Positions 1 to 64,000 of a stretch of 64,000 nucleotides of DNA are shown one piece after another (within the stretch, counting starts at the first letter, position 1; each line of letters opens with the position of its first letter). The notes under the pieces were generated by a model. That model ran no database searches. It saw only the letters and a list, made by a program, of their open reading frames with translations, and was not told where the DNA came from. The position numbers and the translations under genes are program-made. The stretch is from positions 2,688,001 through 2,752,000 of the forward strand of contig OY970223.1 of the NCBI GenBank assembly GCA_963714015.1. The letters run 5' to 3'. Origin of the DNA: Vulcanimicrobiota bacterium. GTDB lineage: Bacteria; Vulcanimicrobiota; Vulcanimicrobiia; Vulcanimicrobiales; Vulcanimicrobiaceae.

Positions 1-507
1 GCGATCGATGATGTCGAGCTCGCCCTCTTTCACCGCGCCGCGGCGGTTGTACGAATCGCGGATCCGCATTAGCAATCCAACGCCGGTCGTAAAGACGGCC
101 AGGGTGCCGCGCTCGACGCAGTCGTTCACGATTGCGCCGGCCAGATGGGTTTTCCCGATGCCGGGCTCGCCGCTCCACAGGTACGCACCGATCGATGGCG
201 CGTTCGGATTCGCGGCGGCGTCTGCAACCTCGCGGGCAGCGACGTAGCCATCACGGTTCCCGTCGTCGACGGTGAAATTCTCGAATCGGCGCGTCTCGAA
301 TCGCGGTCCGATCTCGGACAACTTCCGGCACAATTCCACGGCCCGAGTGCGGCGCTGGTCCTGCCATGCCGCGAACTCGGCCTGGTCACGCGCTTCGCGC
401 TCCGCAAGCCGTTGCTCCGGCGTCTTGTTCCGTGCGCGCTCGAGCATCTCGTCGAACGTCTTCGGCCACGCAGATTCCATGCGATCGCTCACGCTATCGA
501 GGGTCAT
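1..507 (-). CDS. DnaC/IstB-like ATPase (phage helicase loader), runs off window edge
   Basis: Manual translation from ATG at 507: ...GPRFETRRFENF...GAYLWSGEPGIGKTHLAGAIVN (Walker A); ATGA overlap with the upstream initiator. Confidence 0.85.
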   Translation of the reverse strand, partial: MTLDSVSDRMESAWPKTFDEMLERARNKTPEQRLAEREARDQAEFAAWQDQRRTRAVELCRKLSEIGPRFETRRFENFTVDDGNRDGYVAAREVADAAANPNAPSIGAYLWSGEPGIGKTHLAGAIVNDCVERGTLAVFTTGVGLLMRIRDSYNRRGAVKEGELDIIDR

Positions 508-1403
508 GCGGCACCTTTTCGGGCACGTTCTTGCTGCTCTTGACGCTCGATCCGGGCGATGTAATCGGCCGATTCTGCTGAGACATTGCCCTTCTGTCCA
601 GCGTGCGGCGCGGTAGACTCGCCCCGGATTTCATCCCAATTCCAAGCGGAAAGCAGTCCGCCGGGTGTTACGGCACGCCGGATTCGGCGCGCTTTCGAGG
701 CCATGAAGAACCGTTCGGCCCTCGCCGAAATGTCGTCAGCCGAATAGACCGCGATGAGTTTTTCCGCATCGCCAAGATGCTTCAGGCACCAGGAAATGGG
801 ATCGAGCGACTCGTGCGCCGGAATAATCTCTTCGGCGAGGCCGCGGCGCAGGAACCAATCGCAGAGTTCGAACGCCGGGGAGCGGGCAGCTCGGGTGGCA
901 TTTTCAGCCGCGCGCGCGCTCTCAGCGAGCGAAGCGAGCTGAGTATTGGAACATGGATCATGGAACTCATCACTTTGCGAAGCGTTTGCTACCGCATCGC
1001 TATGCGTTTGCGATGCGTTCGCTATAGGGTCGCTATTAGGTTTGCTATAGCCTTGCCAGCGTTTTGCTGCGCCCTTCCTACCCGAGTCGCTAGCACGTTG
1101 GTTACGCTCATGCATTTCAGATCGGACGGATTCCATGAACGGCGAGTGCTCGGCGTCTGGCACGTTGGGATGCTCTACCAACCGACTTCCGAGAGCCGCC
1201 CGGATCGCGCGCATTTTAGCCGGTTTTACACGTCCTAAGCGAGCTTGCTGCGCGACATCGGCTGGGATACTTCCCTTCGTCCATTGTCGGCATAAGAGCA
1301 GCAAGTAAACCCCTATCTCTTCAGCCGTTAGGTCGGGCGTATCCGCTACAAAGCGGTCGATATAAAACGGCATGGCTGGGGGCGCGTAAAGGTCTTCGGG
1401 CAC
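504..1403 (-). CDS. Phage replication initiator, DUF1376/YdaU-like
   Basis: N-terminal PAMPFYIDRFVADT...LTAEEIGVYLLLL motif and GRKGAAKRW; directly upstream of the DnaC-like gene. Confidence 0.8.
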   Translation of the reverse strand: MPEDLYAPPAMPFYIDRFVADTPDLTAEEIGVYLLLLCRQWTKGSIPADVAQQARLGRVKPAKMRAIRAALGSRLVEHPNVPDAEHSPFMESVRSEMHERNQRASDSGRKGAAKRWQGYSKPNSDPIANASQTHSDAVANASQSDEFHDPCSNTQLASLAESARAAENATRAARSPAFELCDWFLRRGLAEEIIPAHESLDPISWCLKHLGDAEKLIAVYSADDISARAERFFMASKARRIRRAVTPGGLLSAWNWDEIRGESTAPHAGQKGNVSAESADYIARIERQEQQERARKGAA

Positions 1404-1404
1404 G

Positions 1405-1656
1405 CTATTGGTTCACCCAAAAAATATCGAGGTGATTATGGAAGTAGACGGCCGTCCAGATGACGACGCAGATCGCGAGATAGACTACCAGCCCGCGCAT
1501 TGCACCGCGCGCCACCGCCGGCGGGAGGAGTTGCCCGTCGTCGAGCCAGCGATCGCACGCGGCCGCAAAAGCGCGTCCAAGTGAAACCGCTCGCTTTACT
1601 AAAAGTGAGGGGTGGAGGCTATTGAATTGTCTGTTGAACCGTCTGCCCACCCTCAT
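1405..1656 (-). CDS. Small phage membrane protein
   Basis: 83-aa ORF with C-terminal hydrophobic segment, in operon. Confidence 0.5.
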   Translation of the reverse strand: MRVGRRFNRQFNSLHPSLLVKRAVSLGRAFAAACDRWLDDGQLLPPAVARGAMRGLVVYLAICVVIWTAVYFHNHLDIFWVNQ

Positions 1657-2585
1657 GACGCGCGCTTCTCTTTCAACCGGACAATCCGGGCAACGATCTC
1701 TTCTGCCTCCTCGAGCATCGTAATCGTCGTATAGTCCGTCTGCTTCCCGCGCGTTACGTATTTGACGACCGCGGCGATCTGCGTCTGCGCGATAGCGTAC
1801 TGCGCAACCAACTCGCCGATCTTGGCGATGGTGCGCGCCAGTAACTCGCCGCGCGTGGGAACGTCGCCACGCGCCTGCGCGTCCGCTAACTGCTCACCCT
1901 TGAGCGGCGGAGGCTCAGCCTTCTTCTGTCGCGTCAGCGCGATGAACCGGGCATAGTCGAGCCCCTGGATCTGTTGGCCGACCTTCAGATCCGGCGCCGC
2001 GCTTTTCTCAACGTGGAAGATGGGCGGCGCCACGCGCGGATCGCCTTTGGACTCCAAACGGAAGATGTAGTCAAACGCGTACCGGAACTTCTCGTCGCCG
2101 ATAAATTTCAGGCCATCGGCGCGGAAATCACGGCCCTGCCGAACTAACTTCGTCGCCTGATGCGCCGTGAAGATCACGTTTTTCGCGGTGACGCCAAACG
2201 CGAAGTCTAGGCACGCCCCGAAGCGACGATTCACCGTCACCCAATCCGTAACGTACTTTCCGTTCTCCGTTCGCGACGTGTGTTCGACGACCAGGTCCGC
2301 ATAGATAGCGCTCGCGGAATCGGTGACGACAGTTTTACCGGGTGCACTTGGCGCGCGCAGTTCCTTGAATGCCGCAGCAACGTCGGAAAGGCTCGTCGGC
2401 GCGAAGTGCATGAAGTGGAAACGGTCACGGAAGTGCGCCGCACGGCCGCCCTCACGGTCAACGAATACCGGATCAGGCCAAGTCATGGCCGTATGCGTTT
2501 TTCCGACGCCGTTCGGTCCCCAAAAAAGAATCTTGTCGAAGACGTCGGCATCGGTGATCTGTCCGGAATCTTTGAATAGGCTCAT
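1653..2585 (-). CDS. AAA_24/Sak4-like phage recombination ATPase
   Basis: ILFWGPNGVGKT Walker A, VVTDS Walker B, VIFTAH; own GGAGG RBS before ATG 2585. Confidence 0.8.
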   Translation of the reverse strand: MSLFKDSGQITDADVFDKILFWGPNGVGKTHTAMTWPDPVFVDREGGRAAHFRDRFHFMHFAPTSLSDVAAAFKELRAPSAPGKTVVTDSASAIYADLVVEHTSRTENGKYVTDWVTVNRRFGACLDFAFGVTAKNVIFTAHQATKLVRQGRDFRADGLKFIGDEKFRYAFDYIFRLESKGDPRVAPPIFHVEKSAAPDLKVGQQIQGLDYARFIALTRQKKAEPPPLKGEQLADAQARGDVPTRGELLARTIAKIGELVAQYAIAQTQIAAVVKYVTRGKQTDYTTITMLEEAEEIVARIVRLKEKRAS

Positions 2586-2870
2586 TGCGCAGCCTCCACG
2601 AGCGGATGCGACGCCTCGGGCGGCTCGACGCTGATCTGATAAGCTCGACACGTCCGGATTCGAACGCACGAGTTGGTGGAACGCGGCGCCCGCGGATTCA
2701 GCGGCGAGAATCTGGTTGTATGTGTCCGCTGAAACCGGCGAGTAGTGCCACACGGCCGACCATCCGTCTTTGCGCGGATGGAACTTCAGTTCTAAAATGG
2801 CCTCGCCGTCGTGACCGACCTCGGCAAACGCGCTGGATGAGACCTTGACGCGTTCGATATCGCGGCGCAT
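2582..2870 (-). CDS. KTSC-domain protein (apparent fusion to the next gene is probably an indel artefact)
   Basis: VSSSAFAEVGHD...LELKF...YSPV...AESAGAAF pattern typical of KTSC. Confidence 0.7.
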
Positions 2871-3522
2871 CTATGACACGACCTTGAGCGGCGTAATGTT
2901 CTTCTCGCCTTTCGGGAGGGGCTCGAAGATCAATCGCGGCGGCCCGAACGTGTCGACAACGTTGGCGTCGACGATCTCGGCAACACGCCCGCCATACGCC
3001 TTGGCAAGGGTACGCAAGTTTCCGGCATGCGAATTATAGACGGGCTTCGCGCCGAGATTGACGATCTGCGCGATGATGTCGGGGTGCAACCCTGAAACAT
3101 CGACGCCCTCAACCCATACGGCGTTCTTCAATTCCGCTGCGGGGAGAATGTCGGAAGAGCTCCAGTAAGCCGGCGATGCGCTTGTCGATGATTTTCGACG
3201 CGGTTACCTCGCACCGATACGTGTCACTCGGAAGTTTTTTGGCCCCGCGCTCGATGATACGCTTTAGCGCTACCGCTTCCGCAAGGCGCACGAGCACACG
3301 GTCCGGGCCGACTTCCTCTTCAAACTTCGCCTGCTGAAGATGGACATGTGCTTTGATTGCGCCGGCAGTCTCAAGGAACGACTCGTCGTCCATTGAGAGG
3401 AACTGCTTAACCGCTTCGAGCGACCGAGGGTCGCCATCGGCGACGATTTCGTGCGCCGCTTTTTCGAGTGGGTCTGTGACGACCTGCGGCGGGGTTGTAA
3501 TCTTTTCTTGCGTTTCGTTCAC
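2871..3522 (-). CDS. Phage hypothetical protein, frameshifted near 3140
   Basis: Overlapping ORFs 3109-3522 and 2871-3131 read as one gene. Confidence 0.55.
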
Positions 3523-3870
3523 GCTGCTTTACTCCGTAACTTTCGAAATTCGAAGGCGTCGGCGAGATCCGGTTCTTGTTCCGAAATCAATCGCGCATAG
3601 TACGCAGTGTAGGAATTGTCTAAGGCGTAATCGTTCTCGCCCTTGGTGCGCACGCCGAATTCGTAGCGCAACTTCTCCCAGAGCATCTTCATGCCGATGC
3701 GATGGTGACCCGTGGCCTCGCGATACTCGCGCGCCAGCATGACCAGCGCGACGTAGACGTGCGTGTTTAACGCGTGAAATTCGCGAAAACGCTGCGCAAT
3801 CGGGCCGCGCTTCTTCCCGACCGGAATGATCTTCGTCGAGAAGAGACTGCAACTGCGCGAGATTGCTCAT
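3519..3870 (-). CDS. Phage hypothetical protein, frameshifted
   Basis: ATG 3870 overlaps the upstream stop; C-terminal RIGMKMLWEKLRYE...DNSYTAYYARL segment in ORF 3519-3740. Confidence 0.55.
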
Positions 3871-4196
3871 TGCGCAGCCCACGGAAGCGTGCAGACCCAC
3901 CATAAGCCGGCGATGACGCTGCCGAAGATCAGCCAGCCGCCAAGATACGCGGCCGGAACCTCGAGGCACGAATACCAGGGAGCACGCGGGACTTCGGAAG
4001 CCTCGGCCGCTTCGACGGCCCGGACTTTCTCAAGTCGCGCGACGTCGTCGGGCGTCGCTTCCGGCATAATCTCCGCGCACCAGGGCGGAACATGCGATCC
4101 GCTGCGCGATTCGATCTGTCCGGAAGTGGTGAATACGACGCTCGGCGCGCTCGTCCAACGGAACCGAAGCTCGGCGAATTGCTGCGCGGTCATCAC
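3867..4196 (-). CDS. Phage hypothetical protein with C-terminal TM helix
   Basis: GTGA overlap with the upstream gene; hydrophobic C-terminus. Confidence 0.55.
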   Translation of the reverse strand: MMTAQQFAELRFRWTSAPSVVFTTSGQIESRSGSHVPPWCAEIMPEATPDDVARLEKVRAVEAAEASEVPRAPWYSCLEVPAAYLGGWLIFGSVIAGLWWVCTLPWAAQ

Positions 4197-4576
4197 GCGG
4201 ACACCCGGCACTCTTCGCACGTCGGCGGACATTTCGCGCGCACAATGACGCACGACCGGCAAATCCACTTCTCAGGACCGATGACGACGTACGTGCCGTC
4301 ATCCTGCGGCCAAAGCCCAAGATTCGCGCCGTCGTAGCCAACCGGCTTCGCACAATCGGCGCACGGCTTCTGCGCGACCGCGACGCAGAACGGGCAGTAG
4401 GCGTTCTCTTTTGAACACGGAGCGCAGAGCAGCGAGTCCGTGCAGCCGGCGCAATTCGTTGCCGCCGTACCGTTGGCGTCCTCGTAGCCGCCGATGCTCA
4501 AGCCGTGATCCCCACCACCGCCTACGGCGAATAATTCCGACTTGCAGTCGGCGCAGACCGATGAATAGCCAGCCAT
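4193..4576 (-). CDS. Cys-rich, putative zinc-binding phage protein
   Basis: Multiple CxxC motifs in 127 aa. Confidence 0.6.
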   Translation of the reverse strand: MAGYSSVCADCKSELFAVGGGGDHGLSIGGYEDANGTAATNCAGCTDSLLCAPCSKENAYCPFCVAVAQKPCADCAKPVGYDGANLGLWPQDDGTYVVIGPEKWICRSCVIVRAKCPPTCEECRVSA

Positions 4577-4578
4577 GA

Positions 4579-4860
4579 TCAGGCGACTTCCGGTCTGAAG
4601 GACGTGAAAGTGCCGTCAGCGTTTCGCACGTATGGCCAGCCGTAGACGACGGCTTCATAGGGCCCGCCGGTCTGCGGCGGCTCGGACGCGACTTCCATCG
4701 CGACGTCATGCAGGTTCGCAGCGGCGTCAAGAACGCCGAGCAGGTTCCCATTGGGATTCGGTGTAGACTGGTGTTGCATCGTACGCTCCTTTACAGCGGT
4801 GATGCGAAGCGGCGTAGCGTTGACAGACGTTGCGCCGTTCTGATTTTGAAAGGTGATCAT
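4579..4860 (-). CDS. Phage hypothetical protein
   Basis: ORF in tightly packed early operon. Confidence 0.5.
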   Translation of the reverse strand: MITFQNQNGATSVNATPLRITAVKERTMQHQSTPNPNGNLLGVLDAAANLHDVAMEVASEPPQTGGPYEAVVYGWPYVRNADGTFTSFRPEVA

Positions 4861-4985
4861 GCCGCGTCGGACTCGCGCCGGCGCCGTTCGTTATTCAGGT
4901 CCGCGCGCTCGAGTGCGTACAGGACGGAGACCGCTTCAGTGCTGTCATCCAGCACGATCGGAGCCGGCGTAACCGCGTCGTTCAT
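4857..4985 (-). CDS. Small phage hypothetical protein (42 aa)
   Basis: MNDAVTPAPIVLDD...; ATGA overlaps at both ends. Confidence 0.45.
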   Translation of the reverse strand: MNDAVTPAPIVLDDSTEAVSVLYALERADLNNERRRRESDAA

Positions 4986-5224
4986 GCCGCCTCACGGCGA
5001 ATGATGCTCTTGATTGCATCGTCCGCAAGCGCGCGGCGGGCGCGCTGAAGGCGAACCGTCGCGCGTTCAACGGCTTGGCTCGCCAAGTAGAATTCTTCGA
5101 TGATCGATTCGCTGAGCGGAATCTGTCGATCGTCCAAGCGTGCCTTGCGGCCAGCGCCCAGGCGCGCACCGCCGCGTTTTGATTTCGCAGGCGAGCAGGC
5201 GGACTGTGATACGCTGGTTGCCAT
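4982..5224 (-). CDS. Phage hypothetical protein with basic RGGARxGAGRK motif
   Basis: ORF directly after the cro-like gene. Confidence 0.55.
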   Translation of the reverse strand: MATSVSQSACSPAKSKRGGARLGAGRKARLDDRQIPLSESIIEEFYLASQAVERATVRLQRARRALADDAIKSIIRREAA

Positions 5225-5226
5225 GA

Positions 5227-5427
5227 CTAGGCCACTGCCCCCAACGTAAGGCTACGAAAGCGCTCGGATGCTTTCTGCAGTGTTATTACCGCGTCGCCCG
5301 GCATACGGCTCGCACCATCTTGCCAGCGCTTTACGGTGTTTGCGGAGCGGCCGGTGAGGACCGCCACGTACTCGTCCGACCAGCCTTCGTGCTGTTGGGT
5401 CTGGGCGAGCGCGTCTTTCAGTTCCAT
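5227..5427 (-). CDS. Cro-like HTH protein
   Basis: 66 aa, VAVLTGRSANTVKRW helix-turn-helix; divergent from the repressor. Confidence 0.7.
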   Translation of the reverse strand: MELKDALAQTQQHEGWSDEYVAVLTGRSANTVKRWQDGASRMPGDAVITLQKASERFRSLTLGAVA

Positions 5428-5436
5428 CGTAAGGCT

Positions 5437-5486
5437 ATGTTACAGAAATGTTCACCCTTTTGTCAACACTAATGTAAACATTTCTG
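5437..5486. promoter_or_regulatory. Lysis/lysogeny switch: leftward sigma70 promoter and inverted operator pair
   Basis: Minus-strand TTGACA (5461-5466)-18 bp-TAACAT (5437-5442); inverted repeats CAGAAATGTTCAC (5443-5455) and GTAAACATTTCTG (5474-5486), one mismatch. Confidence 0.7.
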
Positions 5487-5498
5487 GGGTAGCCTGAA

Positions 5499-5846
5499 GT
5501 GGTGACAGAGACGTTTTCAGAGCGCCTCGCTCGGTTATGTCAAGAGGCCGGAGTCAGTAAAACCGAACTTGCCACGATTTTGGAGGTCAGCGAAAACCAA
5601 GCAAGACGCATCCTTGATGGAACCACCCAAAGCCTGAAGCTGCTGCCTGCTTGGCGGCTCTCAAAACGCCTGGGGATCACCCTCTCCGCACTAGTCGGCG
5701 AATCTCCCGAGGACGCTACGCGATCCATCGACCGGGACGCGCTGATCGCGTTGGGGGGCATGAATCTTGTTCAGGCGCTGCGAGAGTTGCAATCTCGCGT
5801 TGAATCTCTTGAAGAACGGAGCCGCAAGACTGACCTAAAAGCGTGA
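5499..5846 (+). CDS. CI-like XRE-family repressor
   Basis: FSERLARL...SKTELATILEVSENQARRI HTH; no obvious S24 peptidase domain. Confidence 0.8.
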   Translation: MVTETFSERLARLCQEAGVSKTELATILEVSENQARRILDGTTQSLKLLPAWRLSKRLGITLSALVGESPEDATRSIDRDALIALGGMNLVQALRELQSRVESLEERSRKTDLKA

Positions 5847-5910
5847 ACGCAAACTCTGCCACATCGAGGCGGTCGGTCATCTTCTTTACGTTCCTTACCG
5901 GAGGGTGTCC

Positions 5911-6663
5911 ATGGGAGCATTTCTTGAATTCGTTGGTTGCGTTTGCATCTGCTGGACCATTTTCGCGAGTAGTGCGCGTCCAGAACGGCTACGATTCGTC
6001 GTCGGTTTCGTCGGCGCGTTGCTCGCCGCAATGGGCCTCGGCTTAGACCCACCAAACGCCGCAGTCTGGCTCATTCTTTTCGGAGTGCTCTTCGCCGGCC
6101 TGGGCATTGCGAAAAAGGGATATCGCGCCGCCGGAATAGGTAGTGGGCTCGTGTTGCTGGTTATCGGCGCAAGCTTCATGCCGGGCACGTCGAGATCGCA
6201 GCGCACTGCCGTGGCCGCAGCGCCGTCACCCGCTCCGGTACATGCATTCAAAGCAGCGCCAACACCTCGCCCAACGCGCTCGCCCAAACCGACGCCTCCT
6301 CCTCCGCCGCCGACGCCAACGCCAAATCCGATATTACAAGAGAAGCACGACTTCATCGCAAGCGTCGACGAATCGATCTCAGGCCCGATGATCGAAGGTA
6401 ATCCGTACAAGTACGTTGGCGATAACGTCGACCTGCGCTGCACGGTAGAGAATATTCCAGATCCGTCGATGTTCAATGCTGCGTGCGGCCAGGACGACGA
6501 CGGCACCGACGCGATCATCGTTGTGCAATATGACGACACGTCCAGCTTGGACAAAGGGCAGTCGGTGCGCGTGCTCGGAACCGTCGTAACTCCGATGCAA
6601 GGAACAAACGCCATGGGCGGGTCGATGAACTTCCCGACCGTCGAAGCGCATTTTATGGAATAA
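5911..6663 (+). CDS. Membrane protein with Pro-rich linker and extracellular OB-fold-like domain
   Basis: About four N-terminal TM segments, PTPRPTRSPKPTPPPPPP linker, NPYKYVGDNV...GQSVRVLGTV. Confidence 0.7.
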   Translation: MGAFLEFVGCVCICWTIFASSARPERLRFVVGFVGALLAAMGLGLDPPNAAVWLILFGVLFAGLGIAKKGYRAAGIGSGLVLLVIGASFMPGTSRSQRTAVAAAPSPAPVHAFKAAPTPRPTRSPKPTPPPPPPTPTPNPILQEKHDFIASVDESISGPMIEGNPYKYVGDNVDLRCTVENIPDPSMFNAACGQDDDGTDAIIVVQYDDTSSLDKGQSVRVLGTVVTPMQGTNAMGGSMNFPTVEAHFME

Positions 6664-6675
6664 CGCGCTCCATAG

Positions 6676-6701
6676 CAAAAAGCGCCTCCAACGGATGCGC
6701 G
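6676..6701 (-). terminator. Putative intrinsic terminator for a leftward transcript
   Basis: Minus strand GCGCATCC-GTT-GGAGGCGC followed by TTTTT. Confidence 0.45.
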
Positions 6702-6793
6702 AGCTCGTTCCCTCATTATGGCGATTATCGGCTAGCCAATCCGCTAGCGCAAGAGTACTTTTTGGATCACCTTATCCACAGCCGCAATGCATC

Positions 6794-6809
6794 TGGGTAC
6801 TTTTGTACC
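6794..6809. promoter_or_regulatory. Palindromic box TGGGTACTTTTGTACC, copy 1
   Basis: Exact 16-bp repeat of 8654-8669; GGTAC-N4-GTACC dyad. Confidence 0.65.
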
Positions 6810-6875
6810 GCACTCTGTCACCGCTTCGTTTGTATCTGTCACCGTTTCACGGTATCGGCGCAGACCGTAAGATCG

Positions 6876-8406
6876 TCAATCGTAACTTTCGTCACCGTAG
6901 TTAACTAGAAGATCGCGCGTCGTCTTGGCGCCGAGACTTCCGCAAAACCGTGACCGTTCGATTGCGCACCGTATTCTCGCTGATATTGAGGTCCGCGGCG
7001 ATCGCCGCCCGGTTCTTGCCCTTGAGAATCATCACGAAGATTTCGCGTTCGCGTTCGGAGAGCGTCTGCAAACGCGGATCGGAGAGCCGTTCCTGATGAC
7101 GGTCGACGAGCCGGCGGAACCAGATATGGGGGAAATTCGCGTCGATCGTCTTGGCCGCGTACTCGAGCAGGCCGTCTTTGTGCTCCATTTCGCCGAGGTG
7201 AATCGCGGCCAGCGATGCCCGCCACAAGAACCCGATCGATCTCCAGGTGCGCCAGGCCGATTCGATATGCTGCGTTGCGGCGCTACGGTCTCCGTTCGAG
7301 CGCTCGACAACGCCGCTCGTGTAATCAATCAGTGCACGGATGCGCAGGTCCGGACGCGAGAAGGCGAGCAGCGGATATGCGGACGTCTTGATCTCGGCGT
7401 ACTTGTCCAAGAAGAACTTCGATCTCGTTGGATTCTTCGGCGCCGTCAACTCCGCCGCGAGTAAGAGCGCAGCTCGTTCATCACCGATGACCGTATCCCA
7501 ATCAATGGGCGCAAGGAGCGCTTCGGCTTCACGCAAGCAATGCTCGGAGAACGCCGCTTCGTTCAGCCCCGCGGCCAAATATGCGCGGTCAAGGAACGTT
7601 AGCGCACGTAACGCCGGCTTCGGCGCAACGGAAGCCGACTTCGAAAAGAAGTCATACGCCGTTGGTCCCTGCCCGGCAGTCGCGTAAAACCACGCGATAT
7701 TGCGTAGCGTCTGACACTGCTGCGCCGCAACGGAGGGAACCCATGGGACGTGCGCCGCTTTCGCCTCGACGTAGCAAGCCAGATCCGCACTGTCGAGCTC
7801 GCGCGCGAGCGCAGAAAGCGTTTGCACGCACCACGCCGCCATCCATACGTCGTACGCTGGTTCGCGAAAGAGCAAATCGATTGCGTCACGCAGATGAGCG
7901 ATCTGCTTGGTGAAATGCCCGCGCACCCCGGCGAGTCCAGCCAGCAACTCGAAACGTCGCGCCGGTTCAAATTCTACGACGGCAGGCTCGTTGAGCAGTT
8001 GCTCTGCGTCCGAATAATTGCCGAGCACCCAATGCGTGAGTGCTTCTTGATAGCACGCCTCGCCAAGAGCCGCACGATCGTCGAATTGCATCGCGTACCG
8101 GCGTGCCGCAGTGTGAACGAGCAGACCGTCTTTCGTCATATCCGAGCGGCACATTGCTGCGCCTAGCAGTGCAAGCGGGCGCGGTTTTTGCTCGAGCGGC
8201 AGATCGTTTACGAAAAAATAAAACCCCGACTGCAGCAGATCGACGTGCTTCCCAAGGCGCATGAAAATGCGCGCTCGCAGCATGCGCGCTTCAAGGCGCG
8301 AATCGTCGTGCGTAGCGGTAAGGCATTCATCGAATCGGGCTTGCTGGAACAAACGGCTTGCGTCGTCCGCCGAGTACCCGACCTTGGCGTTAGTCGTCGG
8401 TAACAT
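6876..8406 (-). CDS. TPR-like alpha-helical regulator with C-terminal LuxR-type HTH (candidate peptide receptor)
   Basis: LSEREREIFVMILKGKNRAAIAADLNISENTVRNR LuxR motif after ~430 aa of helical repeats. As given the ORF stops at 6901; a 1-bp correction gives ...KLGAKTTRDLL...YD* ending at 6876. Confidence 0.8.
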
Positions 8407-8407
8407 A

Positions 8408-8455
8408 GAAAAGATGGGGCACGATCTGTAGTATAGACCGTGCCCCCGCTCTTTT
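8408..8455 (-). terminator. Terminator-like hairpin between peptide and regulator genes
   Basis: Minus strand GGGGCACGGTCTATA-C-TACAGATCGTGCCCC followed by ATCTTTTCT and then the regulator ATG. Confidence 0.5.
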
Positions 8456-8477
8456 GAGAAATCAATCCGTAAATCTT

Positions 8478-8622
8478 TTAGCCGCCGCCGATTCCGCCCC
8501 CATTGTCAGCCGGCGGAGGTGTCGGTTGCGACGTGGCGTTGATCGTCACGTTCGCTGATGGCGGTTGAATCGGTGACAGAGCAAAAGACTAAACTGAGCA
8601 GCACGCCAAGAATGTAGATCAC
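8478..8622 (-). CDS. Small secreted peptide precursor (candidate signalling pro-peptide)
   Basis: AAGGAG RBS, GTG at 8622, hydrophobic MIYILGVLLSLVF. As given, 38 aa (stop at 8506); deleting one base of the A4 run at 8583-8586 gives 47 aa ending ...TSQPTPPPADNGGGIGGG*. Confidence 0.65.
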
Positions 8623-8653
8623 CGTAGGCTCCTTTGCAGACAAAAGTCGCTAG

Positions 8654-8669
8654 TGGGTACTTTTGTACC
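8654..8669. promoter_or_regulatory. Palindromic box TGGGTACTTTTGTACC, copy 2
   Basis: Lies between the divergent peptide and integrase starts; identical to 6794-6809. Confidence 0.65.
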
Positions 8670-8734
8670 TAGCACGTTGCTTCGCGGCGCATGTGTCAGT
8701 GCCCTGAGATCGTCGGACGATCTTTACGCAAGCG

Positions 8735-10317
8735 GTGACAGAGCGGACGGAGGTCCCGCGCAACGCGTGGAAGGGCACTGCCCCAATCGTGAAGTTGAAA
8801 AAGAGCGGCCAACTGCAAGGTCACGCGGCATGGGCCTATTTGGTCGTCAGCTCCGAGCAGCAAGCCGATACGCTCGACGATCAGCAGGCGTGGGCAGATC
8901 GCACCGCGCGCGCGCACGGCTGGGAGATCACGCGCTGGTTCAAGGACACGTCGACCGGCAAATCCGGCGCGCGCAAGCTGCTCGATGATCTCGTCGAAGC
9001 ACTGCGCGCCATGAAACCCGCCGAACGCCCAGCACGCGTGCTGATGACGCGCCTCGATCGCCTCGGGCGCGGCGATGGCCTCGAGCCCATCGAATACTTT
9101 GCGAAGATCCGTACGCTCGGCCCGGTAATTCATACCAGGGAAGACGGCGACAACGCGATCCATCGCGCGAGCGATGCGCTCAAGCCGATCCTGCGCGTCC
9201 TTACCGGTGCGCTCGAAAACGAAGCGCGTCGCGATAAGATGATCGAGAAGTGGCGGAACTGGAAAGCCGGCGGCCGCAAAGGTCTGCTCCGGCCCTACGG
9301 TATCGCTACTGACGAGCATGGCCATGACGTTGCCCTCGAGCCCCAAGCGGAGTTCGTCAGGAAGGCGTTTCAGCTGCGCGTCCAAGGGCTCGGGCACGTG
9401 GCGATAGGCAACTACCTACGCGAACACGCGCCGCCGATGATCTACAAAAACCCGCGCAAGAAACTCTCCGAGCATCGCATGCGCTGGACGCGCGGGAGCG
9501 TTCCGCAGATGCTGCGCAACGAAGCCTACCGGGGCGTTGTCGTCGACGAGGCGCTCTGGGATGAAGTGCAATTCGTACAGCGGTGGGTTCCGCCCAAAAA
9601 GACGGTCAAGTGGGAATGGCCGCTCTCCGGAACGCTCCGGTGTTACTGCGGGTACAGCATGACCGGTCAAGCCTCCGGTGGCAGCTGCAACCGCTGCAAA
9701 GGGCGCGACCATCGGCATGAGCGCGTTCGCTATTATGTCTGCTCTGAGCGTACGCACGTCGGCGTCGAGCCAACGCGTTCGAATCAAGGACCGCCAACCT
9801 CAAGTAAACCGCATTCGCGTTTCGTGCGGGCCGATTTACTCGAAGAGAAGTTCGCCGATCTGTTGAAGCAGATGGCCGGCTCCCGCAGCTCGTCGCACGA
9901 TTCGCGTCCGAGAAACGGTTGTCAGCGCGATCGCGACAAGCGCTCGAGGACCGTGTGCGCAAATTGGGCGACGTCGTCGCCGGCGCCGAACTACGCCGCG
10001 AACGCGTTTGGGCACTACACGAAAAGGGACACGTGCGGGACGAGGATCTACAGCAACGCCTCGACGCGATCTCCGTGGAAACCGGTGCGGCTAAGCAGGA
10101 ACTTACGCGGCTACGGGCCGAGATCGCGCAGCAGGAACGCATCGGCGGTGCCGCCCGGAGCGCCCTCGAAATGCTTCGGCGCGCGGCGCAGATTTGGGCC
10201 GATGCGGACGTTGAGGACAGGCAATTCATTGCAACCGCAGTCGCTCGATATTGCGGCGGATTGACGGTAACGGCGGATGGAACGCTGCAACCGGGACGCC
10301 TCGTCCAGACCGCTTAA
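8735..10317 (+). CDS. Large serine recombinase (phage integrase), frameshifted near 9880
   Basis: Resolvase domain (AYLVVSSEQQ, STG, TRLDRLGR), recombinase domain (PYG, LRNEAYRG), Zn ribbon (LSGTLRCYCG...YYVC), coiled-coil C-terminus in ORF 9919-10317. Confidence 0.9.
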
Positions 10318-10332
10318 AAGCGAACAAGAGTT

Positions 10333-10348
10333 CGTTCCACGTGAAACG
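10333..10348. promoter_or_regulatory. parS-like palindrome CGTTCCACGTGAAACG
   Basis: One mismatch to the GTTTCACGTGAAAC parS core. Confidence 0.5.
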
Positions 10349-10501
10349 GTGACAGAGTGTGGTCTCCTCCGAATTGCCGCCAGCGTACTTGACTTTGAAA
10401 ACATGCGCGAGATCAATACGCTTCGCGACGTTCAGATGGCGCAGCGTAAAGCAGACAACTCCATTACGAAGAAATTCATCCAGTCGATCGCGGAAGACTA
10501 A
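10349..10501 (+). pseudogene. 3' remnant of a small host gene probably interrupted by the prophage (possible phage-supplied GTG at 10349)
   Basis: MREINTLRDVQMAQRKADNSITKKFIQSI aligns by eye with the C-terminus of the downstream 99-aa ORF but has no matching N-terminus. Confidence 0.55.
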
Positions 10502-10800
10502 TGCGCGCGGAGAGTGTTTCATCGAGCCGGCCGGGTGTGGGAAAAACGAGCGCCGGCAAGACCGCGGCTTCCAAGGCGCCGGACGCGGACGCAGCGTCCG
10601 CGCTAACCGACGGGATGGATCGCGAGCAGGCTAAGGAAGTCCGCCTCGAGCTGCTTCTGCAGCGCCAGCGCGACCGCTTCGACTTTCAGACCGAGGAGCG
10701 CACGGAACTCGAACGCGAGTACAATACGATGCGAGATATGATGCTCGCGCAGGAGAAAAACGACGACGAGATCGTCAAGAAGTACGTCGCGATGATTTAG
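10501..10800 (+). CDS. Hypothetical coiled-coil protein
   Basis: 99-aa ORF, TAATG overlap with the upstream remnant. Confidence 0.7.
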   Translation: MRAESVSSSRPGVGKTSAGKTAASKAPDADAASALTDGMDREQAKEVRLELLLQRQRDRFDFQTEERTELEREYNTMRDMMLAQEKNDDEIVKKYVAMI

Positions 10801-10883
10801 CCCGCGGCCGCTTCTCAAGAGGGAGGCCGGGGCTTGCGCCCCGTGGTAGAATCGGTTCTGCGGGCAGCCCCCGCGCCCGCGCC

Positions 10884-10960
10884 GGGCCATTAGCTCAGTT
10901 GGTTAGAGCGCATGCTTGATAAGCATGAGGTCCCAAGTTCGAGCCTTGGATGGCCCACCA
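10884..10960 (+). tRNA. tRNA-Ile(GAT)
   Basis: Cloverleaf, anticodon arm CATGC-TTGATAA-GCATG, encoded CCA. Confidence 0.97.
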
Positions 10961-11103
10961 GTTCCAAAGCCCCGCAGCGCTGCGGGGCTTCGCATTTCGC
11001 GCGAGCTTCCAAACGCGGCGGCGTATCGATTGACGCTCGCCCCGGGACCCGGTAAACTACCCCGCGCTGGGACATTTGGCCTATAGCCACGAATGATAAT
11101 ACG

Positions 11104-11325
11104 ATGGCGAAAGATCGGATTACGGCAAGGGGAGAGCCCGACCCGAACAAATGCTACCGCAGTGTCTGCTGCAATACCGTAAATTTTACCGCGGCAAAGC
11201 GCCGCGATGCGGCCGTCGTGAAAGGCTTTTGCAGCGTCGAATGCGCCTGGTGGTGCGGCTTCATCGTCACCCCCGAAGTGCGAGAGCGCTTGCTGGACAA
11301 AGCCAAAGTCGCAGTTAAAAAGTAA
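11104..11325 (+). CDS. Small Cys-containing hypothetical protein
   Basis: 73 aa, C..CC and FCSVEC motifs. Confidence 0.6.
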   Translation: MAKDRITARGEPDPNKCYRSVCCNTVNFTAAKRRDAAVVKGFCSVECAWWCGFIVTPEVRERLLDKAKVAVKK

Positions 11326-11326
11326 G

Positions 11327-11806
11327 CTAACTCTTCTCGGATTGCGCGAGCAGCGGCGCTATCAATTCTGCGACGCGCTCGAGCACGTTGCGATCGCGGT
11401 CACCGAACGCATTGAGCCGATCGCTCTCTGCGTCGATCGTGCCTACGACTTGGCCGCCGCTGTGCGCTAAGACGATCATTTCCGATCGCGTGTCTCCAAA
11501 CGCCGTCAAGTAGTTCGGATCGTTTTTCACATCGCCGGCGACGACCGTCTTTTCTTGGCGAAGCGCTTCGCCGGTAAGACCGCGATCGCGCGAGAATACG
11601 GGGTGCGCCGGCGGATGCGGTCCGCTAAAGACGAGCATGCGAACTTGAGCCGGCGTGACCTCGTAGATTCCCACCCAGCGGTAGTTGCCTGCGGCATGGA
11701 TATCCGCGGCTAGTGCACGTAGCCGCTCCCGGCGAGAACCGTTGTCTGCGACGATTTCCCGAACGTGAGCTTCGAGCGTAGAAAGGTCGATGAAATGCTT
11801 GGTCAT
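11327..11806 (-). CDS. GAF-domain protein (fRMsr/YebR-like)
   Basis: WVGIY, DVKNDPNYL, TRSEMIV, GTIDAES. Confidence 0.8.
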   Translation of the reverse strand: MTKHFIDLSTLEAHVREIVADNGSRRERLRALAADIHAAGNYRWVGIYEVTPAQVRMLVFSGPHPPAHPVFSRDRGLTGEALRQEKTVVAGDVKNDPNYLTAFGDTRSEMIVLAHSGGQVVGTIDAESDRLNAFGDRDRNVLERVAELIAPLLAQSEKS

Positions 11807-11873
11807 GGGATAAATCTTCGCCAAGGCAGAAGGTCGGGCACTGCTGCGGCGCCGAACGGGCGGCGGTCGATTC

Positions 11874-11946
11874 GGGGATGTAGCTCAGCTGGTAGAGCGC
11901 CTGCTTTGCAAGCAGGATGTCAGGGGTTCGAGTCCCCTCATCTCCA
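11874..11946 (+). tRNA. tRNA-Ala(TGC)
   Basis: GGGGATG acceptor, anticodon loop TTTGCAA. Confidence 0.97.
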
Positions 11947-11991
11947 CAGGTCTGAAGCGGCCCGCGTGGAATGAACGCGGGTCCTTTCGCA

Positions 11992-12064
11992 GGGGGCATA
12001 GCTCAGTTGGTAGAGCATTACGCTGGCAGCGTAAGGGTCAGGAGTTCGAGTCTCCTTGCCTCCA
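11992..12064 (+). tRNA. tRNA-Ala(GGC)
   Basis: Cloverleaf, anticodon loop CTGGCAG. Confidence 0.95.
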
Positions 12065-12139
12065 CAAAATTCCAAGGGAAATCCCTCGGTCTATACCGGG
12101 GGATTGTTCGTTCGAGCGCACACTCGATTTAGGCCGGCG

Positions 12140-12979
12140 CTATTCGCGCTTTGCTGCGAGCTCGGCGGTTCTCACCGCGCGCGCAGCGACATCCGAGACC
12201 CCGAGCTTCTCACAGAGCGACGCAAATTCGGCCGTTGGACCGTGCCACCGCAATTCGTCGACGCCGTCAAAGAGTCTCGCATCGGTTCGAAGCGTCGCCA
12301 AGTTCTTGAAGAGTAAGGCCAGCGCGCGGCTTTCGCCGAGCACCTCCGGCGGGAAATCCTCGATTTTGCCGTACCGCGTAAGCAGTGACGACGCGCCTTT
12401 TGCTCCGATGCCCTTGATGCCGGGATATCCGTCGGAAGCATCGCCGACGAGGGCCAAATAATCCGGTATGAGTTGGGGATCGACTCCGAATTTCGAGCGT
12501 ACGCCGGCCGCATCGCGAACGGCGTTGCTTCGTCGATCCACTTGCACGATGCGATCCCGGCAAACGCACTGCGAAAGATCTTTATCCGGCGTCCAGATGC
12601 AAATTTTTTCAACGCGAGCATCGTTCGCTGCGATCTGCGCGGCTGACGCGAGCGCATCGTCGGCCTCGAGGTCGACCATCGCCCAGACCGCGATGCCCAT
12701 CGCTCCCAAGGCAACCTCGAGCGGCTCGAATTGCGCCAGGAGTGCCGGCTCGACGCCCGCGCCCGTCTTGTATCCGTCCCAAAGCCCGTTGCGAAAAGAT
12801 TCGATGACGTGATCGGTAGCGACGCCGACGTGCGTGGCGCCCTCGGAAATCATCTGCAAGACGGTATTGAGCACCCCGGCCACGGCGCCGAACCGGGCGC
12901 CTTTACGGCTCCCGGCGCGGCTCAGGCCGTAAAAGTGGCGGAACAGCTCGTACGTTCCGTCGATTAGGTGCACGATCAT
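12140..12979 (-). CDS. 5'-3' exonuclease / flap endonuclease
   Basis: LIDG, EADD, DKDL, LVGDASDGYPGIKGIG (H3TH). Confidence 0.9.
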   Translation of the reverse strand: MIVHLIDGTYELFRHFYGLSRAGSRKGARFGAVAGVLNTVLQMISEGATHVGVATDHVIESFRNGLWDGYKTGAGVEPALLAQFEPLEVALGAMGIAVWAMVDLEADDALASAAQIAANDARVEKICIWTPDKDLSQCVCRDRIVQVDRRSNAVRDAAGVRSKFGVDPQLIPDYLALVGDASDGYPGIKGIGAKGASSLLTRYGKIEDFPPEVLGESRALALLFKNLATLRTDARLFDGVDELRWHGPTAEFASLCEKLGVSDVAARAVRTAELAAKRE

Positions 12980-13104
12980 GCGTTTGCCTTCATAAGCCGG
13001 CGAGTTGCGCCGGATTCACCAGGCCGTCTCCTCTTCTGCGCAGCGCGTAAGCGGGCCACTGCAACGTGTGACTGCTGCCGGGCCGGTGGTATGACCGAGC
13101 CACT

Positions 13105-14007
13105 ATGCGATGCATCCACTTTCTCTCCTCGCGTCCGCGCGTCGTTCTTCGTTCAGCATTAGCGGCATCAGCTTTGGCACTTGCCGCATGCAGCGGAGGC
13201 GGCAGCAGCATCGTGGGGCCCATCTCGAACTTCGGCCCTGGCGGAAACGCCGCGCAGGTGCGCTTCGTCAACGGTTCGCCGGACGCCGGTCCGGTTCAAG
13301 TCTCCCTGGACAATCAACAGCAATTCTGCACAAGCGGCGCAACGGGATCGGCCTGCGCGCTCAATTACGGAACGGTTACCGGTTACATCGTCAATCTCAA
13401 CGCCGGAAGCCACGCCATCGTACTTCGCGATCAAAACAACAACACAATCACCATTCCGAATGCCACCGTTGCCGTTAACAGCGGCTATCGATACACTATT
13501 GCACTGGTTGGTGAGACGCATCCGTCCGCATCGGGGCATGCTCTGGGCGTGGTGACGATTCAGGAACAGCCGTTCAGCACGCCGTCGGGCGGAAGCGCGG
13601 TGAACTTCAACAACGCCTCGCCGTCGGAAACTGCCGCGGCCGGCGGTCACGTGCAATTTGGGTACGCCACCGCGAACTCCACGGCTCCGGTCAACGTGGG
13701 CGCTCCAATCGGCGTGGGGGCCGAAACCAATCCGTCCGCCGGTGGAATTCCGTCCAGCAGCCTCAACGTCCCGATCACGTTTTTCGCCTCTTCGCAGGCC
13801 TCGGGCATCACCGTCACGCCTAGCCAAATTGACGCCGCAAACTGCAGCAGCAACGCGCTCCCGTGCGGCAACAACGAAATGAATCTCTCGCTGTACTTGA
13901 TCGATGGTCCGGCCGATTCGACGACGCCGATAGCGGGACCGTATCCCATAGGATTCAGTACCTCCACGAAGGCGGGATTCGTGGGCGCGTTCGACCCGAA
14001 CGGTTAG
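13105..14007 (+). CDS. DUF4397-domain lipoprotein
   Basis: LAAC lipobox; AQVRFVNGSPDAGPV motif. Confidence 0.75.
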   Translation: MRCIHFLSSRPRVVLRSALAASALALAACSGGGSSIVGPISNFGPGGNAAQVRFVNGSPDAGPVQVSLDNQQQFCTSGATGSACALNYGTVTGYIVNLNAGSHAIVLRDQNNNTITIPNATVAVNSGYRYTIALVGETHPSASGHALGVVTIQEQPFSTPSGGSAVNFNNASPSETAAAGGHVQFGYATANSTAPVNVGAPIGVGAETNPSAGGIPSSSLNVPITFFASSQASGITVTPSQIDAANCSSNALPCGNNEMNLSLYLIDGPADSTTPIAGPYPIGFSTSTKAGFVGAFDPNG

Positions 14008-14042
14008 TCGGACGCAGCCGGCTGTGGTATACTGCGCTGCGC

Positions 14043-14433
14043 GGAGTACGCCGGACGGCCGCGCGTCCTAGCGACGTGAGGAAAGTCCGGGCTTCACAGG
14101 GCAGGGTGCAGGATAACGTCCTGTCGAGGTGACTCGAAGGAAAGTGCCACAGAAACATACCGCCCCAGCCTGCTGGGGCGATTTGGGGCCACCGCTCAGA
14201 GGTCCCCAAATTGCCTCATCAAGTTGGGGTAAGGGTGAAATCGTGAGGTAAGAGCTCACGGAGCCGCACGGAGACGTGCGCTCGGGTAAACCCCACCCGA
14301 AGCAAGACACGCTCGATATCAACGGACGGCCCGTCCGCACGAGCCAAGTCGCATCCAGGTGCGCGGTAACGCGCGCCGCAGAGAGATGGCCGTCGCCCTC
14401 AACGGTACAGAATCCGGCTTATAGGCGTACTCC
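14043..14433 (+). ncRNA. rnpB: RNase P RNA
   Basis: GAGGAAAGTCCGGGC, AGTGCCACAGAAA, GGTAAACCCC, CAGAATCCGGCTTA; P1 helix GGAGTACGCC/GGCGTACTCC. Confidence 0.97.
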
Positions 14434-14458
14434 GCGCCCGTCACGTACTTTAATACCA

Positions 14459-16166
14459 ATGAACTCGAAGCTGTGGCGCGCGCTCATGCTGGCGCTGATA
14501 ATCGGGGCCGCGCTTTTTGCCGCGTTCGGATCGTACGTCGAGGTTTCGAACGATGAGTTCGGGTTGAGTATGCTTCCCTCGGCGCACACGTCAGCGTACG
14601 TGGTACGCGACGTCGATTCGAAATCAGCCGCGGACCGCGCGGGCATTCGTCCCGGCGATACCGTCGCGCCCGTGAAGCATGATTTTCTAAGCCGTGCTAC
14701 GCTGGCATACCCGGCGCGCGGTGCGAAGGTCATGGTGCTGGTGAACGGAATCCGCCGGGTTACACTGATCGAGACCAAGAGCGACCCGGCGTACACGAAC
14801 TTACCGTATACGATCGTGCGATTGTGCTTTCTCGCCGTTGCCGCGCTGCTGGCATGGCGCCGCCCCGACGATCGAAGCACGCGGATGCTCGTATGGTTTT
14901 TGTTCACGATCGGACTCGGAATCGCGCTGAACAATCACGAGTTCGGATCGCCGGTGCTGTCCGTAATCGTGCTGCAGATGGGCTCTGTCTCGCTGCTTCT
15001 GTTCTCGTTCGGCGCCGGAGCACGTTTCGCCGCAACGTTCCCCGAGGGCACCGCCAAGGGAATGCCGCGGATATTGGCGGCCCTCACGACCGCAATAACG
15101 ACCCTCGGAATACTTTGTTTGGCTGCGACCGTACTCGGCATACTGCCCGATCGGGCCCGCCCGCTGACCGCCGCGGCTGTGACCTTGGCTTTCTTGATCG
15201 CGATTGTGATGCTCGTCGCGATCTTGATCGAACGCTATGCAAATACGCGCGCGGAAGACCGCCGGCGGCGCCAGTGGATATTTTTGATACTCGGCCTGGG
15301 ACTTGCCGGACCCGCCGTGGACCTTGCATTTCAGCTGTTTGCGTCGTTCAATCAAACGGCCGATGAATTAGGGTCGCTCTCGCTGCTGATCATTCCGTTC
15401 GGCCTGGCATACGTAATTTTGCGGCACCGCGTCATCGACGTCGGATTCGTGCTCAACCGTGCTGCGGTGTATGGATTGATGTCGATTGTCATCGTCGGGA
15501 TCTTCGTAGTCGTCGAGACGCTGCTGGCAAAATACGTCGAAAACAGCAGCCATGTCACCAGCACCGCGGTGCAGCTTGCCGTCGCTCTGGGACTCGGATT
15601 CTCAATTCGGGCGATGCACGCGCGCGTCGATCGATTCGTCGACACGGTGCTCTTCCGCGAACGTCATGAAGCCGAAGCGGCGATTCGCAACTTCGCACAC
15701 GACGCGCCGTACATCACCGACGGCCCCACGCTCGGCAAACGCTGCGTCGAAACCGCACTGCGCTATGCCGGCACGTCGAATGCGGGGATATGGATGCGCG
15801 GGGAGATGGACGCCTACGTGCCGGTGGAATCGACGTTCCGTCCAAGTGTTCCGGTCAATGAAAACGACCCCGCAATCGTCGCCATGCGCGCCCGCCGCAT
15901 CGTCGTCGAACTGGGTGAGGATTCGAGCAGTTTGCCCGGTGCGCTCGCATTCCCGATGATCGTGCGCGGCGAGCTGCTTGGTTTGCTGGTCTGCGGCGGG
16001 AAAGCGCATGGAGAGACATACGCACCGGACGAACGCGACGCGTTGGAGGCGATGGCGCTGGCGGTCGGCCACTCCTACGATGCCCTGGAGATTAGGGGAG
16101 CTGCGCCGTCGCCTCCAAGCGCCGGAGGGAAGTTTCGCAACCGGCGGGGCCTTGGGTATGTCCTAG
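14459..16166 (+). CDS. Membrane protein with PDZ-like, multi-TM and GAF domains (frameshift near 16097)
   Basis: SAADRAGIRPGD PDZ-like motif, many TM helices, LAFPMIVRGELLGLL GAF; natural end in ORF 15978-16166. Confidence 0.7.
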
Positions 16167-16204
16167 GCGAAGGGTCTTCCCCGCCAAGGAGTAGTTTTTC
16201 AACT

Positions 16205-16609
16205 GTGAGCGACAAACGTTTTACCCCTGAGATGACCGTCGATCAGGCCTTTAAATTGCACGCAGGCGCCCGGCGGGTCTTCGCCCGTTTTCACCTGGGC
16301 GGTTGCTCGAACTGCGCGATCAGCGAGTCGCATACCATCGGCGCAGTCAGCGAAGATTACGGTATCCCGCTGCCGATGCTGCTGGATAGTTTGAACGCGC
16401 TATGGGATCAGGGCGGGCTTTCGGTCGGCGACAAAGTGCGAATTCCGGAAGAAATCCGCTCCAAGATACCGCAGCTAGCCAACGTCCCGGAGATCGGTGA
16501 GATCAAGAGCGTCGAAGCGGGGGCATACACGGCCGAATTCGGCGACGTTCGCCTGCAAGGTTTGGCCGAGGACTTCCTGCCGGTCGTGGCGGACGTTACG
16601 CCCGCCTAG
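16205..16609 (+). CDS. DUF1858-like protein
   Basis: AAGGAG RBS then GTG; FTPEMTV...VFARFHLGGCSNC. Confidence 0.7.
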   Translation: MSDKRFTPEMTVDQAFKLHAGARRVFARFHLGGCSNCAISESHTIGAVSEDYGIPLPMLLDSLNALWDQGGLSVGDKVRIPEEIRSKIPQLANVPEIGEIKSVEAGAYTAEFGDVRLQGLAEDFLPVVADVTPA

Positions 16610-16620
16610 CGTTCCCGAAC

Positions 16621-17019
16621 TTAATCGATCGCCTTGCGGTCGGTGTAGCCTTCGTCCATGGCGTGCCAGTGGGCGATGCGGGGCTCGCCCGCCTTCCAGC
16701 AGAGATAGATGGCGCGCCCTTCGCGCATGGACGGAAAGTCGACCAAGCCGAGATCGATGTCTTTGACGATGCAGCCGTATGCTTCGATGCGGTTGATGAT
16801 GCGCACGATCTCCGCCTTTTGTTCGCTGAACCGTCCGGGCGCAAACGGCGAGCGAGGCGTGGCCATGCGCGAATGCGGCGCCGGTTCGATGCCGCGCAGG
16901 ACCGGATCGTTTTCCAGAAGTCTAATCGCCAAGTCGCGCCGCTTCGTCCACAGCTCTTCCATGAGCGGGGCAACCTTCGGGATGAGGGCGTTGGCCTTTT
17001 CGGGCGAAAAGAGTTTCAT
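16621..17019 (-). CDS. DUF2203-family protein
   Basis: KDIDLGLVDFP...YLCWKAGE..I.HWH. Confidence 0.85.
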   Translation of the reverse strand: MKLFSPEKANALIPKVAPLMEELWTKRRDLAIRLLENDPVLRGIEPAPHSRMATPRSPFAPGRFSEQKAEIVRIINRIEAYGCIVKDIDLGLVDFPSMREGRAIYLCWKAGEPRIAHWHAMDEGYTDRKAID

Positions 17020-17046
17020 GGACTTTGAACGCTCCGGGCGGTGCGG

Positions 17047-17925
17047 ATGACGCGGCTTGTCTTCGTGACCGGACTCTCGGGCGCCGGTAGGAGCCAGGCG
17101 ATGAAGACCTTGGAAGACTTGGGCTTTTACTGTGTAGATAACCTTCCTCCGAAGCTCGTTTGGCAAACCCTCTCGCTCCTGCGCGACGCGCAGATTCGCG
17201 AGGTTGCAATCGCGCTCGACGTCCGCAGCGGCGGCGCGCTCGGCGAGGCGGTACCGCTACTAACGGAGATATCGCGTAACGGAGCGCTCAGTGACTCTTC
17301 GCGAGCCGCCGCACCGGAGATTTTATTTCTAGACGCGCGCGACGATCTGCTGGTCCGCCGGTACAGCGAGACGCGCAGACGCCACCCGTTCGCTTCGAGC
17401 GGGTCCGTGCGAGAGGCAATTGCGATCGAACGATCCACGCTGGCTCCGTTGCGCGCCGTAGCAACCCAGGTCATCGATACCACGAACCTGACGCACGCGG
17501 CCCTGAAGGAGCGACTCGCTTCGGCTTTCGAGCCCTCGCATCCGGAGCGCCAGCTCACGGTGACAATCGTGGCCTTTGGATTCAAGTACGGGCTCCCTCT
17601 CGATCTCGACATGCTCTTCGACGTGCGATTCTTACAGAATCCGAATTACGTCGAGGCGCTGCGGCCGCTCACGGGTGCGGACCCCGCCGTCGAGAAGTAC
17701 ATAGAAAACGATCCTTCCACCGCACCGTTCCTCGAACGTCTCTTCGATATGATGGACTACTTGACGCCCCGTTTCCTGACCGAAGGCAAATCCCAAGCAA
17801 TGATCGGCATAGGGTGCACGGGCGGCCGCCATCGCTCGATCTACGTTGCCCGCAGGCTGTGCGCCCATTTAGAAACCGCCGGCCTGGCCGACGTCTATCT
17901 CGAGACTCGGGACACGACGCGATGA
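17047..17925 (+). CDS. rapZ: RNase adapter RapZ/YvcJ
   Basis: TGLSGAG, CVDNLP, RRYSETRRRHP, FGFKYG, GCTGGRHRS. Confidence 0.95.
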   Translation: MTRLVFVTGLSGAGRSQAMKTLEDLGFYCVDNLPPKLVWQTLSLLRDAQIREVAIALDVRSGGALGEAVPLLTEISRNGALSDSSRAAAPEILFLDARDDLLVRRYSETRRRHPFASSGSVREAIAIERSTLAPLRAVATQVIDTTNLTHAALKERLASAFEPSHPERQLTVTIVAFGFKYGLPLDLDMLFDVRFLQNPNYVEALRPLTGADPAVEKYIENDPSTAPFLERLFDMMDYLTPRFLTEGKSQAMIGIGCTGGRHRSIYVARRLCAHLETAGLADVYLETRDTTR

Positions 17926-19259
17926 TCGAGCGTCTGCCGCCTTTTATGCGCTGGGCTTATCCCGGGCTCGGCGTCAAACGCTGGCTGCTGGTAGCGATTG
18001 CCGGCATTCTGTTGCTGGTCAACGGTGTCGATCGGTATTTGGTCGCCATCGGTTACAATGTTCATGCAAACGAAGTCGTCGACAGCTTCGTCGCGGACTA
18101 TTTTTCACCGAGTTATTTGGCCTGGATCTTCATGGCGCTGGGCATCGCGCTGATCTTCCTGGGCATCCGCCAGTGGCTGCTCGCGATTCTGCGCGCCAGT
18201 GCTGCGGGCGGCGAACGCATCGTGGACACGTTGTACGAAATGCGGTTGCGCAACGGATATAAGATCGTCGCGATCGGCGGCGGTACCGGGCTCTCGACGC
18301 TGCTGCGCGGCCTGAAGCGCAAGAGCACCAATTTGACGGCGCTCGTGACCGTCAGCGACGACGGCGGCAGTTCCGGACGCCTTCAAAAGGAGCTCGGCGT
18401 GCTTCCTCCGGGCGACGTGCGCAACTGCTTGGTCGCGCTCGCGGACGACGAGGCCATGGTAACCGACCTCTTCCGCTATCGCTTTGCGGAAGGTGAAGGG
18501 CTGACGGGTCATTCGTTCGGCAATCTGTTCCTGGCGGCCATGACCGGCATCACCGGCAACTTCGATCGCGCGATCAAAGAGTCGAGCCGCGTGCTGAATA
18601 TCAAAGGCCGCGTTCTGCCTTCGACGCTCGGCATCGTCCGGCTGTGCGCGCGACTGCAGGACGGTACGATCGTCGAGGGCGAGTCGGCAATTTCGCAGTC
18701 GGGTCAGCCGATAAAACAGGTGTTCTTCGACCCGCCCTACGCCGCGCCGCTCACCGAAGCCGTCGCCGCGATTCGCGATGCCGATGCAATCGTCTTGGGT
18801 CCGGGCAGCCTGTACACGTCGATCATTCCGAACTTTCTCGTCGATCGGATCGCGCACGAAGTGGAGCGATCGCAAGCAGTCAAAATCTACGTGTGCAACG
18901 TCATGACGCAGCCCGGCGAAACGGACGACATGACCGCGGCCGATCATTTGGAGGCGCTTCTGGACAACGCCGGAACGCGCGTCTGCGACTACGTCATAGT
19001 CAACGACGAACCGCCTTCGAAGTTGCTCGAAGCGTATGCGGAGGAAGGTCAGGTTCCGGTCAAGCCGGACATCGAACGTATTCGAGCAGCGGGACTCACG
19101 CCCGTTCGCGCTCAGGTCATCAGTGAGACCGCAACGGTACGCCACGACCCGGAAAAACTCGCGCATGTCGTGATCGGCATCATCGACCGCAGCGTCGCAC
19201 AGCGCGCCGCTTACATGCGCCCTGCGCAAGTGTACGAGCAGCGTTCATCGCCCGCTTAG
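17922..19259 (+). CDS. yvcK: YvcK/GlmR (UPF0052) family protein with N-terminal TM region
   Basis: IGGGTGLS, DDGGSSGRL, PPGDVRN, GPGSLYTS. Confidence 0.93.
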   Translation: MIERLPPFMRWAYPGLGVKRWLLVAIAGILLLVNGVDRYLVAIGYNVHANEVVDSFVADYFSPSYLAWIFMALGIALIFLGIRQWLLAILRASAAGGERIVDTLYEMRLRNGYKIVAIGGGTGLSTLLRGLKRKSTNLTALVTVSDDGGSSGRLQKELGVLPPGDVRNCLVALADDEAMVTDLFRYRFAEGEGLTGHSFGNLFLAAMTGITGNFDRAIKESSRVLNIKGRVLPSTLGIVRLCARLQDGTIVEGESAISQSGQPIKQVFFDPPYAAPLTEAVAAIRDADAIVLGPGSLYTSIIPNFLVDRIAHEVERSQAVKIYVCNVMTQPGETDDMTAADHLEALLDNAGTRVCDYVIVNDEPPSKLLEAYAEEGQVPVKPDIERIRAAGLTPVRAQVISETATVRHDPEKLAHVVIGIIDRSVAQRAAYMRPAQVYEQRSSPA

Positions 19260-19591
19260 TGCGAGAGCGATACCGTGAGCTGGAGCGGTTTATCCGGAGC
19301 AACGTGCGCGCTGCCCGTATACGCTTTATACGATCCGTTTGCGGTTGAGACTTGATAGTCGATGTCGCCGACCGGAACTTGGGGGAAGGCGAATTTGCCT
19401 TGCGCGTCCGTCGTAGCGGTCAGTACGGTGTCGACGACGACTGTTGCCCCGGCGATGGGCTGGTTCGTCGCGGCGTCGACCACGACGCCTTGCACGGTCT
19501 GATAGGTGCCGCCCGGAGGCAACGAGTTGTCGTTGCACGCCGTGAGCACTGCCAGCGCAAGAAGGACGGTAAAAAGGCGAGCGCGTGTCAT
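19256..19591 (-). CDS. Lipoprotein with carboxypeptidase-regulatory-like domain
   Basis: LTAC lipobox; GVVVDAATNQPIAGATV...TDAQGKF. Confidence 0.75.
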   Translation of the reverse strand: MTRARLFTVLLALAVLTACNDNSLPPGGTYQTVQGVVVDAATNQPIAGATVVVDTVLTATTDAQGKFAFPQVPVGDIDYQVSTANGSYKAYTGSAHVAPDKPLQLTVSLSH

Positions 19592-19695
19592 CGTCTCCTC
19601 CACTTCTTGCTCCATCTTACCTTCACCGCTCAATGCAACCAAGGGGGGTCCGTCGAAGCCCCTTGGACGAACGCTTTTCCAATGGAGGCCCAAAG

Positions 19696-21096
19696 GTGAC
19701 CACGACCGCGTCGGAACCACAGACCGGCATGCATTATTTCAGAGACGCCCTGGATGCGATCGGGAATACGCCGCTCGTAAAACTGAACAAAGTGACCGAC
19801 GGCGCCGAGTGCTTGGTCCTGGCCAAGGTCGAGTACATGAACCCCGGCGGAAGCGTTAAAGACCGCCCCGCCGTCGCCATGCTCGATGCAGCCGAACGCG
19901 CGGGGATGCTCAAACCGGCCGGGACGATCGTCGAGCCCACGAGCGGCAACACCGGCTCGGGACTGGCAATGGCGGCCGCCATTCGCGGCTACCGCTGCAT
20001 CCTGGTGATGCCCGACAAGATGGCAAAAGAAAAAGTCGACCTTCTGCGCGCTTACGGAGCCGAGGTCGTCGTCACGCCGACGAACGTGCCGAACGACTCG
20101 CCCGAGTCATATTACGGCGTCGCAAACCGCTTGGCGTCGGAGATCCCGGGCGCGTTCCAGCCCAATCAGTTTCACAATCACAACAATCCCGAGGCGCACT
20201 ACCACACGACCGGTCCGGAGATCTGGCGGCAAACCGCCGGACGGATCACGCATTTCGTCGCGGGCATCGGCACCGGAGGCACGATCTCGGGCACCGCGCG
20301 TTATCTGAAAGAGCAGAACGCAAAGATTCACGTCGTCGGCGCCGACCCGGAAGGCTCGATCTATTCGGGCGACACGCCCAAATCGTACGCCGTCGAAGGC
20401 ATCGGCATGTCGTACCTTCCCGAGACCGTAAACCTGAAGGTCATCGACGAAATGGTGCGCGTTCCCGATCGCGACTCGTTTCTGATGGCGCGCCGGATAA
20501 CGCGTGAGGAAGGGCTGCTCGTCGGCGGATCTTCGGGCACGGCGGCGGTCGCAGCCATGAAGCTCGCCAAGACGCTCCCGGCCGACGCCGTTTTGGTCGT
20601 GCTGTTCCCCGACTCGGGCCGCGGTTACATGTCGAAGATTTTCAATGACGAGTGGATGATAGCCAACGGTTTTCTTTCCGAAGGCAAGCGGCGAGCGACG
20701 GTTGGCGACGTGCTGCGCAGCAAACGTCCACTTCCGCCGCTGATTACGGTCAAAGACACCGACGTGGTAAAAGAAGCGCTCGATCTGCTTCGCCAGTATG
20801 AAATTTCGCAGATTCCGGTAATGCGCGGGAACGAGCAGATCGGCAGCATCAACGACGTCGCCGTCATGCAATCCGTATTCGACCGGGCAGACATCATTCA
20901 CAAACCGGTCAGTGAAGTGATGGGGCGTCCATTCCCGCTGCTGGACCAAAGCGAGGAAATCGAACGGGCGTACAAGCTGCTCACGCTTGCCAATCATGCC
21001 GTCGTCGTCACCGACGAAGACGAAGCGATCGGCGTGCTGACGCGGCAGGACATCATTTCGTATCTTTCCGCTGCGAGCGGATCGCCTAAGCCATAG
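19696..21096 (+). CDS. cbs: Cystathionine beta-synthase with CBS domains
   Basis: IGNTPLV, NPGGSVKDR, TSGNTG, GTGGT; C-terminal CBS pair. Confidence 0.92.
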   Translation: MTTTASEPQTGMHYFRDALDAIGNTPLVKLNKVTDGAECLVLAKVEYMNPGGSVKDRPAVAMLDAAERAGMLKPAGTIVEPTSGNTGSGLAMAAAIRGYRCILVMPDKMAKEKVDLLRAYGAEVVVTPTNVPNDSPESYYGVANRLASEIPGAFQPNQFHNHNNPEAHYHTTGPEIWRQTAGRITHFVAGIGTGGTISGTARYLKEQNAKIHVVGADPEGSIYSGDTPKSYAVEGIGMSYLPETVNLKVIDEMVRVPDRDSFLMARRITREEGLLVGGSSGTAAVAAMKLAKTLPADAVLVVLFPDSGRGYMSKIFNDEWMIANGFLSEGKRRATVGDVLRSKRPLPPLITVKDTDVVKEALDLLRQYEISQIPVMRGNEQIGSINDVAVMQSVFDRADIIHKPVSEVMGRPFPLLDQSEEIERAYKLLTLANHAVVVTDEDEAIGVLTRQDIISYLSAASGSPKP

Positions 21097-21104
21097 GCCC
21101 GGCG

Positions 21105-21920
21105 ATGCTGCACCTGTTGCTGGCCGCGCTGCAAATCACGTGGAGCGGCCCCGGCTTTCCTCCCGGCGTACGGACGACTCCGCCGGTGATCGTGGCGCAA
21201 CCGGTTGCGGGCCGGGTTCCGCAAGGGCACCTTCTGCTTCAGGCGATCGACGGCAGTGCCGCCGTTCCGGCGGAATGGTCCGCAAGACCCGACAATACGC
21301 TAATGTTCAATGACGCCGTCGACAGCAGTGCTGCAACGGGTCCCGGAACCTACGTCGGCATGATGGCGTATCGGGGACCGGCGCAGATCACCGCAATCTA
21401 CAACGGGCGGCGCGCTACGATTGAGGCGTTCGTGTATAACACGGCCACCGCGGCATGCTACATGGGCTTTCCGAACGGCATCCGCTTCGATGACCAGGGC
21501 AACGCCAAGCCGGCCGGACTGCCCCAGGAAAGCGACATATTCACCATCGGACCGCCTAACGAACCGCACATGGATGTGTTTTACGGATGCACCGGCGCGT
21601 TCGCGCGTCCAAGTTCGCCGTACGCGGTACATTTTCCATACGGTGCCCGCGTACTGCGCCGCACATCCGGCGTGTACTTTGGTGATGTACGCGTGACCGA
21701 CTGGCGGAATGACTTTACGATCGCTCCGCCGCTCCAATCCGGTGACATCGTCGTCTTTCGCCTGCACGACGGACGCACCGGCAAGATTTTGGTCGACCCT
21801 CCGGCACAGGGTACGTTCGGCGGAATTTACTTAACCGGACCGCGGAACGGCGATTTCTGGGATTACTCAGTCTATCACCATCTCCAACCGTTGCCGCACG
21901 CAATTTTCGGCCACATCTAG
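21105..21920 (+). CDS. Secreted hypothetical protein
   Basis: 271-aa ORF with N-terminal hydrophobic segment. Confidence 0.6.
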   Translation: MLHLLLAALQITWSGPGFPPGVRTTPPVIVAQPVAGRVPQGHLLLQAIDGSAAVPAEWSARPDNTLMFNDAVDSSAATGPGTYVGMMAYRGPAQITAIYNGRRATIEAFVYNTATAACYMGFPNGIRFDDQGNAKPAGLPQESDIFTIGPPNEPHMDVFYGCTGAFARPSSPYAVHFPYGARVLRRTSGVYFGDVRVTDWRNDFTIAPPLQSGDIVVFRLHDGRTGKILVDPPAQGTFGGIYLTGPRNGDFWDYSVYHHLQPLPHAIFGHI

Positions 21921-22270
21921 ATAGGCCAGCGGCTTCTTTAATGAACCGCAAACCGCGTCAACCGGCTCGTCGCAGTTTTAGACGCTCGATTATTGACGCC
22001 GGCTTTTCGCGTGGTACAGCAACGAGCCCCGGCACATCGACATTGTGCTCCTCACGCCGAGCGACGTTCAGCCACGGTCGCGCAAGCGAGTGCGGTGATG
22101 CTCGCGCTCTCGTGCTCCTCCATGCGTGGAAGGCGCATCCTTGAACATTTCGTGGATGGAAAACCGAACCGCTGAACTCCGCGCCGGTCGCTTCCATCAA
22201 TCGACCCGAAGCCGCAGCGTAGAAACTCCAAGTTCCGCTGCTCTCAAACCCACCGACACCTTCCGCCGGC

Positions 22271-23275
22271 TTACGGAATGATCGGAGGATTCACCGCGAC
22301 TGCGCCGGCTTTACCGAAATTAAGGACGCGTACCGGAGCGCCGCCGGCTGGATAATTAAATAGGCCGAGGCCATTCTTGAATATCGGCACCGCCCATAGT
22401 TGGTGTGTATCCGAGGTTAATGAGCATAGAATAGGTCCTTCCCCACTCATCTCCTTCAAGTGAGTCGTGTAGAGCGCTTTTCCCAGGTTGCCGTTTGACG
22501 GATGCGCATAAGTCACGACCAAACCCTGGTTGAGTGTTCCTTCATCCACAAGCAATTCGTTGTTGTTGTTGAACTGCAGAGCCTGCGCGCTGTTGAGAGT
22601 TGGTGTGTACGTCTCTAAGCCTTTCGGCGTGCATTCGCCTGCTACCGATGCGATCGTATATCCGTTCGTTACGACCAAATTAAAATAGAGAACGCCAGAT
22701 GCGTCGAAAGCAGGCGTTCCATTAAAATATCCGCCTCCAATCGGTACTGATACTGACGAACACGGCGTGGTTTGGCCACGTCTGAAAAACGATATGGAAC
22801 CATCGTACTCAGGGTCCGATGGAAGTATAGCCGCAGCAAAGACGCCGGTCTTATTGTCTACGGCAACCCCGCTAAGAACGCCGACACTCTCAAAAGAAAT
22901 CTCCGTTGGTTTAGTGGTGTACGGCGGCTTATAAATTCTTAGCCAGTCATGATACATGTTCGAGCTGCCATCATAAATATCGCCGGCGGCATCCATGGCA
23001 AGGTAGCCGTTCGGCGCATCGATGCTCCCTATGTGCTTATACTTTGCATCGAGCAGCAGAATTGAATGGTTGCCACTATCCACCGCGACAGCCGGCAAGG
23101 TAGACGACGAATACCGCACGCTTTCCGCGTCAGACGACATCTGGTACTTTGCCGGCAGCGTTCCGGTTTCGCGCGCACTACAACCCACAATCAACGAAGC
23201 GCACAGCGCAGCAGCTCCTAAGCGTGCGGTGAACTTCGCAATATTCGGGTCGGCTGCGCGTCGAATGACGGTCAT
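22271..23275 (-). CDS. Putative beta-propeller lipoprotein (paralog 1)
   Basis: IVGC lipobox; repeated LAMD.AGDIY / AVD..G / AFDA.G blades. Confidence 0.7.
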   Translation of the reverse strand: MTVIRRAADPNIAKFTARLGAAALCASLIVGCSARETGTLPAKYQMSSDAESVRYSSSTLPAVAVDSGNHSILLLDAKYKHIGSIDAPNGYLAMDAAGDIYDGSSNMYHDWLRIYKPPYTTKPTEISFESVGVLSGVAVDNKTGVFAAAILPSDPEYDGSISFFRRGQTTPCSSVSVPIGGGYFNGTPAFDASGVLYFNLVVTNGYTIASVAGECTPKGLETYTPTLNSAQALQFNNNNELLVDEGTLNQGLVVTYAHPSNGNLGKALYTTHLKEMSGEGPILCSLTSDTHQLWAVPIFKNGLGLFNYPAGGAPVRVLNFGKAGAVAVNPPIIP

Positions 23276-23330
23276 TTACGCTCCCTTACCTGACGTGGCT
23301 TTCCGAATCAGGTTGATCTAACCCCATTCG

Positions 23331-24190
23331 CTAGGCCGCTTCAAATTGTGGCGTAGTGTTTTGGGTCGATTCGCGATAACGGCGCGCAAATTCTGCCGGC
23401 GTAAGATAACCCAGCGAACCATGAGGCCGATGCGTGTTGTATCGAATGCGCCAGCGCTCGGCTTCAGTCCGAAGGTCACCGAGAGTCAAGAACCAGTGTT
23501 CATTGAGCAACTCATCACGTTGGCGTGCGTTGAAACTCTCGATCTTTCCGTTCTGCGTCGGTTTTCCGGGTTCAATGAAGTGCAACTTCACGTTTCGTTC
23601 TGCACCCCAGCGCAGCATTGCAAGGCTTGAAAATTCGCTGCCGTTGTCAAATTTCACGGTTTGCGGAAACCCGCGCTCTTTGGCGATACGCTCAAGCGCC
23701 ACAATAACGCGGCGAGAAGGCAGCGATGAGTCGACCTCGATCCGCAGGCATTCGCATGTGAAGTCGTCGATGATATTGAGCAGCCTGACTTTGCGGCCGT
23801 TGGCCAGCGAATCGTGAACGAAATCCATAGACCACCGTTCATTCGGCCTGGTAACGGTCGGCGATTCGCGACCACGCTCGTAGCGCACATGCCGTTTCTT
23901 TCGCTTTCGAACTTGCAGGCCGGCGGCACGGTACACGCGATAAAAGCGCTTGTGATTCACCTGAATCGCATAGTCGCGCTTGAGCAGAAAATGCAGCACG
24001 CGATAGCCCGAGCGCCGATTCTGGTCAACGAGTCTGCTTCATCGGCTCGAGCAGTGCCGCATCATCCGCTTTTCGAGCCCGGTACTGCGCGGTGGATCGC
24101 GCACATGCCACGAGTTGGCATGCACGCCGCTCGCTATAACCGCGCTGGCCTTTGAGCTCTTGCACGGCCGCGCGGCGCCGGGCAGAGCTT
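23331..24190 (-). CDS. IS3 transposase OrfB (DDE integrase core), extra indels upstream
   Basis: WSMDFV, DNGSEF, PGKPTQNGKIESFN. Confidence 0.9.
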
Positions 24191-24205
24191 ACCATTTTTT
24201 TTCAT

Positions 24206-24454
24206 TCAAATATTTGAGGGCATCGATGTCCATCGCTTGGTTTGCCACGATGCGCTTGAGCCGGGCGTTTTCTTCCTGGAGTGCTTCATGCGCACGACGT
24301 CGCTGACTTCAAGGCCGCCGTACTTGGCCTTCCAGTTCCGCAGCGTATTGGGATGGATGCCGTGCTGCCGGCAGATCTCGCTGGTCTTGCCGGTCGCGTC
24401 GTGCTCCTTCAGAATCGCGACGATCTGCGACTCGGTGAAGCGGGATTTCTTCAT
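24206..24454 (-). CDS. IS3 transposase OrfA
   Basis: MKKSRFTESQIVAILKE...CRQHGI...WKAKYGG. Confidence 0.9.
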   Translation of the reverse strand: MKKSRFTESQIVAILKEHDATGKTSEICRQHGIHPNTLRNWKAKYGGLEVSDVVRMKHSRKKTPGSSASWQTKRWTSMPSNI

Positions 24455-24552
24455 CCTGGTCTCCTTGCGAGGCGTTTTGCCTCAGAGACCACAATTTCAT
24501 TTGGCCCGATTTTCGGGGGCTAGATCAAGGTCAAATCGACATGTGTGCTGGC

Positions 24553-25478
24553 TCATGGGATGATCGGAGGATATACCGTGACGCCACCCACGGCATAGAA
24601 GTTAAAGAGCCGCGCAGGCGCGCCGCCCGCCGGGTAGTTATATAAGGCAAGGCCCTCGCCGAATACACGCGAAGCCCACAACTGGCGCGTATTGGAAGCG
24701 AACGAATACATTATCGGCGCTCTGCCGTCAATCTGTTTCAGAAAAGTCTTGTAAAGAACTTTTCCAGCTCCCCGCTTGATGGATGCGCGTACGTCACGAC
24801 TGAGGCCTTGTAAATCGTTCCTTCATTAATGACTAGTTCATTCTTGCTGTTGAACTGCAAAGGCCCAGGGTTCGAAAGATTCGGGCTGTACGTGATTATA
24901 TCTTTCGGCGTGCACTGACCCGCAAGCGACGCAACCGCAAATCCTTCACTTAAACTGACGAAAAAGTACAAGCTGCCCAACGCGTCAAAGGCGGCCTCAG
25001 AAATATACTCACCGGTTGGTAATTGTACCGAAGCGCACGGTGTCATGCGACCATGCCGGAAAAACAATATGGCTCCGGTAGAATCTGGATTCTGAGGAGA
25101 GGTCGTCACGGCAAAAACGCCGTTCTTGATATCTACCGCGAGACCGCTAATACCACCGACATCGTCAAAGGAGATTTCCGTTGGGGTGCTCCTGTATGGT
25201 GGTTGGTAGATTCTTAGTACGTCATCGCTTTGATAGCTGGCATCATAAATGTCGCCAGCCATATCCATAGCGAGGAAGCCCGCGGGAGCATCAACGCTCT
25301 GAACTTTCTTAAATGTCGAATCGAGCAGTAGGATCTTGTTATTTCCGCTATCTATTACGACTGCAGGCACAAAAGACGCTCCCGGTCCGACGTTTTGCGC
25401 TCGGCTCATCATCTTGTCTTTTGTTGGCGGCATGGCGATTTCGCGCGCGTCACAGCCGGCAATCAACGAACCGCACAA
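24553..25478 (-). CDS. Putative beta-propeller lipoprotein (paralog 2), frameshifted
   Basis: Colinear similarity to 22271-23275 (DSGN..ILLLD, DAP.G.LAMD.AGDIYD, VVTYAHPS.G.L). Confidence 0.7.
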
Positions 25479-25537
25479 TACGGGATCACGTACATTTCAT
25501 GGCCGCGTGAAGTATTTCGTGGTATTATTGAAAGCCG

Positions 25538-26248
25538 ATGACGGTTTCGGCACAGACGAAATATTCGGCGGACCCAAACGTCGCCCATGTAGCATCGCTC
25601 ATAGGGGATCCGGTTCGCGCGGCAATACTATTCGCGCTTCTTGGAGGCGGAGAATTGACCGCGTCGGAGCTCGCGTTCCGGGGTGGTGCGTCACCGCAAG
25701 CATGCAGCGCGCACCTGAAGAAGCTCATCGAGGCCGACTTGCTTGCGGTTCGCGTCGCAGGCCGGCAGCGTTTATTCCGCATTGCCTCAATTCACGTGGC
25801 CGAGGCGATGGAAGCGCTCGCACTTGTCGCTCGGCCCACACCCCTCGTCGCACTCTCTCAAAGCTCCGCAGTTGCTCGACTCCGTGAAGCGCGTTCCTGC
25901 TACGATCACCTTGCCGGGCGGCTCGGCGTCGCCCTCGCCGACCGCTTCGTTGAGATGGGCGCGCTTTGCGCCGTTGGATCGCGTTTGGAATTGACGAGCA
26001 ACAGCGAAAACATCTTCTCCGAAGTCGGGATCGACGTCGCAAATGCTCGCGCAGGCCGGCGACCAGTCGTGCGGGCTTGCATCGATTGGACCGAGCGTCG
26101 ACGCCATGTGGCGGGTGCGTTGGGCGCGTTGATTCTCGAGTGTTTCCTCAGCCGGCGATGGGTCGTACGCAGCGATCGCGACCGTTCGCTGCACGTTACA
26201 CCTTCCGGGCGTCTGGCACTCGAGCGTAGTTTTCACATTCGGACATAG
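25538..26248 (+). CDS. ArsR/SmtB-family regulator
   Basis: [40 protein letters not shown]. Confidence 0.9.
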
Positions 26249-26266
26249 GGGCGCCAAGCCAACACT

Positions 26267-26663
26267 TCAGGCGTCGGCCGAAATCTCGGAAGCGCGGTTG
26301 AACGTTCCCTCGACGAGCCACACGAAGTTGCGCTCCTCGCGGAGAATAACGCGTTTGGATTGCGGCCATCTGAAAATTGTCACGCGCCTGCGCATCGGCT
26401 CGTAGACGCGTTTTGTAACGCTCGTATTCCGCGAGGCTCGAAAATGCAATCAGTCCCCAACCGACGTCACTGGTTCCCTCGTACGGAAGATAGTAGCCGA
26501 TCAAATGGCCACCGCATCGCGGAACGATCGCGCCCCAATTCTGGGCATACTTGTGGAACGCGTCACGCTGCCCGGGATCGATTTGATACCGAATCACGCA
26601 AAGGATATTCGTCGCCGGCTCGGCCTTCGTTGCAGTCACGGCCGTCTTCGACAGCCGCTTCAT
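26267..26663 (-). CDS. NIPSNAP-family protein, frameshifted
   Basis: CVIRYQIDP...[13 protein letters not shown]...[10 protein letters not shown]. Confidence 0.8.
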
Positions 26664-26780
26664 TCCCTGATTTTCATCATTGCCTTTCTTCATTCTCCAA
26701 CCCTATCATGCGGTCGTTTCACGGTGAGTTGAAGCGTACTGCGAACGTCTCTTCAGTGCCGCGTGAACCGTTCCAATACT

Positions 26781-27533
26781 ATGATGTATTTCGTGAAGAA
26801 AATCGGCCTCGTCGGCGGCATCGCGTGGCTTTCGACCGCTGACTATTACAGTGGGCTCTGCAAGCTCAGCGAGCGGTATCACCGCGAACTCGGTTTGGAC
26901 GAGCCGCTTCCTACGCCGGAAATGACCATTGAATCGCTCGATTTGCGCAAGGCCGTCGCTCGGCTAGGCGTCGCGAACGATGAACCGTCATGGCGAGCGT
27001 TCGATGAGTATCATCGCGCTGCTTTAAAGCGTTTGGCGGCAAGTGAGGTGCAGGTGGCCGCTATCGCGAGCAATACACCGCACTGCCGTTTTGACCAAAT
27101 CACGACCGGCATTGACATTTGTGTCGTCAACCTGTTTGAGGCGGTTGCGGCTGAGTGCGCGCGGCAGTACGTCGCTCGCGCCGTTATCCTCGGAACGAAG
27201 CTTACCATGATGTCATCGACGTTGCCGGCGATGCTGGCAACGTATGGTATTGAAGCCATCGTGCCGGAAACGCAAACGCAAGACCGAGTCGCAGGTTTAA
27301 TCGGGCGCCTGCAGCGCGGGCTGGTTTCCGGCGAGTTGAAAGAGATTCATGATATCGTCCAAAGCGTTTGCGGCCATCGCGGCACGAATGGAGCAGCGGT
27401 GTGTTTATGCTGTACGGAACTGCCTCTAGCCTTTACTGGGCAGCGCTTCGAAGATTCATTTGTCGATCGAGGCGTACTCTTCGTAAACAGCGCAGCTGTT
27501 CACGTTTCGTCAATTTTTCAGGCGAGTCTGTGA
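26781..27533 (+). CDS. Aspartate/glutamate racemase family
   Basis: KIGLVGGIAWLST..YY, ASNTPH, CTELP. Confidence 0.85.
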   Translation: MMYFVKKIGLVGGIAWLSTADYYSGLCKLSERYHRELGLDEPLPTPEMTIESLDLRKAVARLGVANDEPSWRAFDEYHRAALKRLAASEVQVAAIASNTPHCRFDQITTGIDICVVNLFEAVAAECARQYVARAVILGTKLTMMSSTLPAMLATYGIEAIVPETQTQDRVAGLIGRLQRGLVSGELKEIHDIVQSVCGHRGTNGAAVCLCCTELPLAFTGQRFEDSFVDRGVLFVNSAAVHVSSIFQASL

Positions 27534-27600
27534 GAAAATCATCATGACCCGGTCGACGAACCGCGGCGCTTGCATTGCGCATTTGGGCGTCCGCAAGTAT

Positions 27601-29119
27601 TTATCGGCCTACTGCAAAAAGTACCGCGTTATTTATGGCATAGATCTGGCCGTCGGGACCGATGGCGGTCGGCGTGTACGCTTCGCCGATGCCGCTCGTG
27701 AGCGCGATGCGCTGCTTGAATGAATTGCTCGGCAAATCCCAGCGATACAAATAGCCGTCTTCACTGTTGGCATACACTGCGCTGGTTTGCGGATCGACCG
27801 CAGCTGTGTTGATGCACCATTCGCGCACCCCGCCCGGGTAGTCCGGGTCCGGAGTAACGCCCTCGATCGTTTCCACTTGCTTCATCACCGTAACGGACGG
27901 CACGATCGGATCGGACTGCGCCGATGCCGGGTCGAGAATCGCGATTTCGTTATGCCCATTGCCCGTTCCGACGCCGCCATAGTTGTTATACTTCGTCATG
28001 AGTAGATATGCTGATGCTCCCTTATAGGAAGGGACGATTGAAGCGGGCACGATCGAGGCGGTGTCGTCCCATCCGAATGAGCCGGGCGCCTTCTGCTGCG
28101 CCAGCGTCGCGTCAAAATGCAGCAGCCATCCACGCTCGTTATGCGAACCTAGCGGCGATTCGAGCACACCGTAGTAAACGTCGCCGTCCGGACCGACAGT
28201 AGGGGACGCGGTGCCGTCGTCCGGGATCGTTGCGGGTGCGCCGGTTGCCGGATCCTTCAAATACACCTTTGATTTCGTACCGAGAGACTGGGTGTCGAGT
28301 CCAAGCAGATAACCGTTCGTGCCGTTACTAACGGCGACGTAGACGGTGCTTTGATCGGGTGAAAGCGCGAGCGCGTCATTCATCGCGACCTCCGACATCG
28401 ACGCATCGCCGGCAGCGCCGGCTGCCGAAACCCACGTTCCTTGACCGTTCGCGGCGATGCGCGCCACACCGCTCGTCAAATGTGCCGGGTTACTGCCGTT
28501 GACGGTGAACCCGAAGAAAATATTCCCGTTCCCGTCTGCCGTAAGAGGCGTATCGATTGCTACGGCGGCATCATACGCGCTCTTTGCGGAGTTATATGTG
28601 CTACTCCCGTAGAAAAAGGCCGTCTGCACGATACTTTGCGGCGAGTCGACATTATCGCGATAGAATGAGCTTTCCTCCGGCGCCGGGAAAATACAAACGG
28701 CCCGACGCCGTTAGGACTGTGTTGTAGCTCGGGGTCCAATAGTGCGGGGGAAATGTATAATCGCTCGATGTTTGCCAAACGAGCGCTCCGGTGGCGCCCG
28801 CCCGCGCTTGGATTTGATAGGCGCCCGCAGCACTCGTTTTCACTGCCACGACAACGGTGTTCCCGGGCGTAATGACGGGCGAACCGTAATGTTCGTAGAG
28901 TGTCCCCTGCTTATACATTGGTACCAAATCGATGGGGAGGCGCCAGTGAATGGCATTGAGCGGCTGCGCTTGCGCTGTAGATTGCGCCGCGTGTTGCGCG
29001 TCGTTTGCAAAGCCGAGCCACGGAGGGCCTTCAACGGCGACGCCTGCAGGCACCGAGGGGGCCGAGCCGTTGCAGCCTGCCGGGAGCGCCGCGACGGCGA
29101 TCAGCGCAAGCCGTTTCAA
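27601..29119 (-). CDS. Secreted beta-propeller lipoprotein, frameshifted near 28650
   Basis: Lipobox LPAGC after TTG 29119; ORFs 28652-29236 and 27601-28629 read as one protein. Confidence 0.65.
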
Positions 29120-29347
29120 CTTTCGGCTCCCGAAGCAAGAGCGGATTGCCGTTCGCTTCTTCGTCCGCATCGTTCGAATCCGTATTTGCATATCGAATAA
29201 AAATAAGCCTGCGGCTCGCGCACCCATCCGGCCCACGCGTACGGCCCCTGACTCGGCGCAGAGATAACAGCGTAGCGTTTTAAATTTTCACGTGCGCGTG
29301 AACTGTCGAAGTGGGCATTCCCGGTCTTTGCGCAGAAGTCGGGAGCC

Positions 29348-30520
29348 ATGAAGTTCAGCACCAAAGCCATCCACGCAGGACAGGGAGCCGACCCGGCAAC
29401 CGGCGCGACGATCGTTCCTATCTACCAAACGTCGACGTACACGCAAAGCGCCGTGGGCGAGCACAAAGGTTTCGACTACAGCCGCACGATTAATCCCACC
29501 CGCCTGGCTTTGGAGACGCAGCTCGCCGCACTCGAAGACGCCCGATACGGCTGCGCGTTCTCGAGCGGGATGGCCGCAACGTCGGCCGTGCTCAACATTC
29601 TGTCCGCCGGCGACCACGCAATCGTTACGGACGATCTGTACGGCGGCACCTACCGGCTGTTCTCGCGCGTGCTGGCCCGGTACGGTCTGGAGTTCACATA
29701 CGTCGATATGGCCGACCTCGAAGCGGTGCGAGCCGCGATCCGTCCGAACACCAAACTCTTTTGGATCGAAACTCCGACGAACCCCTTACTGAAGCTCATC
29801 GACATTCGCGCGATTTGCGCACTGCGGGGAAGCGGACAGATTGTCGTGGTGGACAACACGTTTGCGTCGCCGTATTTTCAGCGGCCGCTCGCGCTCGGTG
29901 CGGACGTCGTCGTGCATTCAACGACCAAATACATCGGCGGCCATAGCGACGTGGTGGGCGGAGCGGCGCTCACCAGCGACAAAGAGCTTTACGAGACCGT
30001 CAAGTTCCATCAGAACTCCGTCGGAGGCGTTCCCGGGCCGCAGGATGCATGGCTCACCATGCGGGGGGCGAAAACCTTGGCACTTCGCATGCGGGAGCAC
30101 GCGAAGAACGCGCAGTCCGTGGCCGAGTTCTTGGAAGCTCACGACGAGGTCGACCGCGTTTACTATCCGGGGCTGCCCTCGCATCCTCAGCACGACTTGG
30201 CAAAGCGTCAGATGACGGGCTTCGGCGGCATGGTTTCGTTCACGCTCAAAGGGCCGGAGCAGCGCGCAATCGACTTTGCGAACCGCATGCATTACTTCAG
30301 TCTTGCGGAAAGCTTAGGCGGCGTCGAGTCGCTGATCTGCCATCCGGCGCGCATGACCCACGGTTCGATCCCCAAAGAGGAACGCGAGAAGCGGGGCATC
30401 ACCGACGGATTGCTGCGACTGTCGGTCGGGATTGAAGACATCGACGACTTGATCGAAGATCTGAGCTCGGCTCTAAAGGCCGTTGCTAAAACTGATTCTT
30501 TGGATATGCTACGGCGCTGA
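29348..30520 (+). CDS. Cystathionine gamma-lyase/synthase
   Basis: YSRTINPTR, DNTF, HSTTKYIGGHSD, AESLGGVESL, RLSVGIE. Confidence 0.93.
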   Translation: MKFSTKAIHAGQGADPATGATIVPIYQTSTYTQSAVGEHKGFDYSRTINPTRLALETQLAALEDARYGCAFSSGMAATSAVLNILSAGDHAIVTDDLYGGTYRLFSRVLARYGLEFTYVDMADLEAVRAAIRPNTKLFWIETPTNPLLKLIDIRAICALRGSGQIVVVDNTFASPYFQRPLALGADVVVHSTTKYIGGHSDVVGGAALTSDKELYETVKFHQNSVGGVPGPQDAWLTMRGAKTLALRMREHAKNAQSVAEFLEAHDEVDRVYYPGLPSHPQHDLAKRQMTGFGGMVSFTLKGPEQRAIDFANRMHYFSLAESLGGVESLICHPARMTHGSIPKEEREKRGITDGLLRLSVGIEDIDDLIEDLSSALKAVAKTDSLDMLRR

Positions 30521-31052
30521 CGTTCGAAAGGATCTTTTTCGCGCTATTGCCGTCGAGCGTTCCGTATCCGCCCGCTACCGAAAGCGTGACTCCGCGCACG
30601 TGGTCGACCCATAGGTATTCAAAAATACGCTGCTGTCCCGAATCCTGCGTGACCGTAATGTCCAAGAAGTAGGCGGGCATGCCGTTCGGCAGCGTCGTCA
30701 GCTGCTTCTTGACGAACACCGAGTTGTCGTCGTTGCTCTGGTTGCGCGCTTGCCCTTCCGCTTCTTGTTCGAAGCTGTCCAAATCGTCGGTATAGTTTTC
30801 CATGCGAAGCGTGATGATCGTGCGGTCGGTTTGTTTCGGACGGCGCACGAACGCCGCGACGATCGTCGGCGCCTCGTACGCGTCGGGAGCCGTCGTGGCA
30901 GCAGGCATCGGAATCGCAATGTAATCGGCCGGCGCCGTGTACGACATTGCCGGATCGGTGTACGTGTGCGAGGGTTGCGCGGTCTGAGCGTGCAGGCCGG
31001 CGGGCAACGCAAGCAGAGTCAGGACCAGAGCGATAGTCGAGGCGCGGTTCAT
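30486..31052 (-). CDS. Secreted hypothetical protein
   Basis: Signal peptide MNRASTIALVLTLLALPAGLHA. Confidence 0.65.
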   Translation of the reverse strand: MNRASTIALVLTLLALPAGLHAQTAQPSHTYTDPAMSYTAPADYIAIPMPAATTAPDAYEAPTIVAAFVRRPKQTDRTIITLRMENYTDDLDSFEQEAEGQARNQSNDDNSVFVKKQLTTLPNGMPAYFLDITVTQDSGQQRIFEYLWVDHVRGVTLSVAGGYGTLDGNSAKKILSNVSAVAYPKNQF

Positions 31053-32092
31053 TCCATCTCCAAAACGGCCGCCAGGGCGGGCAAAGAGCGTTCGTAGCGG
31101 TATCCGATATTTCGATGGTCGTCCTCGAATTCTTCGTGCTGCACCGGAAGGCCCATGCCGCGCATGCGCTGGGCCATTACCCGCGCACCGACGTCGAGCG
31201 CGTATTCGTCGCGGCGGCCGCAATCGATGTACCGCAGGCGCAGCCGCTTAAGCTCCGCTTCCTTGCGCAGGCACATCTGCGCAGGGTCGAACTCGAGCCA
31301 ACGGCTGAAAACCTCTTCGCGAACCGCGCCCGTCTTGCGGTCGAACGGCAGATCCAGGTCGAACGCGGTCGCGCTGCGCGGCGTGTAAGCGGCCGAATAC
31401 CCGAGCATTTCGATAGCGGCAAATTCCGACCCGGAGCGCTTGTTCTGCGACTCGAAGTGCTCGACGAACCGCTCGATGTTCCATTCGTGCCGCTCGAGCA
31501 CGCGATGCGCTTCTGCGAATGCGCGCGTTTGCGCATACAAGAAATACGAGTCGCCGCTGTGAGAAGCGAAAGCGGCGAAGGTCCCCGGATACTGCATGCT
31601 CAGATAGAGCGCGCCGAAACCTCCGGATGATTTACCTAATACCGCGCGGCCCTGCTCGCTCGCGACCGTGCGATACGCGCCGTCCACGTGGCCGACGACG
31701 TCTCGAATGACATACGTCGCATAGTCACCGTTATGTATCGAATTGACGTACTGCGAGCCGCCGAGACGCGTGAACCCGTCGACCAGAGCGAGGATCGCCG
31801 GCGGCATGCGCCGTCCGGTCACGAGTCGATCCATCCATTGGACTACATTCGTTTCCCACGCGCGCGCGCTAAGCATTCCGGCCACGTCGCCGCTATAGCC
31901 GTGCAGACAATACAACACAGGATACCGGCGCGAACCATCGGGATCGTAGGCCGGCGGCAGGTATACTGCGACCGGACGCTCCGCGGGATCGCCGAGCGCG
32001 TTCCCTTGCAGTGCGGAACTAGAAATAAAGTCAATGCGCACGTCTCCGTTCAAACGAAGCAGGCGCGCGAGCGAAGACTGAGCCGCGGTCAT
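31049..32092 (-). CDS. Esterase, alpha/beta hydrolase (Fes-like)
   Basis: VYLPPAY, YPVLYCLHG, GKSSGG nucleophile motif. Confidence 0.85.
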   Translation of the reverse strand: MTAAQSSLARLLRLNGDVRIDFISSSALQGNALGDPAERPVAVYLPPAYDPDGSRRYPVLYCLHGYSGDVAGMLSARAWETNVVQWMDRLVTGRRMPPAILALVDGFTRLGGSQYVNSIHNGDYATYVIRDVVGHVDGAYRTVASEQGRAVLGKSSGGFGALYLSMQYPGTFAAFASHSGDSYFLYAQTRAFAEAHRVLERHEWNIERFVEHFESQNKRSGSEFAAIEMLGYSAAYTPRSATAFDLDLPFDRKTGAVREEVFSRWLEFDPAQMCLRKEAELKRLRLRYIDCGRRDEYALDVGARVMAQRMRGMGLPVQHEEFEDDHRNIGYRYERSLPALAAVLEME

Positions 32093-32146
32093 GCGCCGCC
32101 TTTCGCCGCGAGGTCCGCCGCCTACTACACCGAAAGCCTGCCCGCA

Positions 32147-34638
32147 ATGCTGCGCGGGATGCTCCTGCGGCTCTGCGCCGCACTTTTCGCCGTGTCGGCC
32201 CTTTTGCGGCCGGCGCCGGCTTCTGCGGCTCCGCCGTTTTTCGTTTACGGCGCAACGTTCTTTTACGAACGGATCCCCGCTTCGCAATGGGTAAACGCGC
32301 TCGCGCGCTACAAGCGGCTGGGCATAAACACGATCGACTTGTACGTCATGTGGAATTGGCACGAGCCGCGTGAGAACGATTTCGATTTCAGCGGTCGCTC
32401 GAATCCGCGGCGAAATCTCGTTGCGCTGCTGGGCATGATTCATGCAGACGGCTTTCACGTCGTGCTTCGGCCGGGGCCCGTGATACGCAACGAATGGCGC
32501 AACGGCGGCTATCCCGCTTGGCTTCTCGAGCGTCCCGAATACCAAATGCCGCTGCGCGACGTGCTCGAGGGACGGTATCCCGCGACCGCAACTCTGCAAA
32601 ACACGCATTCCGACGCTGCGGCGCGCGAATGGCTGAATAATCCGGTGCACCTGCGTTACGCCGCCCGCTGGTTGCATCACGTGCTGAGCGTCGCCGCGCC
32701 GTGGAAAAGCGATATCGTCGCAGTCGCTCTTGACGACGATCAAGGCGCATACTTGGACAACGACACGTGGCCCGGTCCCCATTTTCACCGCTACATCGAC
32801 GTTCTTGCCCGCATGGTGCACCGCGATCTCGGTCACGCAATGCCGGTATTCATCAACACGTACCAAATGAAGGTTACGGCCTCCGCGCCGGTCTGGGCGT
32901 GGGGGAACTGGTACCAAAGCGACGCCTACAGCATCGGCGAACACGACCGGGCGCAGCTCGAGTTTACGGCAGGCCTTTTACAGACGCAGACGCCGCGCCG
33001 GCCAATCATGTTCAGCGAGTTTCAAGCGGGATGGCTGCAGAATGCGGATCAGCCCTTTCCGCCGCCCGCGGATCCCGCGAACACCACGTTGGCCCTGCAC
33101 ACGTTGCTGCAGATGGGCGCGCACGGCGTCGTAAATTTTCCGGTACAGGATACGCTGAATCCCGCCGGATGGGAGGCGCCGTGGACCAACGCCTTTTACT
33201 CCTGGGACGCAGCCTATTCGGTCGACCTTTCACCGCAGGCGCGTTTTTCACCAACGGCGCAATTTGGCCGGCTGATGCAGACGTACGGCGAGCGCATCGT
33301 GCAGACGCAGCCGGTTGCGGACGCAGCCGTTGCGTACTTGACCAGCGCCTATGACCCGTCCGAGCTTACGAACGACCAAATCGCCGCCGTCGCGAATGCT
33401 ACGATCTCGGCACAGCGCGGCTGCCGGATCATGCGCATTACCTGCGCGATTATCGATCTGCGATACATTTCGCCGCGGGATCTCGATGCTTATCGCACGA
33501 TTATCGTACCGCGCACAAACGTGACCCTGCCCTACGTCGCCGCGGTTGTTGAAAAGATGCGCGAGTATCGTGCCGGAGGCGGCCGAGTTGTGCTCGAGCG
33601 CCCGAGACGCGCGTATAGCCCGTCCGGCTGCCGGAGGCATTCCGGGCGCGACGCTCCTGCTCGACCGGAGGCACCGCTTCGGATTTCTGGACATCGTCAA
33701 TTACGCCCGAACGCCGCTTCGAACGCAGCCCGCGCGCGTTGGGACCGCGGAGTTTTCATACGACGTTCCGGCACAAACCGTGCCTGCTCGCGACGCGCTG
33801 CTGATCCCGCTAAACGTTCGGTCGTATCCCGCCGCGGCTTTGCCGGCCCAGGCGCCCGGCTCTGCAAAGGGCCAACGTTTGCCGCTGCGTTCCGGCAGTT
33901 GGATTTCGGCGCAACTTCGGCCCGTGCCGCCGAACACTGCGATTGTTTACCGGCAGGACGTGTATCAGGACGGCTATCCGGCGATCGTAATGGAGAACGC
34001 GCTGGTGCGCCTTATCATCTCGCCTTGCGCCGGCGCTCGAGCATTCATCTTTGAAGACAAGTCCACGAGTCGCAATCTCTTCACGACGATCGGCGGGCTG
34101 CGCGATGCCTGGGCTGCACCGTTATCCCCTTCGAGTCGCGATTACATCGCGAAGTACACGCATCCGATTGCAACGGGCACGTTCAACCGCTGTTATGCGG
34201 TACAAATTCGCAACGAGGATCGGTCGGCCGCGGCGTTTTTTCGATACAAGGTTCCCGAACTGCCGGCAACCCGATTCTCGCGATCGATCGCTAATGCATG
34301 CGGCTGAATCGGGCTTCGTCGAGCAGACGTTCGGGACGGGACCGGGCGGCGCACAACAGCTGACGTCATTTGCCGTCGGCCCGCACACTCAAATTCTGTC
34401 GCTCCCGAACGCCGTCGGATTCTACGATAAAGACGGTCGGCGCCTCACGATGATCGCTTGGGATCGCCAACTCGTAAAGTCGCACATTATACAGCGTCAC
34501 GATCGCGACGCGCTCCTGACCCTCACGCTTGCGCGGGACGTTTGCGAAATCAGTTATGGGACCGCCGCTGCTTCCTCAGCCGCATCCGCGCAGGCGGTCC
34601 TGCGGACCTTCGCGAATCGGCGCCCTTCGACGCCCTAG
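32147..34638 (+). CDS. Secreted GH35-like beta-galactosidase, two frameshifts
   Basis: GINTIDLYVMWNWHEP, LRPGPVIRNEW..GGYPAWL, SEFQAGW. Confidence 0.8.
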
Positions 34639-34719
34639 GGGGAGTGGCGGAACGGTAGACGCAGCCGCCTCAAAAGCGGCCGGGCACAACCCGTGTGGGT
34701 TCAAATCCCACCTTCCCCA
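34638..34719 (+). tRNA. tRNA-Leu(CAA)
   Basis: Long variable arm, anticodon loop CTCAAAA. Confidence 0.95.
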
Positions 34720-34907
34720 GGACGATCCTTTGCACGGCGCGCCCGTTGAAGCAAACTTCGGTAAGAGCCGGCATCTTCATTACAAAAGCAAGCGAGGCGA
34801 TCGCTCGCCGGCTAAACGCTCCTTCGACCCATCGTATAGGATGACAGGCCGATCTCCGTGTGGTAGCGTCGCATCAGCTCGCACCGCCACTATAAAGGGG
34901 AGGACCT

Positions 34908-36062
34908 ATGTATTACGTGCGCGCTCCAGCGCTGCTTGCAGTGCTGGGGTTAATCATTTTGGCCGCGGGCTGCGGCGGCACCGGTGGCTTGCCGAGCGAC
35001 ATAGAACAGACCCAACATACGCTCCAAGAAATGCGCCAACCTACGAAGTCGCCGGCGCCCTTGCAGATCTTCAATCCTTACGACCTCTCCATTCTCCAGG
35101 ACACCAGCAACTCCACGTCGGGTGTCTTCCTCGGCGCCGATTGCGGTGCGGGTGCGACCATCACGTGCGCCGATTTTGCCGAGACCATGCGGCACCGCGT
35201 CTCGATGGGCACCGTTTATTCGACCTGGGACCAAGATATCGACACCGTGATCGCCCGAGACGGTTTAGCTGCAATGGAGGCTCAAGATACGATTCCGGAC
35301 ATAACATGGCAAGCCAGCTCGAACAAAGCGACGATCACGCTGGCCCAGATTGCTTCGGGGAAGTATGACTCGTATATCACCGATTCAGCGCAAGAGCTTG
35401 CGAGCTTCGGTCAACCCATCTTTATTCGCCTCTTCCATGAATTCAATACGAAGCGGTACAATTGGGGCCTATACCGGAACGGCGCCGACAGGCAGGCGGA
35501 TGCGGACTTCGTCGCCGCGTGGCAGCATATTGTTGCCATCTTCCGTCGACAACATGCGAACAACGTCAAGTTCATTTGGTGCTTCAATAGCGGAACGAGC
35601 CCGGTTGCACCCTGGAACGAGCCTGCGGCCGCGTATCCCGGCGATGCGTACGTCGACTGGCTTGCATTCGACGGATACAACATGGGTAACGACTACAACG
35701 GCCACAAGTGGTTCAGCTTCACGTTCATGGCGGGCGGCGCGTACCATAACGCGATCGCTGCCTCGCAAAACAAACCCGTGATGATCGTCGAGACGGCGTC
35801 GAACGAATACGGCGACGGCGGAGCGATGAAAGCGGCGTGGGTGGATGCTATGTTCGCAACCCTGCAATCGACGCACGACCCCTACCCGCATTTGCGCGCG
35901 CTCTCATGGTACGAGTCCGATTCGCCGGGGTACCTCTACGATTCAAAGAGCACGCCGCCGTCGTACCGCGCGTTCACGCTCGATATTCGCATCTACCAGC
36001 CGGATGGAATACTTCACTTCCGCAGCAACGGCAGCGCACTCTTTACGATCACCACGCCGTAA
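34908..36062 (+). CDS. GH26 glycoside hydrolase lipoprotein
   Basis: IFIRLFHEFN, YPGDAYVDWLAFDGYN, KPVMIVE. Confidence 0.88.
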   Translation: MYYVRAPALLAVLGLIILAAGCGGTGGLPSDIEQTQHTLQEMRQPTKSPAPLQIFNPYDLSILQDTSNSTSGVFLGADCGAGATITCADFAETMRHRVSMGTVYSTWDQDIDTVIARDGLAAMEAQDTIPDITWQASSNKATITLAQIASGKYDSYITDSAQELASFGQPIFIRLFHEFNTKRYNWGLYRNGADRQADADFVAAWQHIVAIFRRQHANNVKFIWCFNSGTSPVAPWNEPAAAYPGDAYVDWLAFDGYNMGNDYNGHKWFSFTFMAGGAYHNAIAASQNKPVMIVETASNEYGDGGAMKAAWVDAMFATLQSTHDPYPHLRALSWYESDSPGYLYDSKSTPPSYRAFTLDIRIYQPDGILHFRSNGSALFTITTP

Positions 36063-36290
36063 TTCAAGTCGATGGTTCGATAGCGACCGTTCTGGAGGAG
36101 CGTATGGCGAACACTGCTGAAATACCGAACAGCAGCACGGCGAATGCAACTCGAAGTATTCCGTTCATGCACCTATCTCGCTATTGGCTTACGAGCTCGA
36201 ATCCGGAAGCTGCACTCATAGTACTTCTAGGCCGGCCGCCATTTAGCGAGTCCGGCAAGATTTACACCCGGCCCGGGACAATTTCACGGG

Positions 36291-36987
36291 GTGACCGCCA
36301 TCGAGGAGTCCCTAAAGCAAAGCCCGCTGCTTTCAGGCATTCGGCCGGATACGATTGAAAAGCTCGCGGCGAGCGCTTCCGAATTCTCGGCATCCAAGGG
36401 TCAGACGCTGTACCGCCCGGATGAGAGCTGGCCATACTTAGGCCTGCTGCTTGACGGGACGCTCGGCATGTTTGCCGAGGGCGGGGAACGCGACTACTTG
36501 TACGAGGAGATCCTGCCCGGCGAGTTCTTCGGCGTCTCCGGAATGTTCGATGCACGCGATGCGATGGCACGCATGGTGGTGCTCTCCCGCAAAGCGTCGT
36601 ATGCGGCCGTCGAAAGCACCGTCAGCTCGGAAGCTTTGCGACGAAGATGCCACGCTGGCGGTCGTTCTCGCCGGCGTGCTGGCCAGGCGCGTTCGCGGAC
36701 TTACATCACTGCTCGCCTTTCAGGTGAATCTGCCTACCATGACACGGATGGCCCGCTACCTGCTCCAGCACTGTGGCGATTCGGCGGGCCTGGCGCCCAG
36801 CACGGGAACGCTTCCGCTGATGACGCAAGCGCAGATCGCCGCGGCTGCTGGAACGACGAAAGAGGTGGCCGCGCGTCTAATTCGTACGCTTGAAGAAGCG
36901 AACGCGCTACGCCGCGAGCGCGGACATATTCGTTATTTGGATAGGGACCGCATCGCGGTCTTCGCCGGCTCCAACGGCCGAGGATAA
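36291..36987 (+). CDS. Crp/Fnr-family regulator, frameshifted
   Basis: cNMP domain PGEFFG; HTH TQAQIAAAAGTTKEVAAR in the second frame. Confidence 0.8.
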
Positions 36988-38241
36988 TGGCTTCAGCTCC
37001 GGCCAGCATCACCTTTACTTCGGGAGCGCTGCGCGGGCGCATATCGGTTCCCGGTGACAAATCGATCTCTCACCGAGCGTTGATACTCGCGGCGAAGAGC
37101 CCGGATCCCATTGCCGTTCGCAACCTGAATCCCGGGCGCGACGTGCGAGCGACCGCCAACGCGATCGAAGCGGTCGGCGGAAATGCGATCGATTTCCGCG
37201 ATCCCGCCATGACGATCGACTGCATGAACTCCGGCTCCACGGCCCGCATGATAATGGGCGTATGCGCCGGCGCAAACGTTCGCGCCGAGTTCGACGGCGA
37301 CGAATCACTGCGGCGGCGTCCCATGGAACCGGTCGCAGCACAGACTGCGCGCGTTCGGAGCCCGGATCCACACGAGCGATGGATCGTTGCCGGCGACCGT
37401 CCAGGGAACGTCTCAGCCGCAGACCCGTCGATTCATTCTGCTCACTCCTTCGGCCCAAATCAAGAGCGCGCTGCTCTTGGCCGGAGTCTTCGCCGGCGTC
37501 CCGGTCGAGACACTGGGCGACAAAGGCTCGCGCGACCATACCGAGCGGCTCTTGAAGTATTTCGGCGCGGATATCTCGTTCGACGGATCCCGCGTCGAAC
37601 TGCGTTCGATGCCGAGCGCCTTTCGCGACGTCGACGTCGCCGGCGACTTCTCGGCGGCCGCATTCTTCATCGTTGCCGCCACGGTTGCGCCGCAGAGCTC
37701 GATCGTCATCCAAGACGTTGGGATCAATCCGGGGCGAACGGGACTGCTCGATGCACTGCTCGAGATGGGTGCCGATATCCGGCTCGAGAACGAACGCGAG
37801 CGCTGTGGTGAACCGGTTGCCGACATCGCCGTTTCTTCGTCGCGCCTTCAGGGCATCGCCGTGAACAGCGACGTCGCGCTGCGGGCGATCGACGAGATTC
37901 CCGTACTCGCCGTTGCGGCGGCATTTGCACGAGGCGAGACGCGCATCACCGGGATACGCGACCTGCGCACCAAAGAGTCGGACCGGATCGCGGCGGTCGA
38001 ACGGCTTCTGACGGCTGCGGGGATCGAGGTTGAAACGCCGCCGAACGGCATTGCAATCCACGGTGGGACTCCCCGATGCGAAGGCGCAATGGTGGAGACT
38101 CATGGAGATCATCGAACGGCAATGGCTGCGGCAGCGCTTGCCGCGGGCGCCGGGACGCTCGCAATCGACGACGAAAGCAGCATCGACGTGAGCTTTCCCC
38201 GTTTTGTCGAGATCATCCGCGAGGCCCAGCAGCGTGGATGA
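36987..38241 (+). CDS. aroA: 3-phosphoshikimate 1-carboxyvinyltransferase, frameshifted near 37342
   Basis: PGDKSISHRA, NSGSTAR, SLRRRPM, SAQIKSA, RDHTER, KESDRI, DHRTAM. Confidence 0.93.
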
Positions 38242-39436
38242 CGCTCCGCGGTACTCGGCCGACGAGTTCGAGCGCGAATCCCGCTACATCGAAAACTTGA
38301 TCTGGGACGCGCTGGTCATCGAGGCCGGACAGCGAGTGCTGTTTTGCGGATACGGCGAGGATGCGCGATGGATCGAACGAGCGATGGAAGCCGGCGCGGA
38401 CGTTACGGTGATCGAGCACCGCGAAACCATCATTCGTAAGTTCGCAAGCGTGGGCGCTCGGGTGCTGCAAGGCAGCACGTCGCTGATTCCGGCGCAATCC
38501 GACGCGTTCGACGTCGCCGTTGCCTTTCATTATCTGCACGAGGCCGATCCGTTCTTTCACGCACAGATCGTCTCCGAACTCGCGCGCGTAGTTAAGCGCG
38601 TGGAAATCGTCGAACCCGGTCCGCCGGCGGATGCGCTCGGCAAACGCATCGCGCGCTTGTATTCACAGGCCAAACGTGAACTTGGGCAGTTCGAATACTA
38701 TCAGCCGCTGGAGTACTGGCGCAAACTGCTGCAGGCGGTAAAAGCCGACGTGTCTCAGCACGTTTTCGCGTTCGCTAAGATTCCGCCGCGCGAGTATTTG
38801 CGCGATACGATCGAGCTGCTGCTGGATACCATGGAGGTCGAAGACGCGCCTAAGGAGGAGCTGGAAGAGCTGCGCACCATTGCGAGGCGATCGGATACGT
38901 TGATGCTGCCGCCCTCGCGCTACGTCTTGAGCGGTGCGGCCGCCGGAGACTTGCCGCAGCCGATATTCACGCCCCGGCAAGAGCCGACACCGACGCCCGC
39001 TCTAGCGAAAGCCGCGCAGAGCCGCGTAGCCGTGCCTGAACCGCCCCGGAAAATCAGCGCGCAAGCCGGCTATGAATTTCCGCCGCTGACCCCTGCGCCG
39101 CAGATGACTCCGCATCCCGCTCCGCAACCGGGACCGGCTCCCGGGCCGCCGCAGCCGCCGCCTAAGCCGCCCGCGCCGTCGCAACCCCGCGGAACACCGC
39201 CGGGGCCGGCCCCTCAGCCGCCGCCCGCGCCGGCGATGCCGTTCGGTGCGCCGTTCGCGGTGCCGCCGGGCGATGTGACGGGGCAACCGCCGCCGTTCGG
39301 TGTTCCGCCCATGCCGGGCGCGAGCGTTCCGCCGATGCCTGGTTTGCCGGGCGCTCCGGGCGGGCCGCCTACTCCGGGCGCTCCGCCGGGCTGGCAATGG
39401 GAACCACCGGAAGAACCGCCCAAGCCGGGCGGCTAG
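38234..39436 (+). CDS. SAM-methyltransferase-like protein with Pro-rich C-terminal tail
   Basis: RVLFCGYG...AFDVAVAFHYLHE; ~140-aa P/G/A tail. Confidence 0.65.
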   Translation: MDDAPRYSADEFERESRYIENLIWDALVIEAGQRVLFCGYGEDARWIERAMEAGADVTVIEHRETIIRKFASVGARVLQGSTSLIPAQSDAFDVAVAFHYLHEADPFFHAQIVSELARVVKRVEIVEPGPPADALGKRIARLYSQAKRELGQFEYYQPLEYWRKLLQAVKADVSQHVFAFAKIPPREYLRDTIELLLDTMEVEDAPKEELEELRTIARRSDTLMLPPSRYVLSGAAAGDLPQPIFTPRQEPTPTPALAKAAQSRVAVPEPPRKISAQAGYEFPPLTPAPQMTPHPAPQPGPAPGPPQPPPKPPAPSQPRGTPPGPAPQPPPAPAMPFGAPFAVPPGDVTGQPPPFGVPPMPGASVPPMPGLPGAPGGPPTPGAPPGWQWEPPEEPPKPGG

Positions 39437-39768
39437 CGCAGTTCCGAAAAAAGGGCGCGAAGCTGCGCGCCTACCGCAGCCAACGCTTCCCGCGCCTCAG
39501 CGAGCTGCAGGATCTGCAAGCTCGTTCGAATTGAATCGCTCGCACCTCGGGCACGAGCCTCGAGAGCGGAAACTGCAGTGGACATCCGCCTGAGCCGCTC
39601 CATCTGGAGCGTTAACGATTGCAGGGACACGAACAGCCTGCTGCGCCGGATATCGTCTAAACGCGCTGCCGTTCGGCGGGCCGCCAGGGCGGCGCGAACC
39701 GTCGATATCAGCACGAGAAGAACGCCGGAGGCGCACAGGCCGACCAGCAGCCACGCCCAGAGGCTCAT
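39433..39768 (-). CDS. Hypothetical membrane-anchored protein
   Basis: N-terminal TM then coiled coil. Confidence 0.6.
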   Translation of the reverse strand: MSLWAWLLVGLCASGVLLVLISTVRAALAARRTAARLDDIRRSRLFVSLQSLTLQMERLRRMSTAVSALEARARGASDSIRTSLQILQLAEAREALAAVGAQLRALFSELR

Positions 39769-39777
39769 AGCCCGGAA

Positions 39778-40107
39778 CTAGGCCGCCGACTCCTTGGAAG
39801 AACTGCCTGAAGAACCGTCCGAGGAACCGCCGGAAGAACCACCCGAGGAACTGGAAGAACTGCCCGAGGTGCCGGAGGAACCGCTTGAGGAGCCGGCAGA
39901 GCCGCTCTCGGACGCAGGCGGCGATTCTTTCTTGCGCGAGTCGGTCACGTAGAATCCGGATCCCTTAAACACGATCGGCGCCGGATTGAAGACGCGTTGC
40001 AGCGAGCCCCCGCATTCCGAGCACGGCTGCGCGTAAGCGTCGTCAAATCCATGACGGACTTCAGTGATGCGCTGGCAGTTCGAGCATTGATAGTCGTACA
40101 AGGGCAT
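39778..40107 (-). CDS. FmdB-family zinc-ribbon protein
   Basis: MPLYDYQCSNC...CSECGG...FKGSGFYVTD. Confidence 0.9.
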   Translation of the reverse strand: MPLYDYQCSNCQRITEVRHGFDDAYAQPCSECGGSLQRVFNPAPIVFKGSGFYVTDSRKKESPPASESGSAGSSSGSSGTSGSSSSSSGGSSGGSSDGSSGSSSKESAA

Positions 40108-40169
40108 ATCGTTTGAAGTATACCCGTCCCTAGCAGTCCTGGTCAATGACTGCTAGCAGTTCGAGGCCG

Positions 40170-40679
40170 TCAAAAATCCGCGAGCAGCTCGTCCTTGGCT
40201 TCGGCGTTGTATTCCGCCAGGTGTTTGAATTGCACGAGCGACTCTTCGAGCTGGGTTGAGAGTTTGCGCCCGGCGCTGATACCGTCGTAGAGCAGCGCGA
40301 TTTTGCCGCCGTACGCCGGATATTCCATCCGAGCGTGCACTTTGCAACGCGTGGTCTTGCGTTCGATCCGGAAATCCAGGCGCCGGCGAATCGAATAGGC
40401 GCCGACCAGCGAGAGCTGATGGTTCGTGATCAGGTGATCCACTTCAAAGAGCTGTTCGACGTCGCCGGGAACGGCGGACCGGATGAGGATCTCGCTGCCG
40501 AGGTTGAGCGGGACCGAAGCGCCGGTGAGCGTGGCGCTGCGCACGAAACAAAGCCACAGCGGCCACTTCTCCACGGTGCAAAGAAGCGAGAAAGCGGTTT
40601 CGGCGGTTGTCTGAACGTCGACCGCTGCGCTCAGACTGCGAGTGCCCGGGCGCGGAACGGCATCGCGCAAAATGGCCAT
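40170..40679 (-). CDS. SRPBCC-family protein
   Basis: AFSLLCTVEKWPLW START-like N-terminus. Confidence 0.65.
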   Translation of the reverse strand: MAILRDAVPRPGTRSLSAAVDVQTTAETAFSLLCTVEKWPLWLCFVRSATLTGASVPLNLGSEILIRSAVPGDVEQLFEVDHLITNHQLSLVGAYSIRRRLDFRIERKTTRCKVHARMEYPAYGGKIALLYDGISAGRKLSTQLEESLVQFKHLAEYNAEAKDELLADF

Positions 40680-40743
40680 TGACCGCGCTTCGACACCACT
40701 ACATATTGTGCCTTTTCGCCGCTTGTCCACAACGCGTTGTTAG

Positions 40744-41937
40744 TTATGCACCACTTATTCGAAGGTCACAGGCTCCACTGCCGACGCCCACGGCAAAGGC
40801 GACGAGGGTCTGAACGCCGGTTGCAAGCGCGGCCTCGTCGATCCGGAACTGGGCGCTGTGCCCGGAATGGGTCGATCCCGCCGCCTCGCTGCGAACGCCC
40901 AAACGGACTTGCACCGCGGGCACGCTCTGCGCAAAATAGGCGAAGTCCTCGGCTCCCATCGTCGGTGCCGGCCGTTCGACGCGCACGTTCGGCTGCCGCA
41001 TCATATAGCGCGCGAAATTCTCGGCGAGCATTTCGTGGTTGACGACGGGCGGATATCCATACACCACTTGCAATTCGGCACGAACGCCGTACGCCGATGC
41101 GACGCCCTCCAAAATGCGGCGGGCGCGCGGCCCCAGTTCGCTCCGAATTTGCGGATCGTGCGCGCGAAACGTGCCGCTCATTTTTACTTCGTCGGCGATT
41201 ACGTTATTGCGGTATCCGCCGTTGATCGTTCCGATCGTGACGACGACGCTCTTGAGGGGATCTGTTTCGCGCGCGGCGATGTTTTGCAACGCCAAGATCA
41301 TTGCCGCCGTCGCCGGAATGGTGTCGCCGGCCGTGTGCGGATACGCGCCATGTCCACCGCGGCCTTGCACCGTAATGTAGATCTCGTCGGCCGAAGCGTT
41401 CACCGGCCCGGGCGTAATGCCGATCTCACCGGGCGCCAAGCGAACGTCGACGTGCAGCATAGCGGTCGCCTCGACTTTGGGATCTTCGAGCACGCCTTGC
41501 GCGATCATCGGCTCCGCGCCGCCCGGGCCTTCCTCCGCCGGCTGAAAAATCAGCACGACGGACCCGTGCAAATTCTCGCGCATCGCTTGCAGTACGTGAG
41601 CTGCTCCGAGCAGCATGGCGGTATGCGCGTCGTGTCCGCAGGCGTGCATCTTTCCCGGCACTTCGGAGGAGAAAGGCTCGCCGGACTTCTCGGTAATGGG
41701 CAGCGCATCCATGTCGGCGCGCAGCGCAGTCACGCGTCCGGGTTTGGCGCCGCGGATCACGCCGGCAACGCCGGTTTTCGCTAAGCGACGATGCGTGATG
41801 CCCAAAGCGTCGAGCTCGCGCTCGATCAACGTTTGGGTGCGAGTCTCCTCGAAGCCGAGTTCGGGATGGCGGTGGATCTCGCGGCGGAGTTCCACCACCC
41901 GCTCCGTTACCTCGGCGGCCGGAACGGCTACAGTCAT
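40744..41937 (-). CDS. M20D amidohydrolase
   Basis: HRHPELGFEE, RADMDALP, MHACGHDAH, FQPAEE, AEDF. Confidence 0.92.
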   Translation of the reverse strand: MTVAVPAAEVTERVVELRREIHRHPELGFEETRTQTLIERELDALGITHRRLAKTGVAGVIRGAKPGRVTALRADMDALPITEKSGEPFSSEVPGKMHACGHDAHTAMLLGAAHVLQAMRENLHGSVVLIFQPAEEGPGGAEPMIAQGVLEDPKVEATAMLHVDVRLAPGEIGITPGPVNASADEIYITVQGRGGHGAYPHTAGDTIPATAAMILALQNIAARETDPLKSVVVTIGTINGGYRNNVIADEVKMSGTFRAHDPQIRSELGPRARRILEGVASAYGVRAELQVVYGYPPVVNHEMLAENFARYMMRQPNVRVERPAPTMGAEDFAYFAQSVPAVQVRLGVRSEAAGSTHSGHSAQFRIDEAALATGVQTLVAFAVGVGSGACDLRISGA

Positions 41938-41992
41938 GTCCGCGCAGTTGGCAGGCCGGTAAACCGGGCCCTGCGTGCGAAGGAATGACGCG

Positions 41993-42730
41993 ATGCTTCC
42001 TCCCGACGTCGCCTTGGTACAGCTCATCAACCGAACCGCGTCGGCGTTTGCCCAGAACCCGCCCGCCTATATTACGTACACCGAGCACACGCACATCAGT
42101 TCGCCGACCCTCAACCGGACGCAAGACATCGACCGTTCGGTAGAAGTGCGGCAAGCCGACAATTATGCGGTCATGCAGGATTTGCCGCGCGGTGCCGTAC
42201 GCGTCGGTCAGGCATTTCCCATCATTCCGTATTTCGATCCGCTCGGGCAGCAATTCTCGTTCAGCTGGTTTGCGAATCTGAAGAACGTGCAGATCACGCT
42301 GGAGCGTAAACCCGTCGGAGAGTGGCCGATTCCAACACCGGCTCCCAACGTCAACGTATTTTTTCCGTACGCCAGCTTCTGGGATCCGGCCTATTTCCCC
42401 GACTCTACCGATTCGGCTCCCCACCTGCGCATCACGCCCACAAAGGCGTACGGGGCCGGTTTGTACATCTCCGAAGTGCAGGTCGATTCGCAGTCGCAGC
42501 TGCCTTCGCGGATCGTGATGCGCAGCACGACCGATGCCGAACAGATGGAACTGGACTACAAGGTTCTGGAAGACCATTGGGTGATAACGCAAGCCACCTA
42601 CACCGCGCCGCAGCATTTCGGCCCGATGTCTTTCACGATCGTTACGACCACAACGTACGGCGACATCGCCTTTCCCACAACCGCGCCCGATCCGCGACTT
42701 GCCGGAACGCCCGCGCCTACGCCGACCTAA
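41993..42730 (+). CDS. Hypothetical protein
   Basis: 245-aa ORF with coding-like composition. Confidence 0.65.
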   Translation: MLPPDVALVQLINRTASAFAQNPPAYITYTEHTHISSPTLNRTQDIDRSVEVRQADNYAVMQDLPRGAVRVGQAFPIIPYFDPLGQQFSFSWFANLKNVQITLERKPVGEWPIPTPAPNVNVFFPYASFWDPAYFPDSTDSAPHLRITPTKAYGAGLYISEVQVDSQSQLPSRIVMRSTTDAEQMELDYKVLEDHWVITQATYTAPQHFGPMSFTIVTTTTYGDIAFPTTAPDPRLAGTPAPTPT

Positions 42731-42779
42731 CCCAAAAACAACCTCTGCGCACCACGCAGTGCGCTACAGCGTCGAACGG

Positions 42780-44744
42780 CTAGAAGTGGCGCGCAATGTA
42801 GTCTATCCAGTAATGATAGACGTCCATTTGGCGTACCGGATCGCTCGGGAAATGCCCGTTCACCGGCCAAACCCGCAGCGTTGCATCCTTGCCGTTGTCG
42901 CGCAGCGCGCGCCAGTACATTGAAGAGGTGGCGAACGGATCGCGGTTGTCTCCGACGTCGGAGAGAATCAGCACGGGCGTGGTGACGTCGCGCACGTACG
43001 TAATCGCGGAGTCTCGGCGCCATTCTGCCGCATTGTTACCAACGAACGGCGATCCGTGAAAGATGTCTTCGTCGGAGAGGCTGTCGTCCGCAACGCCGTA
43101 ATCCGTAACCCAGTCATTCACCGAGGCACCGGAGACTGCAGCTTTCCAAACGTGATACTTCGAGATCATCCAAGCCGTCATGATGCCGCCGTAGGACCAG
43201 CCTGAAACCGCCAGCCGCGAGGTATCGACGATGCCCCGCGCCGTGACGGCGCTCAGGGCAGCCATGATGTCCTTGCCCGGTCCCTCATCCGCATCGTCCA
43301 ATACGGCACGCTGATATGCCAGCCCTAAATTGTCGCTTCCGCGGTAGTTGGGACGTAGGACGAGCCAGCCGCGCGCAGCCAAGACCTGCCCGTAGAAGTC
43401 GAATGCATCTACCGAAGCCGACGTCGGGCCGCCGTGAATGTAAACGACCAGCGGATATTTCTTCTGCGGCGAAAATCCGGGCGGCGTAATCAGTACGGCA
43501 TCGCCGCTGATGCCCAGTGACGTCGGGAACGTCACGGTTTGCATTGACCCTAGATTCAATGCCGCAACGGCGGCATTGAAGTTTGTGAGCTTCGACACGC
43601 CCGAGGGTGCATATTCGAATCACTCCTGGGGTTGCCGGGGCGCGCTTCCGACAAAGACCAATGTTCCGTCGCGGCCGACCGCGCCGCTCATCGTCGAGCC
43701 GACCATCACATCGCCCAGATTCAGCCGCTGCAGCGCGCCTTGGAGCGGAGCCCGCACGACGGCAACGGACGTGCCGTCGTTGGATCTGAAGAGGAGGCCC
43801 GAAGAGTCGGAACTCCACGCAATATCCTGCACGGTGCGATCGAACGGCACCGAGACGGCGATGCCTTCGCCGCCCGCAGGCGTGGTGACGTAGGCTTGCG
43901 TCAGATTGACTTGATTGTCGCCGCGTGAGTAAACGTAAGCGATATGTTTGCCGTCGGCAGAGAAAAGCGGATTGCTTTCCCACGCCGTGTGTCCCGTAAG
44001 CGGCCGAATCCGCCGCGTTGCGACGTCGATCAGATCGATGCGAGAGTAGCTTTCATCGTTCAAAATGGCATTGGGAGCCGAAACGAACGCGATCGTCCGG
44101 CCGTCGGGCGACCAGGATAGCGTCGACTCCGCTTCTCCGGACGTGACGCTGCGCGGACCGAATGTCAATTGACTCGGCGAGCCGCCGTTCGCATCAATCG
44201 TGAAAAGATGAACCGGCCGCGGATCGGCGCGCGCAATTATTGGTTCGGTCGTGAAGATAAAACTGTCGCGAAAGCGATCGGCGCCTTTGCGATCCGGCTT
44301 TGGATCCGCCGCCGTATAGGCAATCGCTTTGCCGTCGGGCCGCCATGCGAATTGTTCGACCCCGTCTTTCGCATTCGTGATCGGACGCGCATCGCCGCCG
44401 TCGAACGGCATGACGAACACCTGACTGGTCGCATCGTCACCGCTGCCGTCGTCGGCGATGAAAGCGAGTCGCGTGCCGTCGGGCGAGAACGCCGGGTCGC
44501 TCAGCCCGGTGCGATTATACGTCAGAACGCGCTGCGCGCGCGTGGCGAGATCGATCAAGACCAAGTCGGAGTCTCGTTTATCCCGATCGAGCACGATCCT
44601 CGAAACGATTACGACGGCACGTTTGCCGTCGGGTGAAACGGCAGGCTGGCTCAGGCCGACCATCCGCGCGTAGTCGTCTTCGCGAATGCCGCGCGAAATA
44701 GCCGCAGGCGCTGCAACCGTCGCGGTCGTGCTTGCGAGTATCAT
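42780..44744 (-). CDS. S9-family peptidase with PD40 repeats, frameshifted near 43620
   Basis: SPDG repeats; IHGGP, NYRGS, GWSYGG. Confidence 0.9.
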
Positions 44745-44802
44745 GGCGAACGCTTCCACCTTCACGAGGAAGCCCCTCGCGCGCGCCTGAAAACGTAGAC
44801 GC

Positions 44803-45036
44803 ATGAACGACGCACAGCGCCTTGCCAAATCACTCAACACACTGACCAAGAATCCGCAATTTTCGTACACGAAGGCCCGCGCTGCGGCTCGTCAAGAGCC
44901 GGCCGTAGACTGGGACGCGACCAAGGCGCTCAATGCGGAATTCAATCCCGAGGTCGATGGCTGCGAGTCGTTCGTGATGAGAGACAAGAGTCTGTGCGAA
45001 TGGCTGCCGGGGCAGTACCGGTATGCAGCTCGCTGA
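44803..45036 (+). CDS. Small hypothetical protein
   Basis: 77-aa ORF overlapping the GNAT start. Confidence 0.5.
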   Translation: MNDAQRLAKSLNTLTKNPQFSYTKARAAARQEPAVDWDATKALNAEFNPEVDGCESFVMRDKSLCEWLPGQYRYAAR

Positions 45037-45622
45037 CGGCTACATCGATCTGCCGCCGGGTAAACTGGCCAACATTCAGACCAATCTGGAAATGCTCTCA
45101 CGACCGAAGCCGGCGCCGGTTCGGGCGGGAACGGATTCATCATGCCGGCTGACGCGGCTCGTAAAACCGGACGCGCAGCGCTATCGCGAGCTTTTCAAAC
45201 GGGTCGGGGAACCGTATTTGTGGTCTTCGCGTCTGGCCATCACCAACCAGGAGTTGCTGGACATCATCCACGACGATGCCGAAGAGGTCTACGCCGTGCA
45301 GTATGAAGGCCGGGAGTGCGGTTTGCTGGAGCTCGATTTCCGAACGCCGGATGAATGCGAGCTGACGTTCTTGGGCCTGACCGGCGACGCCGTCGGCCGC
45401 GGCATCGGCCGGTGGGTCATGAATCAGGCGATCGATCGCGCCTGGTCAAAACCAATCCGCCGCTTTTGGGTGCACACGTGCAATCTGGATCATCCAAGCG
45501 CGCTGCCGTTCTATATTCGGTCGGGATTCGTTCCGTTCAAGCGGCAGATCGAGATCATGCAGGACCCCCGGATGATCGGCCTGCTCTCCAAAGACGCAGC
45601 TCCGCACATCCCGCTTCTGTAA
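45023..45622 (+). CDS. GNAT acetyltransferase
   Basis: VGRGIGRW, WVHTCNLDHPSALPFY. Confidence 0.88.
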   Translation: MQLADGYIDLPPGKLANIQTNLEMLSRPKPAPVRAGTDSSCRLTRLVKPDAQRYRELFKRVGEPYLWSSRLAITNQELLDIIHDDAEEVYAVQYEGRECGLLELDFRTPDECELTFLGLTGDAVGRGIGRWVMNQAIDRAWSKPIRRFWVHTCNLDHPSALPFYIRSGFVPFKRQIEIMQDPRMIGLLSKDAAPHIPLL

Positions 45623-45667
45623 CCGCCGCTATTGCATCATCAATCACTTTGTGCTACAAAGTGATTG

Positions 45668-46117
45668 ATGAAAAGCGGAGCGGTACTCTCGGCGGCGCTA
45701 GCGGCATTGATTGCGGCGTACTGCTGTTGGTGCGCATTCGGGCCGGTGCGCCGCGTCGCGCTGGGACAGCCGATTCGGCATGACGATTTCGTTTTCACGG
45801 TCGAGCGCGTGACCCGCGCGGCGCAAACGAACGGCGCGGCGCGCTATACCGTGATGGTGCTCGTGCAAAATGAGGCGTTGCGCGTACCTTACGAATGGAA
45901 TGACGGCACCGCGTACGTCATCGATGCACGCGGACGGCGCTATGCGCCCGTCACTGGTGAGTCGTTCACGCTCGGGGCAGGTCAATCGCGCGTCGCACGG
46001 ATCGAATTTCGACTGCCCTCTGAAGCACGAAAGCCCGTTATGCGCTTTTGGGACGACGTCCTAATGGGCGATGCGCTCGATGGAAACGCCTATGGACGCA
46101 GTGCCGTAGCGCTCTAA
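45668..46117 (+). CDS. Secreted DUF4352-like protein
   Basis: Signal anchor; Ig-like VIDARGRRY motif. Confidence 0.55.
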   Translation: MKSGAVLSAALAALIAAYCCWCAFGPVRRVALGQPIRHDDFVFTVERVTRAAQTNGAARYTVMVLVQNEALRVPYEWNDGTAYVIDARGRRYAPVTGESFTLGAGQSRVARIEFRLPSEARKPVMRFWDDVLMGDALDGNAYGRSAVAL

Positions 46118-46133
46118 CCGCGAAAGCGCAAGC

Positions 46134-47807
46134 ATGAAGCCATCGTTTGGGACGCCCATCGTGATCGCCGCCGTGCTGCTTATCGCGGCAGTATCGCATT
46201 CGCCTCAGAGCGCCGACTCTGCCGCCGGTCCTCGTTTCGACGTGATCTTGAACGGCGGAGTGCTCTCCGAGTCCGCCGTCAACGGACGCGTATTCGTAGC
46301 GCTTTCGCGCAGCGCAACGCCCGAACCGCGCGAACTTGCAGGCGAGTTGGCGACCAGCGTGCCGTTCTTCGGCCTCGACGTGCATGATTTGCGGGCAGGC
46401 CGGACGGTGACTATCGACGCTTCGATTGCCGGTTATCCAACGCATACGCTGCTCGACGTTCCGCCCGGCGACTATTACGCACAAGCGATTTTGAGCGTCT
46501 ACACGCGTTACCCGAGATCCGACGGGCACGTGATCTGGGCGCATCAAGATCAGTGGGAGGGACAAGAGTTCGGACTCTCTCCGGGCAATCCGATCAGCAC
46601 GCCGGTACGCATTCATTTCGACCCGCGCGGCAGCACGACGTTCACGCTGCATTTGAGTCGCGTCATTCCGCCCATCGCCGAACCGCCCGATACGGCGTGG
46701 GTCAAGCACGTCAAGATCCGCAGCGCGCTGCTCACAAAGTTCTGGGGCGTTCCGCAGTATTTGGGCGCCGTCGTGCTGCTGCCGAAAGGCTACGCGCAGT
46801 CCAATGCAATCTATCCGGCGGTGTACGAACAAGGTCATTTCTCCCTTTCCGCGCCGTTCGGATTCGATCCGCAGGCGAAGGCGCCGACACCGGAACAACT
46901 GGCCCGCATCCGCAGCTACGGCTCACGGGAGAGCCGTTACGCCTTTTCGCAAGAGTGGATGAGCGGCCAAATCCCGCCGATGGTCGCAATAACGTTTCAG
47001 CATCCCACGCCATACTACGACGACTCGTACGCGGTCGATTCCGTCAACAATGGTCCGTACGGTACCGCGATCATGACCGAACTGATACCGTATCTGGAGA
47101 AGCACTTTCGGTTGATACCCTCGGGCAAAGCGCGCTTTCTGATCGGCGGATCCACCGGCGGCTGGGAAGCGCTCGCGCTGCAAATCTACCATCCGGAGGA
47201 CTTCAACGGTGCGTGGGGACTCTTTCCGGATCCCGTGGATTTCCACCGTTTTCAGATCGGCAATCTCTACCAAGACGCAAACGCATTTTACGAACCGTAT
47301 GCCGACTGGAACAATGCAGAGATCGGCGCGCAGCGCCGCGCCGACGGGCTGCAGGTCGAAACGATGCGCGGCGAGAGCCGGCTGGAATACGTGCGCGGCT
47401 CGCACGGGCTCTCGACGGAGCAGTTCAATGCCTGGGATGCTGCTTGGGGACCGATTCGATCCGACGGCTATCCGCGCGAGCTTTGGGACAAACACACGGG
47501 CGTCATCGATCGCGGCGCAGTGCTCTGGTCGCGCGACCACGGCTACGATTTGACTGCATATTTGCAAAGCAATTGGAGCCGCATCGGCCCTTCACTAAAC
47601 GGGAAACTTCACGTGGACGTCGGCGATCAGGACGACTACTATTTGAACCTGGCGGTGTACCTGATGCAAGCGGCGGTCGATCGCCTAACGCCGGCGGCAA
47701 ACGCGACGTTCAACTACGGACGCCCGCTTCGGCCGCACGGCTATCAGGCAAAGAGCAATCTGGGGTATTTGCGCGACATGTACTCCCGCTTCAAGGACGG
47801 CAGTTAA
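46134..47807 (+). CDS. Secreted esterase-like alpha/beta hydrolase
   Basis: VLLPKGY, NNGPYG, GGSTGGW. Confidence 0.75.
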   Translation: MKPSFGTPIVIAAVLLIAAVSHSPQSADSAAGPRFDVILNGGVLSESAVNGRVFVALSRSATPEPRELAGELATSVPFFGLDVHDLRAGRTVTIDASIAGYPTHTLLDVPPGDYYAQAILSVYTRYPRSDGHVIWAHQDQWEGQEFGLSPGNPISTPVRIHFDPRGSTTFTLHLSRVIPPIAEPPDTAWVKHVKIRSALLTKFWGVPQYLGAVVLLPKGYAQSNAIYPAVYEQGHFSLSAPFGFDPQAKAPTPEQLARIRSYGSRESRYAFSQEWMSGQIPPMVAITFQHPTPYYDDSYAVDSVNNGPYGTAIMTELIPYLEKHFRLIPSGKARFLIGGSTGGWEALALQIYHPEDFNGAWGLFPDPVDFHRFQIGNLYQDANAFYEPYADWNNAEIGAQRRADGLQVETMRGESRLEYVRGSHGLSTEQFNAWDAAWGPIRSDGYPRELWDKHTGVIDRGAVLWSRDHGYDLTAYLQSNWSRIGPSLNGKLHVDVGDQDDYYLNLAVYLMQAAVDRLTPAANATFNYGRPLRPHGYQAKSNLGYLRDMYSRFKDGS

Positions 47808-48511
47808 CCGCCTTCGGTGATCTTCGTCATTTTCACGCAGATCAGCGTATCCTCAGGCTTGCCGGCGAGCATGTCGATAAGGCCGGACGACACGTTCAGT
47901 TGACCCAGCGTCGGCCATTTCGTCAACCATCCGACGTAGTCGGCGAGCGGCACGCGCAGATACTGATAGCCGCCATGCGAATCGCTAAAGCGCACGGCGA
48001 GCGTGACCGGCGCAGCCCGCTGCAATTCCCGCGTCGGAAGAATCGACGCATAGTAGGAATCCGGCTCGTTGTCGACGTCAATTTGCGCCGGCAACGGGTC
48101 GGTGATCGGATCGTTGCATTTGAGCGTGTGCGCGAAGACCATCACCGTCGGCTGCACGTACGAAAATTCGAACGGCGCGGTTCCTTCGACAATGGCGGGA
48201 ACCGGCGGAGTTACCGGCGGTCCAGGCTGCAGCGAAACCGCCGCGCCGCGGTTGACACCCGGCAGGATGGAGATGAATTGCACGGCACTGCAGCCGCCGC
48301 TCGTGATCTGCGCGCGATACAGTCCGAAAGGAATGTCGAACTCCACCGGAGCCTGCTGCGTCGTGCCGCGTTCCACGGCAAACTTCTGGTCCAGCGCGGT
48401 GCGATCGAGTTTGTCGGTCAGAACGACGCGCAGCGGGACGTCACGGTTTGCGGCCTGCCGAACGACCGAACTGCAAAGTGAAACATGCATGACGATGTGC
48501 GAGAGCGGCAT
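47804..48511 (-). CDS. Hypothetical protein
   Basis: Long ORF, convergent with the hydrolase. Confidence 0.6.
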   Translation of the reverse strand: MPLSHIVMHVSLCSSVVRQAANRDVPLRVVLTDKLDRTALDQKFAVERGTTQQAPVEFDIPFGLYRAQITSGGCSAVQFISILPGVNRGAAVSLQPGPPVTPPVPAIVEGTAPFEFSYVQPTVMVFAHTLKCNDPITDPLPAQIDVDNEPDSYYASILPTRELQRAAPVTLAVRFSDSHGGYQYLRVPLADYVGWLTKWPTLGQLNVSSGLIDMLAGKPEDTLICVKMTKITEGG

Positions 48512-48602
48512 GGTACGGTAACGTTCAACATTCGCCGTTCGTGCCATGCGAATCTGAACGCAGCAACGAAAAAAGAGCCCCGCAGGGGCCCTTTTCGTAC
48601 TT

Positions 48603-48690
48603 CGGAGAGGGTGAGATTCGAACTCACGGAACGCTCATCACGTTCGCCCGCTTTCGAGGCGGGTGCCTTCAACCACTCGACCACCTCTCC
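48603..48690 (-). tRNA. tRNA-Ser(CGA)
   Basis: GGAGAGG acceptor, long variable arm, loop CTCGAAA; downstream terminator hairpin at 48570-48597. Confidence 0.95.
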
Positions 48691-48707
48691 CGAGCGACCG
48701 CTGCAGA

Positions 48708-49193
<486 letters not shown>

Positions 49194-49268
49194 TCAAAAT
49201 CGTCCGATCGTGGGCGACGTCCGATGCCGAGCGATGCTACGTTGCAGACCTTACCTTGAGGAGGAAGC

Positions 49269-50597
49269 ATGAAATTCAAATTGGTCTTTGCAACGATCGC
49301 CGCATTGCTGGTCGCCGCTTGTTCGAGCGGAACGGGCGGGGCGCCGGCGGTCGACATGGAACGCTCCGCTGCGTCGAGTTCGCGCGCGACGGGAAGTCCG
49401 CCGTTCTACAACGTGAAGCTGTTCGGGGCGTTCGGTGGGACGCAAAGCAACGCGGCCAGCATCAACGAACGCGGCTGGATCGCGGGCTCTGCCGATCAAG
49501 CCGACAATGCGACGAGTCACGCGGCCATTTGGGGCGACGGCGCGCCCAAAGACTTACAGACGCTGGGCGGACCCAGCAGCGCGATCGCTTGGCCGAATCT
49601 CGACAACTTCGGCATGGCTGCGGGAATTTCCGAAAAACTCGAGACGAATCCGTATAACGAGCCGTGGAGCTGCTGGGTCTTCTTCCCTTACGCCAATCCG
49701 TCGTATCACGAATGCGTCGGGTTCAGATGGCAAAACGACAAGATGGTGGCGCTCTCCACACTCGGCGGTCCGGACGGGTACGCCGCCGGAACGAACGACG
49801 AGGGACGGATCGTTGGTTGGGCCGAGAACACCACGCAAGATCAAACATGCGACAGCGGGCAAGTTTTGCAGTTCGAGCCGGTATATTGGGATCGAAGTGG
49901 AGTGATTCATCAATTGCCCACGCTCGAAGGCGATCCGGACGGCGCGGCGACTGCGAACAACGACAGCGGACAGATCGTCGGTATCTCCGGAACCTGCGAT
50001 CAGGCCGTGGGACGCTTTACGGCAACGCATATGGTGATCTGGAATAGCGGCGGCGCGGTTCGTCTGCTCGCGAAGCTGCAGAGCGTTTCATGGAACACGC
50101 CCACGGCAATCAATCAATCCGGACAAGTTACCGGCTTCGTAAATATTCCCGGCGGCGGCGATCCGCAGGGGCAACTGCAGCCGATTGCGTTCCTCTGGTC
50201 GCGCGGGACGCTGACTGACATCAACCCGCTCGGCACGGACGCGTATAGCCAAGGCGAGGGCATCAACGACGAGGGCGATGTCGTCGGCGTTTCCTACGGT
50301 GCGGGCTTCTCAACCGCTCGGGCATTCCTCTATCACAAAGGCAAAGCGTACGACCTGAACGGCCTGACGGCGCCCGGCTCGCCTTATCTGCTCGTCGCGA
50401 ATGCCGTCGACGACCGCGGAAACATCGTCGGACAGGCCGTCGACGCAAACGGCGATCTGCTCGCATTCGTTGCGCGTTTGCCAAGCGACATGCAACTGAA
50501 GGACGCGCAGCTCGCCTCGCGCGCAGCGGCAGTTCCCATGCGCCTTCCGCTTAGCGTGCGCTATCGGTTGCTTCGCCGATGGGGAGCCGTTCGTTAA
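49269..50597 (+). CDS. Extracellular HAF-repeat lipoprotein
   Basis: VAAC lipobox; repeated LGG..S.A..IN..G.IVG. Confidence 0.8.
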   Translation: MKFKLVFATIAALLVAACSSGTGGAPAVDMERSAASSSRATGSPPFYNVKLFGAFGGTQSNAASINERGWIAGSADQADNATSHAAIWGDGAPKDLQTLGGPSSAIAWPNLDNFGMAAGISEKLETNPYNEPWSCWVFFPYANPSYHECVGFRWQNDKMVALSTLGGPDGYAAGTNDEGRIVGWAENTTQDQTCDSGQVLQFEPVYWDRSGVIHQLPTLEGDPDGAATANNDSGQIVGISGTCDQAVGRFTATHMVIWNSGGAVRLLAKLQSVSWNTPTAINQSGQVTGFVNIPGGGDPQGQLQPIAFLWSRGTLTDINPLGTDAYSQGEGINDEGDVVGVSYGAGFSTARAFLYHKGKAYDLNGLTAPGSPYLLVANAVDDRGNIVGQAVDANGDLLAFVARLPSDMQLKDAQLASRAAAVPMRLPLSVRYRLLRRWGAVR

Positions 50598-50611
50598 CGC
50601 AAGTAACTAAA

Positions 50612-51481
50612 CTAGCGAACCTCGCGGCGCACATGCGCCGGCGTGATGCCGTGCAGCCGGCGCATGTGCCGCGAAAGATGGCTCTGATTGGAGAATCCGG
50701 ATTGCAGGGCGACCTGAACGATTGGCAGGTTCGTGCGAATCAGCAAATCGATCGCGCGCTCGACGCGCGCGCCGATCACGTATTGATGCACCGCTACGCC
50801 CATCGACTCTCTAAAGCGCACTTTGAAGTGCGAAGGACTGACCGCGGCGACCGATGCCAGTTCCGCAAGGGAGAGATCCCGCGCAACATGTTCGCGAACG
50901 TGGTCGAGAACCCGGCGCAAGCACCGTTCCGGCAATCCGGCGGCGCGACGTTCCACTTTGGGTGCATATTTCCGCAAGAGTTGCGCCGCAAGCGCGCAGC
51001 CCAAACTTTCTGCGTAGAGCCGCCCCATCGGCGCATCGCTTTGGAGTTCGGCATACAGCGCCCAGGCGACGTGCTCGATTCGTTCGTCCTTCAGATGCAA
51101 CTGGGGCGCAATGCCGGCCCGATCTGCATCGATCCCCATTTCGGCTGCCGCCTCGCGTACAAACCACGGAGCCAGGTTCAACACTAGCTTGCGGGTGGGT
51201 GCTGCGATCTCCCAAACGCGTGAATAGCCTGCCGGTATCACTTTCACGTCGCCCGGGACTTGGAGCCGGTGGATGGAGTTTCCGTCGCAGCGGCTCGTTA
51301 CGATCACCGGAGCGCCGACGTGCATACTGACGCTGTGCACCGAGAAAAAGTCGTCGGAGTAACCGTCCGTAGCGTCGTAGAGCAACGCTTCAAAGCCGCG
51401 CCAACCGCGACTGCGGCTGGACGAACGTATGGAATACGCAATTTCTCGCGCGGGCCGTTCAACCCACGCTCGCTCTTCCAT
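50612..51481 (-). CDS. AraC-family regulator
   Basis: LSLAELA...SPSHF...GFSNQSHLSR. Confidence 0.9.
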   Translation of the reverse strand: MEERAWVERPAREIAYSIRSSSRSRGWRGFEALLYDATDGYSDDFFSVHSVSMHVGAPVIVTSRCDGNSIHRLQVPGDVKVIPAGYSRVWEIAAPTRKLVLNLAPWFVREAAAEMGIDADRAGIAPQLHLKDERIEHVAWALYAELQSDAPMGRLYAESLGCALAAQLLRKYAPKVERRAAGLPERCLRRVLDHVREHVARDLSLAELASVAAVSPSHFKVRFRESMGVAVHQYVIGARVERAIDLLIRTNLPIVQVALQSGFSNQSHLSRHMRRLHGITPAHVRREVR

Positions 51482-51529
51482 ATGTGCGGCAACGCCTAAC
51501 GTGACGCGGATGTGACGGCGGAGGAGATG

Positions 51530-51603
51530 CGCGCTCGAAGGGACTTGAACCCCCAGCCTTCGCCTTCGGAGGGCGACGCTCTATCCAATTGAGCTACGAG
51601 CGC
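51530..51603 (-). tRNA. tRNA-Arg(CCG)
   Basis: Cloverleaf, loop CTCCGAA. Confidence 0.95.
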
Positions 51604-51611
51604 ACGGTGCT

Positions 51612-51848
51612 TTAGCGCTGATTCTCCTGCGGGCCGCCGGGACTGGGGATGTGTTTGAAGAGATCCAGCTTGTGGTCGACCAGTCCACGGTAGAACTTGC
51701 GCACGCAGTCGGGATGTCCGAAGAAATACGTGCGCGCATACGCCAAGTCGTCTCCCGAGCTGTCCGGTACGTAGTGCGAAATCTCAATCTCTTCCATCTG
51801 ATTTCGGTCGACGGGGTGTGGGCAGAAATCGCACGGGATGGTTGACAT
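51612..51848 (-). CDS. Small hypothetical protein (CxxC...HxxC)
   Basis: 78 aa, GAGG RBS, inside tRNA cluster. Confidence 0.6.
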   Translation of the reverse strand: MSTIPCDFCPHPVDRNQMEEIEISHYVPDSSGDDLAYARTYFFGHPDCVRKFYRGLVDHKLDLFKHIPSPGGPQENQR

Positions 51849-51906
51849 GGTAATGCTACCTCTGAAAGCGGGAGCGGCCGCCTGCCGGCGGCCGTGCCCG
51901 TTGATC

Positions 51907-51981
51907 TGGTGACTCGGGTAGGGATCGAACCTACGACCTAGGGCTTATGAGTCCCCCGCTCTACCGCTGAGTCACCGAGCC
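51907..51981 (-). tRNA. tRNA-Met/Ile2(CAT)
   Basis: Cloverleaf, loop CTCATAA, encoded CCA. Confidence 0.9.
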
Positions 51982-52004
51982 GCGCCCGCTTGGGGGAGTG
52001 AATC

Positions 52005-52078
52005 CGCGGTCGGAGGGACTCGAACCCCCAACCTACAAGTTCGTAGCCTGTTGCTCTATCCAATTGAGCTACGACCGC
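52005..52078 (-). tRNA. tRNA-Arg(ACG)
   Basis: Cloverleaf, loop CTACGAA. Confidence 0.95.
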
Positions 52079-52120
52079 GCACAGCCGCGAAGGGTACTTC
52101 GCGGTTTTATTTTTCCCCTT

Positions 52121-52283
52121 TTATAAGGCGCTGCGGCCTAGCCTCCGCGCCCCCCACGCTAAAGCGTGGGGCCCCCCTTTTCCTCATGGCGCGTGAAGAT
52201 GATCCCACACCATTGTCTCCCCGAGGGCGCCGGGGAGATTATGTTTTTTGAAGGCGCGCAGGGTAGGCCGGAGCGCCTTTTAA
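52121..52283 (-). ncRNA. Structured RNA, possibly 6S RNA
   Basis: Ends pair over ~27 bp (AAGGCGCT-CGGCCTA...TAGGCCG-AGCGCCTT); A-rich unpaired segment and internal hairpins. Confidence 0.45.
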
Positions 52284-52285
52284 AC

Positions 52286-52373
52286 CGGAGAGGGAGGGAT
52301 TCGAACCCTCGGACGGTTTTTGACCGTCGGTCATTTAGCAAACGACTGGTTTCAGCCACTCACCCACCTCTCC
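52286..52373 (-). tRNA. tRNA-Ser(GCT)
   Basis: GGAGAGG acceptor, long variable arm, loop TTGCTAA. Confidence 0.95.
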
Positions 52374-52437
52374 GCGGCCGCGGACCACTATACCACAGCG
52401 CTCCCGTCCGGACCTAGCGCGAATTTGTTAAGGAACC

Positions 52438-52995
52438 TCAGCTGCTCGGCGGCGATTGCGGCCCCGGAGGCGTTCGCGGCGGCTCGTCGACGAATTCCGG
52501 CACGACGCGCGGCGTTGCGGGCGTACGAGCGGGCCGTCCGAGCATAGCGTCGACTCCGACGACGCGCCCCGCGGGAACGGCGAGCATCAAAAACGAGAGT
52601 ACGAATGCGACCGCATCGCTGGAACCGATGCCCGTCCAGTCGTTGAACGAGCCGTCCGCCAATCCATAGTTCAATGCCAAAAAGCAGCCGACGAGGCCCC
52701 CGAAACGCGTGAAAATTCCCAGCAGAAGCGCGCAGCCCGTAAGTACTTCGCCCAAGCGAACCAGCTCCGCAAAAAGCGCCATGTTCGGTATGACGACGCT
52801 CGTAAGAAAGTCATGATATGGACCGGTCTGCGAATTAGCCGCCTGCATCACCAACTTCGGCATGAAACCGTCCGGCGGCATGAACTTCGCGCTGTAGAGA
52901 AACTTCGGAATGCCGTGAGAGAGCCAAAAGGCGCCGGCGTAAATCCGTAAGAGCGTGAACCATCCCGCGTAGGTCCAATGCGAGGCCATTCTCAT
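52438..52995 (-). CDS. DoxX/TQO-small-subunit-like membrane protein
   Basis: LLRIYAGAFWLSHGIPK...GEVLTG..LLLGIFTR. Confidence 0.8.
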   Translation of the reverse strand: MRMASHWTYAGWFTLLRIYAGAFWLSHGIPKFLYSAKFMPPDGFMPKLVMQAANSQTGPYHDFLTSVVIPNMALFAELVRLGEVLTGCALLLGIFTRFGGLVGCFLALNYGLADGSFNDWTGIGSSDAVAFVLSFLMLAVPAGRVVGVDAMLGRPARTPATPRVVPEFVDEPPRTPPGPQSPPSS

Positions 52996-54134
52996 GCGAT
53001 CGCTTCTCCTCTTCCGCTGCGCGAGGCAACTGCATGTATCGCCGAAGCAATCTCCCGGGCGGCGTTCGGTTTGCCCAGCGTACGCATCGCCGCGCGCATC
53101 TCCTCCCGCTTTTCGTTCGACGACAGCAGCAACTGCACGCACCGGCTCAAGTCATCGGCGCTCTTGGCGCGCAAAGCCGCGTCCCGCTGCACCAAGTAGC
53201 GCGTATTGCGTTCTTCCTGGCCGGGGAGCGGCTTGAACAAGACCATCGGCAGCCGTGCGGCAAGCGCTTCGGACGAAGTGAGTCCACCAGGTTTAGTCAC
53301 TAGAAGGTCCGCCGCGTGCATGTATTCGTGGACGTTGTCCACGAAGCTCACGACGCGCACCGGATAATGAATCCGCGCCGCATATTCCAGCGCCCGCAGC
53401 TCCGATCGGCGGCCGCGTCCGACAATCGCCACCGCGCACATCGGCTCGCGCACGTCTTCGAGCGACTGCATGATCGTCTGCAGCGGCGCAATCCCTAAAC
53501 CGCCGCCCATAATCAACACGATCCGCCGATCAGGCGGAAGCCCCAGCTGTTCCCGCAGTTTTCGTTTCGGAGCGCCCGGCGCGCCGAAATCCGGATTCAC
53601 GGGGATGCCTGCAAGCACGATCGAGCTTCGTCTTACGCCCCGTTCGGCGAGGACCTCGAGCATCTCCGGCGTTGCGACGGCGTAACCGTCGACGTTCGCG
53701 TGGATCCAAAACGTATGCACGGCGAAATCGGTCACAACGCCGAAAACCGGCGGTGCGTCGGCAAACATCTTTTTGTATTCGGCCATAACGCCGCATGGAA
53801 AAGCGTGCGTGCAGACGACGACGTCGGGCGAGTACTCACGCAGAAACGATCGAATATTTCGGGCGGTGAACTGATGTAACCACGCGCGAAAAGGGCCTAC
53901 TTCCGTTGCGCGCTCCGCCCGGTTATAAAGGAAGCGGTACATCTGCGGAATCGTCTTGACCATCCCCAGGTAGCCGTTCGAGACGACGTGGGACACGACC
54001 GATGCAGCGTATTTGTACGAGTCGACGACGCTGGATTCGAATTCCGTGTCGACTTCGCTCAGAGCTGCCCGCAGCGCGTTAGCAGCCGACGTGTGTCCAA
54101 CGCCGACGTCGGCGCTAAGGAACAGCGCGCGAAT
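52992..54134 (-). CDS. MGDG-synthase/UgtP-like glycosyltransferase (GT28)
   Basis: In-frame N-terminus RALFLSADVGVGH, VVCTHAF, VTDF, GIPV, TKPGGLTSSEA, PGQEERN; start appears to be ATT. Confidence 0.88.
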   Translation of the reverse strand: MRALFLSADVGVGHTSAANALRAALSEVDTEFESSVVDSYKYAASVVSHVVSNGYLGMVKTIPQMYRFLYNRAERATEVGPFRAWLHQFTARNIRSFLREYSPDVVVCTHAFPCGVMAEYKKMFADAPPVFGVVTDFAVHTFWIHANVDGYAVATPEMLEVLAERGVRRSSIVLAGIPVNPDFGAPGAPKRKLREQLGLPPDRRIVLIMGGGLGIAPLQTIMQSLEDVREPMCAVAIVGRGRRSELRALEYAARIHYPVRVVSFVDNVHEYMHAADLLVTKPGGLTSSEALAARLPMVLFKPLPGQEERNTRYLVQRDAALRAKSADDLSRCVQLLLSSNEKREEMRAAMRTLGKPNAAREIASAIHAVASRSGRGEAIA

Positions 54135-54415
54135 TATTCGGTGCTCCCGTCCCCGCCGGACTCTTCGGCCAGAACGAAGAAGTCGTCGAGGATCTCCTGC
54201 GCCAAGTCGTCGTCTTCGAGCAGCGTGCCCTTGGCGTCCGTGACGACGAATTCGTCTTCTTTCTCGGAGTACAGAACGGCGTAGGCGTTGTTTTCCTCGT
54301 CCTCGACTAATCCGACGACCTCGAATTCGAGCTCCTTTTCGTCGGTCGTTTGAATGACGAGCACGTCCCGCAGTTCGAGCGTTTGCGGCTTTCCGGAGTC
54401 GCCGTTGGCTGACAT
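54134..54415 (-). CDS. DUF1292-family acidic protein
   Basis: ELEFEVV...YAVL; acidic; usual neighbour of ruvX/mltG. Confidence 0.75.
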   Translation of the reverse strand: MSANGDSGKPQTLELRDVLVIQTTDEKELEFEVVGLVEDEENNAYAVLYSEKEDEFVVTDAKGTLLEDDDLAQEILDDFFVLAEESGGDGSTE

Positions 54416-54424
54416 AAGGGTCTC

Positions 54425-55414
54425 CTACTTCAGATACTTGTCGATGTTCGCTTGCTGCTGTGCCAGAGTGGTTGCGAACGCATGGTGGCCGTTCCCTTTG
54501 TAAACGTAGTACAAATAGTCGGACCGGCGCGGATTGAACGCTGCGAGCAGCGAGGGTTCGCCCGGGTTGGCGATGGGTGTGGGCGGAAGTCCCTGATGCG
54601 TGTAGGTGTTGTACGGCGTGTTCGCCTTGAGGTCGCCGTACGTAATGACGTCGTGGTGCACGGGAAACGCATATTCGATAGAGGCGTCCACTTCGAGCGG
54701 CATGCCGATGCGCAGCCGGTTGTAGTAGACTCCCGCCATCAGCGGACGTTCGTCGTCCGCCTTTGCCTCGCGCTCGATAAGTGAGGCCAGGATTACGACT
54801 TGCGGCACGTTCAGGCCGTGCTCTCTCGCCTTACGCGCGGCATCCTGCGGAAGTTCTTTGAAGAACTGCGCGGTGAGGATCTGCTCCACCGTCTTTGGCG
54901 TTGCGCCGACCGGCATCAAGTAGGTGCTGGGAAAGAGGTAACCCTCGAGGTTACGCGTGCGAACTCCGTCTACCGCGATCGAATCGGTCATGAAGGCGCG
55001 GTAGAACGTCTGCGAGCTGCCCCACCCTTCGCTTTGCAGCCGGGCGGCGATCTGCTTGGCCGTAAATCCTTCTGGAATCGTGAGCCATCGCGCAATTTGC
55101 GCTCCGCCGCTTTGCAGCTGGTATAAAACCTCTGCAGCACTTTGATGCGCGGGAAATTGAAACGCTCCGGCGTGCACGTCCGTGTCCGCATGTCGCGCTT
55201 TGGCATAGAGCCGGAAGAGGGTCGGATTACCTATGACGCCGGCGTCGCCGAGCTGCGCCGCGATGTCGCGAAACGTCGAGCCGCGTGGAACGATAATGCG
55301 CGTGATCTGCCCTGGATGCGACCGATCGATGAAGACCGCGTAGTACAGACCAGCTGCCGCCGCAATCGCCAGAGCGCACACGATCGCCACGCCGCCGATG
55401 ATGCGTCGAATCAC
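54425..55414 (-). CDS. mltG: Endolytic transglycosylase MltG
   Basis: TIPEG, LEGYLFPSTY, ASLIERE, YNTY...GLPPTPIANPG. Confidence 0.95.
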   Translation of the reverse strand: MIRRIIGGVAIVCALAIAAAAGLYYAVFIDRSHPGQITRIIVPRGSTFRDIAAQLGDAGVIGNPTLFRLYAKARHADTDVHAGAFQFPAHQSAAEVLYQLQSGGAQIARWLTIPEGFTAKQIAARLQSEGWGSSQTFYRAFMTDSIAVDGVRTRNLEGYLFPSTYLMPVGATPKTVEQILTAQFFKELPQDAARKAREHGLNVPQVVILASLIEREAKADDERPLMAGVYYNRLRIGMPLEVDASIEYAFPVHHDVITYGDLKANTPYNTYTHQGLPPTPIANPGEPSLLAAFNPRRSDYLYYVYKGNGHHAFATTLAQQQANIDKYLK

Positions 55415-55833
55415 GCGCCCGCCTCATTGCGTCGCTTGGCCAGGTACGTCTCCAAGATCAAAGCGGCCGCCATTTTGTCCACGACTGCCTTACGTTTCGC
55501 GCGGCTGACGTCGGCCGCAATGAGGCTCTTCGTCGCCTGCGCCGTCGTCAGCCGTTCATCCACGCGGGCGATCTTTCCGGAATACACGCGCGAGAGCTGT
55601 TCGGCGAAGCGATCGATCTTCTCCGCGGCCGGACCGCGCTCGCCCGAAAGCGTAACGGGATCTCCAATCGCCAGTTCGGAGATTTCGTGCTCCCGCACCA
55701 GATCGGCGACACGCTCCAAATCAGCGCGAAGATTCGTACGTTCGATAACCGCCAGAGGAAAAGCGAACGACGCGGACGGATCCGCCAGCGCAACGCCGAT
55801 GCGTTTGCTGCCGACGTCCAATGCCATGATCAT
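55411..55833 (-). CDS. ruvX: RuvX/YqgF nuclease
   Basis: ALDVGSKRIGVA, DERLTT, DKMAAALIL. Confidence 0.95.
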   Translation of the reverse strand: MIMALDVGSKRIGVALADPSASFAFPLAVIERTNLRADLERVADLVREHEISELAIGDPVTLSGERGPAAEKIDRFAEQLSRVYSGKIARVDERLTTAQATKSLIAADVSRAKRKAVVDKMAAALILETYLAKRRNEAGA

Positions 55834-56589
55834 TTCAGACCGTTTACGAATTCCGCCGCATGGAGTCCCGCCTTGGGGCGGCGTCCCAGGTGATGGCTGA
55901 CCAAGGATTCAACCGCTTGCGCCGCGCGTTTCGTAGCTGCGCGAGCCGGCCTTGCCGGTTCCGCCTTTAGCCGCCGCGAGTGCGCGCAGGTTCGCCATGT
56001 CGTTCTCCGTCAGCAGCAGCATGTCGCGCCATGCCACGCGGCAAGGGGCGCATGCAAACCCGCCTTGCTCCGCATCGAGATACGCATCTCCGCCGACGAT
56101 CGGTTTGCCGCAGTGAATGCACGCTTCCAGCGGCGGTGCAAGCCCGAGCGAATCGAGCAGGCGCAGCGAGAATCGCGGGATCAAGTCGAGCGGCTCTTCA
56201 CTGCGGCCGATGGCGCGCAATGCCGCCGTAAGCAGCGCGTAGACCTCCGGAAGCGGCAGGTCCGGTTCGCAAAATCCGTCGATCAGCTCCATGACGAGGC
56301 CTGCGGCGGCGAACCGATCGGGACGCACGAGCTCCTGCCAGTTGGACGATTCGAGATCGGCCGAGACGATCACGTCCAAATTCCGCCCCCGATGCATGCC
56401 GAGCAGTACTTCGTTCGCAATCTCGAGACGGCCGGATAAATGACTCTTGGTGCGGCGAGCTCCCTTCGCGATTGCGTCCATCTTCCCGCGCTGGGTGCTG
56501 AAAAGAATGACGATTTTGTCCGCCTCACCGAACGGACGAGCGCGCAGCACGACCGCTGAGGTTTTGTACGTCCGCGCCGGCGAGCTCAC
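55830..56589 (-). CDS. recO: DNA repair protein RecO, frameshifted near 55945
   Basis: GEADKIV...AKGARR; CxxC pairs; C-terminus HHLGRRPKA in the shifted frame ends at the ATGA overlap with ruvX. Confidence 0.9.
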
Positions 56590-56972
56590 AGCCGGAACGA
56601 ATCGGGAAGCAGTTCGCGCAGCGCGGCGCGAACCGGGCCGTTCGGCGTCGTGTAGAAGACGCTCATTCCGGGCGAAAATTCGTTCAGGAACTGCCGGCAC
56701 GCACCGCACGGGGCCGCTGTCGCGCCGTCAGGACCGGCCACTGCGATAGCGCGAAATCTCGTGTGCCCCGCGGAAACCGCGCATACCGCCGCGCTGCGTT
56801 CGGCGCAAACCGAGAGGCCGTAACTGGCGTTCTCCACGTTTGCGCCTTCGAAAACCTCACCATCTTCCGTCAGCAGTGCCGCGCCGACGGCAAAACCTGA
56901 ATACGGCGCGTACGCATTGCGGCGAGCGGCTCGCGCGCGCTCGACGAGCTCTTGCGGCTCGTCAGCGCTCAT
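56586..56972 (-). CDS. cdd: Cytidine deaminase
   Basis: AYAPYSGF, NVENASYG..CAERSA, PCGACRQ. Confidence 0.95.
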   Translation of the reverse strand: MSADEPQELVERARAARRNAYAPYSGFAVGAALLTEDGEVFEGANVENASYGLSVCAERSAAVCAVSAGHTRFRAIAVAGPDGATAAPCGACRQFLNEFSPGMSVFYTTPNGPVRAALRELLPDSFRL

Positions 56973-58306
56973 CGTCCTCCTCTTCGTCGCCGTTCTCCCT
57001 CTTGGCGGATCGCCCGTTCATGCTAAAAATGCGCACCGCGAGAATCCGCCGTCCTCGCATGCGCTCGACCTTTAACCGCGTGCGCTCGTCCGCTTCGACT
57101 TCTTCGCCTTCGCTGGGAAGGCGCCCGAATAGTCCGACCGTGTATCCGCCGATCGTTTCGAATTCTTCGTGCGGAAGTTCGGTGCCCAGTTTGGCATTGA
57201 CGTCCTCGATGTTCACTCCGGAATCCACCACCGCTTCATGGTCGTCGACGATCCGCACCGGCTCTTCTTCGCCCTCGTCGTGCTCGTCGCGAATCTCCCC
57301 GACGATCTCTTCGAGCAGATCCTCCATCGTGACCAGTCCAGCCGTTCCGCCGTACTCGTCGACCACGATCGCCATCGAAAACTTGTCGCGCTGCATCTCG
57401 CGCAGCAGCTCGGAGATCTTTTTGTTCTCAGGAACGTGCGTAATCGCGCGCATGAGCGACCGCAGCGGCGTGCTGCTGATCGACCCGTCTGCGAGGGCGA
57501 TGAGCAATTCACGATCGTGCACGACGCCGACGATGTCGTCTTTCGATTCTTCGTATACGGGCAGCTTCGAATAGCCTTCGGCGATGACTGCGTCGAGCGC
57601 GCGGCGCGGCGAGTCGTTAACCGACACGGCGATCATATTGGGCCGCGGCGTCATGACCTCGCGAACGATCGTGTCGCCGAATTCGATGATCGAATGAATC
57701 ATCTCGCGCTCTTGCTCTTCGAGCACCTTCTGCTCGGCGCCGACGTTCACGATGGTGCGAATGTCTTCTTCGGTAATGAAGAGTCTGATGGGCATGCTTG
57801 ATTCCGAAGGGACGCAGCACTAGGTTCGTCAGAAACTGGAACAGGTACACGAGCGGAGTCAAAACCGTCGCAGCGCGCTGCATCGAGGGCGCAAGCCGGA
57901 GCGCCCACCGTTCGGTATCGGAAACGGCAATCGTCTTAGGCAAGATCTCGCCGAAGAGGAGCAGCAGAAACGTCATGACGATGGTCGAGATGACCGCGCC
58001 GTGCGGAACGCCCGCTCGGATGAAGATGTACGTTGCCAGTGAATCGGCGACCAGCAACACGATCGTGTTTCCGATGAGGATCGACGTGAGAAAGCGGTTG
58101 CGATCCTCGGTCAGACGCAGCACGGAGCGGGCGCGCCGGATTCCCTTTTCGAGCATCGCTCGGGCCCGGAGCCGTGAGACGCCGACGAGCGCTGCTTCGG
58201 AGGCGGCAAAGAAGGCCGCCAGTACGAGCAACACCACCAAAGCGGCGATTTCGTACCAGGGGACGATGTGGGCTGCCGGCTGGCTACTTAGCGGTTCCAA
58301 TTGCAA
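56962..58306 (-). CDS. HlyC/CorC (CNNM-CBS-CorC) transporter, frameshifted near 57795
   Basis: FAASEAAL, GEILPK, VMTPR, VDEYGGTAGLVTMEDLLEEIVGEI. Confidence 0.9.
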
Positions 58307-58312
58307 GCGCGA

Positions 58313-59107
58313 TTATAGCACAAGGTGCGGACGCACCAGCACGTAAACGGCTAGGGCCACCAGCGCGCCCAGCACTCCTCCCCAAGCAACCTCGAAGACG
58401 TTGTGAATGCGCGCCTCCACCCGGCTTTGGGCAACCAGAAAAGCCAGGAAAAACGCCAAAACCGCGATGAGCGGGCGCTGAAAAAAGAGCGCCAAGCCGG
58501 TCGACGCGGCGAACGCGAGCGCGGCGTGTCCCGATACTGCGCCTCCTTGAAATGGCGACCCCCGGCCTACCCACGCCTTGGCGAAAAGGGTGACAATTGC
58601 GGCCACGGCGAGGATTATCAGCACGACGTTGGCGGGCACCTGCGCGACGGCAAAGTAAACCCGGGTTCCGCCTTGCTGAATACCTTGGTAGAAGACGAGA
58701 TAGCCGACGACGACCGCGCCGATTGTGGCAACGAGCACGGCTCCGGCGGCGGCATCTTTCGCCGTCTTGGCCAGCGGATGATGCGCGACCGTGAGCAGAT
58801 CGACGACCGCCTCAATCGCCGTATTCACCAGCTCCAAAGAGAGGACGCTGACGATCGCGACGACGACCGCAATGAGATACAGGCGGTCCAAGCGCAGCCA
58901 GAGCGTTGCGAGCAGTACGAATACGGCCGCGACCAGATGCACGCGCATGTTCGGCTGCGTGCGGACGGCGTACATGATGCCCTGAAACGCGTAGTGGAAC
59001 GCGCTCCAGAACTTGCTCTCGGTGATGCGCGTGTACCGCGCGCCCGCCGGTCCTTGCGGAAAGTCGGGGTGCTGGTGCGAACGCGGTTCCGGCTTGGGCT
59101 GGTGCAT
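58313..59107 (-). CDS. dgkA: Diacylglycerol kinase family fused to PAP2-like domain
   Basis: ELVNTAIEAVVD, AKDAAAGAVL; SGHAA, QSRVEARIH. Confidence 0.85.
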   Translation of the reverse strand: MHQPKPEPRSHQHPDFPQGPAGARYTRITESKFWSAFHYAFQGIMYAVRTQPNMRVHLVAAVFVLLATLWLRLDRLYLIAVVVAIVSVLSLELVNTAIEAVVDLLTVAHHPLAKTAKDAAAGAVLVATIGAVVVGYLVFYQGIQQGGTRVYFAVAQVPANVVLIILAVAAIVTLFAKAWVGRGSPFQGGAVSGHAALAFAASTGLALFFQRPLIAVLAFFLAFLVAQSRVEARIHNVFEVAWGGVLGALVALAVYVLVRPHLVL

Positions 59108-59122
59108 GCTAGACTCCGGCAA

Positions 59123-59590
59123 TCAATACGGCCACGGCATGCCGATTGCCGCGGCCAAGCGGCGTTCTTCGGCCTCCATGCGCGCGCGTTCGCCGGCTTC
59201 TTCGTGATCGTGACCCAGCACGTGGAGTATTCCGTGAATGAGCAAGCGGTGAATCTCATTCTCCAACGGCGCGTCATATTCCGCGGCTTGCCGCCGGGCC
59301 GTATCGACGCTGATGACCACATCGCCCAGCAGCCGTTCCGGACAACCCGCGTCGTCCGGGGCAGCAGAGGCCGGCGCAGCGTCTGCGTAAAGCGGAAAGG
59401 AGAGCACGTCGGTGGCTTTGTCCTTGCCGCGGTGATCCAGATTCAGGCGCCGGATGACCGGGTCGTCGACGAGCGTCAGGGAAAGTGCGGCGTCCTGCTC
59501 GCCCGCTGCGTTCAGAAGCTTGCGCGCAATGCGCTTGAGGCGACCCCCTTCGATGCCGCTGCCCTTGGTTTCGTTGCGATAATAGATCAC
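59123..59590 (-). CDS. ybeY: rRNA maturation RNase YbeY
   Basis: TDVLSFP, HGILHVLGHDH. Confidence 0.95.
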   Translation of the reverse strand: MIYYRNETKGSGIEGGRLKRIARKLLNAAGEQDAALSLTLVDDPVIRRLNLDHRGKDKATDVLSFPLYADAAPASAAPDDAGCPERLLGDVVISVDTARRQAAEYDAPLENEIHRLLIHGILHVLGHDHEEAGERARMEAEERRLAAAIGMPWPY

Positions 59591-60543
59591 GGAGCGCCGG
59601 TGTTCGCAGCGTATGCGCGAATGATCTTGGCCACCAGCGGGTGGCGCACGACGTCGGTTTCATTCAACTCGACGATTCCGATGTCGTCGATTCCGCCGAA
59701 GCGCCGCGGCGCCTCGAGCAATCCGCTCGCCGCGCCTCCGGGAAGATCGATCTGAGTGACGTCCCCGTTGACGATCATCTTCGATCCGGCGCCCAGCCGG
59801 GTCAAGAACATCTTCAACTGCTCGCGCGTGGCATTCTGCGCTTCGTCCAAAATCACGAACGACTCCGAGAGCGTGCGTCCGCGCATGTATGCGAGCGGAG
59901 CGACTTCGATAACGCCGCGTTCCAAATACCGCGCGACGACGGGGTCGTCCAGCATTTCGCCCAGCGCGTCGTACAACGGGCGCAAATACGGGTCGACCTT
60001 TTCCTTCAGATCGCCCGGAAGAAACCCGAGCTTCTCACCGGCTTCTACCGCAGGCCGGGAAAGAACCAGGCGCGCAACTTCACGCGCGCGCAGCGCGCGG
60101 ACCGCCATGACGACCGCCAAGAACGTTTTTCCGGTGCCGGCAGGTCCGATGCCGAACGTCAGCGTGTTGCGTTCGATCGACTCGACGAAACTGCGCTGGC
60201 CTGCAGTCTTCGGCCGAATCTCGCGCCCGCGGTGCGATCGGTAGAGCGTGTCCGGAAGCGCGGTCTGATGCCGTCCGCGCAGTACGTCGGAAGCAGCGAG
60301 TGCGACGTCGTCCGGAGTGACTTGCGCGCCGCGTACGGCTGCTTCGAGCACACGCCGGACGACCGACAGCGCGCGATCGACTGCCGCATCCTCGCCGTGA
60401 AGCACGAGCCTGTTTCCGTCGACGCGCAGCGAGATCGCGAGCGCGTCTTCGAGCGCCGAGAGATTCTGATCGAATTTTCCGAACAGGCGAAAATGATCGT
60501 CGAGCGGGCTGAGGTCTATGGTTCGTTCGGCGACTGATTCCAG
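59587..60543 (-). CDS. phoH: PhoH-family ATPase
   Basis: GPAGTGKT, RPAVEAGEKLGFLPG, RGRT, DEAQN; frame open upstream to CTG at 60543. Confidence 0.93.
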   Translation of the reverse strand: MESVAERTIDLSPLDDHFRLFGKFDQNLSALEDALAISLRVDGNRLVLHGEDAAVDRALSVVRRVLEAAVRGAQVTPDDVALAASDVLRGRHQTALPDTLYRSHRGREIRPKTAGQRSFVESIERNTLTFGIGPAGTGKTFLAVVMAVRALRAREVARLVLSRPAVEAGEKLGFLPGDLKEKVDPYLRPLYDALGEMLDDPVVARYLERGVIEVAPLAYMRGRTLSESFVILDEAQNATREQLKMFLTRLGAGSKMIVNGDVTQIDLPGGAASGLLEAPRRFGGIDDIGIVELNETDVVRHPLVAKIIRAYAANTGAP

Positions 60544-60866
60544 CTTCGGCGCTCTCCATTCGGACGTTCGAAGGTTTGGCGAAGGGCCGTCGGCGGACCG
60601 AGAATCTCGGAGGCAACGAGGGCCTTCAGTAAACTGTTCCCATCTTCGAACATCGCCTGCAAAGGCCCGGCCGAAGGATGCGGCGCCGCGGGATGGGTCG
60701 CCGGCTGGATTGGCGGAGCGGAGTCTTGCGGCTTAGGGCGGGTCGCGGTTGCGGCGGCCCGCGGCTGAGGCGGTTGTGCGGCGGCAGGGCCGCGCGCTAC
60801 GGCCTGTTCCCGCTGTTTCTTACGGGCGTAGTCGACCGCTGCGAGCACTCCCTCGAGCCCTTCCAT
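60516..60866 (-). CDS. Hypothetical protein (YqfB position)
   Basis: ALVASEILGPP motif; follows floA. Confidence 0.65.
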   Translation of the reverse strand: MEGLEGVLAAVDYARKKQREQAVARGPAAAQPPQPRAAATATRPKPQDSAPPIQPATHPAAPHPSAGPLQAMFEDGNSLLKALVASEILGPPTALRQTFERPNGERRSWNQSPNEP

Positions 60867-60869
60867 GCT

Positions 60870-61892
60870 TTATTGTTTCGGGGGCGGCGAAGTCGGCAGC
60901 GCAGCTCCGTTCTCGGCAGTCGTCCCCACGCTGGTGGAGATGGCTCCGCGCATCTCGGAGTCTGCCTGGATGTTCTTCATCTTGTAGTAGTCCATCACTC
61001 CGAGATTGCCGCTGCGAAAGGCTTCGGCGATTGCCTGCGGGACCGACGCTTCGGCTTCGACCACTCTGGCGCGCATCGCTTGCGTCTCGGCCTTCTGCTC
61101 CTGCTCGGCTGCGAGCGCGGCGTATTGCCGTTCCGACGCTTTCGCCTGGGCAATGCGCCGGTCGGCTTCGGCTTGCGACATCTGCAACTCCGCACCGATG
61201 TTCTTGCCGACGTCCACGTCGGCGATGTCGATCGACACGATCTCAAACGCGGTACCGGCGTCAAGACCCTTCTGCAGCACCGCTTTGCTGATGCGATCGG
61301 GATACTCGAGGACTTCTTTGTGATCCACGGCCGCGCCCACTGCGGAGACGACGCCTTCGCCTACGCGGGCAACGATCGTCGGTTCGCCCGCGCCGCCGAC
61401 GTAGCGATCCAAGTTGCTGCGCACCGTTATTCGAGCTTTGACGTTGAGCTGGATGCCGTTCTGCGCGACGCCTTGAAAGATTGGCGTTTCGATCACTTTG
61501 GGATTGACCGAGGTCTGCAGCGCTTCCAGAACGTTGCGTCCGGCCAAATCGATTGCTGAGGCGCGCTGCCACTCCAGCGGTATCTGCGCGCGCTGCGCAG
61601 CGATCATGGCGAGCACCACGTTTTCTACGTTTCCGCCGGCCAGGTAGTGCGACTGCATTTGATCGACGGTTAACGAAAGGCCGGCTTTGCGCGAGCGCAC
61701 CAAGTTCGTCACGATGACGCTGGGCGGAATGCCGATGATGCGCATGCGCACGAGCGCGCCGATCGAAAGCGGCACGCCGGCGGCGATCGTCCTGAACCAC
61801 ATGCCCACCGGAATGTAGTACATGAACATGAACATGAGCACGAGGAAGATGACGAAACAGACCGTCGCCAAAGCGGCAAAGTTAGCCGTCAA
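60870..61892 (-). CDS. floA: Flotillin-like FloA (YqfA)
   Basis: [35 protein letters not shown]. Confidence 0.93.
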
Positions 61893-61897
61893 AGCAG

Positions 61898-62560
61898 TTA
61901 CTCCTTATAGCTCGGTAATGCCACCGGTTCTACGAAGACGCGCGCGCCTTCGACGCGCGTAACGCGAACGGGTGTGCCTTCCGGGATGAATTCACCTTGA
62001 GTAAGAACGTCGACGCGGCTTCCGTCGATGAGCGCGACGCCGGCCGGACGCAGATACGAGGCGGCGCTTCCGGTTTTGCCTCTCAGCGCCGTAAGATCTG
62101 CGCTCGTAACGTAGTCCGCGCCCTGTGCTCCCGCGAACGTCAGCTTCGCCATCCATGCGTTTTGCGGAATGGCGCGAGTCGCCGCGTAGAACAACACGAC
62201 CGTCAGAACGATCGCCGTCGCGACCGTTTGCAGTGCGACGAAGAATCCGATCGGTCCGAACGCCAGCAGGACCGAAGCGAGCAGCGCGACGCCGCCCAGA
62301 AGTCCGGGAACGCCGTGTCCCGGAACGATGTGCAATTCGTAGAGGATGCCGACGAGCCCCAACAGCGCGAGGATCACCACGAAGGCGCTTGCGTCGCCGA
62401 TCGCAATATGGGACCCGAAGAAGAGTGCGAGGGCGCCGACGGCGATGGCTCCCGCGATACCGTGCAGCGTCTGCATCTCCAGCAGCAGCCCCAACAAACC
62501 TATCGTCAGCAGTAAGCCGCTGACGAGCGGCGTGGCTAGCAATTGGAGAGTAGTTTCCAT
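61898..62560 (-). CDS. NfeD-family membrane protein
   Basis: TM region and C-terminal LRPAG...VDV...G.FI..GT.V.V OB fold. Confidence 0.88.
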
Positions 62561-62607
62561 GTTCCGAGCTACCGGCTTCCGAGGGAAAGGTTACGTGAAA
62601 AAGCCCG

Positions 62608-63055
62608 CTAGGCTTGCAATTCCTCGCTGACTATCTGCCGTACGAGATTGCCGTCGGCCAGGCCTTTGAGCTGGGCCATCGCAGCCTTCATGACCATGCC
62701 TTGATTCGGCGAGCCGGAGGGCAGTTCGGCAACGATCGCTTTGACGATATCGCGGACCTCGTCCGGCGACTTCTGCGCCGGAAGATAGGCGGTCAGGATA
62801 TCGCGTTCGCGAGTCTCTTTGCCGGCCAGGTCGGCGCGGCCGGCCTTCTCGTATTCGGCCGAAGCGTCGTTTCGCTGCTTGACCTGTTTGCGAACCACGT
62901 CGAGCTCGTCCGAGTCCGTCAGCTCGACGCCGGCTTCCGTGCGCTTATAGGTAAAACCGGAAAGGGCCGACCGCAATGTGTCGACCCGAAGCTTGATCTC
63001 GTGCCTTCATCGCCTCTTTGAGATCCGCGGCGATGCGATCTTTGAGCGCGCCCAC
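62608..63055 (-). CDS. yqeY: GatB/YqeY-domain protein, frameshifted
   Basis: DLKEAMKARD...KQVKQR...YLPAQ...GMVMK. Confidence 0.88.
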
Positions 63056-63065
63056 TGCGGCCCGT

Positions 63066-63236
63066 TTAGGCGCGGCGCTTGCGTGCGGCCGCGGACTTCT
63101 TCTTGCGGCGGACGCTCGGTTTTTCGTAGTGTTCGTGCTTGCGCGCCTCGGCCAAGACGCCCGCTTTCTGGGTGGCTTTTTTGAAACGGCGCAACGCGCT
63201 CTCGATAGATTCACCCGGAGCTACGCGTACTTCCAT
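63066..63236 (-). CDS. rpsU: 30S ribosomal protein S21
   Basis: [12 protein letters not shown]...[12 protein letters not shown]. Confidence 0.97.
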
Positions 63237-63322
63237 TCGTTTCAACCCTCCCTTCAAAGCGGCGGCCGTTTGGGCACGCCAAAAACTTGGGGCGTTGCCG
63301 CCCCGAGTGCCGACCATAGCAC

Positions 63323-63354
63323 AAAGGGAGCCCCCTCCACAAGGGCTCCCTTTG
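63323..63354. terminator. Intrinsic terminator-like hairpin
   Basis: AAAGGGAGCCC-loop-GGGCTCCCTTT downstream of the last ORF. Confidence 0.6.
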
Positions 63355-63378
63355 CATGGCGGGACGAAGAAAGTCGAA

Positions 63379-64000
63379 CTATTGAACGCAGCCGCTCGCT
63401 GCGTTGCTCCAAAGCGGCTGCGTCGGGAAGGTCCCCGTCGAAAACGAGTTATTCTGCAGGTCCGTCCAGGCGCACTTGTCGCCGATCTCGGCACCGCTGC
63501 TGTCGAGCCAGCCGCTGTCCGGCTGCGGGTCCGTCTCGGTTTCCGCTTGTTCGTGTCCGCCGACGATGCTCACTCCGTCAAGAGTCCCCGGACTGTTCAC
63601 CGAGCCGGAGCCGCAGCTGTAACCGGCGTCGGCAATGTACGGAAGGTTGGTGTACGAGATCGTGTGGCCGCTCACCGTCGTGCTGCTGTGCCAGGCGCAG
63701 TAGGCGTTCGGCGAAGCAGAGTTGCCGGCGAACTGATAGACCTTGACCCCGTGCGCCAGCAGGATGACGTAGCTGGCATTCGAGCTGTAGTCGCCGAAAT
63801 GCGCCGCGGCGCGAGCCGCCTCTTTTCCAAGGTAGGTTGCGTAGTTGCTTCGGTTCAGATTCGGCACCGTCGTGGTGTCGGTCCACGACCCCGCGAAGCT
63901 GCCTGAAGCGTTTCCGACTTGTGCGCCGCCTGACTGAGTATACTGCGTTACCGTGTTCATCCAAGCGCTACCGCCCACGCCGCTGATGAATTTCGTGTAG
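63379..64000 (-). CDS. Secreted hypothetical protein, 5' end outside window
   Basis: [28 protein letters not shown]. Confidence 0.7.

Follow-up and report, generated by a model that had tools for sequence, protein, structure and literature searches.

Gene organisation of the lysogeny module

The window (the whole stretch of 64,000 nucleotides analysed here, from a Vulcanimicrobiota genome) contains the lysogeny module of a prophage, the host of which belongs to a poorly studied bacterial class. The features of this module are listed in Table 1.

Table 1. Features of the lysogeny module and of the prophage ends (window positions, unless given as genome positions).
Feature	Position	Strand	Description
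Cro-like helix-turn-helix gene	5227..5427	-	heads the leftward early operon
13-nt inverted repeat	5443..5486	.	arms 5443-5455 and 5474-5486, 92% complementary
Site a	5496..5510	+	GAAGT-GGTGACAGAG over the sole possible cI start codons, GTG 5499/5502; 25.7 bits
cI-like repressor gene	5499..5846	+	115 aa; Pfam HTH_31/HTH_3; PHROG transcriptional repressor/regulator families
Palindromic box 1	6794..6809	.	TGGGTACTTTTGTACC; downstream of regulator
Site e	6813..6827	-	GAAGC-GGTGACAGAG, 3 nt from box 1; 24.8 bits
Site f	6834..6848	-	GAAAC-GGTGACAGAT, one mismatch; 25.6 bits
TPR + LuxR/GerE-type regulator	6901..8406	-	501 aa; Pfam GerE/LuxR; weak TPR_MalT
Small peptide ORF	8506..8622	-	38 aa; from GTG preceded by GGAG; signal-peptide-like N-terminus
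Site b	8567..8581	+	GAATC-GGTGACAGAG within the small peptide ORF; 25.8 bits
Palindromic box 2	8654..8669	.	identical to box 1; between peptide gene and int
Site c	8729..8743	+	CAAGC-GGTGACAGAG at GTG 8735, the first in frame in the integrase ORF; 22.5 bits
Large serine recombinase (integrase)	8735..10317	+	Pfam Resolvase and Recombinase; PHROG 95 matches both pieces
Site d	10343..10357	+	GAAAC-GGTGACAGAG, 31 nt past the integrase stop; 27.6 bits
attR crossover core	10400..10402	.	AAC, common to attL at genome 2626997-2626999
Site g	genome 2627024-2627038	-	just inside attL, beyond the window; begins 24 bp from the crossover
Site h	genome 2627259-2627273	-	outside the window, just inside attL

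The cI-like protein consists of an N-terminal helix-turn-helix followed by a C-terminal helix. Because of a stop codon at 5490-5492, its gene must start at GTG 5499 or 5502, before the helix-turn-helix. A promoter candidate for the divergent cro-like gene was identified at 5466..5437 (TTGACA-18-TAACAT), and the 13-nt inverted repeat straddles its -35 element. This repeat is likely to represent the CI/Cro operator pair, unrelated to the 15-nt motif described below. No plus-strand promoter was detected at cI or int in a consensus scan.

Pfam analysis of the regulator revealed a C-terminal GerE/LuxR helix-turn-helix, sigma-70 region 4 and a weak match to TPR_MalT (21.9 bits, below the curated cut-off of 45), while neither an AimR family nor an ATPase domain was found. 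The family is abundant in the class of the host, with paralogues in 288 of 385 genomes and identities of 26-34% for the best matches listed. The peptide ORF lies upstream of the regulator gene and is followed by a terminator-like hairpin at 8446-8416. The pattern GTAC-N4-GTAC has 23 matches in the genome; the full sequence TGGGTACTTTTGTACC occurs only at boxes 1 and 2, which make a more obvious LuxR-type target than the 15-nt motif. Assignment of the box as a host SOS box was rejected, the region upstream of the host lexA having a GAAC-N4-GTTT-type box instead.

The integrase is read in two frames, and the frame change near 9875-9885 is due to a real lesion or to an indel in the assembly. Its start is more likely at GTG 8790 than at 8735. 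The crossover position was mapped by means of the empty sites present in seven related genomes (G001, G002, G007, G009, G013, G017 and G022). The zinc-ribbon ORF located beside attP encodes a basic protein of 62 aa with a weak match to DUF2116, resembling small viral hypothetical proteins. No excisionase family was recognised by Pfam in 12 ORFs of the lysogeny module or in a set of 32 ORFs (31 of the early region and one of the left end).

An asymmetric motif confined to one prophage

The exact word GGTGACAGAG was found seven times in the genome of 3,562,638 bp, and the reversed control word not once. Five copies are located between 5501 and 10357 of the window; two more lie 66 kb leftward (genome 2627024 and 2627259, minus strand), at the left end of the same prophage of ~71 kb. 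An eighth copy, GGTGACAGAT at 6834-6843 (minus), differs at a single position, so that seven of the eight copies are identical across 10 nt. Alignment extends the conserved unit to 15 nt, with the asymmetric consensus [G/C]AA-N-[C/T]-GGTGACAGA[G/T]. When the whole genome was scored with a 16-nt weight matrix, the eight sites obtained 20.1-27.6 bits, the next best match 16.8 bits, and the best non-site within the 71-kb prophage 16.1 bits. With up to one mismatch allowed, seven matches were obtained in the window against a mean of 2.27 and a maximum of 6 in shuffled sequences, none of 100 shuffles reaching seven. The copy at 25-34 among these seven matches is unrelated to the set. Recurrence of the motif by chance is excluded. 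Other rare 10-mers clustered within 6 kb were interpreted as tandem arrays, short-range or regular, with the exception of one set dispersed over kilobases.

The motif is confined to the lysogeny genes and to both sides of the attachment site of this one prophage, and on the circular phage map all eight sites fall within ~5.2 kb. By our own count, seven of them occupy non-coding sequence or a gene boundary; the region as a whole is ~87% coding. Only site b is fully intragenic, covering codons S15-V16-T17 on the minus strand. Site c is located 47-60 nt upstream of the likelier integrase start, sites e and f form direct repeats in the gap at which orf5905 and the TPR-LuxR gene converge with their 3' ends, and sites g and h are found at both ends of the small zinc-ribbon gene. 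The cro-like promoter (5437-5466) carries no copy, the nearest one being 30 bp upstream of its -35. Four sites are on the plus and four on the minus strand; five point the same way as the gene that adjoins or contains them, and b, g and h point the opposite way. On the circular phage, attP is flanked by the inverted pair d and g, the end of site d being 42 bp left of the attR crossover. Both lie outside the attP core of ~50 bp, in which GCCAG and CTGGC are arranged symmetrically about the crossover. As they are 26-40 and 43-57 bp away from it, at asymmetric distances, they were rejected as core half-sites of the integrase. The motif was also discarded as a promoter or Shine-Dalgarno element, given the lack of a consistent upstream hexamer and the wrong spacing to the start codons.

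A preliminary description of this DNA had placed GGTGACAGAG at 5501-5510, 8572-8581, 8734-8743 and 10348-10357 (plus), with reverse-complement copies after box 1. All these positions were confirmed, the copy at 6813-6822 (minus) being exact and that at 6834-6843 (minus) matching in 9 of 10 nt, as were the perfect complementarities of 14 nt (6813-6826 with 8730-8743) and 17 nt (6835-6851 with 10340-10356). The 15-nt pairing of 6813-6827 with 5496-5510 is present with one G:U position. The motif had further been assigned to the start codons of cI, the integrase and a disrupted host gene. This holds for cI; the integrase, however, likelier starts at 8790, and GTG 10349 does lie on the motif but is internal to an ORF that opens earlier, at ATG 10277.

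Search for related loci

No loci related to the TPR-LuxR protein were found in genome or metagenome contigs, none related to the integrase or cI in viral contigs, and no homologous protein of cI at 1e-5. Homologues of the integrase with 34-47% identity occur in 35 of 385 genomes of the class (G000 included). K-mer screens of 20 of these loci did not reveal an equivalent motif architecture, and only one of them (L071) has genes resembling the regulator and orf5905, at ~30% identity. A degenerate 14-nt motif was found in 9 of 384 other genomes, a single time in each, compared to 8 matches of the reversed control, i.e. at chance level. The scan for a two-copy pattern returned 9 viral and at least 119 metagenome loci, and 4 viral loci for the reversed control pattern. 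Several of the 89 loci that were screened display 5-18 tandem copies of the 9-mer core. None of the 89 encodes a homologue of any prophage protein, and the arrays were thus treated as unrelated tandem repeats.

Possible function of the sites

With a probability of roughly 55%, the eight copies are operator-type sites of one phage-encoded DNA-binding regulator, which would coordinate cI, int, the peptide/TPR-LuxR unit and attP. A single sequence-specific phage protein would read the 15-bp asymmetric word. In the lysogeny module, each transcription unit has sites at its edges: they are placed at the cI start, at the peptide/TPR-LuxR unit, on the 5' and 3' sides of int and at the ends of the zinc-ribbon gene. 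Their occupancy would set cI, int and the peptide/regulator unit jointly, and would insulate or occlude attP. The number, exclusivity, anatomy and placement of the sites are observed; binding by a protein, like the identity of the binder and the sign of regulation, is what we infer. The 5 nt upstream of the 10-mer are conserved in every orientation, even in copies unable to be targets of a small RNA, as would be expected of a DNA recognition site. Sites e and f, 21 bp apart, are on the same face of the helix and abut the palindromic box which recurs at the peptide/int promoter region. Since the sites are absent elsewhere in the prophage and in the host genome, a phage factor is favoured over a host factor. 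The presence of site a over the cI start, and the absence of a site on the cro-like lytic promoter with its separate 13-nt inverted repeat, make a second regulator more likely as the binder than CI or Cro acting at the main operators. Candidates may be the TPR-LuxR protein, a protein resembling the LexA N-terminal domain, the zinc-ribbon protein beside attP or an Apl/Cox-style factor. Loci of the host TPR-LuxR paralogues showed no enrichment of the motif (35 matches at up to 2 mismatches in 82 kb).

Several observations count against operators. The 10-nt identity of seven of the eight copies is tighter than in many operator sets and fits RNA pairing or recent duplication equally well, the orientation follows no consistent rule relative to transcription, the searches for relatives of the phage gave none to lend the proposal comparative support, and the consensus scan of the plus strand gave no promoter at cI or int.

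Because copies on opposite strands are necessarily complementary, pairing at the RNA level is also compatible with the sequence. In each lysogeny transcript the motif would lie near one terminus and its complement near the opposite one, sequestering the 5' end or start codon in cis, which we regard as unlikely. Site a would pair with e/f in the cI unit, b with f/e in the peptide/LuxR unit (minus strand), and d with g and c with h upon read-through from int across attP. The d:g stem would form only on the unintegrated phage and make the expression of int and of the zinc-ribbon gene dependent on integration, as in lambda sib. The four plus and four minus copies indeed bracket each unit with complementary copies, 5496-5509 is paired with 6827-6814, and 8582-8567 with 6812-6827 (8570 unpaired), in the minimum-free-energy folds, and the RNA of the reconstructed attP forms the d:g stem, lengthened by G:U pairs (z -2.0). 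However, these pairings are forced by perfect repeats and are no proof of such transcripts, opposite orientations in three units arise by chance in about 1 of 8 cases, and the conserved 5' flank of site a, upstream of GTG 5499/5502, would require an RNA leader.

It is quite improbable that the motif serves recombination by marking the boundaries of cassettes (the cI, regulator, int, attP and zinc-ribbon modules), either as accessory sites or pseudo-sites of the serine integrase or of an RDF, or as short homologies for the exchange or inversion of modules. An inverted pair around attP and direct pairs around int (c, d) and around the zinc-ribbon gene (g, h) are consistent with it. Site d also resembles a hybrid of f and e (17-nt 5' match to f; 21 nt at 90% to e), suggesting a past exchange between copies. 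Against it, the sites are devoid of the dyad needed by a recombinase dimer and lie outside the attP core, asymmetrically to it. Moreover, a Pfam scan restricted to the 32 early-region ORFs and the lysogeny-module proteins detected no second recombinase family.

The preliminary description had proposed a plus-strand AimX-like small RNA (~6770-6875) that silences cI and int. With seeds at 6813-6827 and 6835-6851, this RNA would anneal to the 5' ends of both mRNAs and block their translation. Although the 15-nt (one G:U), 14-nt and 17-nt complementarities are real, the cI start codon lies within the motif and 50-nt targets are predicted to form stable duplexes with 6790-6875 (-41.9 to -53.2 kcal/mol, as follows from the repeats themselves), this model is very improbable and found no support: the plus strand of 6664-6900 has no promoter-like or terminator-like site in the consensus scan and no Rfam match, the folds of the two strands are unremarkable (z -0.96 and -0.90), the likelier int start is off the motif, action on start codons leaves copies b (8572), g and h unexplained, and the regulator and gene order do not resemble those of arbitrium. 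The 14-17-nt complementarities are not target-specific, because the 15-nt consensus recurs on both strands; copy b, which is not a target, likewise matches each of 6813 and 6834 over 15 nt. The alternative offered at the time, an asymmetric stoperator-like operator at leaderless transcription starts, has become the favoured reading as far as the operator is concerned, but not as a stoperator system in the strict sense.

If a single factor does read the eight sites as operators, this prophage would offer a compact and tractable case of coordinated control over repressor, integrase, peptide signalling and attachment site in a serine-integrase phage, a group whose directionality control is ascribed to protein-protein contacts and not to accessory DNA sites; ordinary repressor sites would amount to a routine annotation of the immunity region. 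Tentatively, and with considerable doubt, the word may even represent a local master switch which brackets every lysogeny unit and the flanks of attP, and lets the phage sense its integration. Since integration parts the attP-flanking pair, and int from the zinc-ribbon gene, sensing could occur via the same sites, by DNA loops or RNA stems. Such a switch would couple cI, int, peptide/TPR-LuxR signalling and access to attP, a situation undescribed for serine-integrase phages. The attachment sites of this prophage are now cleanly defined, together with a putative operator set, in a lineage whose phages have seen hardly any genetic work.

Comparison with known systems

In arbitrium systems, AimR is a TPR protein with an N-terminal helix-turn-helix, the genes are ordered aimR-aimP-aimX on one strand, the operator lies downstream of aimP, and AimX is a discrete transcript that the receptor activates. 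The present module similarly displays a small secreted-peptide-like ORF beside a TPR regulator, and a non-coding region adjoining a putative operator of that regulator. It differs in that the regulator has no AimR family match by Pfam, the peptide gene is upstream and box 1 downstream of the regulator, and signals of an AimX-like transcript were absent from consensus scan, Rfam search and fold z-scores. As with sib retroregulation of lambda int, complementary elements flank attP and an RNA hairpin is possible only on unintegrated DNA; here the stem is one pair within a family of eight copies and is predicted from sequence.

MalT reads an asymmetric box of 10 bp in several copies and orientations. 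The phage regulator is reminiscent of MalT-type proteins by its GerE/LuxR helix-turn-helix and TPR_MalT match, but differs by the sub-cut-off score of the latter and the lack of a detected ATPase domain.

Apl of phage 186 is described as binding both att and the lysis-lysogeny switch, so that, in the Apl/Cox type, one small protein links recombination to the shutting down of the repressor promoter (PMC7498355). Putative sites are likewise located here at att (d and g) and at the cI start (a), as for Apl and P2 Cox. In contrast to the direct repeats one helix turn apart described for Apl, only e and f are in tandem, two turns apart, and the others are single; the recombinase is a large serine integrase, a type whose known RDFs target the protein and not the DNA, and no Xis-like gene was recognised by Pfam in the ORFs scanned.

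The repressors of Cluster A mycobacteriophages are described to recognise asymmetric 13-mers located at promoters and between genes (PMC9283540). Compared to the more than 20 sites across the genome in a stoperator system, only eight are present here, within ~5.2 kb around attP. None lies at the lytic promoter, whereas a stoperator system has a site overlapping the early lytic promoter, and orientation does not track transcription as it does in such a system. The cI-like protein (115 aa, one helix-turn-helix) also differs from the two-domain Cluster A repressor of 183 aa, and the host is from an unrelated lineage. The putative sites nevertheless resemble the Cluster A operators and stoperators (L5 gp71, TipsytheTRex repressor) as characterised in that work: they are short, asymmetric, near-invariant and phage-specific repeats without dyad, most of them in short gaps between genes and at a promoter or the start of a gene (PMC9283540).

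Distribution of the motif

A 15-nt asymmetric motif is present in eight copies (sites a to h) around the lysogeny genes and the attachment site of the prophage. On direct reading of the region, the exact 10-mer GGTGACAGAG has plus-strand copies at 5501, 8572, 8734 and 10348 and a minus-strand copy at 6813; a further minus-strand copy, GGTGACAGAT at 6834, carries a single mismatch. All motif positions of the preliminary description were thus recovered. When up to one mismatch is allowed, the window yields seven matches, a count not attained in any of 100 shuffles that preserve dinucleotide composition (mean 2.27, sd 1.63, maximum 6); the seventh match, at 25-34, is unrelated to the motif set. 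The genome of 3,562,638 bp contains seven exact copies and none of the reversed control word. Five of these copies lie within the window; outside it there are two minus-strand copies, at genome positions 2627024 and 2627259.

Alignment of the eight copies gave the consensus [G/C]AA-N-[C/T]-GGTGACAGA[G/T], the conserved span running from 5 nt upstream of the 10-mer through its last base. A 16-nt weight matrix scored the eight sites at 20.1-27.6 bits, against 16.8 for the next best genome position and 16.1 bits for the best other position in the prophage. By our count, seven of the eight sites fall outside coding sequence or at the edge of a gene, in a stretch which is about 87% coding. Among 48 rare 10-mers (5-12 copies genome-wide, at least five of them inside 6 kb), all but two sets were interpreted as tandem arrays, either regular or short in range. 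The exceptions, spread over kilobases, are the motif itself and TTCTGACGTT, found around 83.6 kb in the genome. TTCTGACGTT has seven irregularly spaced copies within 5.6 kb (genome 83612-89214), and no rare 10-mer here apart from these two clusters on a kilobase scale.

Organisation of the lysogeny module

Features of the lysogeny module and the eight motif sites (window positions unless marked as genome)
Feature	Position	Strand	Remark
cro-like helix-turn-helix gene	5427-5227	-	
cro-like promoter-like site	5466-5437	-	TTGACA-18-TAACAT; almost no leader left
13-nt inverted repeat	5443-5455 and 5474-5486		arms 92% complementary; on -35 of cro-like promoter
Site a	5496-5510	+	over cI start
cI	5499-5846	+	
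Membrane-protein-like ORF	5905-6663		
Gap of 237 bp			between convergent genes; contains box 1, sites e and f
Palindromic box 1	6794-6809		
Site e	6813-6827	-	3 nt after box 1
Site f	6834-6848	-	21 bp from site e
TPR + LuxR/GerE regulator	8406-6901	-	
Terminator-like hairpin	8446-8416		
38-aa peptide ORF	8622-8506	-	contains site b
Site b	8567-8581	+	
Palindromic box 2	8654-8669		identical to box 1
Site c	8729-8743	+	right end of module
Integrase	8735-10317		right end, between sites c and d
Site d	10343-10357	+	right end of module
Site g	genome 2627024-2627038	-	left prophage end
Site h	genome 2627259-2627273	-	left prophage end
77-aa LexA-domain protein	genome 2687181-2687414	-	just left of window

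The 13-nt inverted repeat bears no resemblance to the motif and is likely to represent the predicted CI/Cro operators. The integrase belongs to the large serine recombinases (Pfam Resolvase and Recombinase; PHROG 95). Its gene is split over two reading frames with a change at 9875-9885, and PHROG 95 matches both pieces. Marker genes indicate a completeness of only 89.6% although the genome is a single contig, so that an indel from assembly and a genuine lesion are equally likely.

Members of the TPR-LuxR regulator's family occur in 288 of 385 genomes from the class, with about 26-34% identity in the best listed matches. At about 960-1360 in five loci (L030, L032, L036, L039 and L042), tandem repeats lie ahead of host paralogues of this regulator, their periods being multiples of 3 and ranging from roughly 33 to 57 nt. 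The sequences suggest that such paralogues may be neighboured across the family by repeat-containing precursor peptides.

The motif had been placed on three start codons. This holds for cI, for which GTG 5499 or 5502 are the sole possible starts given a stop at 5490-5492 and a helix-turn-helix beginning at residue ~6. The integrase start, proposed at GTG 8735, is probably not on the motif, as homologue alignments and start spacing disfavour this codon. For homologues from 34 other genomes, most alignments begin only at query residue ~12-32. Among 20 integrase loci, most have a possible start codon 3-20 residues ahead of the conserved AW-x-Y/L-x-x-VS motif; the corresponding distance here would be 31 residues from GTG 8735 and 13 from GTG 8790. 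Translation from GTG 8790 gives a lysine-rich leader resembling that of locus L071. GTG 10349 is indeed in frame with the 3' part of the disrupted host gene, but that ORF already opens at ATG 10277.

Prophage ends and attachment site

According to a crude ORF call, host genes extend to about genome position 2626600, and phage-like genes then occupy ~71 kb as far as the integrase. The flanks of both prophage ends were searched in 40 relatives and the left flank was matched in seven (G001, G002, G007, G009, G013, G017 and G022), in all of which left and right flanks abut. The junction in these relatives is an uninterrupted gene, with a product of ~125 aa in G001. Three tallies, namely the flank search and those of the TPR-LuxR family and of the degenerate motif, include the unpublished genomes G021, G023, G036, G225, G226, G255, G263, G281, G334 and G348; the att sites were deduced without unpublished genomes.

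Host-like sequence ends with ...GAGAAC in attL and resumes with AAC-ATGCGCGAG in attR, which places the crossover within AAC (genome 2626997-2626999, window 10400-10402). A GCCAG/CTGGC inverted pair lies ~16-21 bp on each side, as expected for an attP core of ~50 bp. The right end of site d is 42 bp left of the crossover and the start of site g 24 bp right of it, so that both form an inverted pair outside the attP core, with site h 235 bp further in than g. From this layout, all eight sites fall within ~5.2 kb on the circular phage. Between sites g and h lies a basic zinc-ribbon ORF of 62 aa with a weak DUF2116 match; the Atlas clusters closest to it consist of small hypothetical proteins from viruses.

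The prophage splits the ~125-aa host gene into genome 2626702-2626999 and window 10403-10501. Its 3' part is covered by two window ORFs, neither of which was assigned a family in a Pfam scan. The 5' part shifts frame just before the junction in this genome, and a tandem paralogue follows at 10501-10800.

A putative operator and its candidate binders

The motif is read here as a putative DNA operator for a phage protein, with a probability of about 0.55 on sequence grounds. A host binding factor is unlikely because the host genome contains no sites. No copy touches the lytic promoter; this and the separate inverted-repeat operator at the switch suggest a binder other than CI or Cro. A Pfam search covering 12 ORFs of the lysogeny module and a set of 32 ORFs (31 from the early region and one at the left end) revealed no Xis family, and DNA-binding candidates besides CI, Cro and Int were the TPR-LuxR regulator, a LexA-domain protein and the zinc-ribbon ORF. 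The second consists of a LexA DNA-binding domain only (PF01726, 43 bits) and might bind either the motif or the GGTAC-N4-GTACC boxes.

The host-type SOS box form GAAC-N4-GTTC has 99 strict matches genome-wide, two of them in the prophage. GAACAAGAGTTC at 10322-10333, between the integrase stop and site d, is a perfect match, and the region upstream of host lexA has GAACATATGTTT. Locus L080 (G156:C7:468000-485000) displays eight boxes of this type with the core CAAGTGTTC in two clusters (1489-1912 and 4769-4868), 3-6 kb upstream of a related serine integrase. This arrangement hints that prophages of this bacterial family may be controlled by LexA directly.

RNA pairing and recombination as alternatives

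Pairing in cis between complementary copies, including a hairpin dependent on the integration state, is an unlikely explanation. Four copies lie on each strand and complementary copies bracket every unit. The minimum-free-energy fold of the 5496-6870 RNA pairs 5496-5509 with 6827-6814, that of the minus-strand 8650-6790 RNA pairs 8582-8567 with 6812-6827 (8570 unpaired), and a d:g stem arises in the fold of the reconstructed attP RNA (z -2.0). However, these pairings are forced by the repeats and thus do not demonstrate such RNAs. A role of the motif in recombination or at module boundaries is similarly unlikely.

Least probable is the AimX-like plus-strand sRNA initially proposed to silence cI and int in trans. 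The complementarities on which it was built do exist: 8730-8743 is the reverse complement of 6813-6826, 10340-10356 that of 6835-6851, and 5496-5510 differs from that of 6813-6827 at one position, which would form a G:U pair. Extended complementarity is however not peculiar to start-codon copies, as the match of site b to e and to f spans 15 nt (93%) and that of site d to e spans 21 nt (90%); judged from the sequence, it is a by-product of one 15-nt consensus on both strands. A consensus scan of 6664-6900 gave no promoter-like or terminator-like site on the plus strand, Rfam no match at E<=1, and folding was no better than in shuffles on either strand (z -0.96 and -0.90). Nor is the context of the arbitrium type, the regulator not being AimR-like by Pfam and the peptide gene lying upstream of it.

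Occurrence elsewhere

No close relative was found of the TPR-LuxR regulator in genome and metagenome contigs or of the integrase or cI in viral contigs, and cI had no homologous protein at 1e-5. A 14-nt degenerate motif matched six times in this genome and once each in nine of 384 other genomes of the class, in which the reversed control gave eight matches. Scans of IMG/VR and metagenomes for two adjacent copies yielded tandem arrays sharing the 9-mer core GGTGACAGA (nine viral loci versus four for the reversed control). Contigs with such arrays or clusters (L136, L165, L163, L151, L182, L108 and others) range from 39 to 69% GC and differ in flanks and periods. None of the 89 loci examined encodes a homologue of any prophage protein, and with no proteins in common these arrays were regarded as unrelated.

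Comparison with known phage systems

For the putative operator set, the closest known analogues would be the asymmetric operators and stoperators of Cluster A mycobacteriophages (PMC9283540) and dual excisionase-regulators like 186 Apl, which is described as binding att and switch (PMC7498355). Several defining features of each are nevertheless lacking here: the sites are few and local, follow no orientation rule and spare the lytic promoter, most stand alone, not in arrays with helical phasing, and the integrase is of the serine type. The set was classed as a variant phage operator set, belonging to neither the Cluster A nor the Apl-type family.

Follow-up and report, generated by a model that had tools for sequence, protein, structure and literature searches.

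The stretch of DNA analysed here (64,000 nt, hereafter the window) comes from an uncultured, Baltobacteraceae-like soil bacterium of the Eremiobacterota/Vulcanimicrobiota, so that the host lies outside the Bacillota, as a preliminary description of this DNA had suspected. It contains the lysogeny region of a prophage of about 71 kb, which carries genes for terminase, head, tape measure and baseplate J proteins, Sak4, RusA, an HNH protein and a serine integrase. Between the cI-like repressor and the integrase lie a small ORF and, downstream of it in the same orientation, a gene for a TPR-LuxR protein, here called the receptor (Table 1). Both genes had been reported together with the AAGGAG ribosome-binding site, and we recovered all of these elements in place. 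An Rfam search over 4500-12200 returned tRNAs only. When the prophage DNA was compared with 211 genomes of the host family, only short matches of 65-68 % identity were obtained, at the integrase start and in the 3' part of a 252-aa gene. A second phage-borne cassette was found neither in viral contigs (for which the alignment of genus g34 also served as query) nor by DNA in the 211 genomes. One candidate, a module beside a tRNA-Val in genome G094, turned out to be chromosomal and without nearby phage genes.

Table 1. Features of the module and its surroundings, with positions counted in the window.
Feature	Position	Strand	Remarks
Second box, GAAnCGGTGACAGAG-type (GGTGACAGAG-type), six copies	5496..10357	.	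5496-5510, 6813-6827 (rc), 6834-6848 (rc), 8567-8581, 8729-8743, 10343-10357
cI-like HTH repressor candidate	5499..5846	+	Divergent from cro-like HTH gene 5227-5427 (-)
Box 2 (16 bp), identical to box 1	6794..6809	.	~68 nt past the likely receptor stop
Receptor gene, likely true 3' end in another frame	6876..6938	-	...LGAKTTRDLLVNYGDESYD, stop TGA 6878-6876; break at AGTCT 6938-6934
Receptor, 501 aa as assembled	6901..8406	-	TPR superhelix (~residues 10-445) and C-terminal LuxR/GerE HTH (447-490)
Terminator-like hairpin	8416..8446	-	12 pairs, 8 of them G-C, then ATCTTTTCT; between peptide gene and receptor ATG
Small ORF, frame B	8478..8588	-	Ends ...PPPADNGGGIGGG / SQPTPPPADNGGGIGGG / ALSPIQPPSANVTINATSQPTPPPADNGGGIGGG; putative pro-region and C-terminal signal motif
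Small ORF, frame A, as assembled	8506..8622	-	GTG start 8622; hydrophobic N-terminus MIYILGVLLSLVFCSV / MIYILGVLLSLVF...; stop TGA 8508-8506
Sole interval joining frames A and B by one-base removal	8583..8590	-	AGTCT 8590-8586 overlapping T4 run 8586-8583
RBS AAGGAG	8629..8634	-	6-nt spacer to GTG 8622
Box 1, TGGGTACTTTTGTACC	8654..8669	.	GGTAC-N4-GTACC palindrome; 32 nt upstream of peptide start, 65 nt upstream of divergent integrase start
Large serine recombinase (integrase)	8735..10317	+	Divergent from peptide-receptor operon; split between two frames near 9870-9885
tRNA-Ile	10884..10960	+	Just past right prophage end

The hydrophobic start of the small ORF is read in frame A and its Pro-rich end in frame B, and the two registers differ by a single base. 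Frame B follows a TAG at 8591-8589, is open over 8588-8481 and ends with a TAA at 8480-8478. The T4 run is the correction site that had been named before; the AGTCT within 8583-8590 is also a possible site. Indirect evidence suggests that the one-base correction is right, because frame breaks interrupt both rpoB and rpoC of this assembly, the last 20 residues of the receptor lie in another frame, where they match the homolog P0002, the integrase is likewise split, and the upstream ORFs of relatives are intact and share the design. The signal peptide is putative, as judged from hydrophobicity and an AxA/VxA-like site; read from the GTG, the N-terminus has no basic n-region. A lipobox is absent from the peptide in the corrected frame, and the LVFC of the as-assembled peptide does not fit the lipobox rule. 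The terminator-like hairpin between the two genes is a possible attenuator that would set the peptide:receptor ratio.

The assembly consists of a single 3.56-Mb contig with a completeness of only 89.6 %, in which several SBP genes are frame-broken as well. An AG-N-CT context is common to the breaks in rpoB, rpoC, the receptor 3' end and the small ORF. Among genome words, AGTCT and AGACT were only ~5 % above expectation, and a delete-and-reopen test gave 3.4-4.2 % at AGTCT/AGACT versus 1.8-3.5 % in control words, which makes a systematic insertion at AGCT sites a suggestive, not an established, cause of the breaks. Two overlapping same-strand ORF pairs in the chromosomal part of the window gave no sign of a frameshift. 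Three frame breaks within 3.5 kb, together with the failure to find a related prophage among the 211 family genomes, would also be expected if the window copy were a decaying or non-functional remnant, whose small ORF, receptor 3' end and integrase are truly broken and whose module is dead whatever the rest of the family does. However, the essential genes rpoB and rpoC and several SBP genes are broken in the same assembly, and apart from the breaks the small ORF, receptor and integrase genes have kept their full length, and their starts, RBS and domains are intact. Given the breaks in rpoB, rpoC and the SBP genes and the low completeness, assembly indel errors are the simpler cause, and we regard a dead module as improbable.

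Pfam assigned residues 447-490 of the receptor to GerE (E 1.6e-9) and matched TPR_MalT weakly, below the cut-off (E 1.2e-4), while the profile of the receptor family recovered a consensus TPR (E 8.6e-17) and GerE (E 4e-16). The structural model is all-helical (pLDDT 90.6), with helical repeats that begin about residue 10-13. Pfam, model and family profile all bear out the earlier observation of a domain order opposite to that of RRNPP receptors, with the sensor N-terminal and the LuxR/GerE HTH C-terminal. The best structural match of the model was domain III of MalT (1hz4; Z 22.3 over 325 residues, rmsd 4.4), spanning model residues 100-447 just ahead of the GerE domain, and RapI (Z 18.3), Rap phi105 with bound peptide (Z 17.5), AimR (Z 16.7 for 5xyb, 15.9 for 5zvv) and NprR (Z 15.3) followed, RapI, RapH, Rap phi105 and NprR covering Z 14.8-18.3; these scores come from VIA-align, and many unrelated repeat proteins also score high against TPR folds. 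Foldseek against the PDB returned generic TPR proteins only. By sequence, searches of Pfam, NCBIfam and the PDB gave no match to RRNPP receptor families, the matches being GerE, sigma-70 region 4, generic TPR and the weak TPR_MalT. Neither a STAND NTPase (NOD) in the 501-aa receptor nor a Pfam autoinducer-binding domain was matched, and the N-terminus is a TPR superhelix. The sole close homolog of the receptor is P0002, with 52 % identity; its locus was not found among the viral, genome and metagenome contigs searched. An alignment of the L017 regulator (residues 1-440) was co-folded with the 39-residue pro-region from that intact pair; the score of 0.01, from a run without controls, speaks neither for nor against binding.

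The receptor family comprises 409 clusters at E<=1e-10 and occurs in 174 of the 301 genomes of the phylum sample, nearly all of them from one family (f1, 171/206; f2, 1/3; f3, 1/22; the other 18 families, 0). It is multi-copy, with up to 5 or more members per genome. The Atlas also lists clusters of similar architecture in Actinomycetota; in five actinomycete genomes only the HTH part matched (profile positions ~430-507), and these clusters are therefore not shown to be relatives.

Upstream of many receptor-family genes, and in the same orientation, lies a gene whose product is a precursor of signal-peptide or lipoprotein type and carries one to ~18 copies of a motif of the type D-x-x-G-G (DSVGGGPVP, for instance). 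In genus g34, 28 of 29 further loci have such a gene, co-oriented, 20-180 nt upstream, its product bearing a lipoprotein signal and 3 to ~18 motif copies, and a precursor also stands beside L002, the window's own paralog, and beside many relatives. Among 40 places from other genera a precursor was recognised by eye in 24, while about 16 had no recognisable one within 550 nt upstream (<=550 nt). A rule requiring a hydrophobic start plus the motif, crude and set post hoc on the same data, was satisfied on the co-oriented strand at 50 of 94 loci, compared with 6 of 94 when their opposite strand was scored. A 320-360-aa lipoprotein with DUF4382 and CarboxypepD_reg domains takes the place of the precursor ahead of some paralogs; with this and the roughly 16 of 40 places that lack a precursor, the pairing is therefore frequent, not universal. 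Thus, of the idea that receptor homologs come with an adjacent small signal-peptide ORF, the conserved cassette stands, as more than a chance neighbourhood (28/29 in g34, 24/40 elsewhere), whereas about 16/40 places from other genera depart from it.

The precursor frame in g34 is coding, since differences over 130 pairs fall at codon positions 1/2/3 as 1042/814/2279. Precursors of g34, g37 and others carry a lipobox Cys after the hydrophobic stretch (...LLGGC / ...LQAC / ...LAAC). The motif is under selection: inside a single precursor it is preserved, whereas the spacers diverge, as in L121 and L124. In single-copy precursors it stands at the extreme C-terminus after a Pro-rich spacer, and paralogs of one genome have different motifs, as in the four of G094. 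The Gly-rich C-terminal motif, proposed earlier as the mature signal, is indeed the conserved part of the precursors. The frame-B C-terminus of the window peptide is 50 % identical to the intact precursor L148 (...TPPPSGDNTGGIGI) and 45 % identical to L147 (...TPPPSGDTGGGPSGK). In a plain neighbour-joining tree without support values, the regulator beside L147 (L217) is the nearest chromosomal relative of the window receptor, with 33 % identity, and its peptide ends ...PPPSGDTGGGPSGK. By these sequence comparisons, the window peptide fits into the precursor family.

Precursors with repeated cores call to mind ribosomally synthesised natural products (RiPPs), of which multi-core precursors are known, and TPR-bearing LuxR-type pathway regulators are common in actinomycete gene clusters. 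The small genes could accordingly be natural-product or bacteriocin precursors and the TPR-LuxR protein their pathway regulator, to which the similar architecture in the Actinomycetota of the Atlas would be added. We consider this very improbable, as the precursors bear Sec or lipoprotein signal peptides, genes for modifying enzymes or exporters are absent from the 1.5-kb flanks of the inspected loci and from the window, and the two prophage genes form an isolated pair between cI and int.

The 16-bp palindromic box is present in two exact copies that flank the module, the sole ones in the 3.56-Mb genome, and box 1 is a candidate operator of the receptor. Behind the receptor gene, 6794-6848 holds box 2 and two further boxes. 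Upstream of the precursors of relatives, palindromes are enriched (mean best arm 6.36 nt versus 4.84 nt in shuffles), with arms of >=7 nt in 13 of 36 loci. At L021-L023 these are box-like TGGCAC-N2-4-GTGCCA palindromes, and an invariant 22-nt element precedes 28 of 28 precursors in g34. Across subfamilies no link was found between operator type and HTH recognition helix; box similarity does not track the helix.

Palindromes upstream of precursor genes suit plain cis-regulation, and the pair might consist of a regulator and its target instead of a signal and its receptor. The TPR-LuxR protein would then sense a metabolite or a partner protein and control the adjacent envelope or lipoprotein gene with Gly-rich repeats, in the phage maybe a lysogenic-conversion or exclusion factor. 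The best structural match, MalT domain III, is a small-molecule sensor; many precursors are lipoproteins and would remain membrane-anchored, and some paralogs stand behind the full-size DUF4382/CarboxypepD_reg lipoproteins. However, conservation of the motif within a precursor, against varying spacers and copy number, is typical of polypeptide-signal precursors and not of structural repeats, and motifs differ among the paralogs of one genome. Moreover, the single-copy motif at the C-terminus after a Pro-rich spacer resembles Phr and AimP propeptides as these sources describe them (PMC10075063; PMC11343458), and the peptide-binding proteins Rap, AimR and NprR are structural matches of the sensor too, at Z 15-18. 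On balance we judge a regulator-target pair unlikely, though worth keeping in view.

The cassette was compared with the RRNPP(A) systems of the Bacillota (Rap-Phr, NprR-NprX, PlcR-PapR, Rgg-SHP, PrgX). These share with it a small gene for a Sec-exported propeptide that adjoins the gene of a cytoplasmic TPR-type receptor; here the adjacent propeptide gene is found in the window with the one-base correction and intact in relatives. As the cited reports describe RRNPP(A) systems, the mature signal is usually the propeptide C-terminus, a genome holds many paralogous pairs with differing peptides, and copies occur on mobile elements (PMC10075063; PMC11343458). While the fold of the window receptor is similar, no sequence relationship was detected. 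RRNPP(A) receptors have an N-terminal XRE-type HTH (or a 3-helix effector domain) followed by TPRs, in contrast to the C-terminal LuxR/GerE HTH found here, and their precursors carry 1-4 motif copies, compared with up to ~18 here, where many are lipoproteins. Their hosts are Bacillota, whereas the present host belongs to the Eremiobacterota and is probably diderm because an Omp85 homolog is present. The phage Rap systems of phi3T and phi105 are described as having several putative pheromone copies per Phr propeptide, freed by extracellular proteolysis (PMC11343458). The multiple putative signal copies are thus shared, but tandem Phr has 1-4 of them, and Rap, its receptor, lacks a DNA-binding domain; the cassette combines up to ~18 copies with a lipoprotein signal and His/basic spacers, and its receptor has a LuxR HTH.

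Further systems resemble the module in setting or in scaffold. Arbitrium-type phage communication (AimR-AimP-AimX) is known from Bacillus phages. Like it, the module is a pair of peptide and receptor genes in the lysogeny region of a temperate phage, beside the integrase, with a short peptide at the precursor's C-terminus, after a signal sequence, as candidate signal; AimR is among the structural matches. The window receptor is nevertheless no AimR homolog, as the likeness is one of fold only and ranks below that to MalT domain III. The genes run from peptide to receptor with reversed domain order, and no aimX-like output gene was identified, 6794-6848 yielding neither a conserved ORF nor an Rfam RNA. 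The term arbitrium-like used in the preliminary description thus describes the likely way of working but not membership, there being no sequence kinship to AimR/RRNPP and MalT domain III being the best match. With MalT/LAL STAND regulators the receptor shares a sensor superhelix directly before a LuxR-type HTH and the weak Pfam match, while the NTPase (NOD) and arm domains are absent and the protein starts with TPRs. The inducer of MalT is a sugar (maltotriose), whereas the partner gene here encodes a peptide precursor. Prophage LuxR/LuxI systems, which use acyl-homoserine lactones, likewise bring a prophage-borne LuxR-HTH receptor that has been tied to lysis-lysogeny in the sources cited (10.64898/2026.07.02.736140; PMC10432266), but that receptor has a small-molecule autoinducer-binding domain in place of the TPR superhelix, and the neighbour gene in the window encodes a peptide, not a synthase.

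Taken together, a tiny secreted-type gene and a helical-repeat DNA-binding receptor that recur across the host family suggest peptide communication like that of Bacillus phages, made from other parts. The gene pair, its conservation and coding status, the modelled fold, the prophage setting and the boxes are established, and from these we infer that the module may bind a peptide and control lysogeny. With moderate confidence, we read it as the phage copy of an independently evolved, two-gene peptide-receptor signalling cassette that is specific to the Baltobacteraceae (phylum Eremiobacterota) and sits on a prophage. Gene 1 would encode a small exported precursor with a type-I-like or lipoprotein signal peptide, a Pro-rich or His/basic-rich spacer and one to many motif copies of the type D-x-x-G-G-x-(P/I/G); gene 2 would encode a cytoplasmic regulator with a MalT-domain-III-like TPR sensor and a C-terminal LuxR/GerE HTH.

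The steps of export, processing, import, receptor binding and regulatory output may be pictured as follows. Sec would export the precursor, LspA would cleave the lipoprotein forms, and proteases would free the Gly-rich peptide, in the phage version the C-terminal ...DNGGGIGGG. The peptide level would rise with the count of producer cells, infected or lysogenic, and an Opp-type permease would re-import the peptide, which could then settle on the concave face of the TPR sensor. The host possesses LspA, Omp85 and 15 matches to the peptide-binding SBP_bac_5. Bound peptide would alter the grip of the receptor on the 16-bp GGTAC-N4-GTACC boxes. Box 1 separates the integrase gene from the divergent peptide operon, and box 2 lies past the end of the receptor gene, on the side of the cI operon. 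The phage would thereby tie its integration, or the upkeep of its lysogenic state, to the density of related phages. The module would be a functional analogue of arbitrium that originated from a MalT/LuxR-type scaffold and not from RRNPP. As both genes are short and the candidate operator has 16 bp, the idea can be tested in vitro and in E. coli without culture of the host.

The literature cited here treats peptide signals read by cytoplasmic TPR receptors as a hallmark of the Bacillota and their phages. The RRNPP_Detector survey is framed around Gram-positive Firmicutes in its abstract and introduction, and its section on cluster filtering states that clusters with an N-terminal TPR region were dropped (PMC10075063, 'Cluster Filtering'). 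If our reading is true, this would be a detector blind spot, since receptors with N-terminal TPRs are discarded, and the module would be an arbitrium analogue outside the Bacillota, of a class that present RRNPP detectors are designed to exclude. As a tentative wider proposal, to which we give somewhat less than even credence, peptide communication between cells and between phages would have arisen independently in the probably diderm, uncultured phylum Eremiobacterota: a MalT-type sensor with a C-terminal LuxR HTH would read short, Gly-rich peptides that are cleaved out of polyprotein-like lipoprotein precursors with up to ~18 copies, and a temperate phage would have captured a single-copy version beside its integrase, setting lysogeny by kin density. 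Peptide-receptor systems would then have been assembled convergently from a MalT/LuxR scaffold, and bacteria would possess, at scale, polyprotein pheromone precursors of a kind so far tied to eukaryotic pheromones and neuropeptides. Communication by peptides and TPR receptors would thus extend to another phylum, probably one with a diderm envelope.

The tiny ORF that the preliminary description placed upstream of the receptor, a 501-aa TPR-LuxR protein, is real. It is led by a ribosome-binding site, and its frame B aligns with intact precursors in relatives. It is co-oriented with the receptor gene and lies 71 bases upstream of it. As assembled, it is read in frame A, and a Pro-rich spacer with a ...DNGGGIGGG end lies one base out of register in frame B. 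Because a TAG at 8591-8589 closes frame B, the one-base change joining A to B is confined to 8583-8590, which contains the T4 run noticed at first and an overlapping AGTCT. The one-base correction proposed at that stage is very probably right, since the assembly of the window's genome (G000; one 3.56-Mb contig, C1; completeness 89.6%) also splits rpoB (C1:2,035,484-2,038,733) and rpoC (C1:2,063,474-2,066,972) between frames, near 2,037,990 and 2,065,650, two further genes within 3.5 kb (the receptor tail and the integrase) are broken in the same way, and intact ORFs of exactly the corrected design are present in relatives. The receptor's C-terminal residues as assembled (...VLRK^SRRQDDARSSS) diverge from P0002, its only close homolog, and the neighbouring frame (...LGAKTTRDLLVNYGDESYD) agrees with the P0002 end (...KSTRDLLVKFASVAT); the integrase reading switches frame after ...ADLLKQMAG. 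Several peptide-binding-protein genes of this genome are in pieces as well.

The breaks in rpoB, rpoC, the receptor tail (6934-6938) and the small ORF (8586-8590) each correspond to an extra base inside AG^CT (AGTCT/AGACT), a possible sign of a systematic base-calling error at AGCT sites that may carry methylation. A genome-wide test of this idea was only weakly positive, and the frame correction does not rest on it; the prophage encodes several DNA methyltransferases. Read by eye in the corrected frame, the small ORF has a hydrophobic start followed by (V/A)-F-A^LSP, plausibly a putative type-I cleavage site; the as-assembled ...LVFC does not, as we understand the rule, satisfy a lipobox.

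Features of the peptide-receptor region in the window and related loci (window coordinates unless a contig is named)
Feature	Position	Strand	Remarks
cI-like HTH gene	5499-5846	+	divergent from cro-like gene 5227-5427
252-aa ORF	5905-6663	+	after cI-like gene
Antisense ORF	5895-6716	-	long, overlaps 252-aa ORF
16-bp box copy	6794-6809		behind receptor gene
Receptor gene	6901-8406	-	501-aa protein
Terminator-like hairpin	8446-8416		12 pairs, then ATCTTTTCT; between small ORF and receptor ATG
Small ORF, start	RBS AAGGAG 8634-8629, GTG 8622	-	spacer 6 nt; sequence reading
Small ORF, frame A	TGA stop 8508-8506	-	MIYILGVLLSLVFCSVTD...; as assembled
Small ORF, frame B	open 8588-8481, TAA 8480-8478	-	...ALSPIQPPSANVTINATSQPTPPPADNGGGIGGG; sequence reading
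16-bp box copy	8654-8669		between peptide gene and divergent integrase gene
GAAnCGGTGACAGAG-type boxes	5496-5510, 6813-6827, 6834-6848, 8567-8581, 8729-8743, 10343-10357
Large serine recombinase (integrase)	8735-10317	+	other flank of peptide-receptor pair
tRNA-Ile	10884		beyond serine recombinase
Lipoprotein-regulator cases	G000 C1:3,422,244-3,423,227 and 3,424,967-3,425,980	-	a further case at L025

The receptor carries a C-terminal GerE/LuxR HTH (residues 447-490, E 1.6e-9 against curated domains), a region also matched by overlapping sigma-70 region 4 models. Residues 342-421 gave a TPR_MalT match below threshold (E 1.2e-4), with which its hits to curated domains end; NCBIfam returned nothing at E<=1e-10. 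The AlphaFold2 model, built from a 30-sequence alignment, is all-helical (pLDDT 90.6, pTM 0.85), with about 26 helices up to residue 447 and then the HTH; Foldseek with this model returned generic TPR proteins only. VIA-align comparison against 48,161 chains matched MalT domain III (1hz4, Z 22.3, 325 residues aligned over model positions 100-447), RapI (4i1a, Z 18.3), the peptide-bound Rap of phage phi105 (8rte, Z 17.5), AimR (5xyb, Z 16.7; 5zvv, Z 15.9), NprR with NprX (4gpk, Z 15.3) and RapH (3q15, Z 14.8), with eukaryotic TPR scaffolds interleaved; as helical repeats score high easily, the ranking is informative and not the bare Z. Among solved proteins, the family profile matched consensus TPR proteins at positions 17-179 (E 8.6e-17) and, at positions 447-506, the DNA-binding domains of GerE, NarL and LuxR (E 4e-16 at best), and none over both parts. 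The receptor resembles the half of a MalT/LAL regulator that comprises sensor and effector, with the NTPase missing, and its sensor shares its structural class with the RRNPP receptors that bind peptides.

In a word-indexed search, P0002 (507 aa, 52% identity) was the sole close relative. An exhaustive profile-free search yielded 660 clusters at E<=1e-3, of which 409 reached E<=1e-10 and 71 reached E<=1e-30; the majority are about 500 aa long and are matched over the full length at 25-35% identity. Among 41 relatives including G000, 21 genomes were matched (family f1 17/24, f2 3/5, f3 0/11). A survey of 301 genomes of the phylum, again including G000, with the family profile at E<=1e-20 matched 174 (f1 171/206, f2 1/3, f3 1/22, and 0 in each of the 18 remaining families of the sample), with matches per genome reaching at least five; four more sites in G000 itself carry copies, two of which are in pieces. 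These tallies take in six genomes flagged as unpublished (G021, G023, G193, G223, G254, G282), on which no specific claim rests. In five actinomycete genomes the profile matched the HTH part only, so the Actinomycetota clusters of similar architecture in the ESM Atlas are at most candidate kin. Three family regulators stand in tandem in G006 (C1:1,632,722-1,636,969), the first preceded by a precursor with at least five NAGPLGGSGIG units.

Reading of the upstream DNA revealed that a co-oriented small gene recurs in front of family regulators. In the genus g34, such a precursor partner, of 83-245 aa, stands at 28 of the 29 further loci read (L118-L146, all but L143); being orthologs, these loci do not count as independent cases. 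These precursors start with a lipoprotein-type signal (MRK...LLGGC^AGGG...), share a conserved ...GGS-LP stretch and repeat a short motif (variants include DSVGGGPVP/K, DSVGGGPPL, DSVGGGLPK/R, DSTGGGIIL, ELMGGGPAP, LEVIGGPVA and SVGGSIPS) 3 to about 18 times, with His/basic or Pro-rich spacers in between. A comparison of the first 36 codons in 130 pairs counted 1042, 814 and 2279 differences at codon positions 1, 2 and 3, which shows that the precursor frame is coding. The motif is constant while spacers and copy number drift, and selection acts on this short motif. At L120, L130, L134 and L146, a gene starting ...FLFSDIEGSTRRW...GYVFKTIGDAF, which we take to resemble a class III nucleotidyl cyclase domain, lies downstream of the regulator.

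In closer relatives and in paralogs of the receptor, the motifs include DSMGGIPVG (L017), DSGGVMTGD (L029) and DTLGGGPVF (L012) in three copies each, NAGPLGGSGIG in at least five (L016), and DNGGSVPG (L015), DNGGMPLC (L027) and DSGGSMPG (L002, a paralog in the window's genome); L021-L023 of the sister family f2 are lipoproteins with repeated ...PPY motifs. The expectation that receptor homologs would adjoin a small signal-type ORF held in g34 and at 24 of 40 chosen places in other genera (L147-L186, judged by eye), but 15 of these places had no precursor ORF within about 550 nt; one had a motif without a clear start. A crude rule set post hoc (a hydrophobic stretch within residues 1-45, then [DEN]-x(1,2)-GG-x(0,3)-[PGIM]) was satisfied in co-oriented versus reverse-strand readings of the same DNA at 8/25 versus 0/25 loci among relatives and paralogs, 23/29 versus 2/29 in g34 and 19/40 versus 4/40 in other genera. 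Ahead of some paralogs, the gene instead encodes a 320-360-aa lipoprotein that has DUF4382 and CarboxypepD_reg domains and a Gly-Gly motif just after the lipobox (for example ...GVYGGIGP in the window's genome; DTLGGIP), possibly the signal in tethered form, and in front of a few regulators lie short His-rich ORFs that end in ...STGGSISG. The pairing of precursor and regulator is frequent and diverse, not universal.

One precursor subclass is short, without a lipobox, and has a single motif at the extreme C-terminus after a Pro-rich spacer. The frame B end (...SQPTPPPADNGGGIGGG) aligns with its members L148 (...VAATPPPSGDNTGGIGI, 50% identity to frame B), L147 (...VMPTPPPSGDTGGGPSGK, 45%), L149 (...APTPPPSSDTSGGPM, 35%) and L171 (...IVQPADSIGGISGG, 35%). 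A neighbour-joining tree of 42 regulators, built with a script of our own and without support values, joins the receptor and P0002 to L217, the regulator adjoining the L147 peptide and the receptor's nearest chromosomal relative (33% identity), with L218, the partner of L148, nearby. Relatedness alone would give such agreement, which is therefore no evidence of co-evolution; it is, however, a good argument for frame B as the true reading of the window peptide. The nearest chromosomal relative of the module (L237:16500-18430, G094 C18) directly adjoins a tRNA-Val gene, with no integrase or phage genes within about 15 kb.

A 16-bp box, TGGGTACTTTTGTACC, containing the palindrome GGTAC-N4-GTACC, occurs exactly twice in the window, and these are the only copies in the whole genome. 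Palindromes of the same design (TGGCAC-N2-4-GTGCCA) precede the precursors at L021-L023, followed by a TATGAT-like hexamer, and many other loci carry palindromes of their own 40-110 nt before the precursor gene begins, the arms being 11 nt long in L002 and 12 nt in L171. In a set of 36 loci, the best perfect arm per locus averaged 6.36 nt versus 4.84 nt in shuffles, and reached at least 7 nt in 13. In g34, a nearly invariant 22-nt element, GGTACTAGTATATTCGTACTAC, sits roughly 65 nt ahead of the ATG of the precursor at 28/28 loci, although the flanking DNA is variable. It holds the palindrome TACTAGTA and a TATATT hexamer; a GC-rich hairpin, likewise conserved, and a GAAAGG RBS come after it. 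These elements fit candidate subfamily-specific operators of autoregulated operons; across subfamilies, no link was found between box type and HTH recognition helix. A second, asymmetric box of the GAAnCGGTGACAGAG type has six copies between 5496 and 10357, among them copies lying over the GTG starts of both the integrase and the cI-like gene. Of only seven exact copies of its core GGTGACAGAG in the 3.56-Mb genome, five lie in this 4.9-kb immunity/integration region (the sixth box has one mismatch) and two at the left end of the prophage (C1:2,627,024 and 2,627,259). Candidate roles for this box are a set of operators for the repressor or a mark of leaderless starts.

The prophage around the module is real. 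The pair sits between the cI-like gene and the serine recombinase, and leftward of it, in the window and beyond, lie genes for Sak4-like and primosomal proteins, RusA and an HNH endonuclease, several DNA methyltransferases, the large terminase (E 3.2e-27), the major head protein, the tape measure protein and baseplate J. As host genes (SRP54) start again at about 2.620 Mb, the element spans about 71 kb, roughly C1:2,627,000-2,698,400. The 252-aa ORF is hydrophobic in segments near its N-terminus, contains a Pro-rich linker and found no match in Pfam or PHROG; its last ~320 nt share 65-68% DNA identity with G232, G006, G016 and G111.

For the function of the cassette, we infer the following course. 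The precursor, with its signal or lipoprotein leader as read from sequence, would be exported and cut; the Gly-rich peptide would accumulate outside, be re-imported, bind the sensor, alter occupancy of the 16-bp boxes and thereby feed back on the operon. The host encodes LspA, 15 matches to Opp/Dpp-type binding proteins and an Omp85/BamA homolog; because, within the control set, that family was found only in diderm organisms, the host probably has an outer membrane. The peptide could activate or inhibit DNA binding by the receptor, and both modes are reported for RRNPPA receptors (PMC11343458).

The preliminary observation is confirmed, and its arbitrium-like reading gains strong comparative support as far as the architecture goes. 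The window pair is a member of neither RRNPP nor arbitrium, although it may work like them. RRNPP(A) systems are described from Bacillota and their mobile elements, with propeptides of 50-120 aa, 1-4 pheromone copies and receptors acting via their N-terminal portion (PMC10075063, PMC9765709, PMC11343458), and LuxR-type receptors of phages have been described for acyl-homoserine lactones (10.64898/2026.07.02.736140, PMC10432266); in listings and abstract openings of the open literature, no account of a precursor/TPR-LuxR cassette was found. It is highly probable that the cassette exists and that the window pair belongs to it, and the prediction that the peptide is the receptor's signal is slightly favoured. 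The family of peptide-precursor/TPR-LuxR cassettes in Eremiobacterota is large and previously undescribed. The window pair is the only phage-borne copy found; here the peptide-receptor switch would act on the int and/or cI side and, as a tentative and rather doubtful prediction, govern lysogeny.
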